Positions 1-64,000 of a DNA stretch of 64,000 nt are shown here, piece by piece (within the stretch, counting starts at the first letter, position 1; each line of letters begins with the position of its first letter). The position numbers and the translations under genes are program-made. The notes under the pieces were generated by a model. The model made no database searches. It was not told where the DNA came from and saw only the letters and a list, made by a program, of their open reading frames with translations. The DNA is from a phage. Location of the stretch: sequence record NC_135728.1; one strand, written 5' to 3'.

Positions 1-94
1 TAAAAAGGCAGGCGGTGTTGTCCTTGATTGATCATTGACATAACCACAAGGACGTGGTATTGTTACCTCATAAAATGTTTAGGAGGGCTTAACC

Positions 95-301
95 ATGAAA
101 GATTTTCTGTTGGCAATTTTGTTCATGGCAGCATGTCTGGCCTGTGGTGTCGTGTTTGCAGGTGAAACAGCGTATCTTGTCGATGTATATCGGGACAATG
201 GTAAACGTATTTGCCTTTATGAGACAAGTCAAGGTGAGCTCTACGAGCTTGTGAAACAAGGCGAGGCTGGATCTTGTCCTCGCACCCATTTCTTTGAATG
301 A
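95..301 (+). CDS. small protein with N-terminal signal/TM-like segment
   Basis: 68-aa ORF with RBS-like aggagg upstream; N-terminus LLAILFMAACLACGVVFA is hydrophobic. Confidence 0.4.
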   Translation: MKDFLLAILFMAACLACGVVFAGETAYLVDVYRDNGKRICLYETSQGELYELVKQGEAGSCPRTHFFE

Positions 302-310
302 GGAGAATAC

Positions 311-775
311 GTGGAAGACGGACGTTTAATGAAGTCTGAACGCAGGCTTATTGTGCAACTGATCCCAGAAACAGCTTGGTATAATAACCTCCGAAACGCT
401 GTGAAGAAGAGTGAGTGGGATAAGATCCGTAAGAAGTGCTACAGAGAAGCCAACTACACTTGCGAGGTGTGCGGAGGTAAAGGCAGCAAACATCCAGTGG
501 AGTGTCATGAACTTTACACTTTCGAAGAAGGAGTGATCCGTCTTGTCGGACTGATAGCGTTGTGCCCAGACTGTCACACATCGGTGCATCCTGGGTTAGC
601 AAATATCCGTGGAAAGTATGCTCAGGCAGTTAATCAGTTGGCTAAGGTGAATAAGATCACCAAGGGTATGGCAGAGGCGTATTACCGAGACTGCTTTGCA
701 GAGTGGCGTGAGCTTAGTAAAGTTCCAGAATGGAAGACTGACTTTTCGTGGATAGAGGGTTACCTTGATGGCTAA
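311..775 (+). CDS. HNH/zinc-finger nuclease-like protein
   Basis: GTG start 6 nt after gaggag RBS; CEVCGG...ECHE...LCPDCHTSVH arrangement resembles HNH zinc-binding motif. Confidence 0.45.
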   Translation: MEDGRLMKSERRLIVQLIPETAWYNNLRNAVKKSEWDKIRKKCYREANYTCEVCGGKGSKHPVECHELYTFEEGVIRLVGLIALCPDCHTSVHPGLANIRGKYAQAVNQLAKVNKITKGMAEAYYRDCFAEWRELSKVPEWKTDFSWIEGYLDG

Positions 776-1058
776 GAAACCTGTAAAAGAGAAATTTGAT
801 AAGACAGCTTTTGTATTCGATACACCTTTGGACGATATCATCAGAGGTATGCAAGCCTTGTATCGGAAGTCTGAATCTGAGCAGCTGTCGGAATCAGAGC
901 TTTACTGGTTGGGTTGGTGGGAGCTTAATCTACCTAAAGCTGAAAGCTCTGATCTAAAAACCGTTAAAACGTGTGCCCAAGAAAATGCTGCACTTGGAAT
1001 TTACCACAAAAGAAAAAGATCAACAAAAAGCTCTCCAAGAAAGACTAAAAAGTCTTGA
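765..1058 (+). CDS. hypothetical protein, lysine-rich C-terminus
   Basis: 97-aa ORF overlapping upstream stop (translational coupling). Confidence 0.35.
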   Translation: MMAKKPVKEKFDKTAFVFDTPLDDIIRGMQALYRKSESEQLSESELYWLGWWELNLPKAESSDLKTVKTCAQENAALGIYHKRKRSTKSSPRKTKKS

Positions 1059-1084
1059 CAAATGAGTCTCTGATCTGATATTAT
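1055..1084 (+). promoter_or_regulatory. sigma70-like promoter TTGACA-N18-TATTAT
   Basis: Consensus -35 hexamer and near-consensus -10 read directly, followed by aggag RBS and ATG at 1118. Confidence 0.5.
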
Positions 1085-1117
1085 CAGTTAACTATTTATT
1101 AACTAGGAGAACTAGGT

Positions 1118-1426
1118 ATGCTTAAAATTTTTATTGTTGAAGATAAAGATATCGTCCAGTTGTATGCAAACGAGAATCACAAAGGTATGATTCTGAAGAA
1201 GGCAAAAAACCTTCATGAAAACACAATTCAACCGGGTGATGTAATTAAGATCTGTGGTTATATGATACCAGACTCCTTGATGAAAATAACCCACCACTGG
1301 GGGTCTAATCCGTTCCTTTTTGAAAAGTATTGGGATGTTGAGTCACTTATTGCAGAGAGTGATGATGCATTTCATTACAGCATCCAACCATCTTGCAGAA
1401 TAACTAACAGGAGGGGCTTTGAGTAG
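1118..1426 (+). CDS. hypothetical protein
   Basis: 102-aa ORF with aggag RBS, downstream of promoter. Confidence 0.5.
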   Translation: MLKIFIVEDKDIVQLYANENHKGMILKKAKNLHENTIQPGDVIKICGYMIPDSLMKITHHWGSNPFLFEKYWDVESLIAESDDAFHYSIQPSCRITNRRGFE

Positions 1427-2558
1427 AGAATATCCACTTATTGAATCTGTAGATTGTCTTGCTGATCTTCTCGAACCTGACGCTATAGTTTATTATGACT
1501 TCGACCAGGTTGCATATCAAGCTGCGGCAAGTTGTGAAAAAAGGACAATTGAGGTAACACACAAAGCCTCCGGACGTAAGAAGATGTTTAAAACACGAAC
1601 AGAGTTCTGGGGGCGGCAGAAAAACACCGTTGGTGGTTGGTTAAAAGCTGAGAATACCAACCGTGAAGCCGCATGTAAAAAGGCTGGAAAGGAGTTTATT
1701 CCGTGGACACGCGAAGATTTCGATGTCTTGGATATCCAAACCCCTGATCCTGTAGAGAACTGCTTACACACAATTAAGTGTAAAGCTAATGCAGTTCTTA
1801 ACTATCTTGGTATTCCGGAAGAGCGATGTGTCGGGGTGTTGGGAGGCACAGGTAACTTCAGACTAGATCTTCCAATGCCGGAAAGATACAAAGCCAACCG
1901 TAACAATACTCTTCGACCACTGCTGCTTGGAGATGCAAGACAGTATCTCCAAAAGCAGTATAATGCTCAAGTGATCAACGGTATCGAGGCTGACGACTGG
2001 TTAGCTATCCAGCAATTTGAAGGTTGGAACCACTACCAAAAAACAGGTAAGTTCAACAAGTTTATTATCTCTATTGATAAGGACCAAAGAACACTACCTG
2101 GACTTGTGTTCGATCCCATGCGAAACGATAAGGGAGATTTTGTAAGGGAAACCCCTATGCTGATCGATAACGGCATGGGAAACATCTTCATGAAGCCTAA
2201 TGGAGAGGTTGGTGGTTACGGAATGCTGTTCTTCGGATACCAAATGCTGTGTGGTGACTCTGCTGACAACATCAAGCCGTATCAAGGACTTATCGGTAAG
2301 GGTAAGTTCGGGGATGCCTCAGCATTCTACCTGCTGTCTCAGTGCAGCACTCCAAAGGAGATGTGGGTGGCTATTATTGATCAGTACAAGAAGTGGTTCC
2401 CGAAAGGTGTTGTTAAGTATACTGACTTCAATGGCATTGATCGTAGAATTTCCGTAGGTCAATGGATGAGTATAATTTTTGACTGTTTGTATATGAAGCG
2501 AACATTCAATGATCAAACAAAACTTGTTAACGTTCTTAGAAATGTTGGAGCAATTTGA
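1419..2558 (+). CDS. 5'-3' exonuclease / flap endonuclease (FEN family)
   Basis: Motifs YKANR, GIEADDWLA and H3TH-like GDSADNIKPYQGLIGKGKFG match the 5' nuclease family of Pol I N-domain/phage FEN. Confidence 0.65.
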   Translation: MSREYPLIESVDCLADLLEPDAIVYYDFDQVAYQAAASCEKRTIEVTHKASGRKKMFKTRTEFWGRQKNTVGGWLKAENTNREAACKKAGKEFIPWTREDFDVLDIQTPDPVENCLHTIKCKANAVLNYLGIPEERCVGVLGGTGNFRLDLPMPERYKANRNNTLRPLLLGDARQYLQKQYNAQVINGIEADDWLAIQQFEGWNHYQKTGKFNKFIISIDKDQRTLPGLVFDPMRNDKGDFVRETPMLIDNGMGNIFMKPNGEVGGYGMLFFGYQMLCGDSADNIKPYQGLIGKGKFGDASAFYLLSQCSTPKEMWVAIIDQYKKWFPKGVVKYTDFNGIDRRISVGQWMSIIFDCLYMKRTFNDQTKLVNVLRNVGAI

Positions 2559-2890
2559 TGACTAAAAATGCTGTAGATAATGCAATTATGGAAGCTGTTT
2601 TTGAGGATGATCATACAACAGGGACACTTAAAACAAAAAACACATTTATTGTTGCCACAGGTATGTGGCGGTTGTACGAAGATGACACTATTGCATACAT
2701 CTTGTATACTGATGATTACGCAGATGACCGTGTATGGTCTGCTGTTTTAAAAGAGGATTGTGAGCTGATTGAGGGCGAGCGGTTATGCATGTTCACCAGT
2801 GTGGAAACAGATGTTAAGCTTTGCTCTCTCGTCTTGTTCAAAGATAAGGCTTATGCTCCTGATGAAGGAGAGGAGGATGAGAGAGCATGA
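2555..2890 (+). CDS. hypothetical acidic protein
   Basis: 111-aa ORF, start overlaps upstream stop. Confidence 0.45.
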   Translation: MMTKNAVDNAIMEAVFEDDHTTGTLKTKNTFIVATGMWRLYEDDTIAYILYTDDYADDRVWSAVLKEDCELIEGERLCMFTSVETDVKLCSLVLFKDKAYAPDEGEEDERA

Positions 2891-3516
2891 GAGAGCGTCT
2901 ATTATCCATAGACCAGTCGTTGACACACACAGCTTGCGTTGTATGGGACGATGGAAAGCCTGTTCATAAGGTTGTGTTACGAACTCAAAGCTCATCTGCA
3001 AAAGAGAAGAAACCAGGGACGGTTTCTTTTGCAACAGCTGCTGAGCGCATTGACTGGATCTGCAAACAGGTCAGATATTATATCCACACGCACGGAGTTG
3101 ACACCGTGGTTATGGAAGGGCTTTCCTTTGGATCACGCGGTGATGCCACACGTGAGCTGGCTGGGCTGTTTTACGGTCTTGAAATTATGCTTTGGGATGC
3201 CTTAGCTGATTGTGAAAATGACGGCCTGTTTAAGGTCCACACAGTGACACCAACAACTGCCAAAAAGTTTGCTCGTAGTCATCTTCCTGAAGAACTTGCT
3301 TTTGAGGAGAAGAAAAAGCTTGACAAAAAGACAGGTAAAGAGCATACTGTGAAGAAACCTGTTACAATGGATAAAAAGTTGATGGTTAAGGCCTGCGAAG
3401 TATCTGAACCTGGGTTCCTAGATGGGATCAATTTGGTACAAGGTAAGGCCGATCTCGCAGATGCTTATTGGATAGGCAGGGCTCATCTGGAGGGATTATC
3501 GCAAAGCGTAAAATAA
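2887..3516 (+). CDS. hypothetical protein (possible RNase H-fold nuclease)
   Basis: 209-aa ORF; SIDQS...VVMEGLSFGSRGD loosely resembles RuvC-like acidic motif spacing; weak. Confidence 0.4.
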   Translation: MRERLLSIDQSLTHTACVVWDDGKPVHKVVLRTQSSSAKEKKPGTVSFATAAERIDWICKQVRYYIHTHGVDTVVMEGLSFGSRGDATRELAGLFYGLEIMLWDALADCENDGLFKVHTVTPTTAKKFARSHLPEELAFEEKKKLDKKTGKEHTVKKPVTMDKKLMVKACEVSEPGFLDGINLVQGKADLADAYWIGRAHLEGLSQSVK

Positions 3517-4073
3517 GAAAGAAAGCTGTCAAAGCCCCAGTTCATAACGGGTGGTTAAAAGATTCTAAGGACATAGCCAACTTTCGAAAAGAATTGTCAG
3601 AGGAGCAGGATGGTCTTGATCCGATCTTGTGCGAGCCACTTCGTAAGCCTTGTTTAGATCATGATCATCTGACTGGTCGTTGCAGGGGTGTTTTGTCTCA
3701 ATGCACTAATACCTTTGAGGGATATGTGCTTAAATACTGGATGAAATACTGTAACGAGTATACAGATTGCAGTTTATCAGAGGCGTTGCGCCGGATGGCT
3801 GACTATTTGGAGAAAGACTACAGCGACTTCCCGCTCCACAAAAACTACAGAGATGATATGACAAAGTTCTTGAGGAGATGCTCTAAAGCTACGATTATTG
3901 CACGAGCAGAATCAGATCTAAATCTTGTCATTAATCCGGAGTGCACCAAGCATGAGGCTATTGAGTTCTACATGCAGGAGTTTATAAAGAAAACTGAGGA
4001 GAGAGATTTCTATGGGGATGAAAAAGGTATTCAATCCTTGCGACTCAGTCCTGATCAGGATGAAATACCGTAA
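3468..4073 (+). CDS. endonuclease VII-like (HNH family) junction-resolving nuclease
   Basis: CLDHDHLTGRCRGVLSQCTNTFEG matches the T4 endonuclease VII signature (LDHDH..G..RG.LC..CN..EG); start uncertain, ORF overlaps upstream gene. Confidence 0.6.
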   Translation: MDRQGSSGGIIAKRKIRKKAVKAPVHNGWLKDSKDIANFRKELSEEQDGLDPILCEPLRKPCLDHDHLTGRCRGVLSQCTNTFEGYVLKYWMKYCNEYTDCSLSEALRRMADYLEKDYSDFPLHKNYRDDMTKFLRRCSKATIIARAESDLNLVINPECTKHEAIEFYMQEFIKKTEERDFYGDEKGIQSLRLSPDQDEIP

Positions 4074-4233
4074 CTGGAAAGGTGTTGTTGCAGATCGCTG
4101 CGTTACTGAGCCTAATTTATGGTTTGGATCTACAGAGTATCATAAAGAAGAGCAGTGGTTGATGCGTGCCTTCGATGTAGACAAGGGCGAATATCGTGAC
4201 TTCGCTTTAAAAGACATTCTTCAGTTTTACTAA
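4060..4233 (+). CDS. hypothetical small protein
   Basis: ORF track 4012..4233; an internal ATG overlapping the upstream stop is the likelier start. Confidence 0.3.
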   Translation: MKYRNWKGVVADRCVTEPNLWFGSTEYHKEEQWLMRAFDVDKGEYRDFALKDILQFY

Positions 4234-4245
4234 GGAATCTTAACG

Positions 4246-5229
4246 ATGATGACAAAGTTAACTCTTGAGCAAATTTTAACACTAAAGCAACAGGGATACA
4301 CTAATAGACAAATTGCTCGTGAATTTTTAGGCCGTGAGTCACGTGAGAGCTGGATCCGACTACAGCTTAAACGTGCACAAGAGAATATGTCAGAGATTGT
4401 AGGAGAAGCAACGGAGCGCTTCCTTGAAGAACACAAAGGTGCTAAAGTTTGGGTGTATGATACAGAGACATCCCCAACAAACGGCTGGTTCTTTGGGCAC
4501 TATAAGACCAACATTCAAACCTGTGGTATTGAAGTTATGCCCTATATGCTAACTTTCGCAGGTAAGTGGTTAGACAGCCCTAGTGTGGTTGACTGCGCTC
4601 TTCCAGATTACAAAATGTGGGATGAAGATATTCACAATGATCTCGAATTGATTCAGGATTTGTGGTATTATCTGGATAAATGCGATGTCGCAGTAGCCCA
4701 CAATTCAGGTTTTGACTGCGGGTGGGCCAACCAACGATTTGCATTTCACGGGTTGCCTCCAACAAGCCCCTACAAAGAGGTTGACACCCTTAAAATGATC
4801 AAGAAGGCATTCCGTTTGAATGCAAACACTTTGGAGTATGCATGCAAATACTTCCAACTGGCCAGACAGAAACTGATTGATCACACATTTGAAATGTGGA
4901 TCAAGTGTGTCCATGGCGATCTTGAGGCATTTAAACAGATGCGGGAGTATAATGTTGGTGATATCCTGTCTCTGGAAGGACTGTATTTGCTGGCTCGCCC
5001 GTTTGCTAAGCAGCACCCAAACATGTCATTGTACTACCAGGACGAGGAGCCAAAGGTTCGTTGCCCACGCTGTGGTGGAGAACACTTTCACGAGGAAGAA
5101 GCTTTGGCATATACTCAGCTGAGTGCATTTAAAACATACCGCTGCGAAGGTTGTGGATCTGTTGTTCGTGACCGTAACAACATCCGTACCAGAGAAGAAA
5201 TGAAAAACACCCTGATTCAGATAATCTAA
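4246..5229 (+). CDS. DEDD-family 3'-5' exonuclease with C-terminal zinc ribbon
   Basis: VYDTETS (Exo I), VAHNSGFD (Exo II), VGDILSLEGLY (Exo III-like), then CPRCGG...CEGCG. Confidence 0.5.
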   Translation: MMTKLTLEQILTLKQQGYTNRQIAREFLGRESRESWIRLQLKRAQENMSEIVGEATERFLEEHKGAKVWVYDTETSPTNGWFFGHYKTNIQTCGIEVMPYMLTFAGKWLDSPSVVDCALPDYKMWDEDIHNDLELIQDLWYYLDKCDVAVAHNSGFDCGWANQRFAFHGLPPTSPYKEVDTLKMIKKAFRLNANTLEYACKYFQLARQKLIDHTFEMWIKCVHGDLEAFKQMREYNVGDILSLEGLYLLARPFAKQHPNMSLYYQDEEPKVRCPRCGGEHFHEEEALAYTQLSAFKTYRCEGCGSVVRDRNNIRTREEMKNTLIQII

Positions 5230-5237
5230 CAATTATA

Positions 5238-5265
5238 GGGAGGCTTGCGCCTCCCTTTTCCTTTT
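5238..5265 (+). terminator. rho-independent terminator-like hairpin
   Basis: GGGAGGC-TTGC-GCCTCCC stem-loop followed by TTTTCCTTTT just after stop of 4246..5229. Confidence 0.5.
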
Positions 5266-5274
5266 GGAGGCACT

Positions 5275-6093
5275 TTGAGCAAGAAAGAGTCCAACGACAA
5301 ATATTACACAAACCCTGAGTATGCAGAATATCTTGTTGGTAAAGTAAAAGACAAGTATGGGAATTGTGCATACGTTGAGCCTTCTGCTGGAAGGGGTTCT
5401 TTTTCAAAACTATTTTCAAAGATACTGTCGTACGATCTAGTACCAGATCCTGAATTTGAAGGACCAACACAGTGCATTCAGGCAAACTTCTTGGAGGTGC
5501 ATCCTAAGGCAGATGTCTTCATAGGTAACCCACCATTTGGCAAGAATTCATCTTTAGCTTGCAAATTCTTTAACCATTGTGCATCATTGCTAGAGCTTGG
5601 CGGGGCTATAGCCTTCATCTTGCCACGGACATTTGAAAAAATATTTTTTGCAAACAAACTGGACATGTCTATGCACCTTGTCTACAGCGAAAGGTGCCCT
5701 AAGAACTCGTTTTTACTTAATGGCAAACCTTACGACGTGCCATGTGTTTTCCAAATTTGGGAGAAAAAGGCGTGCAATAGGGATCCTGTAGAGATTGGAG
5801 AGAATAAGTTATTTTCTTTTAGCACTCCGGATGACTACGACTTCTGTGTAAGACGTGTTGGGTATAATGCTGGAAAAGTATTGGGGGATGATGACCCAAA
5901 ATCTGAAGAATCGACATATTTCATAAAATCTTTAGTTGACGGTGTTGACAGAGTGTTTGCCGAATGCTATTCTTCTTTTCAAGAAGAAGCAGGTAAGACT
6001 GCTGGAATGAAGAGTATAGGCAAGAAAGAACTACAATACATTTTGGAGACCCGGTATGATCAAAAGCATAGACTTGACCAAAGAACTTACTGA
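5275..6093 (+). CDS. N6-adenine DNA methyltransferase (NPPF motif)
   Basis: SAM-binding-like EPSAGRGSF and catalytic GNPPFG; likely TTG start at 5275 after ggagg RBS (ORF track starts 5245 inside the terminator hairpin). Confidence 0.55.
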   Translation: MSKKESNDKYYTNPEYAEYLVGKVKDKYGNCAYVEPSAGRGSFSKLFSKILSYDLVPDPEFEGPTQCIQANFLEVHPKADVFIGNPPFGKNSSLACKFFNHCASLLELGGAIAFILPRTFEKIFFANKLDMSMHLVYSERCPKNSFLLNGKPYDVPCVFQIWEKKACNRDPVEIGENKLFSFSTPDDYDFCVRRVGYNAGKVLGDDDPKSEESTYFIKSLVDGVDRVFAECYSSFQEEAGKTAGMKSIGKKELQYILETRYDQKHRLDQRTY

Positions 6094-6514
6094 TGCAAAA
6101 GCTTTTGGTGAGACAGCGGTACAAAGAGGCCAGGCGATGGGACTGGCACTACCTTTCGTCTTAAAAGAGCACTTTACAGATTTTCAACTTATCAAAGGTG
6201 ATAAGGGAATGCTTATCCTGGAGCATAAGTTGAGTAAGAAACGCTACAAAGTTGTTTTTAATTCTAAAGCCCCAACAAAACTTGGATTCAGAACTTACAA
6301 TCTCAACCCATCCTATACTAAGGGTGTTGGAAGGGTAGAACAACAGCATTTCAGTGCTAGAGCTTCTTTAGCCCCTTTGATGCTAAATTTCTCAGGAGTG
6401 GCTTTAGGATACCTTGATAAGAAAAGAGTTCTTCATGTCCGTTTCACAGACTTTGTAACGCTTTTAGCTAACAACGAAGTTGATGAAAAGGGACGTGTAA
6501 AAACAAACTTCTAA
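6056..6514 (+). CDS. hypothetical protein
   Basis: 152-aa ORF; start uncertain, overlaps upstream gene. Confidence 0.4.
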   Translation: MIKSIDLTKELTDAKAFGETAVQRGQAMGLALPFVLKEHFTDFQLIKGDKGMLILEHKLSKKRYKVVFNSKAPTKLGFRTYNLNPSYTKGVGRVEQQHFSARASLAPLMLNFSGVALGYLDKKRVLHVRFTDFVTLLANNEVDEKGRVKTNF

Positions 6515-6529
6515 TAACGCATAGTATGA

Positions 6530-6733
6530 TTGGAGACCGCAATGACACTAAAGTTAACAATTCCAGACAGCTTTTCAGAAAACTTTATCCCAGAAATGAT
6601 GGGTAAGATGCGATCATTGCTTGATCAGATTGAGGAAGCTGTTTGGGAAGACGATGCTGTAGTGGCTAACGAGCTAGTAGATAAGTGTAAAAGTATTATT
6701 GATGCAGTTGAAGAATACTACGGAGGTTTTTGA
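6530..6733 (+). CDS. hypothetical small acidic protein
   Basis: 67-aa ORF with RBS ggagacc; stop overlaps next start. Confidence 0.4.
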   Translation: METAMTLKLTIPDSFSENFIPEMMGKMRSLLDQIEEAVWEDDAVVANELVDKCKSIIDAVEEYYGGF

Positions 6734-7347
6734 TGGATATTATTGTTCTTAACGCCCCACCCAGCAGCGGTAAGGATCACATTGCAGATCTCTTGTTGGA
6801 AGCTATTCCTAACTCACACCATCGTGAGGTTAAGGAGATGCTCTTCAGCGTGGCAATTAAGGCAGCTGGTGTAACTCCTCAACTCTGGAATGCACTTTAT
6901 GACCGCCACTACAAAGAAGAGCCTTGCCCTTTCTTAATGATAGACGGCAAGCATGTTTCTCCGCGAGAGTGGATGATCCATTGTAGTGAAAATCTGATTA
7001 AACCTATCTTTGGTGAAGATGCTTTCGGTAAGGCCGCAGTCACATCCTTGAAGAAAGATTTCCCTAAAGGTAAAGGGGTTGTTGTTTACTCCGATGGTGG
7101 ATTTAAAGAGGAGCTGGCGTGCCTTAGTGAGTACGCATACAGCACAGGTGGAGATCTGTTGTTGTTCCGTATTCACCGTGTCGGATATGACTGGGGAAAT
7201 GATTCCAGAACCTATCTAAGTCTGGAAAAGAACGGAATAAAAGGGATTGAGTTCGATGTTGTAAATCCTGAAGGTGCACCTTGGGAATGTGCATCGGAGA
7301 TTGTGTGCAAGTATATTGATGCTAAAGAGGCCCAAGAAGAATGTTAA
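6730..7347 (+). CDS. deoxynucleoside monophosphate kinase-like
   Basis: N-terminal IIVLNAPPSSGKDHIADLL resembles the P-loop of T4 gp1 dNMP kinase (LSGVKRSGKDTTADFI). Confidence 0.5.
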   Translation: MMDIIVLNAPPSSGKDHIADLLLEAIPNSHHREVKEMLFSVAIKAAGVTPQLWNALYDRHYKEEPCPFLMIDGKHVSPREWMIHCSENLIKPIFGEDAFGKAAVTSLKKDFPKGKGVVVYSDGGFKEELACLSEYAYSTGGDLLLFRIHRVGYDWGNDSRTYLSLEKNGIKGIEFDVVNPEGAPWECASEIVCKYIDAKEAQEEC

Positions 7348-7934
7348 TCGGAATTGATGTAGATTTGACACTGGTAGATTCAGGAACAGCATGGTGGGAG
7401 TGGTTGGAGCGTTTGTATGGTCCAGCCAGTAAGACAGTCGTTAAACCTTCTAATGGGCTGATGTATTACGATCTGTCAAAGTATTGGCCTGATCGCCCCA
7501 AAGAAAACATCATAGGACCTTTTGATTTCTGGAGTGATCCGTTCCTCTACGACTTCCTTAAGCCTGAAGAGGGGGCTATTGAGGTTATGAAAGATTTGGT
7601 GGCTCGCGGTCACAAGCTCGCATTTATCTCGGTATGCAAGAAAGGTCACCTTGCATCTAAATCAAGGTTCTTAAAGCGTTGGACCAGTGATTTTATGGAT
7701 CTGGATGATCACACCCAGGGTCACGGCTTCTACGCCACACATTTCAAAGGTAATGTGGCTGTAGATGTTATAATTGACGACAGGCATGAATACCTGAACC
7801 AATTCGCTTCACGACCTGAAGTTATTAAAATCCTAAAAGACACACCTTATGAGCAATTCGAGGAGTTAAAGGTCAGTGTTGACTATACCACTAATAGCTG
7901 GTATAAAATAGGAAAGTTTTTAGAAGGTATTTGA
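7341..7934 (+). CDS. HAD-superfamily phosphatase (5'-deoxynucleotidase-like)
   Basis: N-terminal GIDVDLTLVD matches HAD motif I (DxDxT/V). Confidence 0.5.
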   Translation: MLIGIDVDLTLVDSGTAWWEWLERLYGPASKTVVKPSNGLMYYDLSKYWPDRPKENIIGPFDFWSDPFLYDFLKPEEGAIEVMKDLVARGHKLAFISVCKKGHLASKSRFLKRWTSDFMDLDDHTQGHGFYATHFKGNVAVDVIIDDRHEYLNQFASRPEVIKILKDTPYEQFEELKVSVDYTTNSWYKIGKFLEGI

Positions 7935-7935
7935 A

Positions 7936-8136
7936 ATGGGCAGATGTTCTAAAGGTGGCGATCCTGTAGTCAGATACGGTGACTGGCTGGAGGTATATGA
8001 TCTGGGGGGCAAGCTAGTGTATGCCTCCAGGATCACCCAAGACATGTGCTCTGATATGTTTAACAGATACCTTGCATTTAAGGCTAACATAAGCCCAGAC
8101 GAAATTTCCAAAATTAAAACAAGGAGAGCTAAATAA
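7936..8136 (+). CDS. hypothetical protein
   Basis: 66-aa ORF abutting neighbours. Confidence 0.35.
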   Translation: MGRCSKGGDPVVRYGDWLEVYDLGGKLVYASRITQDMCSDMFNRYLAFKANISPDEISKIKTRRAK

Positions 8137-9119
8137 TGCTAAAACTGTGCACTGCAAAGATTATTGCTGACAGCATTTCCGAGAAAGGTAAGCGTATCAC
8201 CACTTTTGAGCTAGAGTATCCTCGAATTATTCACTCAGAGCTTATGACGCACCGAGTGTTCAGCCGAAACGCCATGTCTTCCCGTGCAGTACCTGTCGGC
8301 AAGATGCTGCAACAGATTGTGGAGAACCCTGCAATGCCAGTACGCTTCGGTGTAAATAAGCGGGGGATGGAAGATGGTGGAGAACACGATCAAAAGATCC
8401 GTGTAGAGTACACTGACATGGAGTTAACTCCTGAAGAGTTTTGGAAAGAAGCTGCAAAAAACGCAGCTTGGCATGCAGAGAAGTTCGCCCTTGCTGGTTA
8501 CCATAAGCAAGTATGTAACCGCTTAGTGGAGCCGTTTCAGCGCATGAAAACAGTTGTAACAAGCACAGAGTGGAATAATTTCTTCCATCTCCGTTGCTGG
8601 CACGATGCGGACCCTACTATTCAGATGTTGGCTAATTGCATGTGGGAGGCTCTTATGAATAGCACTCCTGAAATCCTTAAACCTGGTCAATGGCACACAC
8701 CATATGTAGAGCACGTTTATTTGGACGGCGAGTTTAACTATGCTGTACGTGACACAGAAGGAAAGCTTTGCATTCTCGATACTGGAGAAGCTCTGTCTAT
8801 TAGTGCTAGTTGCTGTGCACAAGTATCTTATCGAAATATTGACAGCACGTTTGAAAAGGCAGACAGTGTGGCTAAAAAATTGATTGGTGGGGATCGTATT
8901 CATGCAAGCCCTTACGAGCACCAAGCAACACCTATGGATCACGATAACGCAATGGAACGTTTAAACTACTATCTATCTTCATGTGAAATCACACAAGACA
9001 GCTGTGTTTGGCAGGAAGGTGTAACCCATCAAGACCGTGATGGTAAATTCTGGTCTGCCAACTTTTGTGGGTGGGTTCAGCACAGACAACTGCTTAATAA
9101 CCACTTCGTGAAAGGTTAA
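8136..9119 (+). CDS. thyX: flavin-dependent thymidylate synthase ThyX-like
   Basis: THRVFSRNAMSSRAV aligns with the ThyX RHR-x7-S signature; sits in nucleotide-metabolism module; 327 aa is longer than typical ThyX. Confidence 0.5.
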   Translation: MLKLCTAKIIADSISEKGKRITTFELEYPRIIHSELMTHRVFSRNAMSSRAVPVGKMLQQIVENPAMPVRFGVNKRGMEDGGEHDQKIRVEYTDMELTPEEFWKEAAKNAAWHAEKFALAGYHKQVCNRLVEPFQRMKTVVTSTEWNNFFHLRCWHDADPTIQMLANCMWEALMNSTPEILKPGQWHTPYVEHVYLDGEFNYAVRDTEGKLCILDTGEALSISASCCAQVSYRNIDSTFEKADSVAKKLIGGDRIHASPYEHQATPMDHDNAMERLNYYLSSCEITQDSCVWQEGVTHQDRDGKFWSANFCGWVQHRQLLNNHFVKG

Positions 9120-9148
9120 TCCTATCACAGCGATAGGTAACTTTTGTG

Positions 9149-9177
9149 TTGACTAATATTATCAGATAATCTATAAT
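9149..9177 (+). promoter_or_regulatory. sigma70-like promoter TTGACT-N17-TATAAT
   Basis: Hexamers read directly upstream of ORF 9179..9679. Confidence 0.5.
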
Positions 9178-9217
9178 AATGGCTCACTTTGTTGGTGAGC
9201 CAGAAATGGAGACAGAT

Positions 9218-9679
9218 ATGAGTAATGTTATGATTCCTAAAAAGACATTTATTTCAGTTACTTTAGATTTCCTATCTACCGTACCTGGGTTTAACGTTCG
9301 CACACGAAACGGTCTCCGAGCTGCACTCTTCGCCGTAGGCTTTGATTTAAAAAATATTGATGTTCTCCGTGGAAAAAACGTTCGATGCAAAAATAAGCCA
9401 ACCCATTATCGAAAGGCAGATGTGTTTGCTGGTGTCATGCGTGCAGACTTTAGATACCCACAAATGTATAACGGTGTAGATATTTTAGATGTAGATAAAG
9501 CACCTGGTGAGGCAATGCTTGTTCAAGATCTTCCGTATGATATCCCAGTAGAAGATCGTGTTAATGTAAGAAAGTATACAAAACAATCTGAAAAGGCTGA
9601 AGATATTCATATTGTTGATGAACCTTTCAATTTTGAAGATCTGCATCGCCTAGAAAAATTATTCGGTATTGAAAGCTAA
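9218..9679 (+). CDS. hypothetical protein
   Basis: ORF track 9179..9679; ATG at 9218 preceded by ggaga RBS is the likelier start. Confidence 0.45.
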   Translation: MSNVMIPKKTFISVTLDFLSTVPGFNVRTRNGLRAALFAVGFDLKNIDVLRGKNVRCKNKPTHYRKADVFAGVMRADFRYPQMYNGVDILDVDKAPGEAMLVQDLPYDIPVEDRVNVRKYTKQSEKAEDIHIVDEPFNFEDLHRLEKLFGIES

Positions 9680-9920
9680 GGTGGTGAAGATGAGTCATAG
9701 CTCCAAGTGGAAGGATCTTGGTTTTGCAAGTCGGGCAGAGTATGTTGGTTGGCTTTGGTTCAACGGTCTGACAAACGATATTAAAATGTATGATGATGTT
9801 TATTATGACGAGTATACAGGTAAAATTATAAATATCTCTGTAGAAGAGGATACCTTTATCCAGCAAGATACTGATACCTGCCTTGATAAATACGTTAATG
9901 AAGTGGAGGAAGCAAATTGA
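9669..9920 (+). CDS. hypothetical protein
   Basis: 83-aa ORF coupled to neighbours. Confidence 0.4.
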   Translation: MKAKVVKMSHSSKWKDLGFASRAEYVGWLWFNGLTNDIKMYDDVYYDEYTGKIINISVEEDTFIQQDTDTCLDKYVNEVEEAN

Positions 9921-12232
9921 TCACCAAGGTAATTAAAAGCAACGGATGTGAAGTGGCATTCGATCCAGAACGTTTAAATAAGGCAGCTATTTTCGGTGAC
10001 GACGGTAACGGCAATTGGTCACACATTGCACTGGATGCATACAAACGACTGTATGATGGATGTACGACCAAAGAAGTTAACCAAGCTATCATAGACTCCT
10101 GTGTTAGCCGTAAAGACGAAGCACATTCCCGTATGGCTGGTCGTGTTCTTATTGGTCAGATTTATAAAGAGGCTTTTGGAGGGTTTACAAAGATCCCTTC
10201 ATTACCATCATTTTACAATACCATGGTTGAGAAAGGGTATTGGGAGGATATGGGTTATAGCTTTACCGAGCTAAATACTTTAGGCGCTGTTATTGACCAC
10301 AGTAAAGATCTCGGTTACGGCTATGCAGTCCTTAAACAGTTTCGCGACAAATACGGGATCAAGGATACTCTTAAAGACACCCTGTTTGAATCTCCCCAGA
10401 TGATGTTTATGGGGATAGCAATGGCTGTCATGAAGAATATGCCGAAAGAACGTCGTATCAACGATGTTGTAAAATTATACACTTATCTGTCCGACTTAAA
10501 GATCAATGCCCCGACACCGTACTTAAACGGGCTGCGCACAGGTAAGACAGGGTATGCATCTTGTTGTGTAATAAAAGCTGACGATACAGCAAAATCTATT
10601 GGTGTGGCACGTGAAGTTGCGTACACTATGACGGTTAACCAAGCAGGTATCGGCTACTATTTATCATCAAGATCTGCAGGCGATGGTGTTCGTGGTAACA
10701 CTATTAAACACATGGGTAAGATTCCATATTATCGAGGTATTGATGCTGGGGTTAAGGAGAACAGACAACAATCACGTGGCGGTTCTGCAACAGTATCATT
10801 CCTTGCACTGGATCCGCAGATTGATGAGCTAATCCGTTTGAGAAACCCTATGACTGTTGCTTCAAAAAGAATCAACACCATGGACTACTCTATAGGTATT
10901 AACAGGTCGTTTATCAACCGTGTGGCTAAGAATTTAGATTGGATGCTTGTTTCTTATAAGCACGCGCCTCAACTGCATGAGGGTATCTTCACCATGTCTA
11001 TGGAGGAGTTTGATGCAGAGGTTGATCGTATCGCTAAAGATGACAGTATTCCTAAAACATGGATCCGAGCTAGAGATCTTGCTGTTGAGCTGATCACGCA
11101 GCGTACTGAGGTGGGAAGACTGTACGTATACTGGACAGATGAGATGAATAGACATACACCTTTTAAAGATGTGATCTATTCAAGTAACCTGTGTGCAGAA
11201 ATAGCCCTCCCGACAAAAGGCTATTCAGATATGCGTAATATCTTCAAGTACGATGCTGATGATGGCGAGGTTGCATTGTGCTTCCTGTCATCTCTTGTAG
11301 CTGGAAGGGTTACCCCAGAGGAGTATGAGGATGTTGCATATTACACGGTGCTTATGATTGACAATGTTATGGAAATCATGACATATCCGTATGAAAATAT
11401 GGAGAGCACTGTTAAAAAACGCAGATCCATCGGGGTTGGCCTTACCAACGTTGCACATTTTATTGCCAGCCATAAGGTTACTTACGGATCTCCTGAAAGT
11501 AAACAGCTTGTTCACGATCTTGCAGAACTTCACAGCTACAGCTTGCATAAGGCAAGTTTACGGTTGGCAAAAGAGCGTGGTGTCTGCGAGTGGATGCATA
11601 AAACAAAATATCCAGAAGGTTGGTTACCAATCGACACCTATAACAAAGAGGTCGATAGCGTGGTGAAAGATCCTTCTCTTAAACAGGATTGGGAAGGGTT
11701 ACGTAAAGAAATCATTGAAAATGGTGGGCTACGTAATAGCGTTCTTGAAGCATATATGCCTAATGAAAGCTCTTCGCTGGCAACAAACACCACTAACGGG
11801 GTTTATCCTGTCCGTGAGCACATTATCTTTAAAAAATCGCCACAAGGGCAGGTGCTGTTTATCGTTCCTGAATACGATGAGCTGAAAGAGTATTACACTT
11901 CGGCTTGGGACGTTGATACTAACGACATGATCGATATGTATGCTGTGATTCAAAAATTCACAGGCCAGGCAATCAGCGCGGATTTATACATAGACTACAC
12001 CAAGTTGAAAGATGGTAAAATTTCAATGAAGGAGCAGCTAGGGTACCTTATCCGTGCCACTAAATTCGGGATGAAGACATGGTATTATTTAAACTCCAGG
12101 GTTGGTGCTGGTGACTCCTTGGCAGAGGAACTTCATGCCAAGAAACAAGCTGAAGATGAAACCAGAAAGAACTATCCTTTGATTGCAGATAGTTCAGTTG
12201 AAGATCCGTATTGCGAAAGCTGTGCATTGTAA
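9917..12232 (+). CDS. nrdA: ribonucleotide reductase class Ia large subunit
   Basis: 771 aa; N-terminal ATP-cone (VIKSNGCEVAFDPERLNKA); catalytic NLCAEIALPT; TTG start after ggagg RBS; followed by nrdB. Confidence 0.9.
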   Translation: MITKVIKSNGCEVAFDPERLNKAAIFGDDGNGNWSHIALDAYKRLYDGCTTKEVNQAIIDSCVSRKDEAHSRMAGRVLIGQIYKEAFGGFTKIPSLPSFYNTMVEKGYWEDMGYSFTELNTLGAVIDHSKDLGYGYAVLKQFRDKYGIKDTLKDTLFESPQMMFMGIAMAVMKNMPKERRINDVVKLYTYLSDLKINAPTPYLNGLRTGKTGYASCCVIKADDTAKSIGVAREVAYTMTVNQAGIGYYLSSRSAGDGVRGNTIKHMGKIPYYRGIDAGVKENRQQSRGGSATVSFLALDPQIDELIRLRNPMTVASKRINTMDYSIGINRSFINRVAKNLDWMLVSYKHAPQLHEGIFTMSMEEFDAEVDRIAKDDSIPKTWIRARDLAVELITQRTEVGRLYVYWTDEMNRHTPFKDVIYSSNLCAEIALPTKGYSDMRNIFKYDADDGEVALCFLSSLVAGRVTPEEYEDVAYYTVLMIDNVMEIMTYPYENMESTVKKRRSIGVGLTNVAHFIASHKVTYGSPESKQLVHDLAELHSYSLHKASLRLAKERGVCEWMHKTKYPEGWLPIDTYNKEVDSVVKDPSLKQDWEGLRKEIIENGGLRNSVLEAYMPNESSSLATNTTNGVYPVREHIIFKKSPQGQVLFIVPEYDELKEYYTSAWDVDTNDMIDMYAVIQKFTGQAISADLYIDYTKLKDGKISMKEQLGYLIRATKFGMKTWYYLNSRVGAGDSLAEELHAKKQAEDETRKNYPLIADSSVEDPYCESCAL

Positions 12233-12238
12233 TTTTAA

Positions 12239-12254
12239 AGGGGCTTCGGCCCCT
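12239..12254 (+). other. intercistronic stem-loop between nrdA and nrdB
   Basis: GGGGC-TTCG-GCCCC tetraloop hairpin between nrdA stop and nrdB RBS; no strong U-tract. Confidence 0.4.
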
Positions 12255-12271
12255 GTCTTAGAGGTAGAATA

Positions 12272-13360
12272 ATGGCTGTATTTAATGCTGAGAACACTGC
12301 TCATAAAACTGGTGACTATCCGCTGTTTTTAGGACAGCAAATGGGTATGTACGACTCTATTAACAAAAAATATCCACAACTGTTCGAACTGTACAAAAAA
12401 CAAAAAGAACAAGACTGGGCAGAGGATGAAGTGGATTTGTCGCAATCTATTTCAGATTTTGTAACATGCTCCAAGTCAACTTATGACGTGATGGTGCAGA
12501 CCTTGATGTGGCAATGGGAGGCTGATAGCGTTGCGGCAAGATCGATCATCTGCCTCTTTTCACCATTCATCACTAATAGTGAGCTTTTCACTCTATTGAT
12601 GAAACAGTCAGAGATTGAAGTTCTTCACGCACTAACCTACTCAGAGATTGTTAGACAATGCCTTCCTAATGCTCGGGAGATTATAGAAGAGATTCAGGAA
12701 AACCAGAACGTACTGAGCAGATCTGGAGTTATTGTCAAATACATGCAAGAGCTTGAGGTTATTGGTGCAAAATATCGACTGGATCCTTTTAGTGTTGAAG
12801 AAGATACTGTGCGGAAATGCATTCTTAGAGCGCTTTTTGCACTTTTAGCTCTAGAAAGTATTGAGTTTATTGCAAGTTTTGCATGCACTTTCGCAGTAGC
12901 TGAACAGGGTATTTTTGTTCAGGTGGCACAGCTTGTTCAAAAAATCATGCTTGACGAAATGCTACATTCGAAAGGTGATTTTGCCATCATTGATATCCTG
13001 CTTAATGATCCAGCATGGGAGAAAAGCTTCCTTGAGATAAAGGGAGAGTTAAAAGAGATTCTTGATGAAGTACGGACCAAGGAGTACGGTTGGAGTGACT
13101 ATATTTTCAGCGAAGGAAGAGCGATTATAGGTCTTAACTCACCGTTGCTTAAAGAATGGGTTGACTATAACTGCTCACCGATTTATGATTACTACGACAT
13201 CGACAAAGACTTTGTGCCGCCAACAAAGGACCCGCTACCGTTTATGCAGGTGTGGATGAAACCTTCATTGCAACAGACGGCTAACCAGGAAATGTCGAAC
13301 ACCGACTACCGAGTCAACACAACTGTTAACGACGCTGAAGAAGAAATTTGGGAGTTTTAA
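12272..13360 (+). CDS. nrdB: ribonucleotide reductase class Ia small subunit
   Basis: 362 aa directly downstream of nrdA; ferritin-like length and motif spacing (ESIEFIASFACTF..., DEMLH). Confidence 0.8.
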   Translation: MAVFNAENTAHKTGDYPLFLGQQMGMYDSINKKYPQLFELYKKQKEQDWAEDEVDLSQSISDFVTCSKSTYDVMVQTLMWQWEADSVAARSIICLFSPFITNSELFTLLMKQSEIEVLHALTYSEIVRQCLPNAREIIEEIQENQNVLSRSGVIVKYMQELEVIGAKYRLDPFSVEEDTVRKCILRALFALLALESIEFIASFACTFAVAEQGIFVQVAQLVQKIMLDEMLHSKGDFAIIDILLNDPAWEKSFLEIKGELKEILDEVRTKEYGWSDYIFSEGRAIIGLNSPLLKEWVDYNCSPIYDYYDIDKDFVPPTKDPLPFMQVWMKPSLQQTANQEMSNTDYRVNTTVNDAEEEIWEF

Positions 13361-13363
13361 TAT

Positions 13364-13642
13364 ATGAGCTGTGAAAAATCTTTTTTCTTTATTATTTACG
13401 GTAAAGATAACTGCCCACATTGTGTAAGAGCAAAAGAATTTGCAGTCAGTAAAGGTCTGCCTTTTGTATATAAGACACTTGGAGAGGGATACACAAAAGA
13501 AGAGCTTATTGAGAAGTGTAGTCCAATCGTCCCAAGAACGTTACCGCAGATCTTCTTAGAAAGCGATCTTGATAGTGTCCATGTAGGTGGTGCCGACGAT
13601 TTCATCTCTTTTGTTAAGAATGATTTTGGAGAGAAAAAGTGA
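13364..13642 (+). CDS. glutaredoxin/NrdH-like redoxin
   Basis: 92 aa with CPHC active site in thioredoxin-fold context (IIYGKDNCPHCVRAKEF) between RNR genes. Confidence 0.65.
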   Translation: MSCEKSFFFIIYGKDNCPHCVRAKEFAVSKGLPFVYKTLGEGYTKEELIEKCSPIVPRTLPQIFLESDLDSVHVGGADDFISFVKNDFGEKK

Positions 13643-15762
13643 AAGTTGTAAAACGGGACGGTAGAGAAGAGGTCTATAACGGAATTAAGGTGATCAAGGC
13701 GGCAGAGTCCGCCTTACTTGAGTCTGGACATACTGAAGAAGAAGCTTACCGGATCGCCTGCGCGGTTAATGAAGTTGTTGCTAACAATCTACCAACCGAC
13801 CAGTGCACGATCTCTGTAAAAAATATCCATATCCTTGTTGAAGACGCTCTTATGGATATGGGTTTAAAATGTGCAGCCAGAGAATACATCCAGTATAGGC
13901 AGACAAGAGATAATAACAGAGAGGCAGGTGGAAAACTGCTTGCAGATATTAGTGGCTTCTTGGATCGCACTTGTGATGAATTTACAAAAGAAAACGCAAA
14001 TAAGCCTACCAACCATGTACACACTCATCGTGACCTGCTTGCAGGCATCCTTAGCAAACACCTTGCATCAACACAGATCCTGCCAGACCGTGTCTCCGAA
14101 GAGCACAATAAAGGCTTCATCCATGTGCATGATCTTGATTATTTGATCAGTCCGTTAACAAACTGTTGTTTGGTAAATTATCCAGATATGCTGGAAAACG
14201 GATTCAACATTGGTAACGCCCATGTCAGTAAGCCGAAGTCAATAGGGGTTGCAACAACAATCCTTAGCCAAATCTCTAGTGCGGTAGCTAGTGCTCAATA
14301 TGGCGGTCAGACTATGAGCCATATTGATCATTATCTGGCACAGTATGCTGAAGCAACCTATGAGAAGAACCTTAAATTTTGCCAGGAACATTGGTTGCCA
14401 GATGCTGAGACTGTTGCAATGCAAATGACAGATAAAGACGTATTTGACAGCATGCAGACTTTGCTCTATCAAATCAATACGTTAACTTCTGTCAACGGGC
14501 AAACTCCATTCATTACATTAAGTTTGGGTCTGGACACCTCAGTATTTGGTAGAATGATTACCAAAAACTACTTGAAAGTCCACAAAATGGGTCTTGGTGA
14601 AGAACGTATCACACCTGTGTTCCCTAAAGTGCTGTTCTTCCTAGAAGAGGGTGTCAACATGAACCCTGGAGATCCTAACTATGATTTGAAACGATTAGCT
14701 CTGGAATGCTCTGCAGAGCGGATTTATCCTGACTTTGTTTCTGTTCCACTAAATCGTAAAGTGACAGGCTCGACAGATGGCAAAGTAACGAGCATGGGTT
14801 GCCGGAGTTTTCTTAGCAAATACAATGACTTGGAAACAGGTGAGGAGAAATACCTCGGCAGATTCAATTTGGGTGTTGTTAGTCTTAACCTACCAATGAT
14901 TGCGGCAAAAGCTAAGACGGAAGGTGTTGATTTCTTTGCCGTTCTTGACGAATACCTGGATCTTGCATACGAGGCTCACCTTGTAAGGGTTAACCGTCTA
15001 AAAGGAACAAAGGCAGGGCAGAACCCTATCATGTGGTGTGAAGGTGCTCTTGCTCGCCTGGATCCTGAAGAGAGTATTGATAAACTCTTCTATGACGGGT
15101 ACGCTTCCATCAGTATTGGGTATATTGGTGTGTATGAAACCTGTCAGATTTTGGGCAGGGAGGGTGACAAGGCTTTAGCTCTTGGAATACTTCAGCACAT
15201 GAGAGATGCTTGCGAGCGATACAAGAAGGAAAGTAGACTAGCGTTTAGCTTGTACGGCACCCCTTCTGAGAGTCTATGCTATAAAGCTGCAACCTGTCTG
15301 GATCGTGAATATCCTGAAGTGTTGAAGCACGAGCATGAATATCTCACCAACAGTTTCCATCAGCCAGTGTGGATCAATAGCTCTCCTTTTGATAAGTGGG
15401 AATATGAGGAAGGTTTTGCTATGATCTCCTCTGGTGGCAACATCGGGTACGTAGAGACACCAAATCTGAAAAACAACTTAGATGCTTTAGAGGCTCTTGT
15501 TGACTTCGGGTATAAACACATTATGTATTTTGGTATTAACCAACCTGTGGATAAATGTCTCAAGTGTGGTTTCTCTGGTGAGTTCAGTGCAACAGCTAAA
15601 GGCTTTGTATGCCCAGAGTGTGGAAACCATGAAGAGGGAACGATCAGTGTGATCAGACGTGTATCCGGGTACCTGTCTAGTCCAAACTCCCGTCCTTACA
15701 ATAAAGGTAAGCAAGCGGAAGTTATCGAGCGGGTTAAGCACTATGGAAGTTGTAGTTGCTGA
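13639..15762 (+). CDS. nrdD: anaerobic ribonucleotide reductase class III
   Basis: 707 aa; ATP-cone N-terminus; C-terminal zinc ribbon CLKCG...CPECG and glycyl-radical motif RRVSGYL; GTG start. Confidence 0.9.
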   Translation: MKVVKRDGREEVYNGIKVIKAAESALLESGHTEEEAYRIACAVNEVVANNLPTDQCTISVKNIHILVEDALMDMGLKCAAREYIQYRQTRDNNREAGGKLLADISGFLDRTCDEFTKENANKPTNHVHTHRDLLAGILSKHLASTQILPDRVSEEHNKGFIHVHDLDYLISPLTNCCLVNYPDMLENGFNIGNAHVSKPKSIGVATTILSQISSAVASAQYGGQTMSHIDHYLAQYAEATYEKNLKFCQEHWLPDAETVAMQMTDKDVFDSMQTLLYQINTLTSVNGQTPFITLSLGLDTSVFGRMITKNYLKVHKMGLGEERITPVFPKVLFFLEEGVNMNPGDPNYDLKRLALECSAERIYPDFVSVPLNRKVTGSTDGKVTSMGCRSFLSKYNDLETGEEKYLGRFNLGVVSLNLPMIAAKAKTEGVDFFAVLDEYLDLAYEAHLVRVNRLKGTKAGQNPIMWCEGALARLDPEESIDKLFYDGYASISIGYIGVYETCQILGREGDKALALGILQHMRDACERYKKESRLAFSLYGTPSESLCYKAATCLDREYPEVLKHEHEYLTNSFHQPVWINSSPFDKWEYEEGFAMISSGGNIGYVETPNLKNNLDALEALVDFGYKHIMYFGINQPVDKCLKCGFSGEFSATAKGFVCPECGNHEEGTISVIRRVSGYLSSPNSRPYNKGKQAEVIERVKHYGSCSC

Positions 15763-15765
15763 TAC

Positions 15766-15795
15766 TTGACAAAAGCCACAAGGATGTGGCATATT
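15766..15795 (+). promoter_or_regulatory. promoter with palindromic operator in spacer
   Basis: TTGACA then spacer containing palindrome GCCACAAGGATGTGGC then CATATT; precedes small ORF at 15826. Confidence 0.4.
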
Positions 15796-15825
15796 ATTGA
15801 CACACAGTGAGCTAGGAGGTACAGT

Positions 15826-15942
15826 ATGTCTAAAGGTATTTATAAAATTTGCAAGTGTGGTTGTCGTTGCAATCTTCGTTGGTGCAAGGCACTTGATGAT
15901 TTTATTTGGCATTGCCCTGAATGCGATGCGGAGTACTTATAA
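15826..15942 (+). CDS. small zinc-ribbon protein (38 aa)
   Basis: Below ORF-track cutoff; ATG after aggagg RBS; translation MSKGIYKICKCGCRCNLRWCKALDDFIWHCPECDAEYL carries paired Cys motifs. Confidence 0.35.
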   Translation: MSKGIYKICKCGCRCNLRWCKALDDFIWHCPECDAEYL

Positions 15943-16093
15943 GCATAAGGGGTCGAAATGCGGAAATCTATCAAGAAAATCAAGATAAGATTGTTGGTAC
16001 TGAAGCGTAAGTATAAAAAGTTATACGGCTTCATTAAATGGACTTTTATAGGTTTATCTTGAATAGAAGCACACCACAGAAGAGAGGTTCCTT

Positions 16094-16330
16094 ATGATAG
16101 GTGTCTGTGTAAAAGCTAACAGATGGTTTACATTCGGTAAGGATTACGAAATTATCTTTCATTCGGACAGAGCCACAACAGTAGAAAGCGATGATGGGTG
16201 CTACTGGTTCGTTAGTTACCATGGTGATGGGTATTATAGATCTACTGATTCCAGAGGGGAAGAAGCTGTTTTCTTAGATAGAGCTTATTGTGGGCCTGAA
16301 TATCCCTACCTCAAAGAGGATAAGGAATGA
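16094..16330 (+). CDS. hypothetical protein
   Basis: 78-aa ORF, stop overlaps nrdG start. Confidence 0.4.
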   Translation: MIGVCVKANRWFTFGKDYEIIFHSDRATTVESDDGCYWFVSYHGDGYYRSTDSRGEEAVFLDRAYCGPEYPYLKEDKE

Positions 16331-16800
16331 ATGTTGTTAATATTATAGAGTGTAGCATGGTTGACGGCCCAGGCATTAGGACAACGGTGTTCTGTTCTGG
16401 TTGCCCACATCACTGTGTCGGTTGCCAAAACAAAAGTGTTTGGTCACCAGCTAAAGGTGAACCGTTAACAAATGACACTATTGAGAGTATACTTCACTCT
16501 ATAGAGCCGAAACATATTACTGGCGTTACATTATGCGGTGGCGAACCTTTAGCGCCTTACAATATCGATGGTATGTACTCGATCATTCGCGCTATCCGTG
16601 AACGCTTCGGCAACACAAAAACTATCTGGGTGTACACAGGGTATTTGTTTGAAGAGGTTCCCGATCACATTAAAGATAGTGTCGATTACATTATGGATGG
16701 TAAGTACGAAAAAGATAACCCTACCAAAAAAACCTTCAGAGGTAGTGATAACCAAAGAATGTTTAAAAAGGTAGCAGGCGGTTGGGTTCAGGTTGACTAA
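16327..16800 (+). CDS. nrdG: anaerobic RNR activating enzyme (radical SAM)
   Basis: 157 aa; Cys cluster CSGCPHHCVGC near N-terminus; follows nrdD. Confidence 0.8.
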   Translation: MNVVNIIECSMVDGPGIRTTVFCSGCPHHCVGCQNKSVWSPAKGEPLTNDTIESILHSIEPKHITGVTLCGGEPLAPYNIDGMYSIIRAIRERFGNTKTIWVYTGYLFEEVPDHIKDSVDYIMDGKYEKDNPTKKTFRGSDNQRMFKKVAGGWVQVD

Positions 16801-16803
16801 TTG

Positions 16804-16833
16804 TTGACAAAGCTTTGTTAAGTTGGTTATAAT
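16804..16833 (+). promoter_or_regulatory. sigma70-like promoter TTGACA-N18-TATAAT
   Basis: Perfect -35 and -10 hexamers read directly; followed by aggagg RBS. Confidence 0.55.
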
Positions 16834-16856
16834 TAGGAAAGCAGAGGAGGTGCCAA

Positions 16857-16970
16857 ATGGCTAAAAAAGCCTTGAAGAAGGCGTACAAAAAAGAAATTGC
16901 GCTTGAGCTTAAGAAAAAACACAAGCGTGAAAAGAAACATCATGAGGATGAAGAGGGGGTGCAACAGTGA
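16857..16970 (+). CDS. small highly basic protein (37 aa)
   Basis: Below ORF-track cutoff; ATG after gaggagg RBS and consensus promoter; translation MAKKALKKAYKKEIALELKKKHKREKKHHEDEEGVQQ. Confidence 0.3.
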   Translation: MAKKALKKAYKKEIALELKKKHKREKKHHEDEEGVQQ

Positions 16971-17317
16971 CACAAGAACGTATCGATTTGGCTAATAAGT
17001 TTGTAGATCTCATTTTGCCACGGTTAGTTACTCAACATGCAGACGCTATTTCTACTAATCTTGATGGCTTACGCCTAATGCTGAATCGCACAGATGACCC
17101 TCGTATTCGGGCTGATTTAGAAGCCTCTGCCAACAAACTGGAAAAGTTCTTGCAAGTAGACACGCAAGAAGCCTTACACAAGATTATGGTGGAAGGTTTC
17201 TCTAAAGAATTTACCATTAAAGAGCTTAAGGAGCTGATCCACCAAGAAGAGATGAATATCCGAGTTCAGGCTGTTGCAAGCAGCATGGAAGCGGCTATTG
17301 AAAAACTGTTGCAGTAA
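16967..17317 (+). CDS. hypothetical protein
   Basis: 116-aa ORF, GTG start overlapping upstream stop. Confidence 0.4.
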   Translation: MTQERIDLANKFVDLILPRLVTQHADAISTNLDGLRLMLNRTDDPRIRADLEASANKLEKFLQVDTQEALHKIMVEGFSKEFTIKELKELIHQEEMNIRVQAVASSMEAAIEKLLQ

Positions 17318-17355
17318 AAGTACTTGACACATCTCAATCTGAAAGGAGTCCCAAC

Positions 17356-18144
17356 ATGGGTCGAGCTAAAGAAACAAAACGCATGCGTGATGAAGCTAGA
17401 GAGGCTCGCAAATCTGATCGCCTGCGTAAGGCTGCTGAGAAATTTGCTGACGAACGAGAGCACACAGCTCCAGCTCTCCGACCAATGAATAAAAAGCAGC
17501 AAAAGTATCTTGATTATCTAGGGTCACGTAAGATTATTATTGTAAACGGTGTGTTTGGATCCGGTAAGACATTCATGGCATCTGCATATGCAGGTGATCT
17601 TCTGCGTAAGAACGAGATTGATAAGATCATTGTTGCACGTCCTTACGTTCAGACAGGAAAGACTTCAGGATTTAAACCTGGAAATGCAATGCAGAAACTG
17701 TGGCCCTATCTTAGAAGCATGATGGACACGATTTGTCGTCGTGTTGGCAAAGGTGCTTTTGCCGCAATGCTGGGAGACGGTCAGAACAGCCGTATCGAGA
17801 TTTGTGAGGTTGAAAGCATTCGTGGTCGTAGTTTCGATGAGCGATGCTTTGTCCTGATTGACGAGGCACAGCAAACTAACCCTGAAGAAATGTTGTCAAT
17901 TATCACAAGGATCTCTGATCAGGCCACTCTTGTAATTATGGGAGATAATAGTCAACGTGACATCCCTGGTAAATCTGGCCTTGCATGGGTGACAGATTTC
18001 TTTACTCGTCATCCAGATCCTGAGGTTGGAATGATCAGCTTTGATAGTCCAGACGATGTCGTTCGTTCCGGGTTGGGTCGTCAGATTGCACTCAATCTTA
18101 TTGAGGATCGTGCAAATCATATTTGGACCCCTGTTTCCGAGTAA
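17356..18144 (+). CDS. phoH: PhoH-like ATPase
   Basis: Walker A GVFGSGKTF, Walker B-like VLIDEAQ, overall PhoH-like layout. Confidence 0.75.
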   Translation: MGRAKETKRMRDEAREARKSDRLRKAAEKFADEREHTAPALRPMNKKQQKYLDYLGSRKIIIVNGVFGSGKTFMASAYAGDLLRKNEIDKIIVARPYVQTGKTSGFKPGNAMQKLWPYLRSMMDTICRRVGKGAFAAMLGDGQNSRIEICEVESIRGRSFDERCFVLIDEAQQTNPEEMLSIITRISDQATLVIMGDNSQRDIPGKSGLAWVTDFFTRHPDPEVGMISFDSPDDVVRSGLGRQIALNLIEDRANHIWTPVSE

Positions 18145-18151
18145 CACAGAA

Positions 18152-18175
18152 GGGTGGTTATTCCACCCTTAGATA
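18152..18175 (+). terminator. rho-independent terminator-like hairpin
   Basis: GGGTGG-TTATT-CCACCC stem-loop then T-rich tail after phoH stop. Confidence 0.45.
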
Positions 18176-18187
18176 TCTAAAACAGTT

Positions 18188-18216
18188 GTTGACAAATAGG
18201 TAAGCTTTAGATATTA
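18188..18216 (+). promoter_or_regulatory. sigma70-like promoter TTGACA-N17-TATTAT
   Basis: Hexamers read directly; followed by RBS and ATG at 18243. Confidence 0.5.
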
Positions 18217-18242
18217 TTATCGGACAAGGAGAAGGAGATAGT

Positions 18243-18554
18243 ATGGCTACAGTACAAGAGAAACTGAATAAAATATACTGCCTGTTTGTCTATAACGGCG
18301 AGACAATTCTGGCATATAAAGGATCCAAGAATGTATGGATCAAGGACAGTGGTGGTAATATAATCAACTTAGCGTTGCTACGTGAGCGCCGACACAGATT
18401 CTTTATCGAGTCTCGGATTATTGAAAGCAGCACCTGCTACAGAACAGGCGATAAAGTAATTGTTGACAATGATACGTGGTATGTGGTAGACTGGCAATCA
18501 TTGAGCTGTGATGCTTCTGACAATCGTAAGTATTCTATAGTGATTGCTAAATAA
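18243..18554 (+). CDS. hypothetical protein
   Basis: 103-aa ORF downstream of promoter with aggaga RBS. Confidence 0.5.
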   Translation: MATVQEKLNKIYCLFVYNGETILAYKGSKNVWIKDSGGNIINLALLRERRHRFFIESRIIESSTCYRTGDKVIVDNDTWYVVDWQSLSCDASDNRKYSIVIAK

Positions 18555-18613
18555 AGGTAAATGTGAATCAGGTTTAATAAATAGCTTTCAACTTCCAATA
18601 TTAAGGATTTCTC

Positions 18614-19663
18614 ATGAATTTAACACCTCGCAGCACCATGGTACACGGCATGAAAGAAAAACAGAACGGTTTCGAACCTATGAGTAATAAAATGTTTGGT
18701 ATGCCAGGTGGTATTATGGAAACATACAGCTACCCAACACCAGTTGTTGACCACGTTCTTTATATCGACGATTTGGAAGACTTACAAGATCATATGTCTC
18801 GTCTACAGACGATCCGTATGGCTCAGCCGGAAGAAAGCATTCGGGTGATCATCAATAGCCCTGGGGGTTGCGTGCACATTGCAATGGCTTATCTGCAGGC
18901 ATTCCGTGAGTCTCAGGCAAGCGTTGTTGCACATGCTGAAGGGATGTGCTGCTCTGCGGGAACAATCTTATGGCTGGGTTGCAAAGAGCGCACTGTTGCT
19001 CCGGACACAGAGTTTATGTTCCACTACTACCAAGGTGGCACCTATGGTAACGGTGTGAACATGAATACCCAGATCAACTACTGGAAGAAACGTTTTGAAC
19101 GCCTGATCGAAAAATACTACGGTGGGGTGTTAACAGAAGATGAGATCGCATCCATCACAGCTGGCGGTGAAGTGTGGTTAGATGGAGAAGAGCTGGCATC
19201 TAGAACTGGTGCTATCATTCTGGACGATGAAAACATTCAGCGCATTCAGAATGGACAGAAACCGAAAAAGCTTTTGGCAAAAAGTGATGAAGAAGGTGTG
19301 CTAGGCGAAGCAGGCCTGCCAGAGATTCACCAATGCACATCTCTGGACGAGCTGGTTCATGCTGTTGAGTCTGCAAAAGCAAATGGTATGAAAGATGATG
19401 TTCACACTGTGTTCCTGAATCTGCAGATGGAAAGTGGCGAGACAGTCAGGATCGCCCTGGGTGAAATTACTTCAGAAGATCTGCAGCGATTCTCTGTCGT
19501 CGAACTTCAGGATATTCTGTCTCAATTGAAGACTACTCTGAACGGCGGTGAAGAGGTTAAGGTGAAAGACAAGACCCGCAAGCGTCTGATGGACAATATC
19601 ATTAAAACAGCAAAAGAGCTCAATGAAAAAATCCTGGGTTCAGGAATTGTCGAAGAAGCTTAA
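18614..19663 (+). CDS. ClpP-like serine protease-fold protein
   Basis: IINSPGGCVH, GMCCSAGT and MFHYYQGG resemble ClpP motifs (INSPGG, GxAAS, HQP) with substitutions; long acidic C-terminal extension. Confidence 0.45.
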   Translation: MNLTPRSTMVHGMKEKQNGFEPMSNKMFGMPGGIMETYSYPTPVVDHVLYIDDLEDLQDHMSRLQTIRMAQPEESIRVIINSPGGCVHIAMAYLQAFRESQASVVAHAEGMCCSAGTILWLGCKERTVAPDTEFMFHYYQGGTYGNGVNMNTQINYWKKRFERLIEKYYGGVLTEDEIASITAGGEVWLDGEELASRTGAIILDDENIQRIQNGQKPKKLLAKSDEEGVLGEAGLPEIHQCTSLDELVHAVESAKANGMKDDVHTVFLNLQMESGETVRIALGEITSEDLQRFSVVELQDILSQLKTTLNGGEEVKVKDKTRKRLMDNIIKTAKELNEKILGSGIVEEA

Positions 19664-19676
19664 ACATTAATTCTAA

Positions 19677-19700
19677 AGCCCTCTTCGGAGGGCTTTTATG
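19677..19700 (+). terminator. rho-independent terminator
   Basis: GCCCTC-TTCG-GAGGGC hairpin followed by TTTTAT. Confidence 0.55.
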
Positions 19701-19714
19701 ATCTGGAGATTTGC

Positions 19715-20248
19715 ATGACTTGTGCTAGAAAACCTGATGAACAACGTAACGCATACGATGAGTATGTGACACCGGAGTGGTGTGCAGAAGGGCTGTATGA
19801 CCTTATTCCGTTCCCAGAGGACTGGACCTACTTAGAGCCTTGCAGGAATAGTGCCTCAGGTGTGTTCTACTCCCGTATGCCGTTAGGATCTGCATGGGGA
19901 GAAATCCAAGAAGGTGTTGACTATCTGAATACAGAATACAACCATGTTGACTGTATTATCACCAACCCACCATACAGTCTGGCCCGTGAGTTTGTAGACA
20001 AGGCGTTGAAAGATGCTGACGTAGTTATTATGCTTTTGCGTCTTAATTTTCTGGAAAGCAAAGCCAGATTTGAATGGTGGCTTGATAATGCACCTACCAC
20101 TGTGATCACAATATCTAAGCGTCCATCATTTCAATCAAATGGTAGAACTGACGGGCAAGCATATGCATATTTTGTGTGGGATAAGAAAAACCGTTTAGAC
20201 TTGCCGCCATTTATGTGGTTGGCACCCCCAGAGGTAGACCTGAAATGA
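19715..20248 (+). CDS. DNA methyltransferase-like (NPPY motif)
   Basis: 177 aa with catalytic-type motif IITNPPYS; short for a complete methyltransferase. Confidence 0.45.
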   Translation: MTCARKPDEQRNAYDEYVTPEWCAEGLYDLIPFPEDWTYLEPCRNSASGVFYSRMPLGSAWGEIQEGVDYLNTEYNHVDCIITNPPYSLAREFVDKALKDADVVIMLLRLNFLESKARFEWWLDNAPTTVITISKRPSFQSNGRTDGQAYAYFVWDKKNRLDLPPFMWLAPPEVDLK

Positions 20249-20529
20249 AAATGAGTGCTAAGGACAAATTACACCAACTGGCGCTAAAACGTCCTGTAAC
20301 GCTTCCTGACGAGCTTAACTCTATTTATGATGCGATTGTAGGGGAGATACAAAATAAAGCGTTAGCAGGCTTTCTGGGATGCGGATTTTCGATAAATCTA
20401 CCCTCGCATCTCTCAGATTACTTCCCGCATATTGTTGGGGATTTGAGGGCAGGAGGTCTGCAGGTAGATGTTGTTGGCATCTCTCCAGAGAAAAATAACA
20501 CGGTTGCCTACTTGACAGTAACTTGGTAG
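20215..20529 (+). CDS. hypothetical protein
   Basis: 104-aa ORF overlapping upstream gene end. Confidence 0.35.
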   Translation: MVGTPRGRPEMKMSAKDKLHQLALKRPVTLPDELNSIYDAIVGEIQNKALAGFLGCGFSINLPSHLSDYFPHIVGDLRAGGLQVDVVGISPEKNNTVAYLTVTW

Positions 20530-20536
20530 TTGTGTA

Positions 20537-20803
20537 TTGTTGTTATCAACAAGGGGGTCATTTATGTACAAGTCATTTTCAATTTACTCAAGACAGGCGA
20601 AACATTACACAGAGATTCTAATCACTCAGAAAAAATCTGTAGAAGGTGAGTGGGAATATCATCATAAAATGTTGCGTCCAGACTGGGTTTTTGATAGGCT
20701 TATTGCTATGATCCCTCTTGGAGAAGTATACCCTCTGACAGGTCATAGGGATGCTTGGGATTTAATTGATTACATAGATTCATTTAAGGAGCCTAGTGTA
20801 TGA
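20537..20803 (+). CDS. hypothetical protein
   Basis: 88-aa ORF, stop overlaps next start. Confidence 0.4.
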   Translation: MLLSTRGSFMYKSFSIYSRQAKHYTEILITQKKSVEGEWEYHHKMLRPDWVFDRLIAMIPLGEVYPLTGHRDAWDLIDYIDSFKEPSV

Positions 20804-21198
20804 AGATTGAGATCACTAAAGAAGGTAAGAAAGTGTCTGGCGATTATGCAACAGTAATTCGGGATGTAATGTTCGAAGTAACCCAGACTGGTACGTCTAA
20901 GGTTGGTCAAACGGTAAGTGTGCAAGGTAATATTGCCGCAGGTGAAAAGATAATCATCGTGATCAAAGGACAAGACCCTGTGGAAGGAACAGTGGGCCGA
21001 GGAGGCTACCTGTGTATTTCTGAAGAACCTCGTATGCTGGTTGCTGATAACTCCACAGGTAAAAAGCGGGTATGTAACACGGACGAGGTGATGATTATCT
21101 ATCCAGTCAACCCAGATGATCCGGCAACATGGATTGTGGGAAATGAAATCTTCTCTTTAGAAGAGTTATCCTTCCCAGCTCCGCGCTCTGTTCAGTAA
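20800..21198 (+). CDS. hypothetical protein (start of small-gene array)
   Basis: 132-aa ORF with ggag RBS, MKIEIT N-terminus. Confidence 0.45.
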   Translation: MKIEITKEGKKVSGDYATVIRDVMFEVTQTGTSKVGQTVSVQGNIAAGEKIIIVIKGQDPVEGTVGRGGYLCISEEPRMLVADNSTGKKRVCNTDEVMIIYPVNPDDPATWIVGNEIFSLEELSFPAPRSVQ

Positions 21199-21237
21199 TA
21201 ATTTATCTTACCAGGGACGGTAGAAGTAGGAGGTAGC

Positions 21238-21471
21238 ATGAAAGTTAAATTTCTTACAGATTTAGGGTACCCTTCCTTGGTTGACTGTGTTGGTAAAATT
21301 GTGGAAGCAAAACGGCTATCTGCAAACGAGAATGTTGTCATGGTTAAGGGAAAAGATTTATTAGCTGCAGGTGCAGAGTCTGGCAGGGTCTCTCCTGACT
21401 ATACGTATTACCTGTCTTTAAGTAATCTACCAGAACGAGGCGGCAAAGGCCTTGAAGTTGTGGAGGAGTGA
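21238..21471 (+). CDS. small acidic protein, paralog family A
   Basis: MKVKFL N-terminus, GK...VKGKDLLAAGA core, LEVVEE C-terminus; paralogous to 24892 and 25109. Confidence 0.5.
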   Translation: MKVKFLTDLGYPSLVDCVGKIVEAKRLSANENVVMVKGKDLLAAGAESGRVSPDYTYYLSLSNLPERGGKGLEVVEE

Positions 21472-22001
21472 CAGGTATGCTTCTGATTAACTGGGAAGAC
21501 CTCTATGGGGACAAAGACCCTGTTGCGTTTGTTGATCGTAGATGGAGATATACTGAAGAACAACTGGCTGCAAAAAATTTAACTGCAAAACGCAGAAAGA
21601 TCATCCAGTGCAAGTATAAATACGCACAGTTTGCTGCAAAAGTGTCTCCCCAAATCGAGAGCTTTGTGCTTAAATTGTATGACGAGTACCTCAAATTCAA
21701 ACTGGATTTTGTACAGGTATACCGTGCACAGATACGCCCAGATACCAGCATTTGTAGATGGAAGGTTGTTTGTGACGGTAAAGATTTGCCACTCAGCTTG
21801 ACAATTGAGCAGCGTTGGGGGTATCATGAGTGCGGTCTGTATGAGACTTGGGATGTCATTGTAGATCCTGCTAAGTACCTGAACACAGAGGAGCTGGAAT
21901 ATATCAATAAGGTTATTCTCGATATGTTTTTCAGATACACCTGTGAAAACTCTGAGAAAGAACGGGATAATTTTCTTGACACCATCAGCAACCATCTGTA
22001 G
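21468..22001 (+). CDS. hypothetical protein
   Basis: 177-aa ORF coupled to upstream stop. Confidence 0.45.
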   Translation: MTGMLLINWEDLYGDKDPVAFVDRRWRYTEEQLAAKNLTAKRRKIIQCKYKYAQFAAKVSPQIESFVLKLYDEYLKFKLDFVQVYRAQIRPDTSICRWKVVCDGKDLPLSLTIEQRWGYHECGLYETWDVIVDPAKYLNTEELEYINKVILDMFFRYTCENSEKERDNFLDTISNHL

Positions 22002-22031
22002 TATACAATTTAACCTACAAAGGGAGGGCTA

Positions 22032-22268
22032 ATGAGTATAAATGTTGTGCTAATAGGTTACCTGGTAATAGCAGTTATAACAGCGGTATTCTTGACAGGT
22101 ATATGCATCGTGTCTAGACGAAGGGTGAAGTTTGATGATTTTATCACCATCATCACTGCTGCACCTTTTTGGCCTATTGTTATCTTCATCGTAATAATGT
22201 GCCTAGTTGATTACTACAAGAATATCCGTAAGGAGAAAAAGGAGAGTAGGGATGGAGACCGCGCCTAA
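22032..22268 (+). CDS. small membrane protein
   Basis: 78 aa with two hydrophobic segments. Confidence 0.4.
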   Translation: MSINVVLIGYLVIAVITAVFLTGICIVSRRRVKFDDFITIITAAPFWPIVIFIVIMCLVDYYKNIRKEKKESRDGDRA

Positions 22269-22469
22269 AACTGTTTATACTGTTCTTAAAGAGATTGCGT
22301 TCTACGCAGATCTTAGCCAGGCACCTTTATGGGAAAAGAGCATGTATTTAAAATGGTGCGTTAATTTATGGAGACCTTCCAGTGTTTCAAGCCATGTTTA
22401 TTGAGATGCTATCTGGGGTATTGTTACTGGTAGCCATCTTAGGTGGTGCAGTTCTGATGTATAACTATC

Positions 22470-22673
22470 TTGAAAAAGGAGACAGCAATGGCAAAAAATA
22501 AATCTTTAGAGCAGGCTGAAAACCTTCTCCACGAGCTAGTAAAGGAGTGGAAAGTTGAATACTCAGATTTTAATGCACGAGAGGGTGAAGATTATTGGCC
22601 TACGGAGCGCTCAGAGGGCGAATGGTATCAAGATTTTATAGAGTGGTTATATCAGACGTGTGATGAGGGGTGA
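22470..22673 (+). CDS. hypothetical small acidic protein
   Basis: 67-aa ORF with aggaga RBS. Confidence 0.4.
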   Translation: MKKETAMAKNKSLEQAENLLHELVKEWKVEYSDFNAREGEDYWPTERSEGEWYQDFIEWLYQTCDEG

Positions 22674-23131
22674 CGATGTTTGTTAAATATGTAAAAACGT
22701 GCCTCAACAGTCTTGGCAGAGAGCATTGGTACACCTTACTTGAAAAAGGAGAAATTTTAACAAAATCTGGAAAGATAACTTTGATACCCTTGGACGATAA
22801 AGACCCGTCACTCCTTGTCATAGATGATTACGTTACAGGTGTGTCGTACGAGGTCTCTGTGGAGAGGTTAATACGCAGATCTGGAGGTCCTTATGACCGA
22901 AGAGAGTATGTTTTCGATTCTGTTACAGAGAAGGAAGATCCGTCTCTAATGTTCAGGATGGTAATCAGAGATATGAGGTCATCTATAGACAGGATCGTAA
23001 AGGACATTAAGGAGCCTTTTAGGGTAAAAGTTAAGAAGTTTTTTGATTCTAAGATTAACATACTTGCCGTTGTGCTAGGCGTAATTCAACTTCTGTTAAT
23101 TTTGCACTATCTTGAACTGTTGTTTAAGTAG
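22670..23131 (+). CDS. hypothetical protein with C-terminal TM segment
   Basis: 153-aa ORF coupled to upstream gene; hydrophobic C-terminus. Confidence 0.45.
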   Translation: MTMFVKYVKTCLNSLGREHWYTLLEKGEILTKSGKITLIPLDDKDPSLLVIDDYVTGVSYEVSVERLIRRSGGPYDRREYVFDSVTEKEDPSLMFRMVIRDMRSSIDRIVKDIKEPFRVKVKKFFDSKINILAVVLGVIQLLLILHYLELLFK

Positions 23132-23191
23132 TGTGCAATAAGGCACAAAGGATGTGCCATAACTAAATAAACTAAGAAAGAGGTAGAGAGA

Positions 23192-23539
23192 ATGCCAAAG
23201 ATTAAATCGATATTAATGTGGGTAGCTGTTGTGGCTTTTGTAGGATACTGGACTTGGGAAACTGAATTAAAAGATATCGGATATACCAGTCTTGAGAACA
23301 AGGCGTGCATTGGCATAACCGATGCATTCAGGCAAAATGCTATGGATCACGAATGTGTCGATGCAGACATAGATGAGAAACTGTCTAAGGACAAAGACTT
23401 CTACCACGGGTATGCTTTGCTTGATAGTGGAGACACTGTAGAGTTCTGGTCGTGGTTCCGTAAAGATGGAACAATAAAAACAGCAGTAAAGATCTCTAAC
23501 AAAGAGTTAATGCTGTTGCAGCAGAAGGAGGCTCAATGA
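23192..23539 (+). CDS. hypothetical protein with N-terminal TM segment
   Basis: 115 aa; RBS agaggtagag; preceded by palindrome GGCACAAAGGATGTGCC. Confidence 0.45.
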   Translation: MPKIKSILMWVAVVAFVGYWTWETELKDIGYTSLENKACIGITDAFRQNAMDHECVDADIDEKLSKDKDFYHGYALLDSGDTVEFWSWFRKDGTIKTAVKISNKELMLLQQKEAQ

Positions 23540-23823
23540 TCTGGATATCCTATGCTGATGGCACCATGCTGTATACTGCAGGTACCAGATATGAGGTTCA
23601 GGAGAACGATAAAAAATTTATCGTAAGAACATTTGACAAGGACGACAACCTTTTGCTAGAATTAACTTACAAGGTTGGGGATGTATCTAGCATCCAGTTG
23701 GATTGCGGTCATAAAGATAACCCACTCAAGAAACCTGGGGTAGGTAAAGCTTCAGAAAAACGCCTGTCTCGTATTGCAGAAAGCGTTTCTGCACAAAAAT
23801 CTAAGAAGGGGACTAGAAAATGA
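23536..23823 (+). CDS. hypothetical protein
   Basis: 95-aa ORF, coupled. Confidence 0.4.
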   Translation: MIWISYADGTMLYTAGTRYEVQENDKKFIVRTFDKDDNLLLELTYKVGDVSSIQLDCGHKDNPLKKPGVGKASEKRLSRIAESVSAQKSKKGTRK

Positions 23824-24014
23824 AAAACTTACGTTTTAACACTTATTACTACAACACATTGAATGATTTGTATTATATTGTTCGAAGTAAAAGTCCTGAA
23901 ACAGTCCTATTCTGCCGCGAACCTTTCAAAGGGGAGGAAGTAGAGTCTGAGATGAATGTTAGCCATATTACCTCTTTGTTGCTCTCAGGTGCAATGGAAG
24001 AAGCAATATTCTAA
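23820..24014 (+). CDS. hypothetical protein
   Basis: 64-aa ORF, coupled. Confidence 0.35.
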   Translation: MKNLRFNTYYYNTLNDLYYIVRSKSPETVLFCREPFKGEEVESEMNVSHITSLLLSGAMEEAIF

Positions 24015-24033
24015 ACCAGGCGGGAGGGTTTTT

Positions 24034-24219
24034 ATGAAGCACTATTGTCTGTCTGGTAGAATGGGTGCAGATTGTGATTGGGTTTTCTTAAAACTTGTCA
24101 GTATTCGAGAGTTCATCCCAGAGGAAGAGCAAGAAAGTGAGCTGATGTCATGGATCAACCATTACGGTAACACTTTTCGGCATGTTAAGGTGGAAGAGTT
24201 GCCAAGCGAGGCTGATTGA
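24034..24219 (+). CDS. hypothetical protein
   Basis: ORF track 23956..24219; internal ATG at 24034 with RBS gggaggg is the likelier start. Confidence 0.35.
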   Translation: MKHYCLSGRMGADCDWVFLKLVSIREFIPEEEQESELMSWINHYGNTFRHVKVEELPSEAD

Positions 24220-24314
24220 CTATGATTGCATCAATATTAACGTTTATGGGCGGCGTGGCATTCGGATTCATTGTTTGCCTGTTTATAGTGATTATGTCTA
24301 TGCGAGGCTGAATT

Positions 24315-24611
24315 ATGAAACTTTTTGAGTGGTTTAAAAAGTTTAAATATAAAGCTGTAGCCATCGTGCCATGGTCCATTCAATGGGTGGACGATGAGGG
24401 ATTACCAATTCCAGGTGATAAAGACACGGGATACTGGATCATGCTTGAAAACGGGTTTGGAAAGCGAAAATATACGTGCACAAACTCTACTCGATCTGCA
24501 CTTAATAGAGTGCCTGGTTACAAACTTATGGTTGTGTGGAAAATGTCAGGGGTGCCTCCAGCTAATGCTCAATTTCTTACTGACAATCCAACCACGGTGG
24601 AGGGAGATTGA
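24315..24611 (+). CDS. hypothetical protein
   Basis: 98-aa ORF. Confidence 0.4.
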   Translation: MKLFEWFKKFKYKAVAIVPWSIQWVDDEGLPIPGDKDTGYWIMLENGFGKRKYTCTNSTRSALNRVPGYKLMVVWKMSGVPPANAQFLTDNPTTVEGD

Positions 24612-24895
24612 TAATGAAAAAGATTAACAGTGGTGAAGTTGAGTTTAAACTTGTCGGGAAAGGCACTTACTGGGAAGTTCGTCAAAAGGTATATTTGTTC
24701 GGTCTTATTCCCTATTGGTCTAAATTCTACTGGGGAGCTAACGAGTTGGGAAGATACGCCACCAAATCAATGGCACTTATTGGTATAGCAGAGTACATTG
24801 CAGCCAGAGATAGGGTTGGAGACACTTATTACTATACTGCGGACGATATTCGTAACAGTGTTTACGTCCCACAACCACCTGATGGGGACCGTTGA
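24608..24895 (+). CDS. hypothetical protein
   Basis: 95-aa ORF, coupled. Confidence 0.4.
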   Translation: MIMKKINSGEVEFKLVGKGTYWEVRQKVYLFGLIPYWSKFYWGANELGRYATKSMALIGIAEYIAARDRVGDTYYYTADDIRNSVYVPQPPDGDR

Positions 24896-25119
24896 TGAAA
24901 GTTAAAGTTTTAGATTCAAGCTTCTATATTGGTCAGGAGCCTTTAGTAGGGAAAGTGTTTACTGCTGTCCCTAACGAAGATTATCCTGACCTTTTAAAAA
25001 TAAAAGGTGCAGATCTTATTGCCGCTGGTGCATCTCAGGACTGCTTTGACAGTCAGTGGACCTACAACTTTGCCCTAGGTGAGGATGTAGAGGTAGTGGA
25101 GGACGATCATGAAGGTTAA
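24892..25119 (+). CDS. small acidic protein, paralog family A
   Basis: MKVKVL...GK...IKGADLIAAGA...VEVVED; paralog of 21238 and 25109. Confidence 0.5.
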   Translation: MMKVKVLDSSFYIGQEPLVGKVFTAVPNEDYPDLLKIKGADLIAAGASQDCFDSQWTYNFALGEDVEVVEDDHEG

Positions 25120-25363
25120 AATTCTTGATTCTAACGTCTACTTGGGACAATCCTTCCTGAAGGGAAAGGTCGTTCCTGCGGTATACTTTGAAGGGTTGCC
25201 GTGGGATGATCCTGTGCGGCAACATCACAGTTATGTAGGCCACAACGTGGTGTTTATCTTGGGATCAGACCTGATCACCGCTGGTGCACCTGAATATTAT
25301 TTCGGGGAAGAGTCCTATTATGCCTTTGGGGTAGGGTCAGATGCGGATATTGTAGAGCTGTGA
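25109..25363 (+). CDS. small acidic protein, paralog family A
   Basis: MKVKIL...GK...SDLITAGA...IVEL; paralog of 21238 and 24892. Confidence 0.5.
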   Translation: MKVKILDSNVYLGQSFLKGKVVPAVYFEGLPWDDPVRQHHSYVGHNVVFILGSDLITAGAPEYYFGEESYYAFGVGSDADIVEL

Positions 25364-25375
25364 TGGGTAACCGTT

Positions 25376-25774
25376 GTGAAAAATAAACTGTTTAAAGTTA
25401 CAATGAAAATTCGCGGAGCTTGGAGCGTAAAGCAAGGGCGTATTCCGGAATTTGAGAAAGACTTCTACGTAGTCTCCACCTCGGAGGAGGCTGCATGCTG
25501 GCAGGCTGGCTATGCCTATGCAAGAACCTGGTACGAAGGATACCAGACCGGGGGATATGACGGAGAAATTATCAGCAGAGGTGTGGAAGAAATTAATGTG
25601 TTGACAAGTGAAAAAGTTTTTGTTATAGTGCATCCAGATTCCAGAGTGAAGCATTACTGGAACGCCAGAACAAAAACTTGGACACCGTTTGCAGATTCTG
25701 CTACGCCACTTTTAAACCAGAAAGCTCTTGACTCTGCCCCAAGTTATGGGATTGTTGAAGAAAAGCTAAACTGA
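25376..25774 (+). CDS. hypothetical protein, paralog family B
   Basis: C-terminal HPDS...YW...WTP motif shared with 27581..27976. Confidence 0.45.
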   Translation: MKNKLFKVTMKIRGAWSVKQGRIPEFEKDFYVVSTSEEAACWQAGYAYARTWYEGYQTGGYDGEIISRGVEEINVLTSEKVFVIVHPDSRVKHYWNARTKTWTPFADSATPLLNQKALDSAPSYGIVEEKLN

Positions 25775-25791
25775 AACAGTGAGGTACTAAC

Positions 25792-26082
25792 ATGATGGAT
25801 TTAGTTCTGGACACGGATAACACCGGAGAGTTTAAAAAGGATGGTGTAACAAGCGTTGACCAATCCTTCCCTGCCAAGATTGACTCAAAATGGACCTACA
25901 AGTTCGATGGAGAGATCTTCGCAAATGATGAGAAGGTTGTAGATGCTGCAGCCATTTTGAACGCTCTAGGGTACGACCCTGTGAATTCTTTGATCAAGGA
26001 TCCTGTTGAGTTTGCAGAGTATGTTCGAAAAATGGCAGATCTTGCTGTGGATATTTTAAAAACTATCGACGACAAGCTGTAA
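25792..26082 (+). CDS. hypothetical acidic protein
   Basis: 96-aa ORF with gaggtac RBS. Confidence 0.45.
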   Translation: MMDLVLDTDNTGEFKKDGVTSVDQSFPAKIDSKWTYKFDGEIFANDEKVVDAAAILNALGYDPVNSLIKDPVEFAEYVRKMADLAVDILKTIDDKL

Positions 26083-26126
26083 AAACTGTTGACACAACGC
26101 TTCAGATTTAGTATCATTGTTTTCAA

Positions 26127-26152
26127 AGAGGGTTTGGTTCCCTCTTCTTTAA
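26127..26152 (+). terminator. rho-independent terminator-like hairpin
   Basis: GAGGG-TTTGGTT-CCCTC then TTCTTTAAAA. Confidence 0.45.
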
Positions 26153-26164
26153 AAGGAACACGTT

Positions 26165-26482
26165 ATGCAAATTGAAATCACTGGCAACGTAGAAATCACT
26201 GAAGGTATGGTGTCTTTCATTTCCCACAAAATGTCTAAGCTGGAGCGTTTGCACCCATCTGCCAACTATGCACGTGTGAGTGTAAAAGTTGAAAATGATC
26301 ACCAGGAAGTTATGGCGTTCATTTTTGACAATTCTGGAAAAGAAGTTATTGCCAAGGCTAAAGGCAGTGATGCTTACGAGGCAACTGACCGTATGGTAGA
26401 TGTTGCAGCACGTCAGCTGGCTAAATGCGGTGGAAAGAAAGGTAAGGGGAAAGGCAAAGTAAAGATTGACTTTGGAGAATGA
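26165..26482 (+). CDS. hypothetical protein
   Basis: 105-aa ORF; glycine/lysine-rich basic C-terminus. Confidence 0.45.
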   Translation: MQIEITGNVEITEGMVSFISHKMSKLERLHPSANYARVSVKVENDHQEVMAFIFDNSGKEVIAKAKGSDAYEATDRMVDVAARQLAKCGGKKGKGKGKVKIDFGE

Positions 26483-26619
26483 GGTGCTACAATGGGTGTG
26501 ATTAAGAAATTAGTCCCAAATGTAGAGATTGCATGCTTTGAAATTATGTTTGCAATCGCAGTTGTAGTTAATGTGTTAGGTTACGGCTATTAATATCAAA
26601 TAATTGAGGAGACCTCTAA

Positions 26620-26889
26620 ATGAAAATTAAATTATTCAAAACCGAGCTGGCAGACAAAAACTGTGGACTGGTTGAAGGCATGATTGTCGAAGCACAACCA
26701 GTTGACTATATGAAGGTGGTTCGTGATGCCCTGGGTGAAGGTTTTGATCTGATGGAGCCAGCTCTGCGAGAAGATGTTATCGAGATGGCTAAAAAGCACA
26801 CACCTGAAGGCATGGTGGTGTTTGTTGCACCGGGTAACGGAGAAGAGTTGATTGTAACTCCTGATGTGTATGAGATTGTAGAGGAATAA
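26620..26889 (+). CDS. small acidic protein, paralog family (VEE tail)
   Basis: MKIKLF N-terminus, YEIVEE C-terminus; RBS gaggag. Confidence 0.45.
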   Translation: MKIKLFKTELADKNCGLVEGMIVEAQPVDYMKVVRDALGEGFDLMEPALREDVIEMAKKHTPEGMVVFVAPGNGEELIVTPDVYEIVEE

Positions 26890-26980
26890 TCCTGCTTGGA
26901 TTAGCAGGCTTCCTCGATAAGGAAGGTTTGTAATTATTTGTGGGAAAGGAATCCCAATCTCTTACCAGAGGTGATACTAT

Positions 26981-27244
26981 ATGATTGTTTATTTTAAAAC
27001 TTCAGGTGGATACCCTGATTCTCAAAGCTTGATCGGAAAAACGTGCACAGCATACTCACCTCTTGATGAGGAGGTAGGCGATATTCTACGAAATATGTAT
27101 CGGATTGATCCTCAAGAAGCTTTTGATCAAAATCTTGTATTTGTCAAGGGCTCAGACATGAAGTCTTTGGGAGCATTCCCTGAAGCAGATGATGATGCCG
27201 TTTATTCGTTCATGACTCCTTTTGAAGCTATGGTTATTGGGTGA
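26981..27244 (+). CDS. small acidic protein, related to family A
   Basis: GK...VFVKGSDMKSLGA core resembles family A. Confidence 0.4.
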   Translation: MIVYFKTSGGYPDSQSLIGKTCTAYSPLDEEVGDILRNMYRIDPQEAFDQNLVFVKGSDMKSLGAFPEADDDAVYSFMTPFEAMVIG

Positions 27245-27248
27245 TAAT

Positions 27249-27581
27249 ATGAAAGTACGCTTTATTGGTGAAACAATTCCTGTGCATCTCCGGTCGCCTG
27301 AGGATTCTGCAGATCTTGCATCTCAAAAGGCGAGAGGCTATGATAAGAAAGTAATCTCAACCGATGTAGTGCTTGAGGCTACTAGTCTACCTGACCCCGC
27401 TGCATTCTTTAATCATTATGGATACTATTTCAGCAATCTGATGAATATCGGTGAGCTTGTGTTTATTAGTGGTGGAGAAATTGTTAGCAAGCTTGGCGGC
27501 GATCCGGATGTCTTTCATGAAACCTGTCCTTTTGCATTTGTGGTGGGTTCAGATGTGGAAGTTATTGAGGAGGTGCGGTAA
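27249..27581 (+). CDS. small acidic protein (VEVIEE tail)
   Basis: ORF track 27222..27581; MKVRFIG start at 27249 more consistent with family N-termini. Confidence 0.45.
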   Translation: MKVRFIGETIPVHLRSPEDSADLASQKARGYDKKVISTDVVLEATSLPDPAAFFNHYGYYFSNLMNIGELVFISGGEIVSKLGGDPDVFHETCPFAFVVGSDVEVIEEVR

Positions 27582-27976
27582 TGGTAAGCCTATACCGTGT
27601 TGAGTATAGCTCAGATACTGTATACAACGTAAGAAGCAAAGATCGCAGCGACAGAGTGCAAGAAATGTATGTTCTTGCCGACAGTCCGTTATCTGCAGCG
27701 TTCAAGGCAGGGGCTCTTGCATCTCGTTGGAAATTTGAAGGCGGATCTTTCTATGAAGAAACCCTTGAAGATTCTGTTGTTATTTCTTCTGTAGAGGTTT
27801 CAGATGACTACGAAGGGAAAAAGTTCGTAATGCGGCACCCACACAGTAACATTGCGTACTACTGGGATGTTCTGAACAACGAGTGGACCCCAGATCTTCA
27901 GAAGGCTACTGTGCTAACACCGTTTTTGGCAGATAAGTTCCCACCAGAAGGTAATTTATCCGCACTGTTTCAGTAA
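27581..27976 (+). CDS. hypothetical protein, paralog family B
   Basis: RHPHS...YYW...WTP motif shared with 25376..25774. Confidence 0.45.
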   Translation: MVSLYRVEYSSDTVYNVRSKDRSDRVQEMYVLADSPLSAAFKAGALASRWKFEGGSFYEETLEDSVVISSVEVSDDYEGKKFVMRHPHSNIAYYWDVLNNEWTPDLQKATVLTPFLADKFPPEGNLSALFQ

Positions 27977-28052
27977 TTTTCTTGCACACAGGTGTTGACA
28001 ACACCAACCCTGTGTGAAATAATACCTTCATCTTAACAAGACAGGAGACTGA

Positions 28053-28313
28053 TTGATGAAGATTAAATTGAAAAACCTTGAAACGGCAGAGATTCAGGAC
28101 GGTGTAGATTTCCGTTCTAAAGATGGTGACATCTTAGAGGTAAATCTTCCAACCTACGAGCTGATTAAAGGTTTTGGCAACGTTCAGGAAGAGGATATTC
28201 CAGAAATTCTTATGATGTTGATTCTTGACGGAACTGTGTTTGTAGGTGAAGGTGAGAACGCTATTGCAATCCCAGGCCATTTTTATGAAGTAGTTGACGA
28301 AGAGGTGCTGTAA
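28053..28313 (+). CDS. small acidic protein (family with MKIKL N-terminus)
   Basis: 86 aa, aggag RBS, C-terminal EVVDEEVL. Confidence 0.45.
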   Translation: MMKIKLKNLETAEIQDGVDFRSKDGDILEVNLPTYELIKGFGNVQEEDIPEILMMLILDGTVFVGEGENAIAIPGHFYEVVDEEVL

Positions 28314-28664
28314 ATGAAAGTAGAAATTACTGGTTTTGATGTTAGTGTGGTTCCGGAAGATATTTTAGCTAACTTACCGGAAGGTTTTGGTAACGGTGTT
28401 GTGGTGGATGCTGTTCCTCCTACCAAAGACATTCTGCTGCAGTATGGTGTAGCAGAGGAAGATGTCGATAAAGTTCTTACAATGATGGCAATCGATCGTG
28501 TTGTCGTTGTTAAAGGTCTCGATAATTTTGAGAGTGATCCTCTGATTATTCGCGGAGATGACTACAAAATCATCGATAATGAAGGCCAAGAGTTCTATGA
28601 GCCTTGTGCAGAAGATATTCTTAACTTATTACTGGAAGCAGGCACCGAAGAGGAGGACGAATAA
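28314..28664 (+). CDS. small acidic protein
   Basis: 116 aa, MKVEITG N-terminus, acidic tail. Confidence 0.45.
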   Translation: MKVEITGFDVSVVPEDILANLPEGFGNGVVVDAVPPTKDILLQYGVAEEDVDKVLTMMAIDRVVVVKGLDNFESDPLIIRGDDYKIIDNEGQEFYEPCAEDILNLLLEAGTEEEDE

Positions 28665-28993
28665 TGAAGATTGACCCGTTACTGAAGGCTCGTGCAGAAA
28701 AAGCGTACACCATTAAGTTGACCAACTTGGTTCCTACTTGTCATCCGGATGTAGGTTGGCCAGAAGGTTTGGTGGAGGGAACTGTAACAGCTGCATACCT
28801 TCCTAACATCAAATACCTCATGGAAATCTTGGAGCTGGATGAGGAAACGGCAGAAGAGTTCCAGTTGGACATGAAACAAAGTGGGACTCTGGTTATTCAC
28901 GGGTGGTACAATACTAAAGATGCAGAAGATCCTCTGGTAACTTCTAATCTGGCATATGAAATCTTAGGACCTTTGAACCTGGAGGAAGACTAA
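28664..28993 (+). CDS. small acidic protein
   Basis: 109 aa, coupled (ATG overlaps upstream stop). Confidence 0.45.
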   Translation: MKIDPLLKARAEKAYTIKLTNLVPTCHPDVGWPEGLVEGTVTAAYLPNIKYLMEILELDEETAEEFQLDMKQSGTLVIHGWYNTKDAEDPLVTSNLAYEILGPLNLEED

Positions 28994-29280
28994 TGAAAGA
29001 TCTGGTTAAGATTAAGATTAAAGATACCAATGGAGAACTCAGCCATTTTGGAATTAATGATGGTGACGAGCTGATCGCACACCTGCCTACCAAGGAGGTT
29101 GTAAGCAAAGCAGTTGCCGGAGAAGAAGCTGCAATGCAGGCTGCAGGTGTGGATGAAAACTATGTAGCTATGTGCATGTGCCGAGATCAGGTTGTTCTGT
29201 ATAAAGCGTATCGACCAAACGGAGCCACGGAGTGGCTTGTATTCCGACCCGAAGGATATGAAATCTTAGAGGCACTGTGA
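28993..29280 (+). CDS. small acidic protein
   Basis: 95 aa, coupled. Confidence 0.45.
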   Translation: MKDLVKIKIKDTNGELSHFGINDGDELIAHLPTKEVVSKAVAGEEAAMQAAGVDENYVAMCMCRDQVVLYKAYRPNGATEWLVFRPEGYEILEAL

Positions 29281-29369
29281 TAAATCTTGCCAAGGTTGCA
29301 ACGGCACTGTTAATTATTTGCTGGTCAGTAACCTTAACACTGTGTCTTGTATTTCAGTGAGGTGCTTGT

Positions 29370-29633
29370 ATGAACATCCTGATGTGGGTTATAGCAGTGG
29401 CGTTTGTTGCATGTTTTTGCTGCTGGGTTGCGGTGAGGATTTCTGTAGCTACCCTTCGGAAGTTGGGGTTCTCAGAATGGGATATTAATATCCTTTCTTT
29501 TCGCAATGAAACAATCTCAGCCGCCCTGCTTTGTAAGAAATTCAAGTGGGAACCTTGTGAGGTCATGAACTATCTAAGAACAGGTGATATTCCTGAAAGA
29601 TTTAAAAAAGTTCTTGACGGCAAGGATAAATGA
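29370..29633 (+). CDS. small membrane protein
   Basis: 87 aa, N-terminal TM (ILMWVIAVAFVACFCCWVAV). Confidence 0.4.
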   Translation: MNILMWVIAVAFVACFCCWVAVRISVATLRKLGFSEWDINILSFRNETISAALLCKKFKWEPCEVMNYLRTGDIPERFKKVLDGKDK

Positions 29634-29788
29634 CAGTATAGTGACTAACAAGAGGTGAGGAGTGACTGATTTTACTGAAGCTTTAATGATGGCCTTGTCT
29701 GTTTTAGCGCTATCGGTGTGTTTTGGGGCGTTATTCACATCTCTGGTTAAAGTTTTACATACAGTATTATTACCCAAGGAGCGCAGTA

Positions 29789-30040
29789 ATGACGAAGATT
29801 GACTTGAATGCTGGCGACCATGTTGTTGTCAAATGCATCGGAGATTATCTTGGATTCACAATCGGCAATACTTATGAGGCGGTAGTGGCGAAGGTTTATC
29901 ATGATAAAGTCCTCAGTCTTGTATTTGACTGCGATGATGATGGGGATGACCGATACGTCTGTGAGGTGCTGGCACGAGACGATAGTGAAGACCAGAAATT
30001 CCTGGTTATTGAACTGAACGGTATTTTTGTAGAACGTTAA
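29789..30040 (+). CDS. hypothetical acidic protein
   Basis: ORF track 29723..30040; ATG at 29789 after aggagcg RBS is the likelier start. Confidence 0.4.
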   Translation: MTKIDLNAGDHVVVKCIGDYLGFTIGNTYEAVVAKVYHDKVLSLVFDCDDDGDDRYVCEVLARDDSEDQKFLVIELNGIFVER

Positions 30041-30068
30041 TTTAAAACAACATAAGGAGACTCTTACT

Positions 30069-30374
30069 ATGGCTAAATCTAAAGTTGAACTGTTCACCTC
30101 TCTTCCTTCTGACACTGCAGAACGTGATCGCCTTCGCAAAACAATCGAAGAACTGGTGGAACTCCAGCTTCAGATTAAAGATCTGAAAGATGCCATCAAG
30201 GATATCATTCTTGTTGAGAAGCAGGATCATCTGTATTCTCCTAAATTCATCAAATCTTTGGTGGCTACAGAGTTTGATATCCGCTACGAAGCTGAAAAAC
30301 GTCGCGCTAAGATTGAAGAAGAGGTTGAGCACATGTCTGAGGCAGACATTCTGTTCAAACGCTCTGTAGAATAA
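30069..30374 (+). CDS. hypothetical coiled-coil protein
   Basis: 101 aa, aggaga RBS. Confidence 0.45.
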   Translation: MAKSKVELFTSLPSDTAERDRLRKTIEELVELQLQIKDLKDAIKDIILVEKQDHLYSPKFIKSLVATEFDIRYEAEKRRAKIEEEVEHMSEADILFKRSVE

Positions 30375-30381
30375 TATGGCA

Positions 30382-30410
30382 GAGGGGCTACGGCCCCTCT
30401 TTCACTATTT
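30382..30410 (+). terminator. rho-independent terminator
   Basis: GAGGGGC-TACG-GCCCCTC hairpin then TTTCACTATTT after stop of 30069..30374. Confidence 0.5.
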
Positions 30411-30426
30411 GCAAAAGGAACCAGCT

Positions 30427-30753
30427 ATGAGAATGCCAATCACTGTGAAAGAGCTAAATGAACGTGATGCAGGTGGTCTATGGCCTGCACGAAAAATCCG
30501 CTGCGTCTATATGAAAGAGAATCTTGAACATCTTGATCAACAGATCAAGGTCGGTGATATTTTCGAGGTCTTCTACTCCAATCGTCGCAACTGGGAAACC
30601 ATTCAGCCTTCTGGTTTTGTTCTTGCCAAACTTGACACTGGAGAAGTGATTATCCCTGGGTTGGATATTGTCTTCGAAATTATCCAGGAGTGGGATCCAG
30701 ATAAGATTAGATACGAAGAATTATTCGGTAAAGGTATTATCAAACCTGTGTGA
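30427..30753 (+). CDS. hypothetical protein
   Basis: ORF track 30376..30753 starts inside terminator hairpin; ATG at 30427 after aaggaa RBS is the likelier start. Confidence 0.45.
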   Translation: MRMPITVKELNERDAGGLWPARKIRCVYMKENLEHLDQQIKVGDIFEVFYSNRRNWETIQPSGFVLAKLDTGEVIIPGLDIVFEIIQEWDPDKIRYEELFGKGIIKPV

Positions 30754-31061
30754 GGTGGATTATGTCTACAAAGGCGGCTAAATACTCCTATATGCCATCA
30801 ACCTCTGCAGAGGTAGACTTTAGTTTCGATGTATTTCCACTGTTTGAGGTGGTTCTGGCATACCCTACAATACTATCTACTCCTGAATCACTTGTGCCTG
30901 TTAAGTTGCAGAACGCTATGCATTCCATGCACTACAACAATAAATGTAGGCACAGATGGTGTCAGGACGAGGAAAAAGATTTGGATAGTTTGAGGGATTT
31001 TGACAGTCACCTTTTGACACCTTTCAGCTACTCCAACCTTGATAAGCCCTCATGGGTATAG
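30750..31061 (+). CDS. hypothetical protein
   Basis: 103-aa ORF, coupled. Confidence 0.4.
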   Translation: MRWIMSTKAAKYSYMPSTSAEVDFSFDVFPLFEVVLAYPTILSTPESLVPVKLQNAMHSMHYNNKCRHRWCQDEEKDLDSLRDFDSHLLTPFSYSNLDKPSWV

Positions 31062-31085
31062 CAAAATATCAAATTTAAGACACCT

Positions 31086-31112
31086 AGGACGCTCTGTGGC
31101 GTCCTTTTCTTT
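31086..31112 (+). terminator. rho-independent terminator
   Basis: GGACGC-TCTGT-GGCGTCC hairpin followed by TTTTCTTT. Confidence 0.6.
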
Positions 31113-31275
31113 ATCTGGTGCACGATTGCATACCTTGGGTAGTTAATCTCATTACAGAGCGTTTAAGAGCTTCCTACAAACAACTCCATATTTCGAGCGT
31201 AGCGAGAACGCACGTCCGTTTTGACCCAAATCACCATACGCTCGGATTTTAACCAAACCCTCGCGGCGTTTCTGT

Positions 31276-31305
31276 TGACACATTGCCGCTCCAGTGATAG
31301 TATCC
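31276..31305 (+). promoter_or_regulatory. sigma70-like promoter TTGACA-N17-TAGTAT
   Basis: Hexamers read directly upstream of small ORFs at about 31324. Confidence 0.45.
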
Positions 31306-31323
31306 ACACATAGTCTGGAGAAT

Positions 31324-31425
31324 ATGGAGTGCACAATGAAAACATTGTCCGAAGTTTTGGTGGTGATCCTGATGATCATTACGTCCATAGCGGCTGTTGC
31401 CGGAATACTCACGGGTGGAACATGA
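31324..31425 (+). CDS. small hydrophobic peptide (about 33 aa)
   Basis: Below ORF-track cutoff; ATG after ggag RBS; translation MECTMKTLSEVLVVILMIITSIAAVAGILTGGT; stop overlaps next ATG. Confidence 0.3.
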   Translation: MECTMKTLSEVLVVILMIITSIAAVAGILTGGT

Positions 31426-31634
31426 TAAACACACATGCATCTGAAGAGACATCCAAAGGAGTGACTATATGTCCCTTGACTGAGCCAGTGCAAGAGGAAA
31501 ACTTCGATTCTGAAGATTCTCCATCTTTGCTCCAGGTAGATCCTGAGGCTGATGACCTAACGTGGGAAGACATCGTAGATATCTGGTTCTCTATTATGCC
31601 TGAGCACGAAGAGTTCAGGGGTGGTAGACTATGA
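31422..31634 (+). CDS. hypothetical acidic protein
   Basis: Internal ATG of ORF 31329..31634 overlapping upstream stop (ATGA); acidic C-terminus. Confidence 0.35.
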   Translation: MINTHASEETSKGVTICPLTEPVQEENFDSEDSPSLLQVDPEADDLTWEDIVDIWFSIMPEHEEFRGGRL

Positions 31635-31755
31635 AGCACCGAGCCCACACAGGTTCCTCATGCTAAAGCATGGCCTGAAGAGGCAAACGTGTATAATTCC
31701 AGCGTATTGGGACGTATAAAACCCAGTTCACACTCTCATTTCCAGAGGAGATTTC

Positions 31756-31971
31756 ATGAAGATAGAAATATTTGGTGGGGCTGACAACACTCGTGGCCTG
31801 ATTTACCTTGAATTCGATGAATCATACCTGCCAGAGGTGTTAAATATGGACTCTGTTGCTGAGGCTTTGGGAGTAAGTCCTAAAGATCTCCACTCTGGTG
31901 CTGAGATTGATGGTTGGGAGGAGACCATGAACATCGATTTCAGTGAAGTAGGGGATGAACCACTGGACTGA
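31756..31971 (+). CDS. small acidic protein (MKIEIF N-terminus)
   Basis: 71 aa, RBS gaggag; last plus-strand gene before the non-coding region. Confidence 0.45.
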   Translation: MKIEIFGGADNTRGLIYLEFDESYLPEVLNMDSVAEALGVSPKDLHSGAEIDGWEETMNIDFSEVGDEPLD

Positions 31972-32199
31972 CACACAATTAGTTGCCCGGCTAAAGTGCT
32001 GGGAGCACCCATAACACATCTTTCAACTAAATTTCCTACCACCACAATCACTTACCTCCCACACATGACTGTTTGCTTGTTTAGTGAGCAGTCATGCCTT
32101 GACATTCTTGCCTATCCTGATAAAATTAAGTTCTTCTCTTTTCTTTTACCGAGTAATTCGGGTTTTCTGTTCTCTTCGGTTTGAAGGGGTATGGAGATA

Positions 32200-32840
32200 C
32201 ACCTGAGTGAACAGGGTGAACAACCGAACCATTGGCTATGGCATTAGCATGGCGAAGCGGACGGGTGACGAAAGAGGGGCCGGAGGACACCAGTCACTGC
32301 CATATGATATATGGGTGATAACCTGAAGAGTCTGAATAAGTGTTTAAGTACCAGTCAGAGGAAAAGGTGAATGGTAGCCGAAGGGGGAGGGGGGTTACCT
32401 GCTTCTGTAAACATGCATCTGAAATACTACTTTAGATAACCTGAACCTGCCTTTCTGACAAATATTCCCTATTAAACTTGAATTATTTATAGAAAATACC
32501 ACAACACCACTTAAGTCTTTGATTTTACACACAAATCTTACAGATATTAAACCTCTCTATTTAACATACCTGTAACATATACTATACTCCACCTGTCTGA
32601 TCAATTTCCCCAACTACATCCCCATATTTTCCCTGTCTGTACTACCCCTGCCCCGCCGGGAGTCCCGTCATATCTGGCTTTCCAGCAAATATCACACCCA
32701 CAAATATCATCACCTGAAGAGGGTTTCATCCCATAATACATGCCTTACCTGAAGAGCGCTTCATATACCCCGTAAATTTTTTAATTGACCCCCTCCCCGC
32801 CGCCGGAGGGGTTGGCTTTTCCCACACAAACCTGAAGAGT
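32200..32840. repeat. dispersed ACCTGAAGAG repeats in non-coding region
   Basis: ACCTGAAGAG read at about 32322, 32712, 32750 and 32830, with ACCTGA half-sites at about 32205 and 32440. Confidence 0.5.
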
Positions 32841-33394
32841 CAGCCAGAAATATCTGAACAGCCAGTTATACCACGATTTTGTGCTTGTCCTACAGGAGTG
32901 CTTCCCTGTCAGGAGCCGGTAGCGACTGGAGTGCTGCCAGGCGGACGAAATGGGAATACTTCTCATTCTTATAACAATTCTCAAATATCGAGGCAGTGAG
33001 GCAAATTAATAGGTGAGGCCGTTCACACAGTGGCACAACATTTGCAACCTATCTTGTGGGATTGAATGAGAATACCTATCATTGTGAGAACTGTTATCAT
33101 TACGGGCAATTTAACATAATACCCATTATGCGCACCACTGGCGATACATACAGGGATTTATAACATGAGTTACTGTTTACGTATATAACAATTATATTTC
33201 TTACTATTTGTGTGGGATATAGTTAGCAGCCGATAGATTAGATATTGACCTGCAGACTTCCAACCGTCTAGACGTCTAAACGCCCACACAACAAGGTTTA
33301 TACATACATTACTGAATGTAAACAGGGCCGCAAAAATGCTACCATACAAGATTGTAAATTTTTCATGCAGCACTTGACAAAGAGGAGAAAAACT

Positions 33395-33476
33395 TGTCTG
33401 ACACTTTAGACACAATAGTGACATAATATGACACCTTTGACACACTGGACACATTAAACATAATTGACATGCCTGA
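33395..33476. repeat. array of (T/A/G)GACA(C/T) hexamers at about 10-bp spacing
   Basis: tgacac, agacac, tgacat, tgacac, tgacac, ggacac, tgacat read in series in AT-rich context. Confidence 0.5.
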
Positions 33477-33509
33477 CTGTTTACATAGCTAACTATTTAC
33501 TAAAAAATG

Positions 33510-33850
33510 ATAAGCCATGCCATTCGTTTGCATGATAAAGATTAGCAAGTTAATAATCTTTCGCTGGCTATGCCAGGTGACCTTTGGTCACCCCTTCGGG
33601 TGTTTCTATGACATAATATAAAAGCAGGGCAACTATTAGCAGATCATAGTTGCCTTGCTTGTTAACACCCTTGAGACGAAGGCTTTGCCTGAGTTTATGT
33701 CATGATTAACTAAATACAAGGCAACTATGATCTGATTAATAGTTTGCAGACAAACTATCACGGGGGTGATGGTTACTGCTTTTATATTATGTCGCGACTC
33801 CGTCGCGCCATGCCATTCGTTTGCATAGTTGCCTTATTGTTACGAATAAA
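33510..33850. repeat. inverted and direct repeat complex
   Basis: 18-bp perfect inverted repeat GACATAATATAAAAGCAG / CTGCTTTTATATTATGTC (about 33611 and 33777); direct repeat GCCATGCCATTCGTTTGCAT (about 33515 and 33808); palindromes GGTGACCTTTGGTCACC and GGCAACTAT...ATAGTTGCC. Confidence 0.55.
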
Positions 33851-34452
33851 ACAATTGCATTGTTAATGATTTCTTATCTTTCTCTTAGTCATCTAATGAT
33901 TCCAGTCAGTCTAGTAATGTACAGTAAACATTAGACGACTAAAGATTTCCCTGTTTATGATAACTCACCGTGATAATTTCAGGCTGTTTACTAAAAATGT
34001 TGACACCTAAGCTGATTTATGTTATGCAGTTTACACGAATAATTATTTTATGCAGGTATTGACTATTCCGTTATTCTATGGTTGGAATAAATACTTAGCA
34101 GACTATAGAATGGTGAGCGTACGTAAATTCTGAGATCTGGCGGCTATAGTTATACTCGATTTTTCACGTAGAACACGCTTTTGTGAGTGTGTAAGTGTAT
34201 GACTTATAAAGATTTTTAGTTGTTGACAAGATATTGAAGATGTGCATCAGGTTAAATTTTGTGCAATAGCGGCATTACGTGCAATTCTGAGAGAGAAAAC
34301 GGGTAAAAATGGCCCTGCTACCACAAGATGAAAGATTATGCAATAGTTATTTTTATATGTATATTTGTACAGTAGGGTTAATTGCTGGCTTGTTGATTAT
34401 TCCACTTGCCAGGTGGGGCCGTTTGTGGTAGGAGAAATACAGACAAAAAGAA

Positions 34453-34480
34453 AGGGGCCTTTTAAAGCCCCTGATAGTTT
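34453..34480 (-). terminator. rho-independent terminator (minus strand)
   Basis: Minus-strand hairpin AGGGGC-TTTAAAA-GGCCCCT followed by TTCTTTTTGTCT after stop of 34491..34910. Confidence 0.5.
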
Positions 34481-34490
34481 AGTTAAGAAA

Positions 34491-34910
34491 TTATAATGAT
34501 TCGTATATTTCAAAAATCCGATTTGCCAGGTCGTTACGGTAGCGGAATTTTTCCTCACGTTTGATCATCAGATCTTTAAAGCCATATTCTTTAAGCACTT
34601 CATTAACTTTATGGCGGCATACCTTCATATTATCTTGTGCGTCACCAATAAACTTGTTGCTATGGTGCATGGCTTTAATTTCTTCTTCCAGGACCAGGGC
34701 AACTATGCGGACCGGATCAAGCTGATAGGCGGTAACATCAATGCGGCATTGTAAACGGCTTTTTACGTCTGCCACCGGATATACTGCAACCTCTTCCCCG
34801 TCAACATTGACAATAATTAGTTTACCATCGATTTCGAATCCTTTCGCCGCCGGACCGTGACAAAAAGCGTTATCAAAGCTATATGCCGGATTATTAGATT
34901 TAATGTTCAT
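34491..34910 (-). CDS. hypothetical protein
   Basis: 139-aa ORF with agagg RBS and upstream promoter. Confidence 0.5.
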   Translation of the reverse strand: MNIKSNNPAYSFDNAFCHGPAAKGFEIDGKLIIVNVDGEEVAVYPVADVKSRLQCRIDVTAYQLDPVRIVALVLEEEIKAMHHSNKFIGDAQDNMKVCRHKVNEVLKEYGFKDLMIKREEKFRYRNDLANRIFEIYESL

Positions 34911-34959
34911 GGTGTTTTTACCTCTTAGTTAATTTTCTTACAACTTCCCTTCAAAAAAG

Positions 34960-34988
34960 AATATAGCAAAACTGCCGATCCTTGTCAA
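34960..34988 (-). promoter_or_regulatory. sigma70-like promoter TTGACA-N17-TATATT with palindrome over -35
   Basis: Minus-strand hexamers read directly; ATCCTTGGTTGACAAGGAT palindrome spans the -35. Confidence 0.5.
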
Positions 34989-35055
34989 CCAAGGATAGCA
35001 TAATTTTTATGTGATCAAGGGGCTTTATTGCCCCCTGATCGTGCAACTTGTTGTA

Positions 35056-35319
35056 TTATTTGTTACTCATCCAGTTTTCCCAGGCTGCCTGATAATCTGC
35101 CTCACTGCGGCGGATCTCTTCTTGCTCTTCAAGTCGGATCTCTTCTTCCAGGTACCCCAAGATATCGGCTTTCTTGGTCTGGCGTAACATCCAATCATCT
35201 TTTTTACGGGTAAAGATCTTATATGCTTTCTCGCAAACCTCTTTTTTGCTACCTTTTTGGACTTCAAGAACTTTGTAGGCCATGTACTGAACTAGTTTAA
35301 GCTGATCAAGACGTTTCAT
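35056..35319 (-). CDS. hypothetical protein
   Basis: 87-aa ORF with agagg RBS. Confidence 0.45.
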   Translation of the reverse strand: MKRLDQLKLVQYMAYKVLEVQKGSKKEVCEKAYKIFTRKKDDWMLRQTKKADILGYLEEEIRLEEQEEIRRSEADYQAAWENWMSNK

Positions 35320-35379
35320 GATGTTTACCTCTTTGTGTGGTTCTGATTAGTGGGCCTCCCGGCCCGTGTCATTATCTTA

Positions 35380-35652
35380 TTACTTACGGCGGCAGAATTC
35401 AAGCGTTTTTAATTGATAATCTTCCTCAGCCTGGAGTACAACCGCCTCGATCATTTCGTTGGCATTGTTGAAGCCATACCCTTTAGCGAACTCGTCCGCA
35501 CCACCTTCGTGATCATGTTCTGCGTTCATCGCTTCCACAAAATGGAATTCCAAATTGTTGAGGTAGGGGCTTGATGTGCCGTCTTCTTTTTCGATGAGAT
35601 CCCAAATAGCATTAAAACGTGATTCGACTTCTTGATTAATCCAGCTTGACAT
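35380..35652 (-). CDS. hypothetical acidic protein
   Basis: 90-aa ORF; upstream promoter and UTR hairpin. Confidence 0.45.
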   Translation of the reverse strand: MSSWINQEVESRFNAIWDLIEKEDGTSSPYLNNLEFHFVEAMNAEHDHEGGADEFAKGYGFNNANEMIEAVVLQAEEDYQLKTLEFCRRK

Positions 35653-35694
35653 AGTGTTTTCCTCTCTTCTGGTTGTTGTGTGGGCACCTTTGCC

Positions 35695-35730
35695 CCTTCA
35701 AGATAAATGTTACCCCACCCCCTGGCAGAT
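35695..35730 (-). promoter_or_regulatory. promoter TTGACA-N17-TAACAT plus 5' UTR hairpin
   Basis: Minus-strand TTGACATCTGCCAGGGGGTGGGGTAACAT followed by GGGCA-AAGG-TGCCC hairpin and RBS. Confidence 0.4.
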
Positions 35731-35870
35731 GTCAACGGTTTTTATAGTTCTTATATGACAGGCAGGCCTGGTGATTGTCTCCCCCTGTTCCCAAGTGCCG
35801 CCCGTTTAATAAGAATAGCAAAAGGGGCCGAACAAGTCAACCCCAAAATCAGTACCAAAACACTTTTTAT

Positions 35871-36182
35871 TTATACGGTCCGGTCATTGGCCTTTGTCCA
35901 GGACCTGGCGATCCGTTTCCCAGTCACCTGGAACGGAGACTGCATTGTGTGTAGTGAATCCAGCGTAAGGGAGGACCGTTTACGGCGTATCTTCAGGATC
36001 GCCAATGTATTGTCCATCTCACGGCCAGGTCCTGGGCGGTATGGTGTGCCTCCAGCGTTAAGGTTGATGATCTCATGTATTGAGATCCGGCGTTGTTTTG
36101 CTTCCGCATCTTTGAAGATAGCCAGTGGAGGCGCTATGCGTTGCCGATACCAATCTAAAACGGTTGGCGTAATAGCGATCAT
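35871..36182 (-). CDS. hypothetical protein
   Basis: 103-aa ORF whose start overlaps the stop of 36179..36370 (ATGA), consistent with the minus-strand cluster. Confidence 0.4.
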   Translation of the reverse strand: MIAITPTVLDWYRQRIAPPLAIFKDAEAKQRRISIHEIINLNAGGTPYRPGPGREMDNTLAILKIRRKRSSLTLDSLHTMQSPFQVTGKRIARSWTKANDRTV

Positions 36183-36370
36183 ATTTTACCCCCTATGTAG
36201 TCCGGTCGGTTTTTCTCTGTCATGCGTTTAAGCAATTCTTGCATATGGCCTATAGCTTGTAGCGTGTCTTCTTCCAGGCTTGAATCTACATAATCAGGAT
36301 CGTCTATCACCTTTTTATGATTATGATAACGCAGTACCGCCAATACCTTTCTAACTTGTTCAGTATTCAT
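36179..36370 (-). CDS. hypothetical protein
   Basis: 63-aa ORF. Confidence 0.4.
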   Translation of the reverse strand: MNTEQVRKVLAVLRYHNHKKVIDDPDYVDSSLEEDTLQAIGHMQELLKRMTEKNRPDYIGGKI

Positions 36371-36386
36371 TTTACATCGCCCTTAC

Positions 36387-36677
36387 TTATTGTTGGCGGT
36401 TTACGTAAGCTTTACCGTTTACCGTCATCGGCAAATCTTCCAGGCCTGGATCTTCCTTAAGGTCGCGAGCAAGTTCACCGCACCGGATACCCTCGAATCC
36501 GTAGTACTCTGTTGTACCGTCATTAAAAGTTTTAGTGGCAAGGCATAAGCGATAAGTAACCCCGATTCGATTGACGGCATGAATATCCGTTAGATTAACC
36601 TCTTTTGCCAGCTCATTAGCCATTGCAGGCGCACTAAGTCCAACAACCAGGGCAACCACTGCGATCATCTTTTTCAT
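36387..36677 (-). CDS. secreted protein with signal peptide
   Basis: N-terminus MKKMIAVVALVVGLSAPAMA is a classical signal peptide. Confidence 0.5.
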   Translation of the reverse strand: MKKMIAVVALVVGLSAPAMANELAKEVNLTDIHAVNRIGVTYRLCLATKTFNDGTTEYYGFEGIRCGELARDLKEDPGLEDLPMTVNGKAYVNRQQ

Positions 36678-36768
36678 TGTGTCTATCCTCTTTCTGCTAC
36701 GTTTAAGGCGGCGGTAACCGCCTGTTTATGATTTGTTGGTTAATTTTCGGGTATCGGTATAAATTAAA

Positions 36769-36984
36769 CTATGCTGTACGCTCAACTATAACAACGGTTT
36801 GGGGGATCTCCCCTTCCACCACTAGTAAGGCCTTTTTCTGCGTGATAGATATCTTTACCCGTTGCAGCGTGGCGGTGAAGTCTTTCATTTCGTCACGCGG
36901 TGTTTTAGTGCAGTACCAGATCTCAGGCTTGCCGATCTGTAAGTTGCGTAAAAATTCTGTTTTGCCCGTTTTGTTAGTGATCAT
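36769..36984 (-). CDS. hypothetical protein
   Basis: 71-aa ORF. Confidence 0.4.
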   Translation of the reverse strand: MITNKTGKTEFLRNLQIGKPEIWYCTKTPRDEMKDFTATLQRVKISITQKKALLVVEGEIPQTVVIVERTA

Positions 36985-36996
36985 TTGCCAACCTCA

Positions 36997-37098
36997 CCCG
37001 ATACCGTTGGAAGACAAGATCATATTAGACATGGTTGCAATCAGGCCAATACCCAGGGCAATAATCAAGATCACTGCATCGATTAATTTCTGTTTCAT
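36997..37098 (-). CDS. small hydrophobic peptide (about 33 aa)
   Basis: Below ORF-track cutoff; translation MKQKLIDAVILIIALGIGLIATMSNMILSSNGIG; coordinates approximate. Confidence 0.3.
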
Positions 37099-37175
37099 GG
37101 TGTTTATTCTCTTCTGTTAGTAACCTTATTCATGGGGCCGCTACCACAGCCCCAGGGTAAGGCGGCTATGTGCTT

Positions 37176-37421
37176 TTAGTGTTTCATTCCAACCATCGCG
37201 GCACGGATCGCCGTAGTGCTGTACTTGAAGCCGTCCGGGGTCTTATCTTGTCCGGTTAGCTCCAGAAAAAGCATCATATCCCGCGCCGCATCATTACGAT
37301 TAGCATTAGCGTTAATAAAGCCTTGGGCCAACCGGTACAATGACTCATCGTTATTAATCCAAAGGCTTACATTCCAATGAGTTTTGTTTTTGTAACCGTT
37401 ATAACCTTTATTGCTTTTCAT
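37176..37421 (-). CDS. hypothetical protein
   Basis: 81-aa ORF with agaggtaaaca RBS. Confidence 0.45.
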   Translation of the reverse strand: MKSNKGYNGYKNKTHWNVSLWINNDESLYRLAQGFINANANRNDAARDMMLFLELTGQDKTPDGFKYSTTAIRAAMVGMKH

Positions 37422-37513
37422 GGTGTTTACCTCTTCTTTGTTCCGGGGTGGCGGATCATTCTACCACCTTATGTATTATGCTTTGTTAGATGGTTGTTTG
37501 TTGTCAAACTATT

Positions 37514-37693
37514 TTAACGATAATCATCGTACGCTTTATTAACCTGGCGAATATAACATTCAAAAGCTAGATCAATAGATTCATATTCACGGATATACTC
37601 ACCATAGGAAACCACATACATTTCTATAGCTTCCTCATATGCGAGGAGAATAGAATCTAAGCCTACGATCTCGGTCTTTGCAATAATAGCCAT
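37514..37693 (-). CDS. hypothetical protein (59 aa)
   Basis: Just below ORF-track cutoff; ATG after agagga RBS; translation begins MAIIAKTEIVGLDSILLAYEE; coordinates approximate. Confidence 0.4.
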   Translation of the reverse strand: MAIIAKTEIVGLDSILLAYEEAIEMYVVSYGEYIREYESIDLAFECYIRQVNKAYDDYR

Positions 37694-37768
37694 GATTTTT
37701 ATCCTCTTTGTGGTTGGTGGGGCTTGTTGCTCCCTTTGATTTATATATTACAGTTTTATATGGTCATG

Positions 37769-38002
37769 TCAACTATTTTCAAAAAATTTTTCTGCTGTGA
37801 TATTCTTCCCGGTAGGGTTCGCTACTTTCAAAATTCTATCATGCACCGGACGCCCGAAAGAATAAGATCCGTATACAGTAAACCAATAATCACCGTCAGG
37901 CTGTACTATTACCGCCGCATATGGTACGCCTTTTTCGTTTTTGCTGACAAAATAGATCACATTGCCATTAATAGCCTCAGCGCGTTTAATTTGTTCCATC
38001 AT
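37769..38002 (-). CDS. hypothetical protein
   Basis: 77-aa ORF with agagg RBS. Confidence 0.45.
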   Translation of the reverse strand: MMEQIKRAEAINGNVIYFVSKNEKGVPYAAVIVQPDGDYWFTVYGSYSFGRPVHDRILKVANPTGKNITAEKFFENS

Positions 38003-38056
38003 GATGATTTACCTCTCTTTATTTTCATAATTGGGGCCTTTTCGGCCCCGCCAGGT

Positions 38057-38341
38057 TTATTTATTGATAGCGTGCAGCGGGAAAGCTACGCCAGGTTGAT
38101 AAATAACCTTTACAACCTCATCAGGACAAAAGAAGTTGCAGAACTCACCGCAGTAGGCCTCATCCTCTTTCAACTCTTCATTAACATACTCAAAAAAGTA
38201 GTCGATGCTTGGATAATCCTGGCCGGGATTATAGTCAACCATCGTTAATAATAACTCTTGATCATTCCGTAGGATATGCATACCCGCTTTTAAGTATTTT
38301 GCTTCCATTTCTACTACATCGCCAGCGGTAACAATAGCCAT
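38057..38341 (-). CDS. hypothetical protein
   Basis: 94-aa ORF; MAIVTAGDV N-terminus resembles 37514..37693. Confidence 0.45.
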   Translation of the reverse strand: MAIVTAGDVVEMEAKYLKAGMHILRNDQELLLTMVDYNPGQDYPSIDYFFEYVNEELKEDEAYCGEFCNFFCPDEVVKVIYQPGVAFPLHAINK

Positions 38342-38543
38342 GATTTTAACTCCTATCTATCTGGTCAATGATTGGGGGCCTCCCCCCTCGACAACTCTTA
38401 TTATCCATATTGTCGGGAATGATGCAAGTACTTCTTTAAAAATTTTTTAAGCGCCTTAGGGCCGTTGTAACGTCAAAACAATAAAGGCTATGCGATTGCA
38501 TAGCCTGCTAGTGTTTAGGTCGCTGTAGGCCCTGCCTGGGGCC

Positions 38544-38894
38544 TTATTTTGCATTCTTGCCTGTATTGCCGCCACGGTACCAGCGTTTGCGGTGAAAATG
38601 GTAATAATCCCCCTCGGCATTAAACATCAGATGATTTTCAATAACCAGCTTACGAAGGTGGGCCGGATCTTGTTCCATTCTTGCCAGATTCCGGCGGCTG
38701 TTACGTAAACGGATAAATTCCATATTCAGGCCGTTGATTGCAGCATGGATGTTAAAGTAACCACCTTTGAGACGTTCACGCATGGCGTTAAGCTCAACAC
38801 AATATACAGATTTCTCACAAATCAAGGTATTAGCTAGGGCGCGGACCTGGGCAAGGGGGTTAAGCTCATTAAGGTAATATAATTTAACTTTCAT
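38544..38894 (-). CDS. hypothetical protein
   Basis: 116-aa ORF. Confidence 0.45.
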   Translation of the reverse strand: MKVKLYYLNELNPLAQVRALANTLICEKSVYCVELNAMRERLKGGYFNIHAAINGLNMEFIRLRNSRRNLARMEQDPAHLRKLVIENHLMFNAEGDYYHFHRKRWYRGGNTGKNAK

Positions 38895-38911
38895 AAAATC
38901 ACCTGTTGAAA

Positions 38912-39220
38912 TTAGTTTGAGAAAACATCGTTCACAATAGCGATCACAATGCCGCTCACCTTGTCACGGTCAACAATGCACAAATCACCATAGATCATGT
39001 GGTAGTCTGGATGATCTTTCACAGAATAGTCAATAAGTGTTTTCTTGTCATCCAGCTTCGTAACTTCCATTCTCATAACGATATGAGAATCATCAAAGGC
39101 ATTATTCCGAAAAGTCATAGCCTGACCGCCAGGGCACCCAGTGATCTCCACTTCCACACCATCTACGATCTGACCATCAAAGAAATAAAGATTATTAGCC
39201 TGGATAAACATGTCTATCAC
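38912..39220 (-). CDS. hypothetical protein
   Basis: 102-aa ORF downstream of copy 1 of the repeated promoter element. Confidence 0.45.
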   Translation of the reverse strand: MIDMFIQANNLYFFDGQIVDGVEVEITGCPGGQAMTFRNNAFDDSHIVMRMEVTKLDDKKTLIDYSVKDHPDYHMIYGDLCIVDRDKVSGIVIAIVNDVFSN

Positions 39221-39257
39221 TCCTTGTTAACTGCGTGGTATTTTAACAGGGTTTAAA

Positions 39258-39303
39258 TTTACTTTATTGATGGCCCTGGAGTCAAGGCCATCTAAAAATA
39301 AAT
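39258..39303 (-). promoter_or_regulatory. repeated palindromic promoter element, copy 1
   Basis: Minus strand AGATGGCCTTGACTCCAGGGCCATCAATAAAGTAAAT: TTGACT-N18-TAAATT with GATGGCC...GGCCATC palindrome. Confidence 0.45.
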
Positions 39304-39304
39304 T

Positions 39305-39505
39305 TTACAGGCCTACAATCTCTTTGATTCGTTTAACCGCTGCCTCAGCGCCTTGGGGGTAAAAATTATGGTAACCAATCACGCGAGTGATACTAATCGC
39401 CGTTTGATGATCTTCATAGTCGCCCTTGAAGATTTCTTGACCGTCAATCAGCACGGCAATTTTTTCTTCTTTTTTGAAGTTAATAACGCGGATATTGTTG
39501 CTCAT
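39305..39505 (-). CDS. hypothetical protein
   Basis: 66-aa ORF with aggaga RBS. Confidence 0.45.
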   Translation of the reverse strand: MSNNIRVINFKKEEKIAVLIDGQEIFKGDYEDHQTAISITRVIGYHNFYPQGAEAAVKRIKEIVGL

Positions 39506-39654
39506 TTTGTTTCTCCTTTCTGGTTTTTGTGGTGGTGGGGATTAGCTCCCCCCGTTGATTGTTATTATCCACATTCCGGACCGGATTGCAACACCCCGGA
39601 AGAAAATTTTTTTTTTTTTTTAAAGATAGGCCCCCATGATCGGGGGCCGTTATC

Positions 39655-39771
39655 AGTTACTTACAGCGATAAAATACATCCCTACGCCTAACAATATTTC
39701 AAGGGCGATGATCTCAAGCCATACCATAGCACGGCGCGCCTTATCGGTGCGGGGCTTATCCTTGGTTGTCA
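39655..39771 (-). CDS. small hydrophobic peptide (about 38 aa)
   Basis: Below ORF-track cutoff; strong RBS ggagggaagggggag; translation MTTKDKPRTDKARRAMVWLEIIALEILLGVGMYFIAVSN; coordinates approximate. Confidence 0.3.
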
Positions 39772-39792
39772 TCGTCTCCCCCTTCCCTCCTG

Positions 39793-40014
39793 TTAGCAGT
39801 TACGTGGTTTGCAATGGCCCCCAGGAGTATTATCACCACGCACATTGCAAGAAAAATTATCTCTGTCGTTGTTCGATCCATTGTTATAAAATTCCTCAAG
39901 ATCAGGCCTGAAAATAAAGCGTTCGTTATTGAATCCGTCACGCCAGGCGGCTGGCTTCAAATCTTCACTAAAGGGATTAATTAACGTGGCATTATTTAAA
40001 CGGTTGGCCCACAT
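39793..40014 (-). CDS. hypothetical protein
   Basis: ORF track 39793..40032; ATG at 40014 after gagaggaa RBS is the likelier start. Confidence 0.4.
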   Translation of the reverse strand: MWANRLNNATLINPFSEDLKPAAWRDGFNNERFIFRPDLEEFYNNGSNNDRDNFSCNVRGDNTPGGHCKPRNC

Positions 40015-40396
40015 ATTTTCTATTCCTCTCAAATAGGCGATCCGCCTCAGTTAAACATATCTCATGGGCTTGATCTCTGGTTTTAGCCTCATCAAAAACC
40101 TGTTGTGCCAGGCTGCAGCGTAGGGAGACTGGAAGATCGCTATAATAGGCGTTGACAAACGTTTGAGCGTCGTACAGGTCTGAAAATACTTTACCCTTTC
40201 TATTATTCCCCTTGTCAACAATTGCAAGGATAACCAATACAATAGTTGCGACTACCCCCAGGAAAATAGATATAATAAACCATAAAAAGGCGGATCTTCC
40301 CATCTTGCCAGCGATCCAGGCGTTAAACAAGGCAACCAATACAGCCAAAATAATAAATTCCATTCTATGTACCTCTTTTACAGTTCTGATTAACAA
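39992..40396 (-). CDS. membrane protein
   Basis: 134 aa with two TM-like segments (FIILAVLVALFNAWIAG, FLWFIISIFLGVVATIVLVILAIV). Confidence 0.5.
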   Translation of the reverse strand: MLIRTVKEVHRMEFIILAVLVALFNAWIAGKMGRSAFLWFIISIFLGVVATIVLVILAIVDKGNNRKGKVFSDLYDAQTFVNAYYSDLPVSLRCSLAQQVFDEAKTRDQAHEICLTEADRLFERNRKYVGQPFK

Positions 40397-40427
40397 TAAG
40401 GCGGCAAATATGCCGCCTGTTACCTGA

Positions 40428-40808
40428 TTAAAAATTATCGCCGTAAATCTTTCCGCTTTCTACCCATACCACCACGCGAGGCATACTATCCCACACGTCT
40501 TGTTTTAGATTGAGCGCGTGCAATTCTTCGGTGGTGCTCATACCGGGCACGGGCTGATTGTATACTGCAAAACGACCGCCTGCATAATCATAGGCCAGGG
40601 TTAAATCACACTGGATCATCTTTTTGATCATGGCATTAAGCATGGCGTTAGCCGCATATTGATCACGTTTTAAAGGCAACTCTTTGATTAGTTTGCGATA
40701 GTTTTCGATATGGTCGCACACTGTTTCACGTGGAAGATCTTTCATATCCTCGCGAAAGGTAACCAGGTTAAACATAACGGTGTCAATGGCTTTAGTGGTG
40801 CTTTTCAT
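40428..40808 (-). CDS. hypothetical protein
   Basis: 126-aa ORF with agagga RBS. Confidence 0.5.
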   Translation of the reverse strand: MKSTTKAIDTVMFNLVTFREDMKDLPRETVCDHIENYRKLIKELPLKRDQYAANAMLNAMIKKMIQCDLTLAYDYAGGRFAVYNQPVPGMSTTEELHALNLKQDVWDSMPRVVVWVESGKIYGDNF

Positions 40809-40896
40809 GATGTTTTCCTCTTTGTTTTGTGTGGGGCAAACGTCTTGCCCCTTGAGTTTTAATATAGCAGGTTTTTAGGTTATTGCAACACTTTAT

Positions 40897-41520
40897 TTAT
40901 GAAAAAGTCATCTCGCCATATTCATCCACATCAAACCGCCAATCATTGGCCTCGATAAGGCCGATCAGGTTTTCGGTAGTAAATTGTTCAAGATAAGCTT
41001 GCTCCAGGTCTACGTAAACCTTGCGGGATAGCTCCCGTACCGTCTCGGTGATCAGCTCTTCCAGCTCTTCAACTTTGTCCTCTTGCTTGGTGGTCAGGTC
41101 TAGCCAATTAGTATCGATGCACCCTCCTATTGTGTTTTCGTGGTGATAATGGCTAAACGGGATACGTTCAACACTGGCTGATAGTTCGCCATCGTGCATT
41201 GTGCCGAACAAGTGACGAATTGATCGGAACTTGGTCAGGGCCTTTACTTTACGCAAGAATTTTTCTAAATCCACGTTTTCCGCACTGATTGACGCGCCGT
41301 CACCCTGGCACCAAAAGCCTGACCAATGTACTTCGGTATCTTCAAGGCCATACTCTGGAAAAACATATTCTTTATAGTATTCAATTACACTTTCTGCAAA
41401 AAAGTTATCCCCGCTGTGTTCTTCTCTTTCGCGTACCATTTCAATGGCTTTTTCTTTTTGTTCGTCGGTCAGCACGTCGAAAGATAAATTGTAACCTGTG
41501 GTAATGTTAACGGTGGTCAT
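40897..41520 (-). CDS. hypothetical acidic protein
   Basis: 207-aa ORF with aggag RBS, downstream of promoter and UTR hairpin. Confidence 0.5.
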   Translation of the reverse strand: MTTVNITTGYNLSFDVLTDEQKEKAIEMVREREEHSGDNFFAESVIEYYKEYVFPEYGLEDTEVHWSGFWCQGDGASISAENVDLEKFLRKVKALTKFRSIRHLFGTMHDGELSASVERIPFSHYHHENTIGGCIDTNWLDLTTKQEDKVEELEELITETVRELSRKVYVDLEQAYLEQFTTENLIGLIEANDWRFDVDEYGEMTFS

Positions 41521-41578
41521 GATATTTTCTCCTGTTTTCTTTGTTAGTGGCGGGAAGTTTTCCCGCCTATGTTTTTTA

Positions 41579-41606
41579 ATTATACTTATTGAGATTTACT
41601 TGTCAA
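41579..41606 (-). promoter_or_regulatory. sigma70-like promoter TTGACA-N16-TATAAT
   Basis: Minus-strand consensus hexamers; transcript leader contains GGCGGGAAAACTTCCCGCC hairpin (plus coords about 41548-41566). Confidence 0.55.
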
Positions 41607-41856
41607 CACTATTTTTTAAATTATTGTGGCGCAAAATGTTTAAAATCTTCTCAACGTCATCAACACGGCGGCAATTTTTAAACGCTACCAATTGCCCCAT
41701 GATTTTAATCACTGGGCGGCCTTGCCAGTGCCCCTGAAGAAAGCGCGCCTTGACTTTATCGGTGGAACTATCACGCCACCAAATAGCCTTGTTGTTGCAG
41801 TAGTAAAAATTATTCAGGATAACATCAACTTTATCAAAATTTTTTAATTTACGCAT
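41596..41856 (-). CDS. hypothetical protein
   Basis: 86-aa ORF. Confidence 0.45.
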   Translation of the reverse strand: MRKLKNFDKVDVILNNFYYCNNKAIWWRDSSTDKVKARFLQGHWQGRPVIKIMGQLVAFKNCRRVDDVEKILNILRHNNLKNSVDK

Positions 41857-41894
41857 GGCGTTTACTCCTTTCTCTCTTTGATGTGGTTAGTATA

Positions 41895-41925
41895 GCTAAC
41901 CTGTTGACGATGTCAATGATATTTT
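41895..41925 (-). promoter_or_regulatory. sigma70-like promoter TTGACA-N16-TATACT
   Basis: Minus-strand hexamers read directly upstream of 41596..41856. Confidence 0.45.
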
Positions 41926-42035
41926 TAACGCCACAAAACGGCCCTGGGCGATGTTTTCAGGTTAAAGGGGGCGATTGCATAGGTGGGGGGCCTTTTTGGC
42001 ACTTATAGGGCCAACCAGGGGCGCTATTCGTAGGG

Positions 42036-42068
42036 TAGAAATAAAAAGCCCCGCACGATGGCGGGGCG
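42036..42068 (-). terminator. rho-independent terminator (minus strand)
   Basis: Minus-strand GCCCCGCC-ATCGT-GCGGGGC hairpin then TTTTTATTTCT after stop of 42076..42297. Confidence 0.6.
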
Positions 42069-42075
42069 TTGGTTG

Positions 42076-42297
42076 TTAGTTGCCTTTGTGGCGGTATCGT
42101 TCCGCCTGCCGTTCACGTTCCAAAAGGAGGCCCGGCAATTTACGATCATAATGATTTCGCCAGATCTTCCCAAATCTTTTTGGCTTATTCAGTTTATTGT
42201 TACGCTGGCGGCGTTCCGGCAGCTCTTCGGAATCATGAGATCGCTTTACAATTTTCTCAAAATTAATCTTCATATATTCCCCCCTTGCTAACTTCAA
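42076..42297 (-). CDS. hypothetical basic protein
   Basis: 73-aa ORF. Confidence 0.4.
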   Translation of the reverse strand: MKLARGEYMKINFEKIVKRSHDSEELPERRQRNNKLNKPKRFGKIWRNHYDRKLPGLLLERERQAERYRHKGN

Positions 42298-42616
42298 TAT
42301 TGGCCTGAATAGCCCGGATACGGCGCTTTATAACTTCCTGATCTGTGTGATCGTATCCCCAAAAGTCCACAATTTTTGCGCCCCCTGCCTCCAAGCGGTA
42401 TAGTGTTTCCTGCATCTTGTAAGCCGGGATCGGTCGCGGTGTTACTTGGTCACCTTCTTTATTTTTATACTTTATAATATAATCTTCGTTATCGTTGAAT
42501 GTCCAAAATGGATATTCTGCAAGGGCGGTACTTCCTCTTTCCTTTTTATCCTGGATCTTGTTTACAATTAAAGCCGTAGCAATAGCGCCAATAATAAAAC
42601 TAGCCCCGCTGATCAT
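42263..42616 (-). CDS. membrane-anchored protein
   Basis: 117 aa with N-terminal TM (ISGASFIIGAIATALIV). Confidence 0.45.
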   Translation of the reverse strand: MISGASFIIGAIATALIVNKIQDKKERGSTALAEYPFWTFNDNEDYIIKYKNKEGDQVTPRPIPAYKMQETLYRLEAGGAKIVDFWGYDHTDQEVIKRRIRAIQANIEVSKGGIYED

Positions 42617-42690
42617 GTACTTTCTCCTTTCAAGGTGTTAATAAATTATCTTTATAGATGGCCCTGCAGCCAGGACCACCGAAAAAATAA

Positions 42691-42936
42691 CTATTTCACA
42701 ATGCCTACAAAACAGATCCCGCCTTCACCTATATAAGCAATATCGGTCACTTTGTAGTTGGTCAAGATCTGTTTATTTAGATCATTAATAAAATCGGTCA
42801 TTGCGTTGGTGTAGTTGTCTTCCGTATCTAAGGCATAATCCCAGGTGTAAACCTTTTTACGTCCGAAGCCTTTTACCATGATACGGGCGCTTTTGGTGTT
42901 GGTAGGGGCATAATATTTGGTGATTAGTGCTGCCAT
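42691..42936 (-). CDS. hypothetical protein
   Basis: 81-aa ORF downstream of copy 2 of the repeated promoter element. Confidence 0.45.
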   Translation of the reverse strand: MAALITKYYAPTNTKSARIMVKGFGRKKVYTWDYALDTEDNYTNAMTDFINDLNKQILTNYKVTDIAYIGEGGICFVGIVK

Positions 42937-42979
42937 GGTTTTAACTCCTATGCATTAGTTCAGTGTTAACAGTATAAAG

Positions 42980-43026
42980 TTTACTTTATTGATGGCCCTG
43001 GTGTCAAGGCCATCTAAAAATAAACT
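42980..43026 (-). promoter_or_regulatory. repeated palindromic promoter element, copy 2
   Basis: Minus strand AGATGGCCTTGACACCAGGGCCATCAATAAAGTAAACT: TTGACA-N18-TAAACT; identical to copy 3. Confidence 0.45.
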
Positions 43027-43367
43027 TACTCGTTTTCTTCCAGCTCCGCAAGCTCTTCTTTTGCTTCTTCCAACTCTGTCTGCAATTCCTGATATTCTTC
43101 ATCGTCCTCAATATCCAGGCTGTCGATGTAGTCGCTAAATCCGCAGCGGTAAGCGATAGGATCTAGCTCCTTGAGGATACGCGACGGAAGAAAAGAAATG
43201 TTTCCGATCATAATTTCGCCGTAGATCTCGTCCAACCATTCATCATAGTTTTCGTCGTACTTGTCCTCGTCGATTTCAAAGTTATCGATCTTATTCTCAA
43301 GGTCTGCGATCTGTTTTTTCAGGGCAGCGATCTGAATAGCTTTTTCTGCGGCGGTCATAGTAGTCAT
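43026..43367 (-). CDS. hypothetical acidic coiled-coil protein
   Basis: 113-aa ORF with aggaga RBS, downstream of promoter and UTR hairpin. Confidence 0.5.
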   Translation of the reverse strand: MTTMTAAEKAIQIAALKKQIADLENKIDNFEIDEDKYDENYDEWLDEIYGEIMIGNISFLPSRILKELDPIAYRCGFSDYIDSLDIEDDEEYQELQTELEEAKEELAELEENE

Positions 43368-43418
43368 GGTGTTTTTCTCCTTTTGTGTGTTCTGGGAAGT
43401 TTTCCCGTTTATGTGTTT

Positions 43419-43446
43419 AGTATACTGATCTAAGTTAGCTTGTCAA
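43419..43446 (-). promoter_or_regulatory. sigma70-like promoter TTGACA-N16-TATACT
   Basis: Minus-strand hexamers; leader contains CGGGAAAACTTCCCAG hairpin. Confidence 0.5.
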
Positions 43447-43566
43447 TTAAAAGTTTAAGAAAAATTTTGCGACACTGTTGGCGCTACCCATCAACATTTG
43501 CGCCAGGATGTAACCAATGATGCAAACGATAATAGTTACCTTTGTGTGCTGGCGTGTAGTACTCAT
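43447..43566 (-). CDS. small hydrophobic peptide (about 39 aa)
   Basis: Below ORF-track cutoff; RBS aaggggg; translation MSTTRQHTKVTIIVCIIGYILAQMLMGSANSVAKFFLNF; coordinates approximate. Confidence 0.3.
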   Translation of the reverse strand: MSTTRQHTKVTIIVCIIGYILAQMLMGSANSVAKFFLNF

Positions 43567-43600
43567 CTTCAAGCCCCCTTTTTAGCTTAACTGGGATTAG

Positions 43601-43647
43601 TTTACTTTATTGATGGCCCTGGTGTCAAGGCCATCTAAAAATAAACT
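43601..43647 (-). promoter_or_regulatory. repeated palindromic promoter element, copy 3
   Basis: Same 47-bp sequence as copy 2. Confidence 0.45.
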
Positions 43648-44042
43648 TAGTAAGTTTTCAGTACTTTCCCGTCCAGTCTGTCAAGCTGGATCTCGATAGC
43701 TGCAGAAAACCTATTATAAACCACATCGCCCATGGAGTCCAGCCAATCTATGACGTTATACACCTGCTCTTTATTCTTGCAAGTCCGGATCCGTTTCATT
43801 ACGTAAGACGGATCAATATTAGTGCTCTCGTTGTTGTGGTCATGCGCCTGGCCTGCTGCATTAGTTATAGATTTTACAACCACCTGAAAGGGCTTTAAGG
43901 TGCCTTTTGCGTTCATCTCACGCGCTTTTGCGGCGCGGTTGTTATATGTTACACAACGGCGGCAAATGTTGACCAAATGCATATCAATAATTTTTTCATC
44001 GTTTGCCAGTTCGTTCATGATGCGGCGTACGTTCTTATTCAT
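43647..44042 (-). CDS. hypothetical protein
   Basis: 131-aa ORF with aggaaa RBS. Confidence 0.5.
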   Translation of the reverse strand: MNKNVRRIMNELANDEKIIDMHLVNICRRCVTYNNRAAKAREMNAKGTLKPFQVVVKSITNAAGQAHDHNNESTNIDPSYVMKRIRTCKNKEQVYNVIDWLDSMGDVVYNRFSAAIEIQLDRLDGKVLKTY

Positions 44043-44090
44043 GATCTTTTTCCTTTGTGTTGGCGGGAAACATTCCCGCCTTTTGTGCCT

Positions 44091-44118
44091 AGTTTACTTG
44101 AATTTTGCAGCGTGTCAA
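44091..44118 (-). promoter_or_regulatory. sigma70-like promoter TTGACA-N16-TAAACT
   Basis: Minus-strand hexamers; leader contains GGCGGGAATGTTTCCCGCC hairpin (about 44062-44080). Confidence 0.5.
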
Positions 44119-44124
44119 TGATTT

Positions 44125-44523
44125 TTATTCGTGGGCGCATGTTACAATGTGCTTTTTATAGCCTAGATGATCAGCAAGTGCCGACAAAAACTCTTCTTCA
44201 TAGATCCAGCCGTTGGCAGTGATCCCCATAGCATTTAATGCGCTCTCAAGTGCTGCGTTAGCTTTATCATAACCGTATCCGCTGGCCTTGCCGCCAGTAT
44301 AACCGTACTTATTGTTCTTGCTGTCGTGCATCCAAAAGACGCAATAATGAGTATTACCGCTGGAGGCGGCATAATACCGGATCTCAGCTACTTCGTGCAA
44401 ATTATTGTCATCGTCCAGGCCCACCAGATTATAAGCCTTATAAAATCCACGATCACGGCGGCAGTTCTTGACATCAGAAAAAGAAAAGTCCGCATTATCA
44501 AAATTAAAGGTGGTGGTTTTCAT
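44125..44523 (-). CDS. hypothetical protein
   Basis: 132-aa ORF with agagga RBS. Confidence 0.5.
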   Translation of the reverse strand: MKTTTFNFDNADFSFSDVKNCRRDRGFYKAYNLVGLDDDNNLHEVAEIRYYAASSGNTHYCVFWMHDSKNNKYGYTGGKASGYGYDKANAALESALNAMGITANGWIYEEEFLSALADHLGYKKHIVTCAHE

Positions 44524-44587
44524 GATTTTATCCTCTTAGTGTCTTTTGTGCTTTTAGTGTATTTGGTGTCGTACTATATGTCAATAC

Positions 44588-44785
44588 TTATTTTTTATTA
44601 AACCAGTGGTTGATCTGGCCTTTTGTCAGGGCGCAACGATTAAGCTGTTGCCGGGTATAGCTCTGACCACGACGGAATTTATAAAGGCCTTGCCCGTTGT
44701 TGATGGTTACATCCACCCGGCAAATCACTTGATCCGTGACCACCTGGCGAGTGTTGCGACGTACTTTGATTCCGTAGGCGTTCAT
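44588..44785 (-). CDS. hypothetical basic protein
   Basis: 65-aa ORF with agagga RBS. Confidence 0.45.
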   Translation of the reverse strand: MNAYGIKVRRNTRQVVTDQVICRVDVTINNGQGLYKFRRGQSYTRQQLNRCALTKGQINHWFNKK

Positions 44786-44849
44786 GATTTTTTATCCTCT
44801 TTGTTAATTAGTGCGGTGTTGTTCACCTTGCGATAATAAGAATAACAAG

Positions 44850-44885
44850 AACTGCCCGAGCTGTCAACCATTATGTAAAATTATT
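44850..44885 (-). promoter_or_regulatory. sigma70-like promoter TTGACA-N17-TATTCT
   Basis: Minus-strand hexamers upstream of 44588..44785 with AT-rich upstream tract. Confidence 0.4.
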
Positions 44886-45014
44886 TTTTGGGTAGAATTC
44901 TCCAGCCGCCACCCCTGCCAGGTTTGCAAGCTTTCACTCTCCCACCTGGTCAGTTAGGTCCTGCTAGGGCTGGCCCCGCCAGGTTGCAGCAGTTGACGCA
45001 CTATGTTAGAAAAA

Positions 45015-45145
45015 TTTTTTGAAAAGTGTTGACAACGGCCCCACCAGGTGGCACAATATACATATCGAAAGGACGGCAGGCACCGGTGACGGGGGAGACA
45101 ACCACCGGGGATGGGCGCTGCATAAAATGAGAACGGTTATCATTA
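45015..45145 (+). ncRNA. candidate small RNA 1 (promoter plus structured region)
   Basis: AT-rich UP-like tract then TTGACA-N17-CACAAT; downstream GC-rich palindromic segment CACCGGTGACGGGGGAGACAACCACCGGGG and 3' motif GAGAACGGTTATCATT; no ORF. Confidence 0.3.
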
Positions 45146-45174
45146 TCATTTAAAAATTTATGCAAAAAGTCCTT

Positions 45175-45285
45175 GCTTTCTTTGTCCTGTGTGATACTAT
45201 AATAACAAGCCGGGGCAGCAGGGGCCGGGAGACAATCACCGGGCCTGCCCGTTATTCTGCAAACGAGAATGATTATCATTCAAAA
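45175..45285 (+). ncRNA. candidate small RNA 2 (promoter plus structured region)
   Basis: TTGCTT-N16-TACTAT with TG extension; downstream GC-rich segment GGGGCAGCAGGGGCCGGGAGACAATCACCGGGCCTGCCCG and 3' motif GAGAATGATTATCATT parallel to candidate 1. Confidence 0.3.
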
Positions 45286-45394
45286 TTCTAAATGAGAACT
45301 CCTCGCATTTAATAAATTTAATTAGCATGCTAATTACCATCCGTAACAATTTCCTATAAAACAGTATCCACTAAAATATTCCCATATAGAAATT

Positions 45395-45800
45395 TTAAAA
45401 ATCCATTTCTGAAAACGAAAAATCGATTTCGTCCCCAAAAATTTCAGGTCGAGAGCCGGAACGATTTCCAGAAAATCCGATTCAGAAAACGAAAAACAGA
45501 TCGAGTACTGAGAAATTTATCGAGAAAAATTTTCAGAAAATTCAATCTTTGAAATGAAAAACAGATCGAGTACCTGGAAAGCTGCACCGCAACTTCAAGA
45601 TAGTGGTTAGATTGTTACCATAGAAGGTCAAGGGTAAGTGGAGGGAGTTATAGTAGAAGGATGTGAGTATGTGCAGGAAATCTGTAATGGTGGTCTGGAA
45701 TATGGTGCAAACGATAGGATGGGTGATTCAGCTTGTCGCGCCCACTCTGAAAAAATCCATTTTAGTTTTCGATCCATTTTCTGATTTTCTAAGGATTTTA
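45395..45800. repeat. degenerate TTC(A/T)GAAAA repeat array
   Basis: At least 7 copies of TTCAGAAAA/TTCTGAAAA/TCCAGAAAA plus longer repeats GAAAACGAAAAA(T/C)(C/A)GAT and AAATCCATTTTAG x2. Confidence 0.5.
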
Positions 45801-45886
45801 AAATATCCAGCCCGGTGAAATATCAAAAGGAGGAAATCCATTTTAGAAATCCTCCTTACACTTGATATGCCAGGAATTTTCAAGTA

Positions 45887-46216
45887 TCAGCTGTCTTTGT
45901 TTTTAGGTTTGTACATGCGCAGAGGTATGGTCTTTGTAACATTCCATTTCCTCAACCCTTCCCAGCTCCAGTTGTGGGCGTGATACCCGGTTATGCATGC
46001 ACTGCTGGCGTGATCATAGGCATAAGAGAACGCTATGCGTAACAGGTGGGGCCAGTCTCTCCACGGCTGTGGTCCGTAAGCCTTTCTCCAACACCGACAT
46101 AAACTAAATGTCTCAAGAATAGGCAGGATAACAAATCCATACACCACCACCAAGATGATCAGCGCAATGATTGTCAGGAATACATACCCTGCAGTTGAAA
46201 TGATGATCTCTGTCAT
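45887..46216 (-). CDS. membrane protein
   Basis: 109 aa with N-terminal TM segments. Confidence 0.5.
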   Translation of the reverse strand: MTEIIISTAGYVFLTIIALIILVVVYGFVILPILETFSLCRCWRKAYGPQPWRDWPHLLRIAFSYAYDHASSACITGYHAHNWSWEGLRKWNVTKTIPLRMYKPKNKDS

Positions 46217-46413
46217 TTGTCATCCCCTTTACGAATATAGATGTGTGAGCCTGCCTGTATATAAATTTCTCGACCATCTTCTGCAAAGATGTGGAATACA
46301 CGGTCACCTTCGTATTCAACACGAGATATCTTCATAACGGTCTTCCCACCAGGAATGCGGATCTCATCCCCCACAGCAATGTTCCATGCAGATTTAAGCT
46401 TAAACATCGACAC
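46213..46413 (-). CDS. hypothetical protein
   Basis: 66-aa ORF, coupled. Confidence 0.4.
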   Translation of the reverse strand: MSMFKLKSAWNIAVGDEIRIPGGKTVMKISRVEYEGDRVFHIFAEDGREIYIQAGSHIYIRKGDDK

Positions 46414-46645
46414 CCTCCTTTGGGAACTTGAACTCTGGCATAGCCATATACGCTACAACAGGGTTGTGATCAAAGTAGAACTGACCATTAATTATCCCAG
46501 TTTTTTGCACATAGTCACCAGATCCTGCAAGAACAACCTCGCAAGCTCCGAAATCTACATTGCCATCCTCATCAGCCATGGCTACGATATACTTTCCAAG
46601 AGGCATGTTTTTAACGCCGTCTACAAATGTCCACTCTGTGTTCAT
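46400..46645 (-). CDS. hypothetical protein
   Basis: 81-aa ORF, coupled. Confidence 0.4.
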   Translation of the reverse strand: MNTEWTFVDGVKNMPLGKYIVAMADEDGNVDFGACEVVLAGSGDYVQKTGIINGQFYFDHNPVVAYMAMPEFKFPKEGVDV

Positions 46646-46654
46646 ACTTTACCC

Positions 46655-46987
46655 TTAAGGTAGCCAGTAAACAATCTCGCCTTTCAGCTTCATGTCGTTT
46701 CCAACATAAATTTGCCAGCCATCCATTTTAGCAACTGTAGGCCCAAAGTCATCCGCACCCCTTACCTCTTTCCAGGCTCCGTAGTCAGGTTGCCAGATAT
46801 AGAATCCACCTTCTTTGTCCCATGCTCCGTACACTACGTTCAACAGGTTTCCCATTGCAACAATGGTGGGCCGTGGGAATAATACATCTACAGATGCGCC
46901 ACAATTTCGAGTATCTTTTAAGTTGCAATCCCAAAAGATGTCTGCCAGTGTGGCGGCGATAGCTTTACGTCTTTCTAGTGTTACCAT
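46655..46987 (-). CDS. hypothetical protein
   Basis: 110-aa ORF. Confidence 0.45.
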   Translation of the reverse strand: MVTLERRKAIAATLADIFWDCNLKDTRNCGASVDVLFPRPTIVAMGNLLNVVYGAWDKEGGFYIWQPDYGAWKEVRGADDFGPTVAKMDGWQIYVGNDMKLKGEIVYWLP

Positions 46988-46996
46988 ATATCATAC

Positions 46997-47188
46997 TCAC
47001 TTGTTGTTAATAAGTTCTAAAACTTTCTGTCTTACTTTGTCAAGGTCTGTTGATTCAAAAACTGTGCGATATCCCCAACTTTGCCCATAGGAGTGACTGC
47101 AATCACCGTAGCACCATTGCTCAATTTGATAGTATTCAAGGAACGGGTGCTGTCTAACTATGATACCATCCCGGTTAAAAATTACCAT
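46997..47188 (-). CDS. hypothetical protein
   Basis: 63-aa ORF. Confidence 0.4.
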   Translation of the reverse strand: MVIFNRDGIIVRQHPFLEYYQIEQWCYGDCSHSYGQSWGYRTVFESTDLDKVRQKVLELINNK

Positions 47189-47251
47189 AATACATCGCTC
47201 TCTTTTAGTTTATGCGTATACTATACACTGCAGTTTTCAGATGTCAACCTC

Positions 47252-47446
47252 TTATAGATTGCTCCAGTACAATCGGCATTTACATTTTGGGCAATGAGGT
47301 TCTTTTATGTAATAACCATCAGTCTTTGGAACACTTTTTGGTGCAGTTTTAAGATTGTACCGAGTAAAACACCGGAAGCAGGTTACCTCTCCGACTTGTT
47401 GATCGTTGATCCACTCACCAGAGTAAAGCTCTTTCTTGTTTCTCAT
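47252..47446 (-). CDS. small zinc-ribbon protein
   Basis: ORF track 47252..47503; ATG at 47446 after gggagag RBS; CFRC...CPKCKC paired Cys motifs. Confidence 0.4.
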   Translation of the reverse strand: MRNKKELYSGEWINDQQVGEVTCFRCFTRYNLKTAPKSVPKTDGYYIKEPHCPKCKCRLYWSNL

Positions 47447-47643
47447 AATTCTCTCCCTAATCCTCTGCAATCTTCTACCAGAATCTCCAGCCAGAAAGCA
47501 CAAGGGAACACTTTAAGGATTGAATCTTTACTCGGTTCGGAAGTTCTTTTTCCGTAGGGCAGGTAGAAATACCCTCCTGCAGATTCGAACACGGCCCCTT
47601 CGGTCGTATCTATCACAGCCAGAATTAAGATTTTAGTCTCCAT
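47443..47643 (-). CDS. hypothetical protein
   Basis: 66-aa ORF, stop overlaps next start. Confidence 0.4.
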   Translation of the reverse strand: METKILILAVIDTTEGAVFESAGGYFYLPYGKRTSEPSKDSILKVFPCAFWLEILVEDCRGLGREL

Positions 47644-47696
47644 AGTGCTCCCTCTCTCAATCGTTGTGGTGACTATACCATCTCAAAAGTCAGCTG

Positions 47697-48254
47697 TCAA
47701 CACTCTTTGTATTCCACCACGATAATATCTATATCAAAAGTGGCAAGGTTAATAACGTCCTCTACATGCTCCCACTTCAAACCGCCTATGCCGCACCCGA
47801 TTTTGGGGATGTAGAATGGTAAAGTCGATCCACTGAATACCTCATTGACCAGCTCAAAGCCTTTCAGGATTGAGAAATATTCAGCATTAGGCCCTGGGTA
47901 GAACTGAGTATACAGATTGATTCCGTAGACAATACCTCTCGGAGATGAGTGCTCCCATCGGGAGAACGCACCCAGTTTACTTAGGCAACCGTGTCTGGTC
48001 TCTTTGTCGGCTGACAATGCTTGAGGAAACTCACGGGCAATCTGTTTTGCTATGCCCTTACCCATCGTGTGGAAGCAGTTACAACCGTGGATCAGGTGAC
48101 CAGCACCGCTCTTAAAAAGGGAGATTAAATCTCCCTCTACAGTATCAATAATCACGGTATGCCAGCTCCTCTTCCGCAATTTCAAAAAACTCATCCCAAC
48201 CTTGTGGCATATTTGAGTTGCCGAAGTGGCTTTCATAGTAAAGGTTCTCACCAC
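47697..48254 (-). CDS. macro domain (ADP-ribose binding/hydrolase-like) protein
   Basis: VIIDTVEGDLISLFKSGAGHLIHGCNCFHTMGKGIAKQI matches the macro-domain N-terminal signature; true start probably internal because ORF overlaps upstream gene. Confidence 0.55.
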   Translation of the reverse strand: MVRTFTMKATSATQICHKVGMSFLKLRKRSWHTVIIDTVEGDLISLFKSGAGHLIHGCNCFHTMGKGIAKQIAREFPQALSADKETRHGCLSKLGAFSRWEHSSPRGIVYGINLYTQFYPGPNAEYFSILKGFELVNEVFSGSTLPFYIPKIGCGIGGLKWEHVEDVINLATFDIDIIVVEYKEC

Positions 48255-48570
48255 TTGGAAGATAGAAATCTGTTACCTCGTAGAATCCACAATCGTCGCA
48301 CTCGCCTTCTTCAAACTTGGCCTCAACCTTAATACCGAGGAAGGTGAAAAGTTTATGTATATCTTCAGTTTCGAACTCCCAGTGAATGTTGTTTTCCGCA
48401 TCGGTGTAGAACTGGATCAGCAGACCATTGTCCAGTTTACCAAAATACTCTGTGAAGTAACTCCCTTCCCAGAAATCTTTATGACAAATAATATCCATGC
48501 GCTTACCCATAATAATGGTGTGAGCGTTTTGGGCATCGTCATGAATCAGTTTTGGCATTTCATAGATCAT
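48145..48570 (-). CDS. hypothetical acidic protein
   Basis: 141-aa ORF. Confidence 0.45.
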   Translation of the reverse strand: MIYEMPKLIHDDAQNAHTIIMGKRMDIICHKDFWEGSYFTEYFGKLDNGLLIQFYTDAENNIHWEFETEDIHKLFTFLGIKVEAKFEEGECDDCGFYEVTDFYLPSGENLYYESHFGNSNMPQGWDEFFEIAEEELAYRDY

Positions 48571-48638
48571 CTTAGTTCTCCGGGTTCAACAGGTGGTGGT
48601 GCTACAGGAAGATCATAAAACATAGCTATCACAGTCTC

Positions 48639-48836
48639 TTACACAGGAATTGCTTCAAACAGGCCGTTATCTATACCGTCCTTCAGATAGAGATTATATT
48701 CTATGTCGGTATCTGTATAAAAGGCAGCATCCAGCATTCTATCTGTGAGTCCATCCATTGGGTGGAGAAACCACCACCCACGCCAGTCAAAGTAACAGCC
48801 TGGTGCATCTTCTCTTACACGGATTCGATAAATCAT
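48639..48836 (-). CDS. hypothetical protein
   Basis: 65-aa ORF. Confidence 0.4.
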   Translation of the reverse strand: MIYRIRVREDAPGCYFDWRGWWFLHPMDGLTDRMLDAAFYTDTDIEYNLYLKDGIDNGLFEAIPV

Positions 48837-48931
48837 GGGCAGTGGCCTCCTGTTAGTTATACATCCCAGTTTTCTTCGTTCATCACGTCCTCCAGTCTAT
48901 GAAGTTATAATTGCACACCTTTCAACCTGTG

Positions 48932-49348
48932 TCAACAGAAAACTTCAACAAACTCTTCCACAGTTTTAATGTCGTGGGAAAAAGGTTTACGGCTATAACG
49001 GGCAATAGCACTATCAACCACCGCCCGGTACTCCAAATCTTCAGAATATTTCATGAAGCATTGCAGTGTTTCTGGACAGATAGCTAGATAGCTCCACCAC
49101 CCTTCATCAGATTGATAGTCAAAGCCCATGCTCTCCAACCATGAAGCATATACTCCAGCACCCTCAAGCCAGTGGGTATTTTCATCCAGAAACTTGTTAA
49201 CAGACATGTGAGCTTCTAAGCACTTGTCCAGCTCTTTTCCGTTAACCAGCCACGCACTGACTGTGGCACATCCAAGGTCTACAGATTGAGTTGACAGGTT
49301 GTATTGGTCATAGTTCTCAGGTTTAACAATGATATCTTCTAATGTCAT
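48932..49348 (-). CDS. hypothetical acidic protein
   Basis: 138-aa ORF. Confidence 0.45.
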   Translation of the reverse strand: MTLEDIIVKPENYDQYNLSTQSVDLGCATVSAWLVNGKELDKCLEAHMSVNKFLDENTHWLEGAGVYASWLESMGFDYQSDEGWWSYLAICPETLQCFMKYSEDLEYRAVVDSAIARYSRKPFSHDIKTVEEFVEVFC

Positions 49349-49410
49349 TTTTCAGATCTCCTTATACAAAAATGCCCCACCCTTTCGGGCAGGGCTATGT
49401 TAACTAGATG

Positions 49411-50637
49411 TTAGAAGGGGATGTCATCATCAAAGGCGTACTGTGCTGGATTCTGATCCATCGGGTCGTCTTCCCCATCATTTACAGGAGGAGCGTCTAC
49501 AGTGTTTTGCTGTGGAGCTGCTTCCTGTTTGGCAGCCTGAGGTTCTTGATGGTCAGTTGACCCAGCACCGTTCTTGATCCAATCGTACAACGGCTCAGCC
49601 AGATTAGTCAACACATCTTTTGCTTCTGCAGTAATTGCCGCTGCAAAATCATCAACTTTCGTTTTCTTGTCAATACGGCGACAAGCGTTCAACACCGCAT
49701 TACCGACACTGGCACCTACTTCATCTTCAGTTCGGTTGGTGGCTTGAGCATACTCTTTCTTAAGCTCAATGGTGACTACGTGCAGTGCTTTAGCCACACC
49801 TAGTGGGTCGTCTACCTTAAACCCGCGATCCAGGATGATTTGCAACGCATTGATGCTATGCCCAGTCTCCACACCAATAGGGTCGTAAGAGGATTTACGC
49901 TTGCCACCAGAGCCTTGAGTGCCGTTCTCTGCCTTAGGTGGGTAGGCTTTGAAACCACTGATAATGTTTCCGGTGTCTTTGTCAACAATGGCTGCAACAC
50001 GACCACCTACCACCAGGTCTTTAAGCTGCTCATCAGTGACAACCATAGCACCTTCGCCAATCTTGTGGTCATTAACAGTAACCACGTTGCCAACAATCTG
50101 AGCCACATCGCCATAGATGCGTAAAACGTCCTGATTGGCATTCTGCTGAGGTTTCTGCTTCTGACCTTGTGATTGTGCACCTTGTTGCTGTTTTTGCTGC
50201 TGAGTCGCTGCTGGAGCCTCTCCTGCACCCAGCTTAACCATCTTAGCCAGTGAGCCTTTGTAGTAGGTCTTACCGTTATGCTCGTTTGCCTTCAAAGGAA
50301 TATTTACGATCCATCCTGTCGTTACGGTTTCCCACTTGTCATCAATCTTAACAGAGACAGAGTCTTGATGACCCGGTTTAAGCAGCTTATCACCCATGCT
50401 GATCCAGACTTCTTCACCACCTTGAAGCAGGTTATCAGAGGAATCCAGTTCAGAAATCAGTAAAGAGATGGTGTGGCTGGACTCAATTTTCTTACCTTGC
50501 CACACGGTGGTTTTAATACCTGTTGCAGGATCAGCCCCTTTAATAGGTTTGATGCTAACACGTTTGATCATACCGTGAGCCAGTAAAACAGTTTCACGCG
50601 GATTCATCGGGTTAGCAAATTGTTGAATAACGCTCAT
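49411..50637 (-). CDS. ssb: single-stranded DNA-binding protein-like (DDDIPF tail)
   Basis: C-terminus ends AQYAFDDDIPF, the acidic SSB tail; preceded by Q/P-rich low-complexity linker; 408 aa. Confidence 0.6.
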   Translation of the reverse strand: MSVIQQFANPMNPRETVLLAHGMIKRVSIKPIKGADPATGIKTTVWQGKKIESSHTISLLISELDSSDNLLQGGEEVWISMGDKLLKPGHQDSVSVKIDDKWETVTTGWIVNIPLKANEHNGKTYYKGSLAKMVKLGAGEAPAATQQQKQQQGAQSQGQKQKPQQNANQDVLRIYGDVAQIVGNVVTVNDHKIGEGAMVVTDEQLKDLVVGGRVAAIVDKDTGNIISGFKAYPPKAENGTQGSGGKRKSSYDPIGVETGHSINALQIILDRGFKVDDPLGVAKALHVVTIELKKEYAQATNRTEDEVGASVGNAVLNACRRIDKKTKVDDFAAAITAEAKDVLTNLAEPLYDWIKNGAGSTDHQEPQAAKQEAAPQQNTVDAPPVNDGEDDPMDQNPAQYAFDDDIPF

Positions 50638-51002
50638 TATTTATCTCCTTGTTCTTCGTTAGTGTTTGCCGTGTGTGCAAACCCTGCTTGAATTAATTTG
50701 TCCTGAACTTGAGCCAATAGGCCCATTGCAAAACTTGTGGTCCCAGAGAGGGCCATTAGCATATCTCGTTGTTGAGCTACCCAACCTAAGGCATAGTCCA
50801 AACGACGATATTTTTCTTCTTCGCGCAGAGCCTGAAATAATTGTTCAGCCTCCGGTTGTTGTGTGAGCTCCTGAAGTCTTCCCATGAAAGAAGAAAGCAC
50901 TAGCAAAAGAGACACTTGATCTTTACTTAACCCTAAGAAAAATTCTTGAGGTTGTTCTTGCTCGTTCATCGCAACCGACTCTTGATCGTTCATTTGTTCC
51001 AT
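50637..51002 (-). CDS. hypothetical protein
   Basis: 121-aa ORF, coupled to ssb-like gene. Confidence 0.45.
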   Translation of the reverse strand: MEQMNDQESVAMNEQEQPQEFFLGLSKDQVSLLLVLSSFMGRLQELTQQPEAEQLFQALREEEKYRRLDYALGWVAQQRDMLMALSGTTSFAMGLLAQVQDKLIQAGFAHTANTNEEQGDK

Positions 51003-51085
51003 TATGGAATCTCCGATTTTATTTGAACAACATAGAAGGAGACACTATTTTAGCATCCCCTTCTGTAAATTACAATATGTATTTG

Positions 51086-51331
51086 TTAGCCAATCACTTC
51101 AAAAGTTCCCCAATTCCCGTCCAGCAGGCAGGTGATCGGATCCCCATCGTCGTCAAAGATTTCAAAGTTCTCAGCATCCAGGATGTGGCCCTCGAACACA
51201 ATACTTTCGTCGCCACCACCAGAAATAACAGCGTATTCCTTACCTTGAGTCAAGTTTTGACATCCTTTGCCACCAAAACCTACTTCAACACAACGTACTT
51301 TCTGTCCTGCGCGAGCAACTGCTTCAGTCAT
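51086..51331 (-). CDS. small acidic protein
   Basis: 81-aa ORF. Confidence 0.4.
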   Translation of the reverse strand: MTEAVARAGQKVRCVEVGFGGKGCQNLTQGKEYAVISGGGDESIVFEGHILDAENFEIFDDDGDPITCLLDGNWGTFEVIG

Positions 51332-51348
51332 CTTAAGGTCTCCTGATA

Positions 51349-51669
51349 TTAATCGTCAAGTTCAAAATAGATTTTAACAGCTTCATCAAAGATTGGAATC
51401 TCGATGTTGTTGATAAGCTGCCAAACTACCATATCTTTACCTGGGTCTGGGAGAATGTCAACCTTTCTCCATGCGCTGTATACCCAGTTCGGACCGCCTT
51501 CTGCACTAACTGGCAGATTTTCACCAGCTTCTTGTAGATACTTATACAGCAAAAGATATTCTGGATACTCTAGAACACTGTCCTCTGTGGTATATAGCAG
51601 TTCACGGTATACTTTTAAGAACCCTGCTGGGGTGATGTTTTCAGTCTTCATTTGCTGCTTCTCCTGCAT
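51349..51669 (-). CDS. hypothetical protein
   Basis: 106-aa ORF. Confidence 0.4.
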   Translation of the reverse strand: MQEKQQMKTENITPAGFLKVYRELLYTTEDSVLEYPEYLLLYKYLQEAGENLPVSAEGGPNWVYSAWRKVDILPDPGKDMVVWQLINNIEIPIFDEAVKIYFELDD

Positions 51670-52033
51670 TCATCAGATCTGCCATAGCGTCGCCCACGAA
51701 GAGAACAACCCCATCGTTCACCGCGTCAGCATCATCTTTGTTGACGTTGCTGAATTTAGGACACACAGCAATAATCATATAGACACCGTTACCCATCTGA
51801 ACTGTCCGTGTGGTGCACATCATGGCTGTATTTGTACCTTCTTTGAAGGCGAAGCCTTGAAGACGCTCCTCTAGAGTGTTACCGGTAGATTTCAGAAGCG
51901 CCAGCTCGTCCAAGGCATAGATGATATCTCCGGAAGTTAGTGTTGCCTTGCCATCAGATACCATAATCACTCCATCAGCACCATCAAGCTTAGAGGCTTC
52001 AAAGATATTGATATCCCAAATATTTTTCATCAC
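51641..52033 (-). CDS. hypothetical protein
   Basis: 130-aa ORF. Confidence 0.45.
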   Translation of the reverse strand: MMKNIWDINIFEASKLDGADGVIMVSDGKATLTSGDIIYALDELALLKSTGNTLEERLQGFAFKEGTNTAMMCTTRTVQMGNGVYMIIAVCPKFSNVNKDDADAVNDGVVLFVGDAMADLMNAGEAANED

Positions 52034-52362
52034 GCTTCCTCATCATCTAAGTAATCATCAAGAGAGGTGAAGATTTCACCGAAGTATTCTAAGATTTCTA
52101 GCTCACGTGTGGTGCAGCAAACATAATCGCCTTGGTCGTCCTTAATAGTGGCCTCTTTACCCAGAATATCTACTTCAAGTTCATCGTTCAACAGGACGGC
52201 CCCTGTGTAAACTTTGTCGGCTGTGCAGTCCCGAAAAGCAGAGTCTTTCTCCAGATAGTCTGGCTTAACCTTGGCTTTAATTCGTTGATATTGTTTGGTC
52301 ATTGCTGTGGTCCCCTTTCGTTTTGATAGGGCCATTATATTAGGCCCTATCACTGTTGTCAA
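52030..52362 (-). CDS. small acidic protein, paralog family C
   Basis: KPDYLEKDSAFRDCTADKVY parallels KPECVANDRAFKDCTIGAIY of 52366..52620. Confidence 0.45.
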   Translation of the reverse strand: MTTVIGPNIMALSKRKGTTAMTKQYQRIKAKVKPDYLEKDSAFRDCTADKVYTGAVLLNDELEVDILGKEATIKDDQGDYVCCTTRELEILEYFGEIFTSLDDYLDDEEA

Positions 52363-52365
52363 GTA

Positions 52366-52620
52366 TTAATGTTCAGGTTTTACAAAAACTACCTCATTAA
52401 CAGTGCACCAGACAGAGTCTCCTTCATCATCTTTAAAGGTAAGGCACTGTGCTGAGTTTTCCAGCTCATCAATCTCTTCTTGTGATAAAGGGGCCCCTTC
52501 TTCCAGAAGGGCTTTTACCAGAGGGTTCTCACAAAACTCTGCTTCATAGATTGCACCGATTGTGCAATCTTTAAAAGCTCGGTCATTTGCAACGCATTCT
52601 GGCTTCAAAGTAATTTTCAT
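52366..52620 (-). CDS. small acidic protein, paralog family C
   Basis: 84 aa; paralog of 52030..52362. Confidence 0.45.
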   Translation of the reverse strand: MKITLKPECVANDRAFKDCTIGAIYEAEFCENPLVKALLEEGAPLSQEEIDELENSAQCLTFKDDEGDSVWCTVNEVVFVKPEH

Positions 52621-52696
52621 CTTGGCAGTCTCCTTAGTTATTTAAAAATCAACGCTTTGTTTGTGTGAAGCATCTTATATCTAATCTTACTTCTTG

Positions 52697-53095
52697 TCAA
52701 TGGCTATTTTCAATCAGCCACACAGGGTCTAGGTAAATTTGTTGGCGTGTTGCCCAATGACAAACTTCATTGTACATCTGAATCTCTTTGTCCGTCAGTT
52801 CACGAATAGGCTCATCTATGCCCTCATTTTTGTGGTAATCCCAGTCGGCATCGATTTCCCACAACCATGACTTGTTGTCACCACGCTTACGCACACAAAA
52901 GTCACCTGGACGGCCTGCCAATGCATTTAAGAACTCGTTCTCCGCTCGCTCCTGAAGAATACTAAGGAGCAAAACGTTGGAGCATGACCGTAAAATATGC
53001 TTCAGCTCACAATCATCAATCTCAACTTCAATACGTTGTTTGACTGTGTGGGTACCTTTTACTAACATCCTACCTCCTCTAAACGAACTCTGCAA
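52697..53095 (-). CDS. hypothetical protein
   Basis: 132-aa ORF. Confidence 0.45.
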   Translation of the reverse strand: MQSSFRGGRMLVKGTHTVKQRIEVEIDDCELKHILRSCSNVLLLSILQERAENEFLNALAGRPGDFCVRKRGDNKSWLWEIDADWDYHKNEGIDEPIRELTDKEIQMYNEVCHWATRQQIYLDPVWLIENSH

Positions 53096-53273
53096 GAGTT
53101 GTGTTGTTCACTGCACCGCAGTAAATGGAGTATCCCAGCCCATTAGAGTGCAGAAACCACGGCGTGCCGAAATTATCTTTCACGTAGACATCGCCGTTGT
53201 TTGTAAAGGGCCAATATTCTTCACCAAGGGTAAAATACCTATTCATACCTTCAGCAAGATACTTTACTTTCAT
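53079..53273 (-). CDS. small protein (MKVKYL N-terminus)
   Basis: 64-aa ORF. Confidence 0.4.
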   Translation of the reverse strand: MKVKYLAEGMNRYFTLGEEYWPFTNNGDVYVKDNFGTPWFLHSNGLGYSIYCGAVNNTTLAEFV

Positions 53274-53497
53274 AGGTCCTCTTCAACAACTACAAACTTG
53301 GCAAGCAAAGTGGTTCCGTAGATATGATACTCACCGTTTGCGAGGTGAGAGATATACCAGGCAACCCCTTCCTCGTCTTTAATCATTTTGTTTGCACGAG
53401 CTTTATCGTAATAAACCTCGTAGGTCTTTCCTTCTTTAAAGAATGACAGGTCTGTCATCTTTTCTTCTACAAAGGTAGCTTTAACCAAAGTCGTCAT
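53270..53497 (-). CDS. small acidic protein (VVVEEDL tail)
   Basis: 75-aa ORF. Confidence 0.4.
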   Translation of the reverse strand: MTTLVKATFVEEKMTDLSFFKEGKTYEVYYDKARANKMIKDEEGVAWYISHLANGEYHIYGTTLLAKFVVVEEDL

Positions 53498-53868
53498 TGA
53501 TCGGTCTCCTTCTTGTTAAGTCTGAATACTGCAATAATAGTATTCCCAAGGTGCAGTGTCAAGTCATTTCCAAGGTACCACAGCATCCCACGGTCATCTT
53601 TAATGAAAGGGTAACAATCTGGTGCCTTCCAGACATTGTACACTTTCCCAACCTGAAAGAAATCAGGCCCTGTTGGTATTTTGGTGCCAGGCCACACTTG
53701 AGATACCTGAACACACTCCACCTGCATAATAACAGGAATGGTCATGGATGTAAATGTTTTTGTTGGCTCTACTACCATAAAAGTCTCCTCTTTGCTCAAC
53801 AGCACCTCCCTGTGCTGATAGTTTACATTAGTGACAATCCCCCCAGTTACGACCACACAAGTATTCAC
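53494..53868 (-). CDS. hypothetical protein
   Basis: 124-aa ORF; its 5' end overlaps polymerase exon 2 so the true start may be internal. Confidence 0.35.
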   Translation of the reverse strand: MNTCVVVTGGIVTNVNYQHREVLLSKEETFMVVEPTKTFTSMTIPVIMQVECVQVSQVWPGTKIPTGPDFFQVGKVYNVWKAPDCYPFIKDDRGMLWYLGNDLTLHLGNTIIAVFRLNKKETDQ

Positions 53869-54181
53869 CTGTGATCTGGAACGGGACTCCCATCATTTTA
53901 GAAGCTTGCCAGAAGCAATGCACCACCATTTCACCCACAGGGCTCCAGATAAGTTCAAGCTTTCCGTCATCGTTCAGGATAGGATCGTACACCGTGTTTC
54001 CGTCTCTGTCAACCACTTCGTTTCCGTCCTCATCCTTGCGTGCCTTTTTGTACTTATGACCGTCGAACACATGAAGTTTGGCTTCCTGCTCTGCCTTAAA
54101 TGCCTCCAGTTGCTCAATTGTGTCGAAGGTGTACACAGTCTTATACTTAGGCGTGTCAGGCACTTGAAGTTGGTACTCATC
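53828..54181 (-). CDS. DNA polymerase (family A), exon 2
   Basis: Begins DEYQLQV, completing motif C (YHDE) when joined to exon 1; C-terminus VPFQITGEYLCGRNWGDCH parallels Pol I C-terminus VPLLVEVGSGENWDQAH. Confidence 0.7.
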   Translation of the reverse strand, partial: DEYQLQVPDTPKYKTVYTFDTIEQLEAFKAEQEAKLHVFDGHKYKKARKDEDGNEVVDRDGNTVYDPILNDDGKLELIWSPVGEMVVHCFWQASKMMGVPFQITGEYLCGRNWGDCH

Positions 54182-54457
54182 CAATAGTTCAGGTAGGTCG
54201 TTAAGCTACCCCGCACCATTACGTGCATAGCCATACGTTTTCACGTAGGATCGGACCATCTCATATTCCTATGATAAGCAACCACAGGAATCCTCCCATT
54301 TCGACCGCACTTGCTGGTCTACTTCCTTTCGGAATGGCCTCTGAGCGTTCGCTCTTTTGAGCGCTTCGTTGCGGATTACCTTGCCATAAGGTTTAGGCTT
54401 CCCGCAGTTAAAGAGGTTATTCGACATAGATTACTCTATGAAGCCACAATGTTATTT
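54182..54457 (-). other. group I self-splicing intron in DNA polymerase gene
   Basis: 5' exon ends in U with U-G pair to guide sequence GUGG; intron ends in G; P10 pairing CAUU with exon-2 GAUG; core elements P AACUGCGGGAAG, Q AAUCCGCAAC, R CUCAGAGGCC, S GAGAUGGUCC in canonical order. Confidence 0.75.
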
Positions 54458-56881
54458 ATGGTAATAAATAATACGACGAACACCTTCATCGTACCACCCA
54501 CGCTTCACCATTTGGTGGTGCATGAGTATCCCAACTAAGTCACACAGCGATGCACCACCATTTTGTTGGTATGCATTAAGTAAAGAGTGTTTAGATCTGG
54601 TCCAGATAGCATGACCATCGAAAGAGTAGATAAACTTCTTACCTGTTGCTTCCCAGAATTTCTCCAGATCCTCTTTGCGCCCCTTAAGACCGGGGTTGGC
54701 ATCCCAAAGTGCATCTATTACCCTTTGCCCCAACTCTGGAGAGATGTCCAACATATCTGCAACTTTATCTTTTTGTGCCCCGTACATAACACCATACGTG
54801 ATAGGTTTACCGTCGTTACGGGACACCTCTCTGCCTGCTACTTTTGTATATGCCTCGGCATTGTTTTGGTGTGCGTCTCCGTTACTTACAACATCATAAT
54901 ACAGGCCGTTGTCGAACTCAAAGGCACCCCAAGCCCCGATAAGCTGCTCTAAGTTGGACCCGTCAATACCGATCTGAAAGTATCCGGGAGGAACACCCCA
55001 TAGACTACGCATCTCTTTACCCATAACCACTTTAGGAGATGGTTTAGGCATGTTTGCACAAATACTGTGTTTCTGTCTGGAAGTGTTTGTTAGCCCAGAA
55101 CTTTTAGCAGGAAGCTTATGGTCAATCTTCAAACGTGGGTGATTAAGAAGACCAGTATCAACCTTATCCTCCTTGATTGGGTCAAGGACCGATCTGCGGT
55201 TTCGCAATGATAACCACAAGACGATATCTTTAGCCATCTCTCCGTTCAATTTTTCAAGATTCGGACACAGGTGTCCAAACGTATCTTTCAGTTGCGGAGA
55301 AGTAATAAGTGCCCTGGCTTTTCTACGTATTTTCCCGAACACTTCCTTTTTAATCCTTTCGGAGTTAGGAAAGCTTCGGAACTTGTGCACGGTTGTCTGG
55401 AACTTAGCATCAGTTTTGTTCCAGAAGTTGATAATTAGGTCACAATACTCTGACTCTAAAAGCTCGTCCATATAAGCATATACTCGTGCATCAACATCTG
55501 CATCAGGTAGAGCTTTCTTCTTGCTGTCTTTAGTTACATCCTTAGTTCTCCACATTGTCGGGAGCCAGCCAGCGCTGATCAGATACCGCTTAATGTCGTC
55601 CTGATTGCTGATTTTCATAGGTATCTTGCAGTCCGGCATTCGCTTCTGCTGTAGATCACTTATTGCCTGATCCATCAGCTCTTTAGGCAAAGGGTGTGGT
55701 GTGGAAGTTCCCTTAATATAGCCTCTCAAGAAATCAGCCATCTTATCGGGGTCTTTGCAGCCCATCTCTTCACACCATTTTATCCCCATCTTGCTGACAT
55801 CCCCTGTAGAGGTAAATGCTCTCTTAGGCGGGGCTTTGAACTCTAAAGCGCTCATGTCTACAGGATAGCCAAGCTTATCTTTTAACCATTTCCAACCATT
55901 ATTAGAGATTGTCCCGTCTTGGTTAAACGGCTTTTCAGGGAACTTGGGCCGCTGAGACATTGACAGCTCTTTTAAAGGCAGTTGTGGTTCAACACGATCA
56001 GCTATTTCTTTCATCCACGCATCGCAACGGTCACGTAAAGCAATAGCTCCATCTATGTCGAAGTATACACCCTGACGGGCCTGCAGCTCCATCAGGAAGT
56101 GCTGCAGCATGCCTCGACGTAATGCGTTCTTCCAGGTGATCTTCTTGAACCCTTTCGGCTTCTCTTTGGCAGGATCGTACATAAAGTTCTGCATGTCAGA
56201 TTTGCCGTAGAATACACCTTTTGATTCCGCTACCAGCTCTTTCCAGAGCAGCTCCTGGATGATAACGTCCTCGAATACACGATCCACATACTTCCACAAC
56301 GGGAGATCGCGCCAGTCATCAATTTGAACTTTCTGGTTACCAAGGGCGTAGCCCCATGCCATAAGACCGTGAGGTCCAACAGGCTGCATTTTCTTAGTAA
56401 CCGGGTTAAATACTGAGTCTGGACAACCTTTTGGCAAAGGTCGGTCAGGCCACAAAATTCGGCTCATAGCCAATGTATCAAACAGATTAACCTGGTGGTC
56501 GTTGATAGTCCCCATACACTTAGGATCACGGAACATATCAAAATGAATACCGGACAATCTCTCCATCAGCATAAAGTCGTAGCTGTAGCAGTTGTGGCAG
56601 TTCAAAGCTGTGGGTGACCAGTCAGAATTGCCTGTAAGCCAACCTTCCAACTCTGAAAAATCTGCTATGCGAACTTCAAAATCTTTATAAAGAGTTTTCT
56701 TTGCCAGAATAAAGTTCTTAGCCTTCTCTATATCCTCTTCAGAGTAGTGTGTGCGGTCATTTAGAGGAAGGAACAGCATAAAACGGTTCTTATTCAGCTC
56801 TTTAAACAAGCCGCAGTGATAATAAAGATCTAGGTCTTCTAGTAAACCAGAGGCCTCCAGGTCGAAAGACCACATACTCAT
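54458..56881 (-). CDS. DNA polymerase (family A), exon 1
   Basis: 3'-5' exo motif FDLEASGL; polymerase motif A-like QIGIDGSNLEQ; motif B KPITYGVMYGA; ORF stops one codon after YYH, just before the expected HDE. Confidence 0.8.
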
Positions 56882-56939
56882 ATACAGTTCTCCTTAAAGG
56901 GGAGGCGGTTGTACTACCCCTCCCACTCTTGGTTAAACA

Positions 56940-59018
56940 TTAAAAAGGTGTTTCATCGTCTTCAAAACCGGGAACAGGGTCAGAGGACGGATCATCATAC
57001 GGAAGGTCTTCTTGTGTGTCAACAGGGTTAACAGTAGGAGTTACAACCTTATCAGCCACAACCCTACCTACAGGTGTTTCTACAACTGCGTGCTCTTGAT
57101 CCTCAAACATAGCTTGAGGTCTCCAAACAACCTCCCCACCTTCTCCGTCTGTGAACATCTGCATTTCTTTGTCCCAGTACCAGTTGCTGGCATCATGGAA
57201 CTTACCTGTGTGGGGATCCATAACTAAGGTATCCGCAATGCCTAACGTTTTTGCTGGGCGGTTTTTAAGACCTACCAGTCGGACACGTCCACGGGAACGA
57301 TCCACCATCTCTTCTGCCTCCACCCCAACAACTACCCAGCTAAGTTGCTCCAATCCGGCACTACCCCGAAGGTTCTCTTTTCGTACAGGATACCAGAAAG
57401 GTAACGGATTCCCATCCTTGTCCTTTGGAGGCACAATCTCTGTGCGTTTCAGGTGAGCGATCACCAAGATAAATACATTAAACTGCTTACAGAACGCGGC
57501 TAGTTGGGTCATAGCCATGTCCAGCTCTTTTCGCTCATCCTTAACATTAAGCCCTGAAATTACCATGGACAGGTGATCCAGCACAATATAACGGCAGTGA
57601 TACAGACACACCATTTGTTTAAGCTTAGTGATCAACTCATCTACAGGAATAGACCCAAAATGCTTGAACACTTTGATTTTTCCCGCCTTGGCCCAAGATT
57701 GGTGAATCTCAGCATGCTCCTGATCAGTCAGGAACTGACTAGGGTCTTCAACAAACTCTTTAACATCAAACCCCAACTGGTTGGCGTATAGAGAGTTAAT
57801 TGCTTCCTCAGGGTCCTCTTCAAGGTGAATCAGACACAGGCGATCATCCTCTTCATAATCATCGGCTTTAGGGCATGTAGGATCCATCAAGTATTTTGCA
57901 ATGCAGTGTTCTAGTTTCTTGGCTACAGTTGTTTTACCACCGCCAGATGGGCCTGTCAGCATCATCAAGGTGCCTTTGTGAAGTCCTTTCAGCATCTTCT
58001 GCAATTTAGGGAACTCCGCGCTGATATCTACGCCATTAGAAGTCTTCTTACGAAGAGATTCAATGGAGAAGTCTTCTAAATCAGATACAGCATCAGGCAC
58101 ATATTTGACTGGGTGACGGAACATGTTGACAATATCTTCCAGCTTTTTAGCCTTCAGCATGTCACGGATATCTTTTACACCGTCAGGGTCGTTTACCTCA
58201 CTGGGGTATTCCACGTGGTAAACGTTATCAGCCATCAAAAATGCCGCGATATTATGTGTGGCTTCAACACCTTTGATAACGTGTTTTTGCTTCTCTACCT
58301 CGTTAGCTGCATCGTTGTCCATTGCAAGGACCACTGTTCCGTAGCTACGGATAAATTTCTCATTGTTTGCAAAAGTATCTACTGCGTTTGCACATCCACA
58401 GTTAATTCCAACAAAAGGCAGGCAGGGTTTTCCTGCCAGATCACCCCCGTTGATAACTGCATCGATCCCGTCCTGGACCTCTTTAGCCCACTGTTTCACC
58501 TTTGCCGGGGCTTTAGCGTTGGTGAGAATCCCTTTTACTTGTATCTGATATGCAGCCTGCCATGCTGCAATAACATCGCCTTCCCCCTCACAAACGTTAA
58601 TCTGCTTACGGTTGTTAGAAGATGCACACAGCTTTTGCCCAAACATTTGGGAGTTAGCCTTTACGATCCCAACCGTCGTAAAGTGCCCACGTTGCTCTTT
58701 GGGGATCGTCCAGTCACGCTTTTTGAAACCGGACAGATTCCCGTAGCGGTCGTAATATGGAAAATATGTTGCAGTAACTGTCACACCGTCTTCTTGGGAC
58801 AATGCTGATCGCACACCAAAATATTGTGCAGCCATCAGACCGATATTTTGTTGTGGGACAGGGACGATTTTAGTATTTTCTAAAACAGTCTCTACAGTTT
58901 CAACCTCTTTTTCATCACGATAGTCTCGTTTCACACTTCCCCCACTTTTATACTTAGTTGCTTTCGGGTTTGGCTCACCGAAACGGTTATATGCAGATGC
59001 CATAAATTTACTTCCCAT
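56940..59018 (-). CDS. primase-helicase (TOPRIM primase plus DnaB-like helicase)
   Basis: TOPRIM-like CEGEGDVIAAW in N-terminal half; Walker A MLTGPSGGGKTT and Walker B-like LIHLEED in C-terminal half. Confidence 0.75.
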   Translation of the reverse strand: MGSKFMASAYNRFGEPNPKATKYKSGGSVKRDYRDEKEVETVETVLENTKIVPVPQQNIGLMAAQYFGVRSALSQEDGVTVTATYFPYYDRYGNLSGFKKRDWTIPKEQRGHFTTVGIVKANSQMFGQKLCASSNNRKQINVCEGEGDVIAAWQAAYQIQVKGILTNAKAPAKVKQWAKEVQDGIDAVINGGDLAGKPCLPFVGINCGCANAVDTFANNEKFIRSYGTVVLAMDNDAANEVEKQKHVIKGVEATHNIAAFLMADNVYHVEYPSEVNDPDGVKDIRDMLKAKKLEDIVNMFRHPVKYVPDAVSDLEDFSIESLRKKTSNGVDISAEFPKLQKMLKGLHKGTLMMLTGPSGGGKTTVAKKLEHCIAKYLMDPTCPKADDYEEDDRLCLIHLEEDPEEAINSLYANQLGFDVKEFVEDPSQFLTDQEHAEIHQSWAKAGKIKVFKHFGSIPVDELITKLKQMVCLYHCRYIVLDHLSMVISGLNVKDERKELDMAMTQLAAFCKQFNVFILVIAHLKRTEIVPPKDKDGNPLPFWYPVRKENLRGSAGLEQLSWVVVGVEAEEMVDRSRGRVRLVGLKNRPAKTLGIADTLVMDPHTGKFHDASNWYWDKEMQMFTDGEGGEVVWRPQAMFEDQEHAVVETPVGRVVADKVVTPTVNPVDTQEDLPYDDPSSDPVPGFEDDETPF

Positions 59019-59802
59019 TAATTCTGCTCCTTACCACAGGCTCGTTTGCTAAGAATACGGCTTTTGCCCAGCCACGGGGCGTGAGGCTTCGAATCATCTT
59101 CGTCCTTGCACTTTTTCCACCTAGCTTAGCGTGTTGCATGGAATACCCGCTAACCGCGTCAACTATTTGCGGGACAGGTTTTGTGGCCGGGATTATAAAT
59201 CCATTACCTATCCAGCCGCAAGTTATTTTTGGATAGGCATCGCGTGGAGCTATAAATTCAGGAAACCAAGGGTTTACATCATCCTCCGGTAAATACCCGC
59301 CATAGTCAGAAGGATGAAAACGGTAATCAGGTTTGCGCCACAGTGTGGACATAACACCTACAGGATTCTCTACATGCCACGGGCAATCGTAAATCTCTCC
59401 CAGCTCTTCCGCAACCCGAGCATCCTTTACAGCATTAATTTGGATCATAGGGTCCTTAGCCAGCTTTTTCTTAAAATGTGCAGCACCTGATACCGCTAAA
59501 TGCGTGCACGGAGGAAATGCAAGAATAAAGTCTGGAGCTGGGTACATGCAAAAAGTTTCCTGAGGGAACCATGGGTCAATCCAATAATCCACATAGTGAA
59601 TGTTGGGATGATCGGTTATCACCTCTGCATAACTGCCGTGATCAGCACCTTCTGCATTAAAGCACAGGCACAGGTACCCAGCTTTTGCCCAGTCAATGAC
59701 TGCACCACCAGACCCGTCAAATAGACTCCACACAACACCTTTGTGGTAGTGTTCTTTGTAGATAAATTTCAATTTGCTGTCTCCTAATGCAAAAAGCCCC
59801 AC
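59008..59802 (-). CDS. C5-cytosine methyltransferase-like protein (PCT variant)
   Basis: Motif I SLFDGSGGAV, motif IV AFPPCTHLAVSGA with Thr replacing the usual Gln, motif VI HVENPVG; 264 aa with no obvious target-recognition domain. Confidence 0.5.
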   Translation of the reverse strand: MGLFALGDSKLKFIYKEHYHKGVVWSLFDGSGGAVIDWAKAGYLCLCFNAEGADHGSYAEVITDHPNIHYVDYWIDPWFPQETFCMYPAPDFILAFPPCTHLAVSGAAHFKKKLAKDPMIQINAVKDARVAEELGEIYDCPWHVENPVGVMSTLWRKPDYRFHPSDYGGYLPEDDVNPWFPEFIAPRDAYPKITCGWIGNGFIIPATKPVPQIVDAVSGYSMQHAKLGGKSARTKMIRSLTPRGWAKAVFLANEPVVRSRINGK

Positions 59803-59823
59803 CCTTTCGGGCAGGGCCTAGTG

Positions 59824-60306
59824 TTAAACCCGGATACCTATTGTATACTCGGTGGATACCAATGTCAAATCTAAATTTAAAATTTCTTGCATCTCATAGT
59901 ATGCGTCCAGGGTGAGATACATTTCCCCATCCTTTTCTACATACTTGTCCAAGTGCTTGAGGCATTTCGGATAACTATCGAGTGCAGCTTTCAGACACTC
60001 AAACTCTGTGCTGTTGATGAGTCCTTCCATCTTGGCTACCCGTTCTGGGGTAACGATAGCACTGTAGTGAGATTTAGCTTCCTGAATGCAATGGGTCCAA
60101 GCATCAACTTTCTCTTCGAAAAGTCCGAAGAATTTCTTTTTGGTGAGCTTCAGATTCTTTAAGTGCTTAAGCACTCGGTTGCCGATCACAGCCACATCAC
60201 GAAACTTAAGGATCACTTTGTCGATATCTTCGCGACCTATTTTCACAAAACAGGCCTTACACATTTCAGGGGAGGAATAACCAACTTTCCACATAAAATC
60301 TGACAT
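59824..60306 (-). CDS. hypothetical protein
   Basis: 160-aa ORF with aggaga RBS. Confidence 0.5.
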   Translation of the reverse strand: MSDFMWKVGYSSPEMCKACFVKIGREDIDKVILKFRDVAVIGNRVLKHLKNLKLTKKKFFGLFEEKVDAWTHCIQEAKSHYSAIVTPERVAKMEGLINSTEFECLKAALDSYPKCLKHLDKYVEKDGEMYLTLDAYYEMQEILNLDLTLVSTEYTIGIRV

Positions 60307-60318
60307 ACCACCTTCTCC

Positions 60319-60714
60319 TTATTCCTGAAAAGCAACGATATCATATGAACTTGCAGACGATCCTAGTGAAGAATGACTCCAGTCTAGGTTATCAGAGTAG
60401 TCAGCGTACTGTGCACCACTACGTAGTTTATATTTTACCCACTTACCTGGTGCAGGGTTTTCACCACCTTCCCATACTTCCCAGTCTTCTGACAGGCCGT
60501 CCTGAGGGTAGTCATCCACCTCACTAATAATCTTAGGGTTTGGCACCAAGACCCATGCAGGCTCTTCCTTCCGGGTAAGTGTCCACACAGCGTAGGTATC
60601 TGAGCAGGCGCATGATAGCAAAGTATATCCACTATTCAGAACTTCTGCAAGCTCTTTTTCAGCATCTTCCAATTTGGTTAAGTGGTATTGGATAATCTTT
60701 ACACCTGTAATCAT
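60319..60714 (-). CDS. hypothetical protein
   Basis: 131-aa ORF. Confidence 0.45.
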   Translation of the reverse strand: MITGVKIIQYHLTKLEDAEKELAEVLNSGYTLLSCACSDTYAVWTLTRKEEPAWVLVPNPKIISEVDDYPQDGLSEDWEVWEGGENPAPGKWVKYKLRSGAQYADYSDNLDWSHSSLGSSASSYDIVAFQE

Positions 60715-61016
60715 CAGAAACCTCCAACTTCTTCAGCAAATGCAGCTGCTGTCGTCGCTGCATCCAGATAGGACTCTAGTTCACGGGCTGCACGTTTGTA
60801 AATTGAGTGGCGCATATCGTTTGGTAGTTGGTGGAAGTCCACCTCTTCACCGTTGTGGTAAACACGCACATCGGTAATTTGTCTAAATCCGTAATAGTCA
60901 ACATCAGAGTCACGGCACTCCGAGTCTGGCAACTGGACAACTGCTTGAGCTTCCACAGTAAACATATCGTCAAGTTCGAAATCGATTTCAAAAGTGTATG
61001 GTTTATAACGTTTCAT
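60714..61016 (-). CDS. hypothetical protein
   Basis: 100-aa ORF, coupled. Confidence 0.45.
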   Translation of the reverse strand: MKRYKPYTFEIDFELDDMFTVEAQAVVQLPDSECRDSDVDYYGFRQITDVRVYHNGEEVDFHQLPNDMRHSIYKRAARELESYLDAATTAAAFAEEVGGF

Positions 61017-61076
61017 CGTTTAGTGCTTCCTTAGTTTTTGTGGGGAGGAGTGCCTCCCCTTTAGACTAACATCTTA

Positions 61077-61418
61077 CTACTGAAGGTCTTCAGAGTCAAG
61101 CTCAAAAAGAATCAAACTGTGCATTCCTGCAGAGAGATCAACGCACCCTGCAATAATAAGGGTCTGATAGTAAGGTTCAGCACCCTCAATGTCTTCGTTA
61201 AAATCTACAACAAGATAGTCACCTTTGTTAAAGGTGTATTTGTCCGATGTAAACGCAAAACCTGCCCAGTCCCCGACTGCAGGATCTTTATCAACCACCT
61301 TTGTTAGCAGCAGGTCTTTTTCACGAGATCTTTTAGTAAAATCGTGAATCACAACATCCTTCTCTTCAGGAGTTGGATTGCCACACACGTAGTTAACTAT
61401 ATTTCTCCACAAACTCAT
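61077..61418 (-). CDS. hypothetical protein
   Basis: 113-aa ORF, start overlaps helicase stop. Confidence 0.45.
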   Translation of the reverse strand: MSLWRNIVNYVCGNPTPEEKDVVIHDFTKRSREKDLLLTKVVDKDPAVGDWAGFAFTSDKYTFNKGDYLVVDFNEDIEGAEPYYQTLIIAGCVDLSAGMHSLILFELDSEDLQ

Positions 61419-62785
61419 ACGTCCCCCTCTTCTGCTCTGGTTTCAAAATCTTTCCTGACAATTTTGTCTAAGTCAGGGAATGTTGTATTGTAAAACTCTA
61501 CGACTCGCGGGTCAACAATAATGTCAACTTCTCTTAGTGGACGCAACAAGTTTATTCCTTGTATTGTCTTAACTCTACTCAAAGCAACATACGTCATCCC
61601 AGGAGAGAAAGCTCCGTTCTTTCCAAGGTCCAGGTTGTAACAATCTAGCGTAAGTCCTTGACTTTTATGAGATGTTACGGCGTACCCAGATTTCAGAGGA
61701 AGTTGCCTGTATGATCCAATCACTACCCTCTCTATAAACTTCTCCATCTTCCTTTCTGCAATGTTGTATCTTTGAGATGGCTTATACTCGTTATTCTCCC
61801 ACAACCTTTGCTCTATGTCAACCTGTGTTCCATCTTCAAGCTCCACCACCACCGCCTTGTTCTTAAATTTAACAATCGTGGCACGTGTTCCGTTAACATA
61901 ATAAGGTACTTTGTGCGTCGGGTCAACATCGTTGGCGGTTATCATAACCTTCATGCCAATTTTCAACTTCATCTCCTGCTCAACTGGCAGGGTGGAGGGA
62001 AACTTACCCTTCATTTCACCAGTGTATACCTTTTCTGGGGCGTTGATGGCATCATAGAACCTTCTGTTCACTTCCTCCGCTTGTTTGTTGGTGGCGCAAA
62101 TTGTGAGAGCGTCTGTTGGTACACCGCCTTTGTAACAACGAGCATTAAGTTCTGCTACAACCTCTTTTATGCGACGACCCTCACGAACACAGTTGAGCAT
62201 TGTGGCAAATCGAATAGACTCCTGTCGGAACTGATCTACTAGGGCTATGTTGTGGAGGTCAAGCTCTTTCCAAGATTCGGTATAGCAACACAGGTCCGTA
62301 TGGTAGAAGTTGAAGTAGGCTTCCTTCTCCATAGAAGAGACAACAGGAGGTGCTTGGTAAAAATCACCAAACAATATGACCTGTATGCCTCCGAAAGGTT
62401 TGTCATTTTTTCGAAGGAAGCGGAGTTTCCTATCCATCTCTATAAACTTATCAGCACGGATCATAGAGATTTCATCGATAATTAGGATGGTAAATGCCTT
62501 GCTTTTCAAAGGCTTTGCTGTTTTTGCCCTTATTGCAGTCCAGTCCGACTCCATGCTCACACCTGCTGCAAGATCGAATGTTCGGTGTGCTGTTGCTCCA
62601 TTAACGTTTAATGCGGCTACCCCTGTCGGGGCAACCGTTATGCAAGAGTCTCCATACATGGACTGGATCATGTTGATGAGATACGTCTTCCCACAACCTG
62701 CGGGTCCTGAAACGAAGACATTCTCACCGCTCATGATTGCAATGAGGGCAGCATCTGTGCCTACGTCATACTGCCCTTTTTCCAT
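61415..62785 (-). CDS. Pif1/RecD-like (Dda-type) SF1 helicase
   Basis: Walker A VSGPAGCGKTYL, Walker B ILIIDEISM, C-terminal GMTYVALSRVKT motif typical of RecD/Pif1 family. Confidence 0.75.
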   Translation of the reverse strand: MEKGQYDVGTDAALIAIMSGENVFVSGPAGCGKTYLINMIQSMYGDSCITVAPTGVAALNVNGATAHRTFDLAAGVSMESDWTAIRAKTAKPLKSKAFTILIIDEISMIRADKFIEMDRKLRFLRKNDKPFGGIQVILFGDFYQAPPVVSSMEKEAYFNFYHTDLCCYTESWKELDLHNIALVDQFRQESIRFATMLNCVREGRRIKEVVAELNARCYKGGVPTDALTICATNKQAEEVNRRFYDAINAPEKVYTGEMKGKFPSTLPVEQEMKLKIGMKVMITANDVDPTHKVPYYVNGTRATIVKFKNKAVVVELEDGTQVDIEQRLWENNEYKPSQRYNIAERKMEKFIERVVIGSYRQLPLKSGYAVTSHKSQGLTLDCYNLDLGKNGAFSPGMTYVALSRVKTIQGINLLRPLREVDIIVDPRVVEFYNTTFPDLDKIVRKDFETRAEEGDV

Positions 62786-63990
62786 TACGCCTCCTCGTAG
62801 ATAATGTCGATGATGTTACCATCACGGTCAACTACGTATTCAATCGGATCGCCATCTTTGCGCGATTCCGGTGCTGCTACGATTTCGTAGCGGCATGCAC
62901 GGCACTTAGCACTGTTGTGTTGGTATGGCACACTAACCACATCCGCAGGGTCAACCATAACCATCATTACGGTGCCATAGCCAGCTGCATACTCTTTGCT
63001 GGCGCAGTGCAGGCCATAAGAACACGCAGCTTCCGGATCATCTTCTACAAAGTTACGAGGCATGGATACAAAAGCACCCTGGTATTGTGGAACTTTACCG
63101 CTGTGCCAATCCACCCACTTGCCTCCGTTAAACTGAACCCCTTTATAGCAAATGATTCGACCATCTTCTGCAACCTGGATGTCATTAGCCTGCATGAAAT
63201 CGTAGAGCATGTTCACAGATTTTGCAGACGGGTTGCGTAGCAGACGGACAAGGAATTTAACATATCGGTCGTCCAGTGTTCCATCTACATAATCTTCCTC
63301 AATTTTCTTTGCAATGGTAGATTGCATCTCTACACCGTAGTAATAGAGCTTACCATCTTTCATAATCAGGTTGTCTGCAAGTGTAGTGAACTCATTCTTG
63401 CGTTCCAACCAGACAAGGATTTCACCAATTGCCTCGTCATATTTCTGAACAGAGATATGGTCGAAGACTTTCTGGTAAACTTCTTCACTTTCACTGCGGC
63501 GAATTTCAAAAATACCTTCGTTGCAGGTGATTTGGAGAAGTTCTCCACAAATAACTACTAAAGGCTCTATGCTTCGAGTCTGTTGTTGAGAAACACTGCT
63601 TACCACCTCCAGCACCGGATCTTTGACTTCTACTGAAGGTTCTTCTGACTTGATTGCTACTCCAGTGAACCCCACACCGTGAACAACGCACAGTGGGTAT
63701 ACCACACTCCAACGTTTAACGGAACCTTCTCCTGAATCTAAGATCATGGCGTACTTACCGTTGTCTTCCAGTCCGTAGCGGAATAAACGGGCCTCTTCGC
63801 GGGTTTCAAAATCCTCACGGGTATAGCAGACACTGTCTCGGTCAGGATCAAACAGCTCTGGGGCACCTACTGCCAGTGTCCATGTTGTAGTACCTTTCTC
63901 AATAGCACATGTGAAACCCTTCTTCTCAAGTTCTGCACGGCGGTCGCGTGCTTCTTTACGAGTTTTGAAATGTTCGTAGATGAAAATCAT
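62785..63990 (-). CDS. hypothetical protein with tandem N-terminal repeat
   Basis: 401 aa; N-terminus carries two copies of an approximately 25-aa motif (FKTRKEARDRRAELEKKGF / FETREEARLFRYGLEDNGK). Confidence 0.5.
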   Translation of the reverse strand: MIFIYEHFKTRKEARDRRAELEKKGFTCAIEKGTTTWTLAVGAPELFDPDRDSVCYTREDFETREEARLFRYGLEDNGKYAMILDSGEGSVKRWSVVYPLCVVHGVGFTGVAIKSEEPSVEVKDPVLEVVSSVSQQQTRSIEPLVVICGELLQITCNEGIFEIRRSESEEVYQKVFDHISVQKYDEAIGEILVWLERKNEFTTLADNLIMKDGKLYYYGVEMQSTIAKKIEEDYVDGTLDDRYVKFLVRLLRNPSAKSVNMLYDFMQANDIQVAEDGRIICYKGVQFNGGKWVDWHSGKVPQYQGAFVSMPRNFVEDDPEAACSYGLHCASKEYAAGYGTVMMVMVDPADVVSVPYQHNSAKCRACRYEIVAAPESRKDGDPIEYVVDRDGNIIDIIYEEA

Positions 63991-64000
63991 AGCTGTCTCC

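Follow-up and report, generated by a model that had tools for sequence, protein, structure and literature searches.

The DNA analysed here, a stretch of 64,000 nucleotides from sequence record NC_135728.1 (hereafter the window), comes from an rV5-like phage (genus Vequintavirus). Many records match it at 94-96% identity, and it is co-linear with the genome of rV5 (NC_011041), a window position being equal to the rV5 position minus 72,042. There is no gene in rV5 between ORF163 (+ strand) and ORF164 (- strand), and in the rV5 paper this stretch of approximately 2.5-2.6 kb was drawn as a grey box and labelled 'non-coding'. The same paper located a GC-skew switch inside the gap (rV5 positions 104425-105475), and its authors expected bidirectional terminators between the convergent units, which turned out to be absent. 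The label 'non-coding', which had also been given by an earlier reading of the letters made without database searches (the sequence-only reading), can be kept: the gap contains no credible ORF, and its indels do not come in triplets.

We place the physical ends of the genome in this non-coding gap because of the terminal repeat of HdK5, the points at which other records start or end, and the conservation of the repeat boundaries. In the HdK5 record the first and the last 459 bp are 100% identical, and this sequence maps to positions 32940-33398 of the window. The bov11CS3 and YN3 records begin at the equivalent of position 32940, and the ECP2303 record ends at the equivalent of position 33398. 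Both boundary sequences (left, GCTGCCA/GGCGGACG; right, AAAACTTGTC/TGACAY, the slash marking the boundary) are conserved in 18 of the 18 genomes compared, as is the length of the repeat (458-460 bp); Korf et al. reported terminal redundancies of 458 bp. By homology, the window phage probably carries its own 459-bp direct terminal repeat (DTR) at the same position (Table 1). The bov11CS3, YN3 and ECP2303 records come from other laboratories than HdK5. The terminal redundancy of Vequintavirus phages is, like the 'non-coding' box, already published. On the basis of PhageTerm, packaging of a Vequintavirus has been inferred to be headful and partly permuted (PMC13211470), and the more distant rV5-like phages PVP-SE1 and PhiTE have been described as circularly permuted.

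Table 1. Features in and around the non-coding gap (positions in the window)
Feature	Position	Strand	Remarks
Copy 0, CCTGAAGAG with G before it	31674-31682	+	Spacer between the last two + strand ORFs; invariant in 20 genomes
Ultraconserved non-coding block	32050-32400	+	Promoter plus ~265 nt ending in GGGGGAGGGGGG; contains copy 1
Promoter-like site, sigma70-type, near-consensus	32099-32126	+	TTGACA-16-TAAAAT with TG upstream; points toward the DTR
Copy 1, ACCTGAAGAG	32321-32330	+	Within the ultraconserved block
C-rich, G-poor stretch	32440-32830	+	Contains copies 2 and 3; GC skew -0.48
Unit X	32643-32729	+	ACCCCTGCCCCGCCGGGAG ... TGGCTTTCC ... CACCCACAAA ... ACCTGAAGAG; diverged duplicate of unit Y
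Copy 2, ACCTGAAGAG	32712-32721	+	Base(s) just 5' vary among phages (TG/CA/TT)
Copy 3, ACCTGAAGAG	32747-32756	+	Exactly 35 bp past copy 2 in 18/18 genomes
Unit Y	32787-32842	+	ACCCCCTCCCCGCCGCCGGAGGGG-TTGGCTTTTCC-CACACAA-ACCTGAAGAG; includes the hairpin
Terminator-like hairpin, then T run	32790-32811	+	Inside unit Y
Copy 4, ACCTGAAGAG	32830-32839	+	Final copy ahead of the terminal repeat
Indel-prone hypervariable segment	32850-32939		Directly left of the DTR; three size classes
Direct terminal repeat (DTR), putative	32940-33398		Physical genome ends; assigned by homology
GACAY pentamer array	33399-33470	+	~10-bp phase; directly right of the DTR
A(C/T)TNTTYAC (TGTTYAC) array, start	33473-33510	+	~16-bp phase; few copies here

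A clustered and conserved nonamer left of the terminal repeat

The sequence-only reading had drawn attention to four copies of the decamer ACCTGAAGAG. All four are exact and lie on the + strand (copies 1 to 4 in Table 1), the one that had been placed at about 32750 starting in fact at 32747, and there is no further exact copy on either strand of the 64-kb window. When up to one mismatch was allowed, the decamer had 12 matches in the window, compared to 4.0 +/- 2.0 in dinucleotide-preserving shuffles, and 0 of 100 shuffles reached 12. Another fourteen 10-mers have four copies each in the window, but these are dispersed, and ACCTGAAGAG is the only one with every copy within ~520 bp. The conserved unit is the 9-mer CCTGAAGAG rather than the decamer, because the preceding base differs among phages (A, T or G; compared in 8, then in 20 related genomes). 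A fifth occurrence of the 9-mer, copy 0, lies further to the left (Table 1). Copies 2 and 3 have ...nnnTTCAT in common.

In the complete rV5 genome (137,947 bp) there are eight copies of CCTGAAGAG on the + strand and one on the - strand, the expectation from a third-order Markov model being ~1 per strand. Five of these nine copies fall inside ~1.16-1.19 kb, which makes CCTGAAGAG the most locally clustered 9-mer of rV5 (5 per 1200 bp; next best 3), and the other four are in-frame Pro-Glu-Glu codons within genes. By arithmetic on these counts, both strands included, the density of the motif here is ~290 times that in the remaining genome. This is the comparison on which the sequence-only reading had made its proposal of protein-binding sites depend, and the proposal, for which there is partial support, is not refuted by it. 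A search of IMG/VR for pairs of the form CCTGAAGAG-N16-46-CCTGAAGAG was uninformative, as nearly all of the at least 120 matches were in-frame Pro-Glu-Glu coding repeats with spacings that are multiples of 3.

The ACCTGA 'half-sites' described together with the decamer are present (32201-32206 and 32439-32445), but we do not count them as copies of the motif, because the hexamer is common (22+22 times in the window, both strands) and the site at 32439 is not conserved: this ACCTGAA lies in a variable segment, and most relatives read ATCTGAA. Coincidence of the motif with restriction sites (CTGAAG, Eco57I; GAAGAG, EarI) and a boxA-like reading of its complement were rejected on inspection; explanations as Chi, DnaA box or IHF site were also considered and rejected.

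An alignment of the whole gap from 20 genomes showed that 44 of the 45 motif columns are invariant. Among the remaining non-coding columns left of the terminal repeat the invariant share is 57%, and in the +/-40-bp flanks it is 66% (binomial P 5e-8 and ~5e-6 to 6e-6, respectively). The 1-2 bases directly 5' of copies 2, 3 and 4 vary among phages, therefore the 9-mer is a discrete, delimited unit. Judging from the alignment, CCTGAAGAG is under purifying selection. It is also, as far as the sequences compared indicate, specific to the genus of the rV5-like phages (Vequintavirus), the more distant relatives W70 (Septuagintavirus) and Mt1B1_P17 (Phapecoctavirus) being devoid of it.

All five copies are on one strand and left of the DTR, and no copy was found inside or right of the DTR, even with one mismatch. 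From left to right they are spaced by about 648, 391-416, 35 and 82-150 bp, the 35-bp distance between copies 2 and 3 being the same in all 18 full-length genomes. The distance between copy 4 and the left DTR boundary is 67-118 bp, depending on the indel-prone segment of the respective phage, therefore the motif cannot act as a ruler. Copies 2-4 are at 67-230 bp from the cut site, copies 0 and 1 at 0.6-1.3 kb. The unique sequence of virion DNA has the five CCTGAAGAG copies as its final landmarks, and the right-hand DTR copy follows.

A MAFFT alignment of the contexts of the five copies was uninformative, and the duplicates were identified by pairwise local alignment. Copies 2 and 4 lie within a diverged duplicate of ~55-85 bp (units X and Y), consisting of a GC-rich element, TGGCTTT(T)CC, C(A)CCCACA(A)A and ACCTGAAGAG; the local alignment score of the two units was 44.5, compared to 19.1 +/- 3.7 in shuffles (maximum 33). 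The spacers of the duplicate drifted and gained indels, and the decamer ACCTGAAGAG remained unchanged. It could be argued that the copies are relics without function, left by local duplications of segments in a spacer that evolves slowly, as copies 2 and 4 are in this diverged duplication and copies 2 and 3 resemble a 35-bp tandem duplication. We regard this as highly improbable: the duplicated units diverged everywhere but in the motif, nearly all motif columns are invariant next to variable bases, copies 2 and 3 keep a fixed distance, and the flanks of copies 0 and 1 show no similarity to those of the other copies.

Transcription, RNA and replication as possible contexts of the motif

The promoter-like site at the left of the gap matches the consensus at 11 of 12 positions and is located ~810 bp upstream of the DTR. 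It heads a non-coding block, whose 311-nt core (32090-32400) is at least 99% identical in 99 of 118 records, whereas the gap as a whole is just 80-90% identical in most of these. For control pieces of equal length from the DNA polymerase and ribonucleotide reductase (RNR) genes, no more than 7 of ~111 and 1 of ~119 Vequintavirus records, respectively, attained at least 99% identity, thus the ~300-bp block is far more conserved than these pieces of essential genes. The conserved block begins ~50 bp upstream of the -35 element and has a sharp end ~265 nt downstream. Small ORFs in the block were rejected on inspection. When 5,426 E. coli genomes were searched by BLASTN, nothing matched the gap's left half; at the DNA level the element does not derive from the host, nor does it mimic host sequence. 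Exact-word scans with a conserved 22-28-mer found two IMG/VR contigs and four metagenome contigs, and no genome in GTDB. All of the contigs are Vequintavirus-like, therefore distant homologues that could be used for covariation are lacking.

It is possible that the functional molecule is RNA. Transcription from the promoter at 32099-32126 and/or read-through from the operon would yield one or more ncRNAs extending from 32133 to ~32815 or beyond, in which CCUGAAGAG would be a repeated module, e.g. a site of binding or processing by an RNA-binding protein of phage or host origin, and the ultraconserved 265 nt would be a structured RNA. All five copies lie on the transcribed + strand, downstream of + strand genes and of the near-consensus promoter, therefore a role at the RNA level fits equally. 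The outline of the conserved block resembles that of a discrete transcription unit, and its conservation, far above that of essential genes, also favours an RNA. In one lineage there is a double change (C32229T + G32260A) at positions which are paired in the single-sequence fold, and in the hairpin CCATAT-GAT-ATATGG variation is confined to the loop. The predicted structure is less supportive: the folding z-scores were unremarkable (-1.8 and -1.4), the local structure differs around the five copies, and copy 4 lies beyond the terminator-like hairpin. RNAalifold found 0 compensatory pairs, because there is almost no variation to use. Searches with Rfam (Rfam 15) over 31400-34800 and 32080-32900 identified no family even at E<=10, the best matches being at chance level, and our literature searches found no expression or transcriptomic data for Vequintavirus.

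There is a precedent for such an RNA in the rV5-like phage PhiTE, whose pseudo-ToxI is an ncRNA made of repeats that are expressed as RNA and mimic a type III antitoxin (PMC3475682). The two cases are alike in that the repeats are in a non-coding locus of an rV5-like phage. They differ in that ToxI consists of tandem units of equal length (36 nt), whereas here a distance of 35 bp separates copies 2 and 3 only, whose units are otherwise dissimilar, and there is no sequence similarity. An assignment of the locus to ToxI-type repeats (tandem equal units of ~34-45 nt) was rejected, the units of copies 2 and 3 sharing 16 of 18 nt around the motif and little else. Altogether, we consider it unlikely that the 9-mers work as an RNA element, although the idea deserves serious attention as the strongest competitor of the interpretation favoured below.

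The block and the 9-mers could also serve transcription and packaging together, or the block could be a new terminal ncRNA with protein-binding CCUGAAGAG modules. As a transcription-coupled packaging-initiation module of the host RNA polymerase, the region 32050-32400 with the CCTGAAGAG copies would produce a transcript, or stall the polymerase at or near the motifs, and either of these would recruit the terminase to the concatemer junction. Such an arrangement would be the host-polymerase counterpart of the phiOR/CJ mechanism of T7 in a large myovirus. We rate this pair of possibilities as rather unlikely.

The surroundings of the gap were searched for genes of DNA-binding proteins. Pfam gave no match for ten neighbouring ORFs, and in Pfam and PHROGs together these ORFs showed no terminase, initiator or clear DNA-binding protein, the sole exception being the ORF at 30069-30374, which PHROGs assigns to a 'transcriptional regulator' family. 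The annotation of the rV5 record names no small terminase.

This predicted regulator gene, 1.3 kb upstream, is one of the arguments for interpreting the 9-mers as operators. A phage regulator (e.g. the PHROG-639-type protein of 30069-30374) would bind them and shut off the terminal promoter, or would block read-through from the converging gene blocks into the DTR; the region lies between the convergent units where the rV5 authors looked for bidirectional terminators in vain, and copies 0 and 2 have TATAAT or CATAAT 9-10 nt downstream. The assignment of the regulator is, however, a family name only. The spacing to -10/-35 elements is not constant across the five copies, no copy overlaps the strongest promoter (32099-32126), and the motif is absent from other rV5 promoter regions, because every extra copy is within a gene. 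For these reasons we hold operators to be improbable. Activator-box promoters of the T4 MotA-box type were rejected as well, since only copies 0 and 2 show a -10-like hexamer.

Same-strand repeats, a strong promoter and the G-run GGGGGAGGGGGG, which could stabilise an R-loop, are features that might be expected at a replication origin. An initiator would bind the 9-mers as iterons, or replication would be primed by transcription, making use of the promoter and of the G-rich block. The GC-skew switch of rV5 is inside the gap, and T7 has secondary origins near its ends. We nevertheless find an origin very unlikely. The skew switch coincides with the change in the direction of transcription, there is no DnaA box, and a tighter iteron-like triplet, GTGTCCGTAT, is found at 65.1 kb in rV5 beside an annotated 'replication initiation protein'. 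'Initiator' was one of the examples of a sequence-specific protein or nuclease named by the sequence-only reading, and this part of its proposal is not favoured, given the irregular, non-iteron-like spacing of the copies, the lack of an adjacent initiator gene and the iteron-like cluster elsewhere in rV5.

Repeats at the genome ends of other phages and a possible packaging signal

The DNA right of the DTR also contains short repeats. The five GACAC within 90 bp are the densest such site of the window, and the number of GACAY copies differs among phages (3-7). The TGTTYAC array, of which up to ~10 copies are found in rV5, follows the GACAY array. These differences in copy number explain the apparent hypervariability of 33400-33600 in the conservation profile. 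The arrays overlap inward-pointing promoter-like sites.

It is instructive to compare this arrangement with the concatemer junction of T7 and T3, at which pacB and the short repeats SRL and SRR flank the DTR. The T7 record has a DTR of 160 bp with three same-strand copies of CCTAAAG inside it; the same word occurs eight times just right of the left repeat and 2-3 times just left of the right repeat, and the promoter phiOR is 549 bp upstream of the right repeat. The two systems have in common an exact terminal repeat of small size (T7, 160 bp; here, 459 bp), same-strand words of 7-10 nt in the unique DNA on either side of it, a promoter facing the junction from upstream (phiOR in T7, 32099-32126 here), and a module of DNA polymerase, primase-helicase and exonuclease. 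In rV5 this replication module is T7-like (T7-like DNA polymerase, primase-helicase and SP6-like exonuclease), which fits concatemer and end biology of the T7 style. Even the words are similar (ACCTAAAG in T7, ACCTGAAGAG here), which may be due to chance. There are also clear differences. In T7 a single word serves both flanks and the interior of the repeat, whereas here CCTGAAGAG is found on the left, GACAY and TGTTYAC on the right, and no CCTGAAGAG inside the repeat. The T7 arrays are regular at 12-13 bp, whereas the spacing of CCTGAAGAG is irregular. The promoter is one for the host RNA polymerase here and for the phage polymerase in T7, and a myovirus of 137 kb is compared with a podovirus of 40 kb. 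To our knowledge the role of the SRL and SRR repeats of T7 was never established.

Also comparable are the R1-R3 sites of lambda cosB, the pacL and pacR boxes of SPP1 and the pac hexamers of P1, which are recognition sites of small terminase subunits. They resemble the locus described here in consisting of several short asymmetric words near the cut, in their unique location in the genome and in being specific to a phage group. Such sites lie within ~100-200 bp of the cut and have constrained spacing, whereas here only copies 2-4 are near the cut, at a distance which varies (67-118 bp for the nearest), and the genome terminates in a direct repeat, not in cos ends or a headful series.

A similar layout was found in the Phapecoctavirus Mt1B1_P17, a phAPEC8-like phage of a different subfamily. 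It has an exact DTR of 328 bp. Three copies of the 9-mer TCATGGCAA, and one variant in addition, are located within 256 bp on the left side of the right-hand DTR copy; no other copy was found in the 6.2 kb of Mt1B1_P17 examined. The likeness extends to the short DTR, to a same-strand 9-mer left of its right copy and to the first gene of the left end, whose product is ~90% identical (amino acids) to that of 34491-34910 in the window. The word itself is different, there is no ultraconserved block, and the genes left of the Mt1B1_P17 repeat are on the opposite strand. The Septuagintavirus W70 has a gap of ~2.5 kb with repeat families of its own. By sequence comparison, short same-strand words beside a short DTR are a recurrent arrangement, in which the word changes with the phage group. 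That the words differ among genera is expected of terminase-specific signals.

We tentatively favour a reading of CCTGAAGAG as a DNA signal that acts in cis at the concatemer junction and serves packaging or the recognition of the ends. This interpretation may well be correct, even if we would stop short of calling it probable. In a concatemer the order would be promoter, ultraconserved block, five CCTGAAGAG copies, the 459-bp DTR, the GACAY array, the TGTTYAC array and the early genes, and CCTGAAGAG would mark the right end of the unique genome sequence in rV5-like phages. We infer that the motif acts as DNA and that the same-strand 9-mers are bound by a phage protein, most plausibly by the small terminase subunit, or by some other packaging or end-processing factor. 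The main binding sites would be the pair of copies 2 and 3 with its fixed distance, together with copy 4. The bound protein would recruit the nuclease, which would cut at the conserved DTR boundaries. The signal may thus work similarly to pacB/SRR at the T7 concatemer junction or to the R-sites of lambda cosB. 'Terminase', the other example given by the sequence-only reading, gains circumstantial support from the position of copy 4 close to the DTR boundary and from the similar repeats of T7 and Phapecoctavirus.

It must be noted that several observations count against a packaging signal. The cluster is irregular and extends over ~1.16 kb, with copies 0 and 1 farther from the cut than typical terminase sites. 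The distance of copy 4 from the cut is variable, and the neighbouring ORFs searched yielded no candidate for the binding protein. Headful packaging was reported for a Vequintavirus (PMC13211470). The five copies are also on the strand transcribed from the upstream promoter or operon.

Significance for rV5-type phages

Short repeats flanking a terminal repeat or a packaging site are a known kind of feature. In the literature searched we found neither the motif cluster nor any account of how conserved it is or where it lies with respect to the ends; the right-hand arrays and the ultraconserved block are not described there either, and searches for the motif string itself returned nothing relevant.

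Phages of the rV5 type are widely used in typing, biocontrol and therapy collections, and the 2.5-kb 'non-coding' box of their genomes has been unexplained since 2013. Placing the genome ends inside the box turns it into a concrete, testable anatomy. If the 9-mers are a packaging or end signal, they would constitute a minimal cis element for transducing or engineered rV5-type genomes, the partner of the small terminase would be identified, and a comparison with the analogous repeats of T7 would become possible. Independently of this, the ultraconserved block headed by the promoter is itself a candidate new RNA or cis element of phages.

Conserved elements on either side of the terminal repeat

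The promoter-led block to the left of the terminal repeat (the 459-bp direct repeat at 32940-33398) is exceptionally well preserved: its 311-nt core (32090-32400) has at least 99% identity in 99 of the 118 Vequintavirus records, whereas segments of the same length from the DNA polymerase and RNR genes are far less conserved. The block may encode an RNA or act as a cis element at the DNA level. The nested inverted repeats and the direct repeat listed in the table lie in the right part of the gap, the non-coding stretch holding the terminal repeat, and this part is highly conserved (33700-33950).

Features in and next to the gap (window coordinates)
Feature	Position	Strand	Remarks
Promoter-led non-coding block, ~300 bp	32050-32400		3' end GGGGGAGGGGGG
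GACAY array, ~10-bp phase	within 33399-33510		directly right of terminal repeat; equivalent in rV5
A(C/T)TNTTYAC array, ~16-bp phase	within 33399-33510		right of terminal repeat; equivalent in rV5
Exact 20-nt direct repeat	33514/33807		GCCATGCCATTCGTTTGCAT
Outer inverted repeat, perfect, 18 nt	33610-33627/33776-33793
Inner (nested) inverted repeat, perfect, 18 nt	33640-33657/33717-33734
First gene at left genome end	34491-34910	-	139 aa; PHROG 12277, function not assigned

Indels and arrays at the repeat boundaries

The terminal repeat is directly bordered on both sides by the most indel-prone segments of the region (32850-32939 and 33400-33600). In the left-hand segment, short direct repeats such as GGAGTGCT and CTACAGG flank the indels, suggesting an origin by slippage or microhomology deletions. 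On the right, both arrays vary in copy number from phage to phage, and they coincide in part with inward-pointing sigma70-like promoters (33398-33427 and 33437-33464). Because no ORF follows these promoters and a terminator-like hairpin is found beyond the arrays (33589-33602), the array region may serve as a set of entry promoters or encode an sRNA some 130 nt long.

The left-end gene

Some Vequintavirus genomes (HdK5, nomo and SYGMH1) lack the first gene, which has ~90% amino acid identity with its Phapecoctavirus counterpart. This distribution suggests a mobile terminal gene. As in the window phage, the first left-end gene of the Phapecoctavirus Mt1B1_P17 (NC_052662.1) is a homologue of ORF164; its terminal repeat is exact and 328 bp long, with TCATGGCAA repeats immediately left of the right copy.

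Elements elsewhere in the window and in rV5

The - strand carries a group I intron at 54232-54467 (64.7 bits against Rfam RF00028), where the rV5 annotation has split DNA polymerase ORFs (ORF224-228). An intergenic cassette of ~50 bp, AGTTTACTTTATTGATGGCCCTGG.GTCAAGGCCATCTAAAAATAAACTTA, is repeated at 39258, 42980 and 43601, with a weaker copy at 42657; its hairpin bears TTGACA on the - strand, and the cassettes resemble the promoter-stem-loop cassettes of T4-type phage early regions. Outside the window, rV5 (NC_011041) has three copies of GTGTCCGTAT-type 9-10-mers at 65151-65300, in the spacer immediately 3' of ORF79, annotated as 'replication initiation protein'. This spacer is a better candidate for an origin than the gap.

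What the first reader, a model, noticed from the sequence alone, without database searches (positions are those of the whole stretch)
33395..33476. Helically phased TGACA(C) iteron-like array
Seven (T/A/G)GACA(C/T) hexamers spaced about 10-11 bp apart in an AT-rich stretch. Same-face phasing is typical of initiator-binding iterons at origins or of multimeric regulator binding sites.
Basis: seen in the sequence. Interest (0 to 1): 0.55.

Follow-up and report, generated by a model that had tools for sequence, protein, structure and literature searches.

The report
Phased repeat array beside phage terminal repeat
The phased TGACAY repeats are real, but they start at the first base after the 459-bp terminal repeat of an rV5-like E. 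coli phage, so they more likely belong to the genome-end and DNA-packaging region, as the short repeats beside T7's terminal repeat do, than to a replication origin.

Summary
Seven (T/A/G)GACA(C/T) hexamers, eight units counting a degenerate AACAT, lie at 33399-33471 with a 9-11 bp period. No other 80-bp stretch of the window holds more than 3.

The window is a Vequintavirus (rV5-like myovirus). The array sits in its 2.5-kb ORF-free zone between convergent gene blocks. That zone holds the 459-bp direct terminal repeat (DTR), window 32940-33398. One relative's record carries identical 459-bp ends, three records open exactly at those two positions, and two papers report 458/459-bp terminal redundancy.

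The array starts at 33399, the first base after the DTR. In 17 genomes (this window and 16 relatives) the DTR end CTTGTC|TGACAY is invariant and the DTR is 457-460 bp. The repeat zone beyond it ranges from 79 to 207 bp, with 1-8 exact GACAY units and then a second ACTGTTYAC array of 15-16 bp period.

T7 has the same layout: 12 CCTAAAG at a 13-bp period just after its terminal repeat.

A much better origin candidate lies about 40 kb away in rV5: four 22-bp iterons, an AT-rich stretch and an initiator-like gene.

Best reading: a cis element of end formation or packaging, possibly a terminase loading site. This is inferred, not shown. Novelty and interest are moderate.

The parts
32940..33398 (.). 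Direct terminal repeat (DTR) of the phage genome, 459 bp. Present once in this circularly joined or concatemer-like representation.
   Evidence: The ECP2309 record has identical 459-bp ends that map to window 32940 and 33398. The Pr121LW and EcoIv14a_Aya records open at 33398 and bov10K2 opens at 32940. LL12 has a 459-bp non-permuted terminal redundancy in a noncoding region between convergent transcripts (PMC6658697). EdH4 and HdK5 have 458 bp (PMC6563267). The length is 459 bp in 15 of 17 genomes and 457 and 460 bp in the other two.
33393..33404 (.). Right DTR boundary CTTGTC|TGACAC. It has small inverted-repeat arms TGTC/GACA around the junction base, and the first array unit is part of it.
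   Evidence: The boundary is invariant in all 17 genomes, and the first GACAY is always at offset +1 after the DTR end. On the bottom strand the junction reads TGTCA|GAC. The top strand at the left boundary reads TGCCA|GGC, identical at 6 of 8 positions. Taking this as a shared nick-site motif is my inference.
33399..33471 (+). Array A, the reported finding: 7 exact and 1 degenerate TGACAY units at a 9-11 bp period, all in one orientation.
   Evidence: Searches give positions and statistics. Searches show 1-8 exact units in relatives, with degenerate RRCAY units keeping the phase. Single-unit gaps of 9, 10 and 11 bp occur 13, 16 and 14 times. Single-stranded DNA of the array region has no folding potential (z = -0.42).
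33472..33500 (+). Array B: two ACTRTTTAC units 16 bp apart (33476-33484 and 33492-33500). This is the stub of a second array that has up to 9 copies in relatives.
   Evidence: 1-9 copies per genome, and 46 of 55 gaps are 15-16 bp.
32862..32939 (+). Length-variable zone immediately left of the DTR, with CWGGAG repeats at 32893, 32910 and 32926.
   Evidence: One search shows mean column identity of 0.76-0.83 here with gaps, against 0.93-1.00 in the surrounding sequence. Searches (family D15) show the repeats. The duplication is present in some relatives and absent in others.
33514..33533 (+). Conserved 20-mer GCCATGCCATTCGTTTGCAT, copy 1. It marks the right edge of the variable repeat zone.
   Evidence: family D4, 100% identical copies at 33514 and 33807. 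It served as the right anchor in all relatives.
33610..33793 (.). Long inverted repeat (184-nt hairpin or cruciform potential), followed by 20-mer copy 2 at 33807-33826.
   Evidence: I1 and I3, 18/18-nt arms.: -52 kcal/mol as DNA, z = -11.6. The arms are 99-100% conserved and the loop is variable. A7_1 and LTH01 carry an inverted repeat with a different sequence at the same place.

Best explanation
The array is the innermost part of a short-repeat zone that directly abuts the right boundary of the phage's 459-bp direct terminal repeat. In virion DNA it therefore lies 460-530 bp from the left end. In the replicating concatemer it sits immediately beside the site where the genome end is cut. I propose it is a cis-acting element of end formation and packaging. 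The first unit (CTTGTC|TGACAY) is part of the cleavage or nick site. The following same-orientation TGACAY/RRCAY units, one per helical turn, are extra copies of that half-site. They load or hold the terminase, most likely its oligomeric small subunit, or another end-processing factor on one face of the DNA next to the cut. Lambda cosB beside cosN, the hexamers flanking the P1 pac cut and the SRL repeats beside the T7 terminal repeat occupy the same kind of position. What is shown: the array's position relative to the DTR, the invariance of the junction, the conservation of core and phase, and the turnover of copy number. What is inferred: that any protein binds, which protein it is, and the link to cleavage.
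For: (1) The window is a Vequintavirus. The DTR maps to 32940-33398 and the array starts at 33399. (2) In 17 genomes (this window and 16 relatives) the junction CTTGTC|TGACAY is invariant and the DTR is 457-460 bp. The adjoining repeat zone spans 79-207 bp. (3) The core is kept while spacers differ (TTTA, AATAGT, AATAT, CTTT, ACTG). T occurs at position -1 in 64 of 73 units and T at +7 in 58 of 73. Gaps cluster at 9, 10 and 11 bp, and degenerate RRCAY units hold the phase. (4) Both flanks of the DTR are the length-variable spots of an otherwise 93-100% conserved 2.4-kb noncoding region. (5) T7 shows the same anatomy: terminal repeat 1-160, then 12 CCTAAAG at a 13-bp period over about 175-341. 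(6) The two DTR boundaries share TGYCA|GRC when each is read on the strand that would carry the new 5' end. This fits one nuclease acting at both sites. (7) A strongly conserved 184-nt hairpin lies about 210 bp further in. It shows the region carries further conserved cis structure. (8) The alternatives tested are weaker: origin and promoter.
Against: There is no binding, cleavage or packaging experiment for any Vequintavirus, and I did not identify the small terminase subunit. bov10K2 has a single exact unit plus three degenerate ones, so most units may be dispensable. Phapecoctavirus (328-bp DTR) and the A7_1/LTH01 clade have no TGACAY array, so the element is genus-specific. To my knowledge (from memory, not checked here) the function of T7's SRL is itself not established. 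Some PhageTerm analyses of Vequintavirus isolates reported circular permutation or headful packaging instead of fixed ends. A tandemly duplicated 10-bp unit gives a 10-bp phase without any selection for helical phasing.
Confidence: 0.5

Rival explanations
1. Neutral by-product. Only the first TGACAY, as part of the cut site, is functional. The other units are a fast-evolving minisatellite made by slippage, unequal exchange or template switching during end repair or DTR duplication, and the 10-bp phase simply reflects the length of the duplicated unit.
For: Copy number ranges from 1 to 8 and the repeat zone from 79 to 207 bp among genomes that are 90-95% identical around it. The same core-plus-spacer units (GACACAATAT, GACATAATGGT, GACACTTTA and others) recur in different orders, as expected from unit shuffling. 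The neighbouring array B, with a 15-16 bp period that is not helically phased, behaves the same way. The left flank of the DTR also varies in length.
Against: The core is far better conserved than the spacers. Degenerate units keep RRCAY and the phase even where exact units are lost (bov10K2 and the gut-metagenome contig). All 17 genomes retain at least about four phased units. The array is strictly one-stranded in orientation.
Confidence: 0.22
2. Transcription signal. The TGACA hexamers act as -35 elements and the TGACATAAT units as extended -10 elements, giving overlapping rightward sigma-70 promoters at the genome's left end. Alternatively the array is an upstream binding region for the leftward promoter-like site inside the DTR.
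For: In the window, TTGACA-16-CATAAT (33437-33464, 11 of 12 matches) and CTGACA-18-CATAAT with TG (33398-33427) are present. Two units 20 bp apart automatically give a 17-bp spacer. A conserved leftward TTGTCA-18-TACAAT lies at 33380-33351. T7 has a leftward E. coli promoter, A0, annotated inside its SRL.
Against: A promoter-like arrangement of at least 10 of 12 matches occurs in the repeat zone of only 8 of 16 genomes. No + strand ORF of 50 aa or more follows for about 1 kb, and the next genes run the opposite way. The number of promoter-like hits in 31500-35000 is not clearly above shuffles (15 against 10.2, sd 3.1). No Rfam family matches.
Confidence: 0.12
3. Origin-type iterons. A phage initiator binds the phased repeats and replication starts here, for example as a secondary, end-proximal origin.
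For: The array consists of phased direct repeats in an AT-rich (66%) stretch. The half-sites of the rV5 origin-like iterons, CGGACA(C/G), share the GACA(C) core with the array units. The chance of such an overlap is roughly 0.07 by my estimate.
Against: Units are about 10 bp with a 6-bp core, and their number is not conserved. No initiator-like gene is adjacent; the flanking ORFs tested are of unknown function or a transcriptional regulator. rV5 has 4 x 21-22-bp iterons at 65151-65236, next to an AT-rich tract and the gp075 'replication initiation protein' (PHROG 12838, weak HTH_36), about 40 kb away. The array lies at a cumulative GC-skew maximum that coincides with converging transcription.
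Confidence: 0.07
4. Host response-regulator sites. On the bottom strand the units read (G/A)TGTCA followed by an A/T-rich spacer. From memory this resembles tandem Pho-box half-sites (CTGTCAT at an 11-bp period) bound head-to-tail by OmpR/PhoB-family proteins.
For: The only support is a motif resemblance, recalled from memory: a TGTCA core, an A/T-rich 4-6 bp spacer and direct-repeat geometry (sequence).
Against: The period is 9-11 bp (mean 10.0) rather than a fixed 11 bp. The first base is G or A, not C. No -10 element sits at the expected distance. No phosphate-related gene lies downstream. No matrix scan could be run here.
Confidence: 0.04

Closest known systems
T7 SRL/SRR short-repeat arrays flanking the 160-bp terminal repeat
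   Same: Both are same-orientation arrays of a 6-7 bp core at a regular short period, lying in unique sequence directly next to a short exact terminal repeat at the left genome end. I checked this on the T7 sequence: terminal repeat 1-160, then 12 CCTAAAG at a 13-bp period over about 175-341. In both phages a leftward host-type promoter or promoter-like site lies in or next to the array.
   Different: The core sequence differs. The period is 10 bp against 13 bp. The Vequintavirus array starts at the very first base after the DTR, while T7's starts about 15 bp in. The virus group differs: a 138-kb myovirus using host RNA polymerase against a 40-kb podovirus. Copy number is hypervariable here. 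A matching array on the other DTR flank is weak or absent (CWGGAG, 1-3 copies). The function of the T7 arrays is, to my knowledge, not settled.
Terminase recognition sites next to the cut site: lambda cosB (R3-R2-R1) beside cosN, the TGATCA/G hexamers flanking the P1 pac cut, and SPP1 pacL/pacR boxes (all recalled from memory)
   Same: Repeated short recognition elements lie immediately beside the position where the terminase cuts. They are thought to assemble an oligomeric small subunit and bend or wrap the DNA.
   Different: Those phages make cohesive ends or package by the headful, whereas this phage has exact 459-bp direct repeats. No binding data exist here. Neither the element sequences nor the proteins show homology.
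Iteron-type replication origins (for example lambda ori, plasmid iterons, and the rV5 65.15-kb iterons found here)
   Same: Both consist of direct repeats phased with the helix in or near AT-rich DNA.
   Different: Classical iterons are 17-22 bp, have a fixed number and sit next to the initiator gene. rV5's own candidate fits that description (4 x 21-22 bp, AT-rich tract, gp075). The TGACAY array does not.

Membership tests
Short-repeat arrays flanking a direct terminal repeat (T7 SRL/SRR type) | Lies in unique sequence directly adjacent to an exact short DTR | tested here: met
   The DTR is 32940-33398 and the array starts at 33399 (literature).
Short-repeat arrays flanking a direct terminal repeat (T7 SRL/SRR type) | Many same-orientation copies of a 6-7 bp core at a regular short period | tested here: met
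   There are 7 exact and 1 degenerate units at 9-11 bp. For comparison, T7 has 12 CCTAAAG at 13 bp.
Short-repeat arrays flanking a direct terminal repeat (T7 SRL/SRR type) | A counterpart array on the other side of the DTR (SRR) | tested here: inconclusive
   Three CWGGAG at 16-17 bp lie left of 32940 in the window, but only one in rV5, Pr121LW and ECP2309. That flank is length-variable.
Short-repeat arrays flanking a direct terminal repeat (T7 SRL/SRR type) | A role in concatemer processing or packaging | not testable with these tools
   This needs packaging or transduction assays or terminase footprinting.
Terminase small-subunit recognition site (cosB/pac-like) | Immediately adjacent to the terminase cleavage position | tested here: met
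   The genome end maps to 33398|33399, inside the first unit's context CTTGTC|TGACAC.
Terminase small-subunit recognition site (cosB/pac-like) | Specific binding by the small terminase subunit | not testable with these tools
   The small subunit was not identified here and no binding data exist.
Replication-origin iterons | Direct repeats of about 17-22 bp in a conserved number | tested here: not met
   The unit is 9-11 bp with a 6-bp core, and there are 1-8 exact copies among 17 genomes.
Replication-origin iterons | Linked initiator gene and/or a DnaA-box or AT-rich unwinding element | tested here: not met
   The flanking ORFs tested have no Pfam hits and match PHROGs of unknown function or a transcriptional regulator. 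The initiator-like gene with its own iterons and AT-rich tract lies at rV5 65.0-65.7 kb.
Sigma-70 promoter cluster | Conserved -35/-10 pair with a 16-18 bp spacer and a downstream gene | tested here: not met
   A promoter-like pair is present in the window but in only 8 of 16 genomes. No + strand ORF of 50 aa or more follows for about 1 kb.
Known RNA families (Rfam) | A match to a curated covariance model | tested here: not met
   The only hit in 31000-35500 is a sub-threshold suhB match at 34438-34506 (E = 0.19), which is not in the array.

The most novel reading that the evidence does not exclude
The array is a second binding locus for the phage's small winged-helix replication initiator, the homologue of rV5 gp075. 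The half-sites of that protein's candidate origin iterons, CGGACA(C/G), share the GACA(C) core with the TGACAY units. Binding here would couple replication, as an end-proximal secondary origin or a fork barrier, to formation of the terminal repeat at the concatemer junction.
Probability: 0.07. Interest if true: 0.6.

Novelty: new member of a known kind. Interest (0 to 1): 0.4.

Why it matters
rV5-like phages are common E. coli phages and are used in phage typing and in biocontrol and therapy work. Their 2.5-kb 'non-coding' box has had no explanation since the rV5 genome paper. I know of no experiment on how phages with short exact terminal repeats, other than the T7 group, recognise and cut their ends. 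This analysis places the DTR precisely in this window. It also shows an invariant junction followed by a phased, fast-evolving repeat array. That gives a concrete candidate for the packaging recognition site, which can be tested by footprinting, array deletions and plasmid-packaging assays. It is also relevant to correct genome orientation and annotation, and to engineering or rebooting these phages. It is not a new kind of element, because T7 has an analogous array.

Tried and rejected
- **Rfam:** an E-value scan of 31000-35500 found nothing in the array.
- **Secondary structure:** the array region shows no single-strand structure (z = -0.42), so a hairpin or RNA-structure reading is rejected.
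- **Coding:** the 94-aa minus-strand ORF 33170-33454 starts inside the length-variable array and crosses the DTR boundary. I judge it spurious; FFH2 annotates a similar CDS.
- **Promoter cluster:** not conserved, present in 8 of 16 genomes.
- **Origin:** rejected as the main reading.
- **ORF164 homologue (34491-34910, 139 aa) as the array's binding protein:** unlikely. It is about 90% identical in Phapecoctavirus, which lacks the TGACAY array.
- **Same array in other genera:** Phapecoctavirus Mt1B1_P17 (exact 328-bp DTR) and the A7_1/LTH01 clade have other short repeats but no TGACAY array. Their DTR boundaries, except Mt1B1_P17's, could not be placed.
- **A shared nick motif across genera:** only weakly supported. 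Vequintavirus shows TGYCA|GRC and Mt1B1_P17 shows TGYTK|ARC.
- **Collection scans with junction patterns:** these added only one viral locus and one metagenome locus.
- **Literature on T7 SRL function and on repeats beside DTRs:** the searches returned nothing usable. Statements about T7 SRL function, lambda cosB, P1 pac, SPP1 pac and Pho boxes rest on memory.
- **LL12 record:** it is not in the phage collection, so its 104,966-105,424 coordinates could not be mapped directly.
- **Tandem Repeats Finder:** it detects the arrays only weakly.

Full report
**1.
Between 33399 and 33471 the + strand reads T-GACAC-TTTA-GACAC-AATAGT-GACAT-AATAT-GACAC-CTTT-GACAC-ACTG-GACAC-ATTA-AACAT-AATT-GACAT. Exact GACAY cores start at 33400, 33409, 33420, 33430, 33439, 33448 and 33466. 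A degenerate AACAT at 33457 splits the single 18-bp gap into two 9-bp units. All units point the same way.

The Poisson probability of seven or more is 2.7e-11, about 3e-6 after correcting for all positions and both strands. In 200 first-order Markov simulations of the window the best 72-bp stretch held 2-4 matches. The next densest real 80-bp stretch holds 3. The stretch is 66% AT against 57% for the window.

**2. Where it is.**
The 2.2 kb around the array matches 121 phage records at about 90-95% identity. Nearly all are Vequintavirus, the rV5-like E. coli myoviruses of about 138 kb. In rV5 the homologous region is a 2.6-kb ORF-free gap between ORF163 (+ strand) and ORF164 (- strand), where two gene blocks converge. 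The rV5 genome paper drew it only as a 'non-coding' box and attributed the local skew change to transcription orientation. The window's GC skew changes sign at about 30-32 kb.

**3. The gap contains the genome termini.**
- Phages EdH4 and HdK5 have 458-bp terminal redundancies (PMC6563267).
- The ECP2309 record begins and ends with an identical 459-bp sequence. Its first base aligns to window 32940 (GGCGGACGAAATGGG...) and its last to window 33398 (...AAAACTTGTC).
- Independently, the Pr121LW and EcoIv14a_Aya records are opened exactly at 33398 and bov10K2 at 32940.

So the DTR is window 32940-33398, and the array begins at 33399, the first base after it. Two other announcements reported 'circularly permuted' or headful packaging from PhageTerm. 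I give these less weight than the exact duplicated ends and the coincident record boundaries.

**4. Behaviour among relatives.**
I compared this window with 16 relatives, 17 genomes in all.
- The DTR end and the first unit, CTTGTC|TGACAY, are invariant.
- The DTR is 459 bp in 15 genomes and 457 and 460 bp in the other two.
- The stretch between the DTR and the next conserved landmark (GCCATGCCATTCGTTTGCAT) ranges from 79 to 207 bp.
- That stretch consists of array A followed by array B.
- Array A has 1-8 exact GACAY units, plus degenerate RRCAY units that keep the phase. Of 57 gaps, 13, 16 and 14 are 9, 10 and 11 bp, and 7 are 18-19 bp.
- Array B has 1-9 ACTGTTYAC units, and 46 of 55 gaps are 15-16 bp.
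- Around the core, T at -1 (64 of 73) and T at +7 (58 of 73) carry information. The rest of the spacer varies.
- The same unit types recur in different orders in different phages.

In a four-genome alignment of the whole gap, sequence is 93-100% conserved apart from a few spots. The most gapped are the two zones that flank the DTR (32862-32940 and 33412-33511); 32412-32461, 33562-33611 and 33662-33711 also vary. The array is thus a conserved feature with fast turnover of copy number.

**5. Tests of the alternatives.**
*Origin iterons.*
- None of the eight ORFs tested on either side has a Pfam hit. Seven belong to PHROGs of unknown function. The eighth, about 3 kb away, is a transcriptional regulator.
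- Scanning rV5 1-112,627 for GACAY clusters found the array and one other locus.
- That locus, at 65,151-65,236, has four tandem 21-22-bp repeats GTGTCCGTATCACGGACAGTTA. A very AT-rich tract lies on one side and gp075 on the other.
- gp075 is a 116-aa protein in PHROG 12838 'replication initiation protein', with a near-threshold HTH_36 match.
- This is a textbook origin layout, about 40 kb from the array and outside this window.
- The shared GACA(C) core between those half-sites and the array units is noted. It could easily be chance.

*Promoters.*
- The window has two promoter-like pairs in the array.
- Such pairs occur in only 8 of 16 genomes.
- No + strand ORF of 50 aa or more follows for about 1 kb.

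*Structure.* The array region has no folding potential, and Rfam finds nothing.

**6. Comparison with known systems.**
I read the T7 sequence directly. Its 160-bp terminal repeat is followed by twelve CCTAAAG heptamers at a 13-bp period over about 175-341. A leftward E. coli promoter, A0, is annotated inside that array. The Vequintavirus array has the same anatomy with a different core and a 10-bp period.

It is also positioned like the terminase recognition repeats next to the cut sites of lambda (cosB), P1 (pac hexamers) and SPP1. That comparison is from memory.

The two DTR boundaries resemble each other when each is read on the strand that would carry the new 5' end: TGCCA|GGC at the left and TGTCA|GAC at the right, identical at 6 of 8 positions. 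This suggests one nuclease nicking opposite strands 459 bp apart. It also makes the array units look like repeats of the upstream half of that site. This step is inference.

The element is genus-specific. Phapecoctavirus Mt1B1_P17 has an exact 328-bp DTR and no TGACAY array. The A7_1/LTH01 clade has other short repeats.

**7. Verdict.**
- *Position:* the array is a real, phased, conserved but copy-number-variable repeat that abuts the terminal repeat. Confidence in this positional statement is high.
- *Best explanation:* it most likely belongs to the end-formation and packaging apparatus, as a terminase loading site built from copies of the cut-site half (confidence about 0.5).
- *Main rival:* it is a functionless minisatellite beyond its first unit (about 0.22).
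- *Other rivals:* promoter or regulator roles (about 0.12), initiator binding (about 0.07) and host response-regulator binding (about 0.04).
- *Novelty and interest:* it is a new member of a known kind, DTR-flanking short-repeat arrays. I found no published description of it in the papers I could search. Interest is moderate.

Noticed in passing
rV5 NC_011041 65,020-65,660 (locus L030 15020-15660); outside the window: Candidate replication origin. Four tandem 21-22-bp iterons GTGTCCGTATCACGGACAGTTA, each an internal palindrome, lie next to a very AT-rich tract and directly 3' of gp075. gp075 is in PHROG 12838 'replication initiation protein' and has a near-threshold HTH_36 match. I saw no mention of this in the rV5 paper.
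   Followed up: partly
window 33610-33793, with 20-mers at 33514-33533 and 33807-33826: A 184-nt perfect-armed inverted repeat (DNA fold -52 kcal/mol, z = -11.6), bracketed by two identical copies of GCCATGCCATTCGTTTGCAT, lies about 210 bp inside the DTR boundary. The arms are 99-100% conserved and the loop varies. The A7_1/LTH01 clade has an inverted repeat of different sequence at the same place (GACACTATAAAACGAGG.../...CTCGTTTTATAGTGTC). It could be a concatemer-processing hairpin, as proposed for T7 (from memory), or a bidirectional terminator.
   Followed up: partly
window 33472-33500; rV5 locus L001 about 7140-7290: A second array of ACTGTTYAC units with a 15-16 bp period lies directly after the TGACAY array. 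It has only 2 copies in this window but up to 9 in rV5, Miata and BP9. A further ACTGTTTAC copy lies inside the DTR at about 33172 (repeat family D1).
   Followed up: yes
window 33066-33100; Mt1B1_P17 record about 55-75 and 235-255: Inside the DTR there are two adjacent 7-1-7 palindromes, TGAGAATACCTATCA and TGAGAACTGTTATCA. The Phapecoctavirus DTR has TGAGAATAATTATCA, one mismatch from the Fur-box 7-1-7 consensus as I recall it. These may be binding sites for a dimeric protein, possibly host Fur, inside the terminal repeat.
   Followed up: no
window 32099-32411: A near-consensus promoter (TTGACA-16-TAAAAT with TG, 11 of 12 matches) is followed by about 300 nt with no annotated gene in rV5. 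This stretch is 95-100% identical in four genomes and purine-rich. Its RNA fold has z = -2.1, and no Rfam family matches. ACCTGAAGAG occurs four times between 32321 and 32839. It could be an unrecognised non-coding RNA or another cis element.
   Followed up: partly
window 34491-34910 (- strand): The first gene inward of the left DTR (rV5 ORF164, 139 aa, PHROG 12277, no Pfam hit) is about 90% identical at protein level between Vequintavirinae and Phapecoctavirus (Stephanstirmvirinae). In both it is the gene nearest the terminus. That is unusually conserved for a small protein of unknown function.
   Followed up: partly
window 32862-32939: The left flank of the DTR also varies in length. The block ACAGGAGTGCTTCC CTGTCAGGAGCCGGTAGCG ACTGGAGTGCTGCC (CWGGAG x3) is present in this window, Miata and Aya but collapsed to one copy in rV5, Pr121LW and ECP2309.
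   Followed up: partly
window 33170-33454 (- strand): A 94-aa ATG ORF starts inside the variable array and crosses the DTR boundary, so it is almost certainly not a gene. FFH2 and MiataMamis annotate small CDSs across this non-coding zone, which look like over-calls.
   Followed up: partly
phage collection hits MG0656xx (for example MG065658, MG065662): Nineteen records named 'Campylobacter phage' (at least one, MG065662, is marked UNVERIFIED; host given as C. jejuni) are about 93% identical to this E. coli Vequintavirus region. They are probably mislabelled or contaminant assemblies.
   Followed up: no

Follow-up and report, generated by a model that had tools for sequence, protein, structure and literature searches.

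The 64,000-nucleotide stretch of NC_135728.1 analyzed here (the window) derives from a Vequintavirus, an rV5-like E. coli myophage, and bears a repeat-rich module at 33510-33850 within an ORF-less gap of about 2.5 kb (about 31972-34490), which is located between convergent gene blocks on the + and - strands. In the rV5 paper, this gap is drawn as a gray box labeled "non-coding", bidirectional terminators were expected by the authors at this place and none were found, and the skew changes at the gap are described as following the direction of transcription (PMC3606486). The GC-skew turn at the gap coincides with the switch in transcription direction also in the window. Searches of the six flanking proteins against Pfam and PHROGs returned only PHROGs without known function, and a scan of the window for tRNA and tmRNA genes found none. 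A coding role for the module itself was rejected, as the 41-aa and 40-aa ORFs lying over it are frame-shifted between strains. About 120 GenBank records match the module at 77-98% identity, with one place per genome. About 18 GenBank records of the MG0656xx series named 'Campylobacter phage' (for example, A135) are Vequintavirus sequences 90-98% identical to the window; at least one of them is marked UNVERIFIED, the listed ones are unannotated, and their host label looks doubtful. The 139-aa gene at 34491-34910 on the - strand is a homologue of rV5 gp159/ORF 164 (phrog_12277) and occurs in some Vequintavirus genomes only, being missing from others, among them FV3, pangalan, Alma, and Gotham. 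Elsewhere in the window, a group I intron was detected at 54232-54467 on the - strand (Rfam RF00028, 64.7 bits), and since the large terminase gene of rV5 contains introns (PMC3606486), it is probably one of the large-terminase introns.

The features of the gap are listed below in window coordinates.

31972..32939, no strand assigned: ORF-less unique right-end DNA with four CCTGAAGAG copies and a variable CAGGAGYGCT repeat (ORF list, rV5 and navn annotation, motif count, boundary alignment).
32940..33398, + strand: sequence homologous to the direct terminal repeat (DTR, 459 bp) of phage Gotham, predicted at both ends of the virion DNA (alignment, record ends).
33400..33471, + strand: array of GACAY boxes (GACAC or GACAT) with a spacing of 9-18 nt.
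33473..33503, + strand: short remnant of a TGTTTACA/TGTTCACR array, two units with a period of 16-18 nt (alignment of 13 relatives).
33514..33533, + strand: left copy of the 20-nt direct repeat, the sole copy left in FV3.
33534..33609, + strand: variable spacer with the palindrome GGTGACC-TTT-GGTCACC, of different sequence in other Vequintavirus phages.
33589-33602, + strand: small terminator-like hairpin CACCCCTTCGGGTG within the spacer (terminator scan).
33610..33627, + strand: left arm of the fold-back, a GACAY box with a variable extension.
33628..33775, + strand: interior of the fold-back with an inner inverted repeat, a tip insertion, a side hairpin (33753-33774), and an unpaired GTTAC.
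33662-33694, + strand: lineage-specific 33-nt insertion at the hairpin tip, found in the window phage, rV5, and A135.
33776..33793, + strand: fold-back right arm, with the GACAY box inverted.
33790..33810, + strand: conserved box TGTCGC-N7-TCGCGCCA, in the window TGTCGCGACTCCGTCGCGCCA, present in all five lineages examined.
33807..33826, + strand: right copy of the 20-nt direct repeat.
33827..34340, no strand assigned: strongly conserved non-coding left-end DNA (conservation profile, 13 genomes).

An initial annotation, made by eye from the letters, had described most of the repeats in 33510-33850 and cast doubt on its own homopolymer counts. These counts turn out to be correct on recounting, and all the repeats that it listed are present, perfect and far above chance. 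The arms of the 18-bp inverted repeat (33610-33627, GACATAATATAAAAGCAG; 33776-33793, CTGCTTTTATATTATGTC) are complementary at 18 of 18 positions and have 148 nt between them. Nested inside is a second perfect inverted repeat of 18 nt (33640-33657/33717-33734), and 33622-33636 can pair locally with 33646-33660 in a hairpin. GGCAACTAT is found in four copies of alternating orientation within 33628-33833; the whole window holds five against 0.59 expected, a number reached in 0 of 100 shuffles. The two copies of the 20-nt direct repeat GCCATGCCATTCGTTTGCAT at 33514-33533 and 33807-33826 match at 20 of 20 positions; the window has no further copy even when three mismatches are allowed, and the shuffles yielded none. 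The palindrome GGTGACC-TTT-GGTCACC is located at 33576-33592. The right arm at its end and the right direct repeat at its start both overlap with the conserved box TGTCGC...TCGCGCCA. Of the 33 matches to GACAYHWT in the 64-kb window, 7 fall in 33400-33793.

In the alignment of 13 relatives, the GGTGACC palindrome is found in some strains only, and from position 33607 on the sequence becomes near-invariant, comprising the fold-back, the conserved box and the right direct repeat. The adjoining block at 33827-34340 is 92-99% identical among 13 Vequintavirus genomes, exceeding the adjacent genes; as the 40-aa ORF at 34309-34431 is frame-shifted in relatives, coding does not explain this conservation. 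The copy number of both tandem arrays (GACAY and TGTTTACA/TGTTCACR) is highly variable between phages that are otherwise >90% identical (JES2013, rV5, Murica). Units of the TGTTTACA/TGTTCACR array number two in the window and up to about ten in JES2013 and rV5, and repeat_region annotations for this array exist in the navn, pangalan, and Alma records. In the right-end ORF-less DNA, CCTGAAGAG occurs on the + strand at 32322, 32713, 32748, and 32831; the window holds nine copies in total versus 0.44 expected, four others being coding, as Pro-Glu-Glu codons, and the motif is seen again in the equivalent gap of A7_1. Terminator-like hairpins are present at 32790-32811 on the + strand (CCCCTCCCCGCCGCCGGAGGGG), about 130 nt ahead of the terminal-repeat boundary, and at 34453-34472 on the - strand (AGGGGCTTTAAAAGGCCCCT), just past the last gene of the right block.

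Among the 13 relatives, FV3 alone (NC_019517.1, about 105900-105940) is without 33534-33806 and keeps exactly one copy of the direct repeat, whereas EPFV3-03/2025 is a different phage in which the module is present. The gap in FV3 is either a natural deletion between the direct repeats or a sequencing or cloning artifact in the 2012 record. A hairpin between direct repeats is a classic slippage substrate, so the 2012 record may have lost the module in this way; if the record is correct, FV3 is viable without the module and the hairpin is not strictly essential.

The module is older than Vequintavirus itself, as homologues exist at the corresponding genomic position in four further lineages of the Vequintavirinae. 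They were identified in A7_1, LTH01, and UPEC06, in the Seunavirus- and Mydovirus-like phages PVP-SE1, SEW_6S, and SalP219 together with three uncultivated contigs, and in Av-05 and TH18. The rV5 gp153 homologue did not lead to the homologous gap in other genera because gene order in Seunavirus differs, and the A7_1 gap was reached through a neighboring 90-aa protein. In each of these phages, the homologue is located in the corresponding ORF-less gap and points the same way with respect to the convergent gene blocks. The arms all begin with GACAY(A/T)AT and differ in the remainder, as in the following examples.

Left arm GACACTATAAAACGAG, right arm CTCGTTTTATAGTGTC.
Left arm GACACTATAACACGAGAG, right arm CTCTCGTGTTATAGTGTC.
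Left arm GACACAATAACGCAGTAG, right arm CTACTGCGTTATTGTGTC.
Left arm GACACAATAACACTAGGG, right arm CCCTAGTGTTATTGTGTC.

Common to all genera are only the outer stem, the unpaired GTTAC ahead of the right arm and, downstream of that arm, the box TGTCGC-N7-9-TCGCGCCA, while the interior between the arms measures 69-255 nt and has architectures that differ between genera. This distribution of shared and unshared parts suggests that what counts is the folding back, not any particular tertiary structure of an RNA. Among the non-coding pieces, the 3' box shows the highest conservation, giving a 36-nt blastn match of about 92% identity across genera, and a scan of IMG/VR with a tight pattern yielded seven true loci. 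The direct repeat, on the other hand, has an unrelated sequence in the A7_1 group, takes another arrangement in Seunavirus and is absent in Av-05 and TH18.

Single-stranded 33610-33793 (184 nt) is predicted to fold into one long branched hairpin, with z-scores against dinucleotide shuffles of -9.1 for RNA of the + strand, -8.3 for RNA of the - strand and -9.6 for DNA. Over nine distinct arm pairs, 7 of the 18 base pairs are invariant and 11 are changed on both sides, with no one-sided change; 99.4% of the cells of the arm alignment are paired, which was matched by 0 of 500 shuffles, and no slid register comes close. This covariation is solid, and the compensatory changes in relatives bear out the cruciform- or hairpin-forming potential that had been proposed at the outset. 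Arms that drift in sequence yet stay Watson-Crick complementary argue for intrastrand pairing and not for two sites of one protein. Compensatory changes account for 8 of the 65 pairs in the interior helices of the Seunavirus-type group. In helices that form on both strands, 311 Watson-Crick pairs stand against 2 G.U pairs (320 cells), and the scarcity of G.U together with the lack of one-sided changes in the arms fits pairing at the DNA level, a requirement for both strands to fold or arms serving as templates for one another. Strand-specific extra pairs occur on both strands, and the asymmetry of G.U versus A.C pairs gives no strand assignment. The + strand folds better than the - strand by 0.4-18 kcal/mol in ten of ten lineages.

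The place of the module in the genome became apparent from Gotham, for which defined virion ends with 459-bp direct terminal repeats have been described (Dias et al. 2020, PMC7471380). The repeat_region at 1-459 of the Gotham record is identical to the copy at 136567-137025 and aligns to 32940-33398 of the window. Five records from different submitters end at window position 33398 (Gotham, EdH4, ECP2309, Pr121LW, and EcoIv14a_Aya), and those starting at 32940 are Gotham and the bov10K2 group, the latter consisting of four near-identical records from one other laboratory. With the Gotham repeat mapping to 32940-33398 and the record ends clustering there, the gap can be divided into three parts, i.e., a unique right end (31972-32939), the terminal repeat (32940-33398) and a unique left end (33399-34490). 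Hence, as judged from the alignment, the ORF-less gap is the two ends of the linear virion chromosome, and the region studied here lies 112-452 bp inward of the terminal repeat on the left-end side. PhageTerm results have led several papers to describe Vequintavirus as circularly permuted or headful; the Gotham analysis and the clustered record ends are taken here as the stronger evidence, with the ends being assigned to the window phage by homology.

Short-repeat arrays of variable copy number flank both boundaries of the terminal repeat, with CAGGAGYGCT units at about 32892-32938 and the GACAY array at 33400-33471. The first GACAY box (33400) begins 1 nt past the terminal-repeat boundary; the left boundary of the repeat in Vequintavirus is marked by no more than a degenerate version of the box, GACGAAAT. 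In Seunavirus, the SEW_6S record, read in the orientation of the module, starts exactly at a GACAC box and has a 91-nt repeat at both record ends that begins with this box and stops 1 nt short of the following GACAC box. This second box is the left arm of the hairpin, so that the arm directly abuts the end. Similarly, the SalP219 record starts exactly at the left arm. Compared with PVP-SE1, SalP219 is without a 92-nt segment between two direct GACACTATAACAC boxes, and its single GACACTATAACAC box is record end and left arm of the hairpin at once. SEW_6S (PQ002171.1, vB_Sen_SG_WM_SEW_6S) carries Demerecviridae in its taxonomy line, yet its end region (about 900 nt) is 87-92% identical to that of the Seunavirus PVP-SE1. 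As repeat or record ends adjoin GACAC boxes in both Vequintavirus and Seunavirus, the end-generating cut is placed in each of these two genera at a distance of 0-1 nt ahead of a GACAY box, with the Seunavirus ends being deduced from record breaks and the 91-nt end repeat. The 18-bp arms of the fold-back are this same GACAY box in opposite orientations, and the distance from the repeat boundary to the hairpin ranges from 1 nt in Seunavirus to 211 nt in the window. The link between module and chromosome ends is likewise solid.

The position of the module beside the end, the box that it shares with the cut and the DNA-type pairing of its arms favor a role in recognition or processing of the end during packaging. 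The module might best be compared with the T7 concatemer junction, as a candidate DNA-level element by which the chromosome end is recognized or processed, a reading to which we assign about an even chance. We infer that the GACAY boxes may be recognition elements of the end-making machinery, i.e., the terminase or an associated nuclease, and that the big inverted repeat would act at the DNA level when the region is single-stranded or bent in the course of concatemer processing. Folding back would bring the two inverted boxes together, or the strand might snap back as a hairpin during duplication of the terminal repeat; the 20-nt direct repeat and the TGTCGC...TCGCGCCA box could be parts of the same architecture. 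Points against such a role at the end are the FV3 record without the module, the variable distance between boundary and hairpin, the degenerate box at the left boundary and the published descriptions of Vequintavirus genomes as permuted or headful.

As at the concatemer junction of T7 and T3, the Vequintavirinae region belongs to a linear genome whose short direct terminal repeat is bordered on either side by DNA without ORFs, with arrays of short repeats immediately outside both repeat boundaries. In T7, the terminal repeat is flanked by the short-repeat arrays SRL and SRR, and the T7 concatemer junction is reportedly the subject of a 1990 paper by Chung, Nardone, and Hinkle. A further likeness is an inverted repeat near the junction that is able to snap back, which in the Vequintavirinae is represented by folding potential and covariation only. 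Hairpin DNA containing the terminal repeat has been found during T7 infection, where duplication of the repeat during packaging needs special processing (PMC4281155). In contrast to T7 and T3, the Vequintavirinae inverted repeat is much larger (105-290 nt, branched) and located on the left-end side of the repeat, there is no sequence similarity, and the T7 promoter and pause signals are without counterpart, Vequintavirus being a myovirus that uses the host RNA polymerase. Arrays for terminase recognition are the R sites of lambda cosB, the hexamers of P1 pac and pacL/pacR of SPP1. The GACAY boxes, with their putative role, resemble these in that several copies of a short box lie beside the cleavage position in non-coding DNA, whereas none of those sites has anything like the two inverted boxes that remain complementary along 18 bp. 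The nearest documented pac or terminus in a large ORF-less gap is that of ICP1, a phage with a related replisome, the pac site of which lies in an ORF-less gap of 1.3 kb (PMC7145576).

It is also conceivable, albeit at a low probability, that the fold-back serves as a single-strand initiation device for duplicating the terminal repeat. In this case, a nick would be made beside a GACAY box, and the displaced top strand of the left end would snap into the conserved hairpin. The 5'-(G/A)TGTC-3' site and the TGTCGC...TCGCGCCA box would then be offered beside the hairpin to a T7-like primase-helicase, from which synthesis of the complementary strand could run back through the repeat. Arms templating each other in every cycle would explain their concerted evolution without one-sided changes.

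Another reading starts from the location between convergent gene blocks. A bidirectional transcription terminator or insulator, acting across the concatemer or circle junction, was indeed expected here by the rV5 authors (PMC3606486), and is considered unlikely in view of the whole evidence. According to this reading, RNA from either strand would form a hairpin with a U-tract behind it, owing to the A-rich left arm and the T-rich right arm, and read-through would thereby be blocked. The arrangement resembles intrinsic bidirectional terminators, in which a hairpin between convergent transcription units is preceded by an A-tract and followed by a T-tract. The Murica and Alma records annotate a - strand terminator at the 33622-33660 hairpin, the terminator scan gives a terminator-like site on the + strand at 33753-33774 followed by TTTTA, the near-absence of G.U pairs fits folding on both strands, and dispensability, as in FV3, is typical of terminators. 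However, an 18-bp AT-rich outer stem around a branched interior of 69-255 nt is unlike intrinsic terminators, the stem-loops of which it exceeds about tenfold in size. Sub-hairpins resembling terminators are confined to Vequintavirus, and no terminator-like hairpin with U-tract is found at the arms in PVP-SE1, Av-05, and LTH01. Moreover, the right gene block already possesses its own terminator at 34453-34472, and the GACAY box at the chromosome end as well as the conserved 3' box would be left unexplained.

A few conserved G.U pairs of the + strand and the covarying interior hairpins would fit an RNA, too. A structured small RNA gene of about 105-290 nt, expressed from the + strand of the incoming left end and functioning, for example, as decoy or regulator, is nonetheless rated as distinctly unlikely. 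Covariation of several helices, the better folding of the + strand in all ten lineages and the invariance of some + strand G.U pairs (42/170) would be expected from such a gene, and in PVP-SE1 a TTGACT-18-TATAAC sequence was spotted by eye upstream of the first box. Against it, Rfam 15 gave no gathering-score match in the region, and with E<=5 the search of 31900-34600 returned one hit only, weak and suhB-like, located at the 34453 terminator. Variation is greatest in the DNA upstream of the left arm, and searches for sigma-70 promoters upstream of either arm found no conserved candidate. The sole promoter-like -10 lies inside the arm, so a transcript starting from it would miss the 5' half of the best-supported stem. 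In addition, only 2 G.U in 320 cells of the two-strand helices and no one-sided change in the arms are atypical for RNA, and the interior architecture differs between genera.

Even less probable appears a replication origin, in which an initiator would use the GACAY and TGTTTACA arrays as iterons and the hairpin would be an unwinding or loading structure, or in which, as a variant, the GACAC boxes would be priming sites, their complement 5'-GTGTC-3' being a T7-type primase site. Direct-repeat arrays with roughly helical spacing adjoin the AT-rich hairpin region, the GACAC boxes of TH18 are spaced at exactly 53 nt, and the gap is the largest ORF-less region of the genome. Furthermore, the primase site of T7 is 5'-GTGTC-3' (PMC2910064), complementary to GACAC, and rV5 encodes a gp4-like primase-helicase (PMC3606486). 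This argument borrows the specificity of T7, though, and that of the Vequintavirinae primase itself may differ. No initiator-like protein is recognizable among the six flanking proteins, the GC-skew turn coincides with the change in transcription direction without a skew signal beyond that, and the arrays are hypervariable in copy number and nearly absent in some genera.

The initial annotation had also likened the region to a miniature inverted-repeat element (MITE), with which it indeed shares an inverted repeat within a direct repeat and, in FV3, an 'empty site' with one direct-repeat copy. This likeness breaks down, since the module is syntenic and confined to one place per record in 119 Vequintavirus records, without dispersed copies, and is conserved across the subfamily and absent elsewhere: only two IMG/VR contigs match, both Vequintavirus-like, and 24 matches in 596 Gb of bacterial genomes are single, unrelated and at chance level. 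Unlike in MITEs, the arms do not abut the direct repeats, from which they are 76 and 13 nt away; the stretch from left direct repeat to left arm differs between strains, and other genera have the direct-repeat architecture built from different sequences. The likewise proposed target for site-specific recombination is not upheld either, as no integrase, resolvase or invertase domain is found in the six neighboring proteins and the only rearrangement seen is the FV3 deletion between the direct repeats. Interpretations of GACACTATA as SP6 promoter core and of the 3' box as sigma-54 promoter or tRNA-like CCA end were dropped as unsupported.

Returning to an element for recognizing or processing the chromosome end, a description of the module was not found in the literature on this region in Vequintavirinae, which holds only the "non-coding" label of rV5 and the terminal repeats of Gotham. 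New are the identification of the gap as both chromosome ends, made here by alignment, and a subfamily-wide end-adjacent signature consisting of GACAY boxes, a covarying fold-back and the TGTCGC...TCGCGCCA box. The rV5-like phages are among the commonest isolates on E. coli and Salmonella and are used in therapy and biocontrol cocktails, while database entries for their genomes are mostly labeled "circularly permuted" and given an arbitrary start. The signature may be used for rational orientation and closing of rV5-like genomes, and it indicates sequences to keep when engineering these phages or rebooting them from synthetic DNA; one Vequintavirus, EdH4, is reportedly already open to editing by Cas13a counter-selection (PMC9712115). 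Besides, it provides specific sites for work on the recognition, cutting and duplication of chromosome ends in a myovirus whose terminal repeats are short. If the fold-back does act in initiating complementary-strand synthesis, it would represent a conserved, sequence-defined answer to the problem of terminal-repeat duplication in a large myovirus family.
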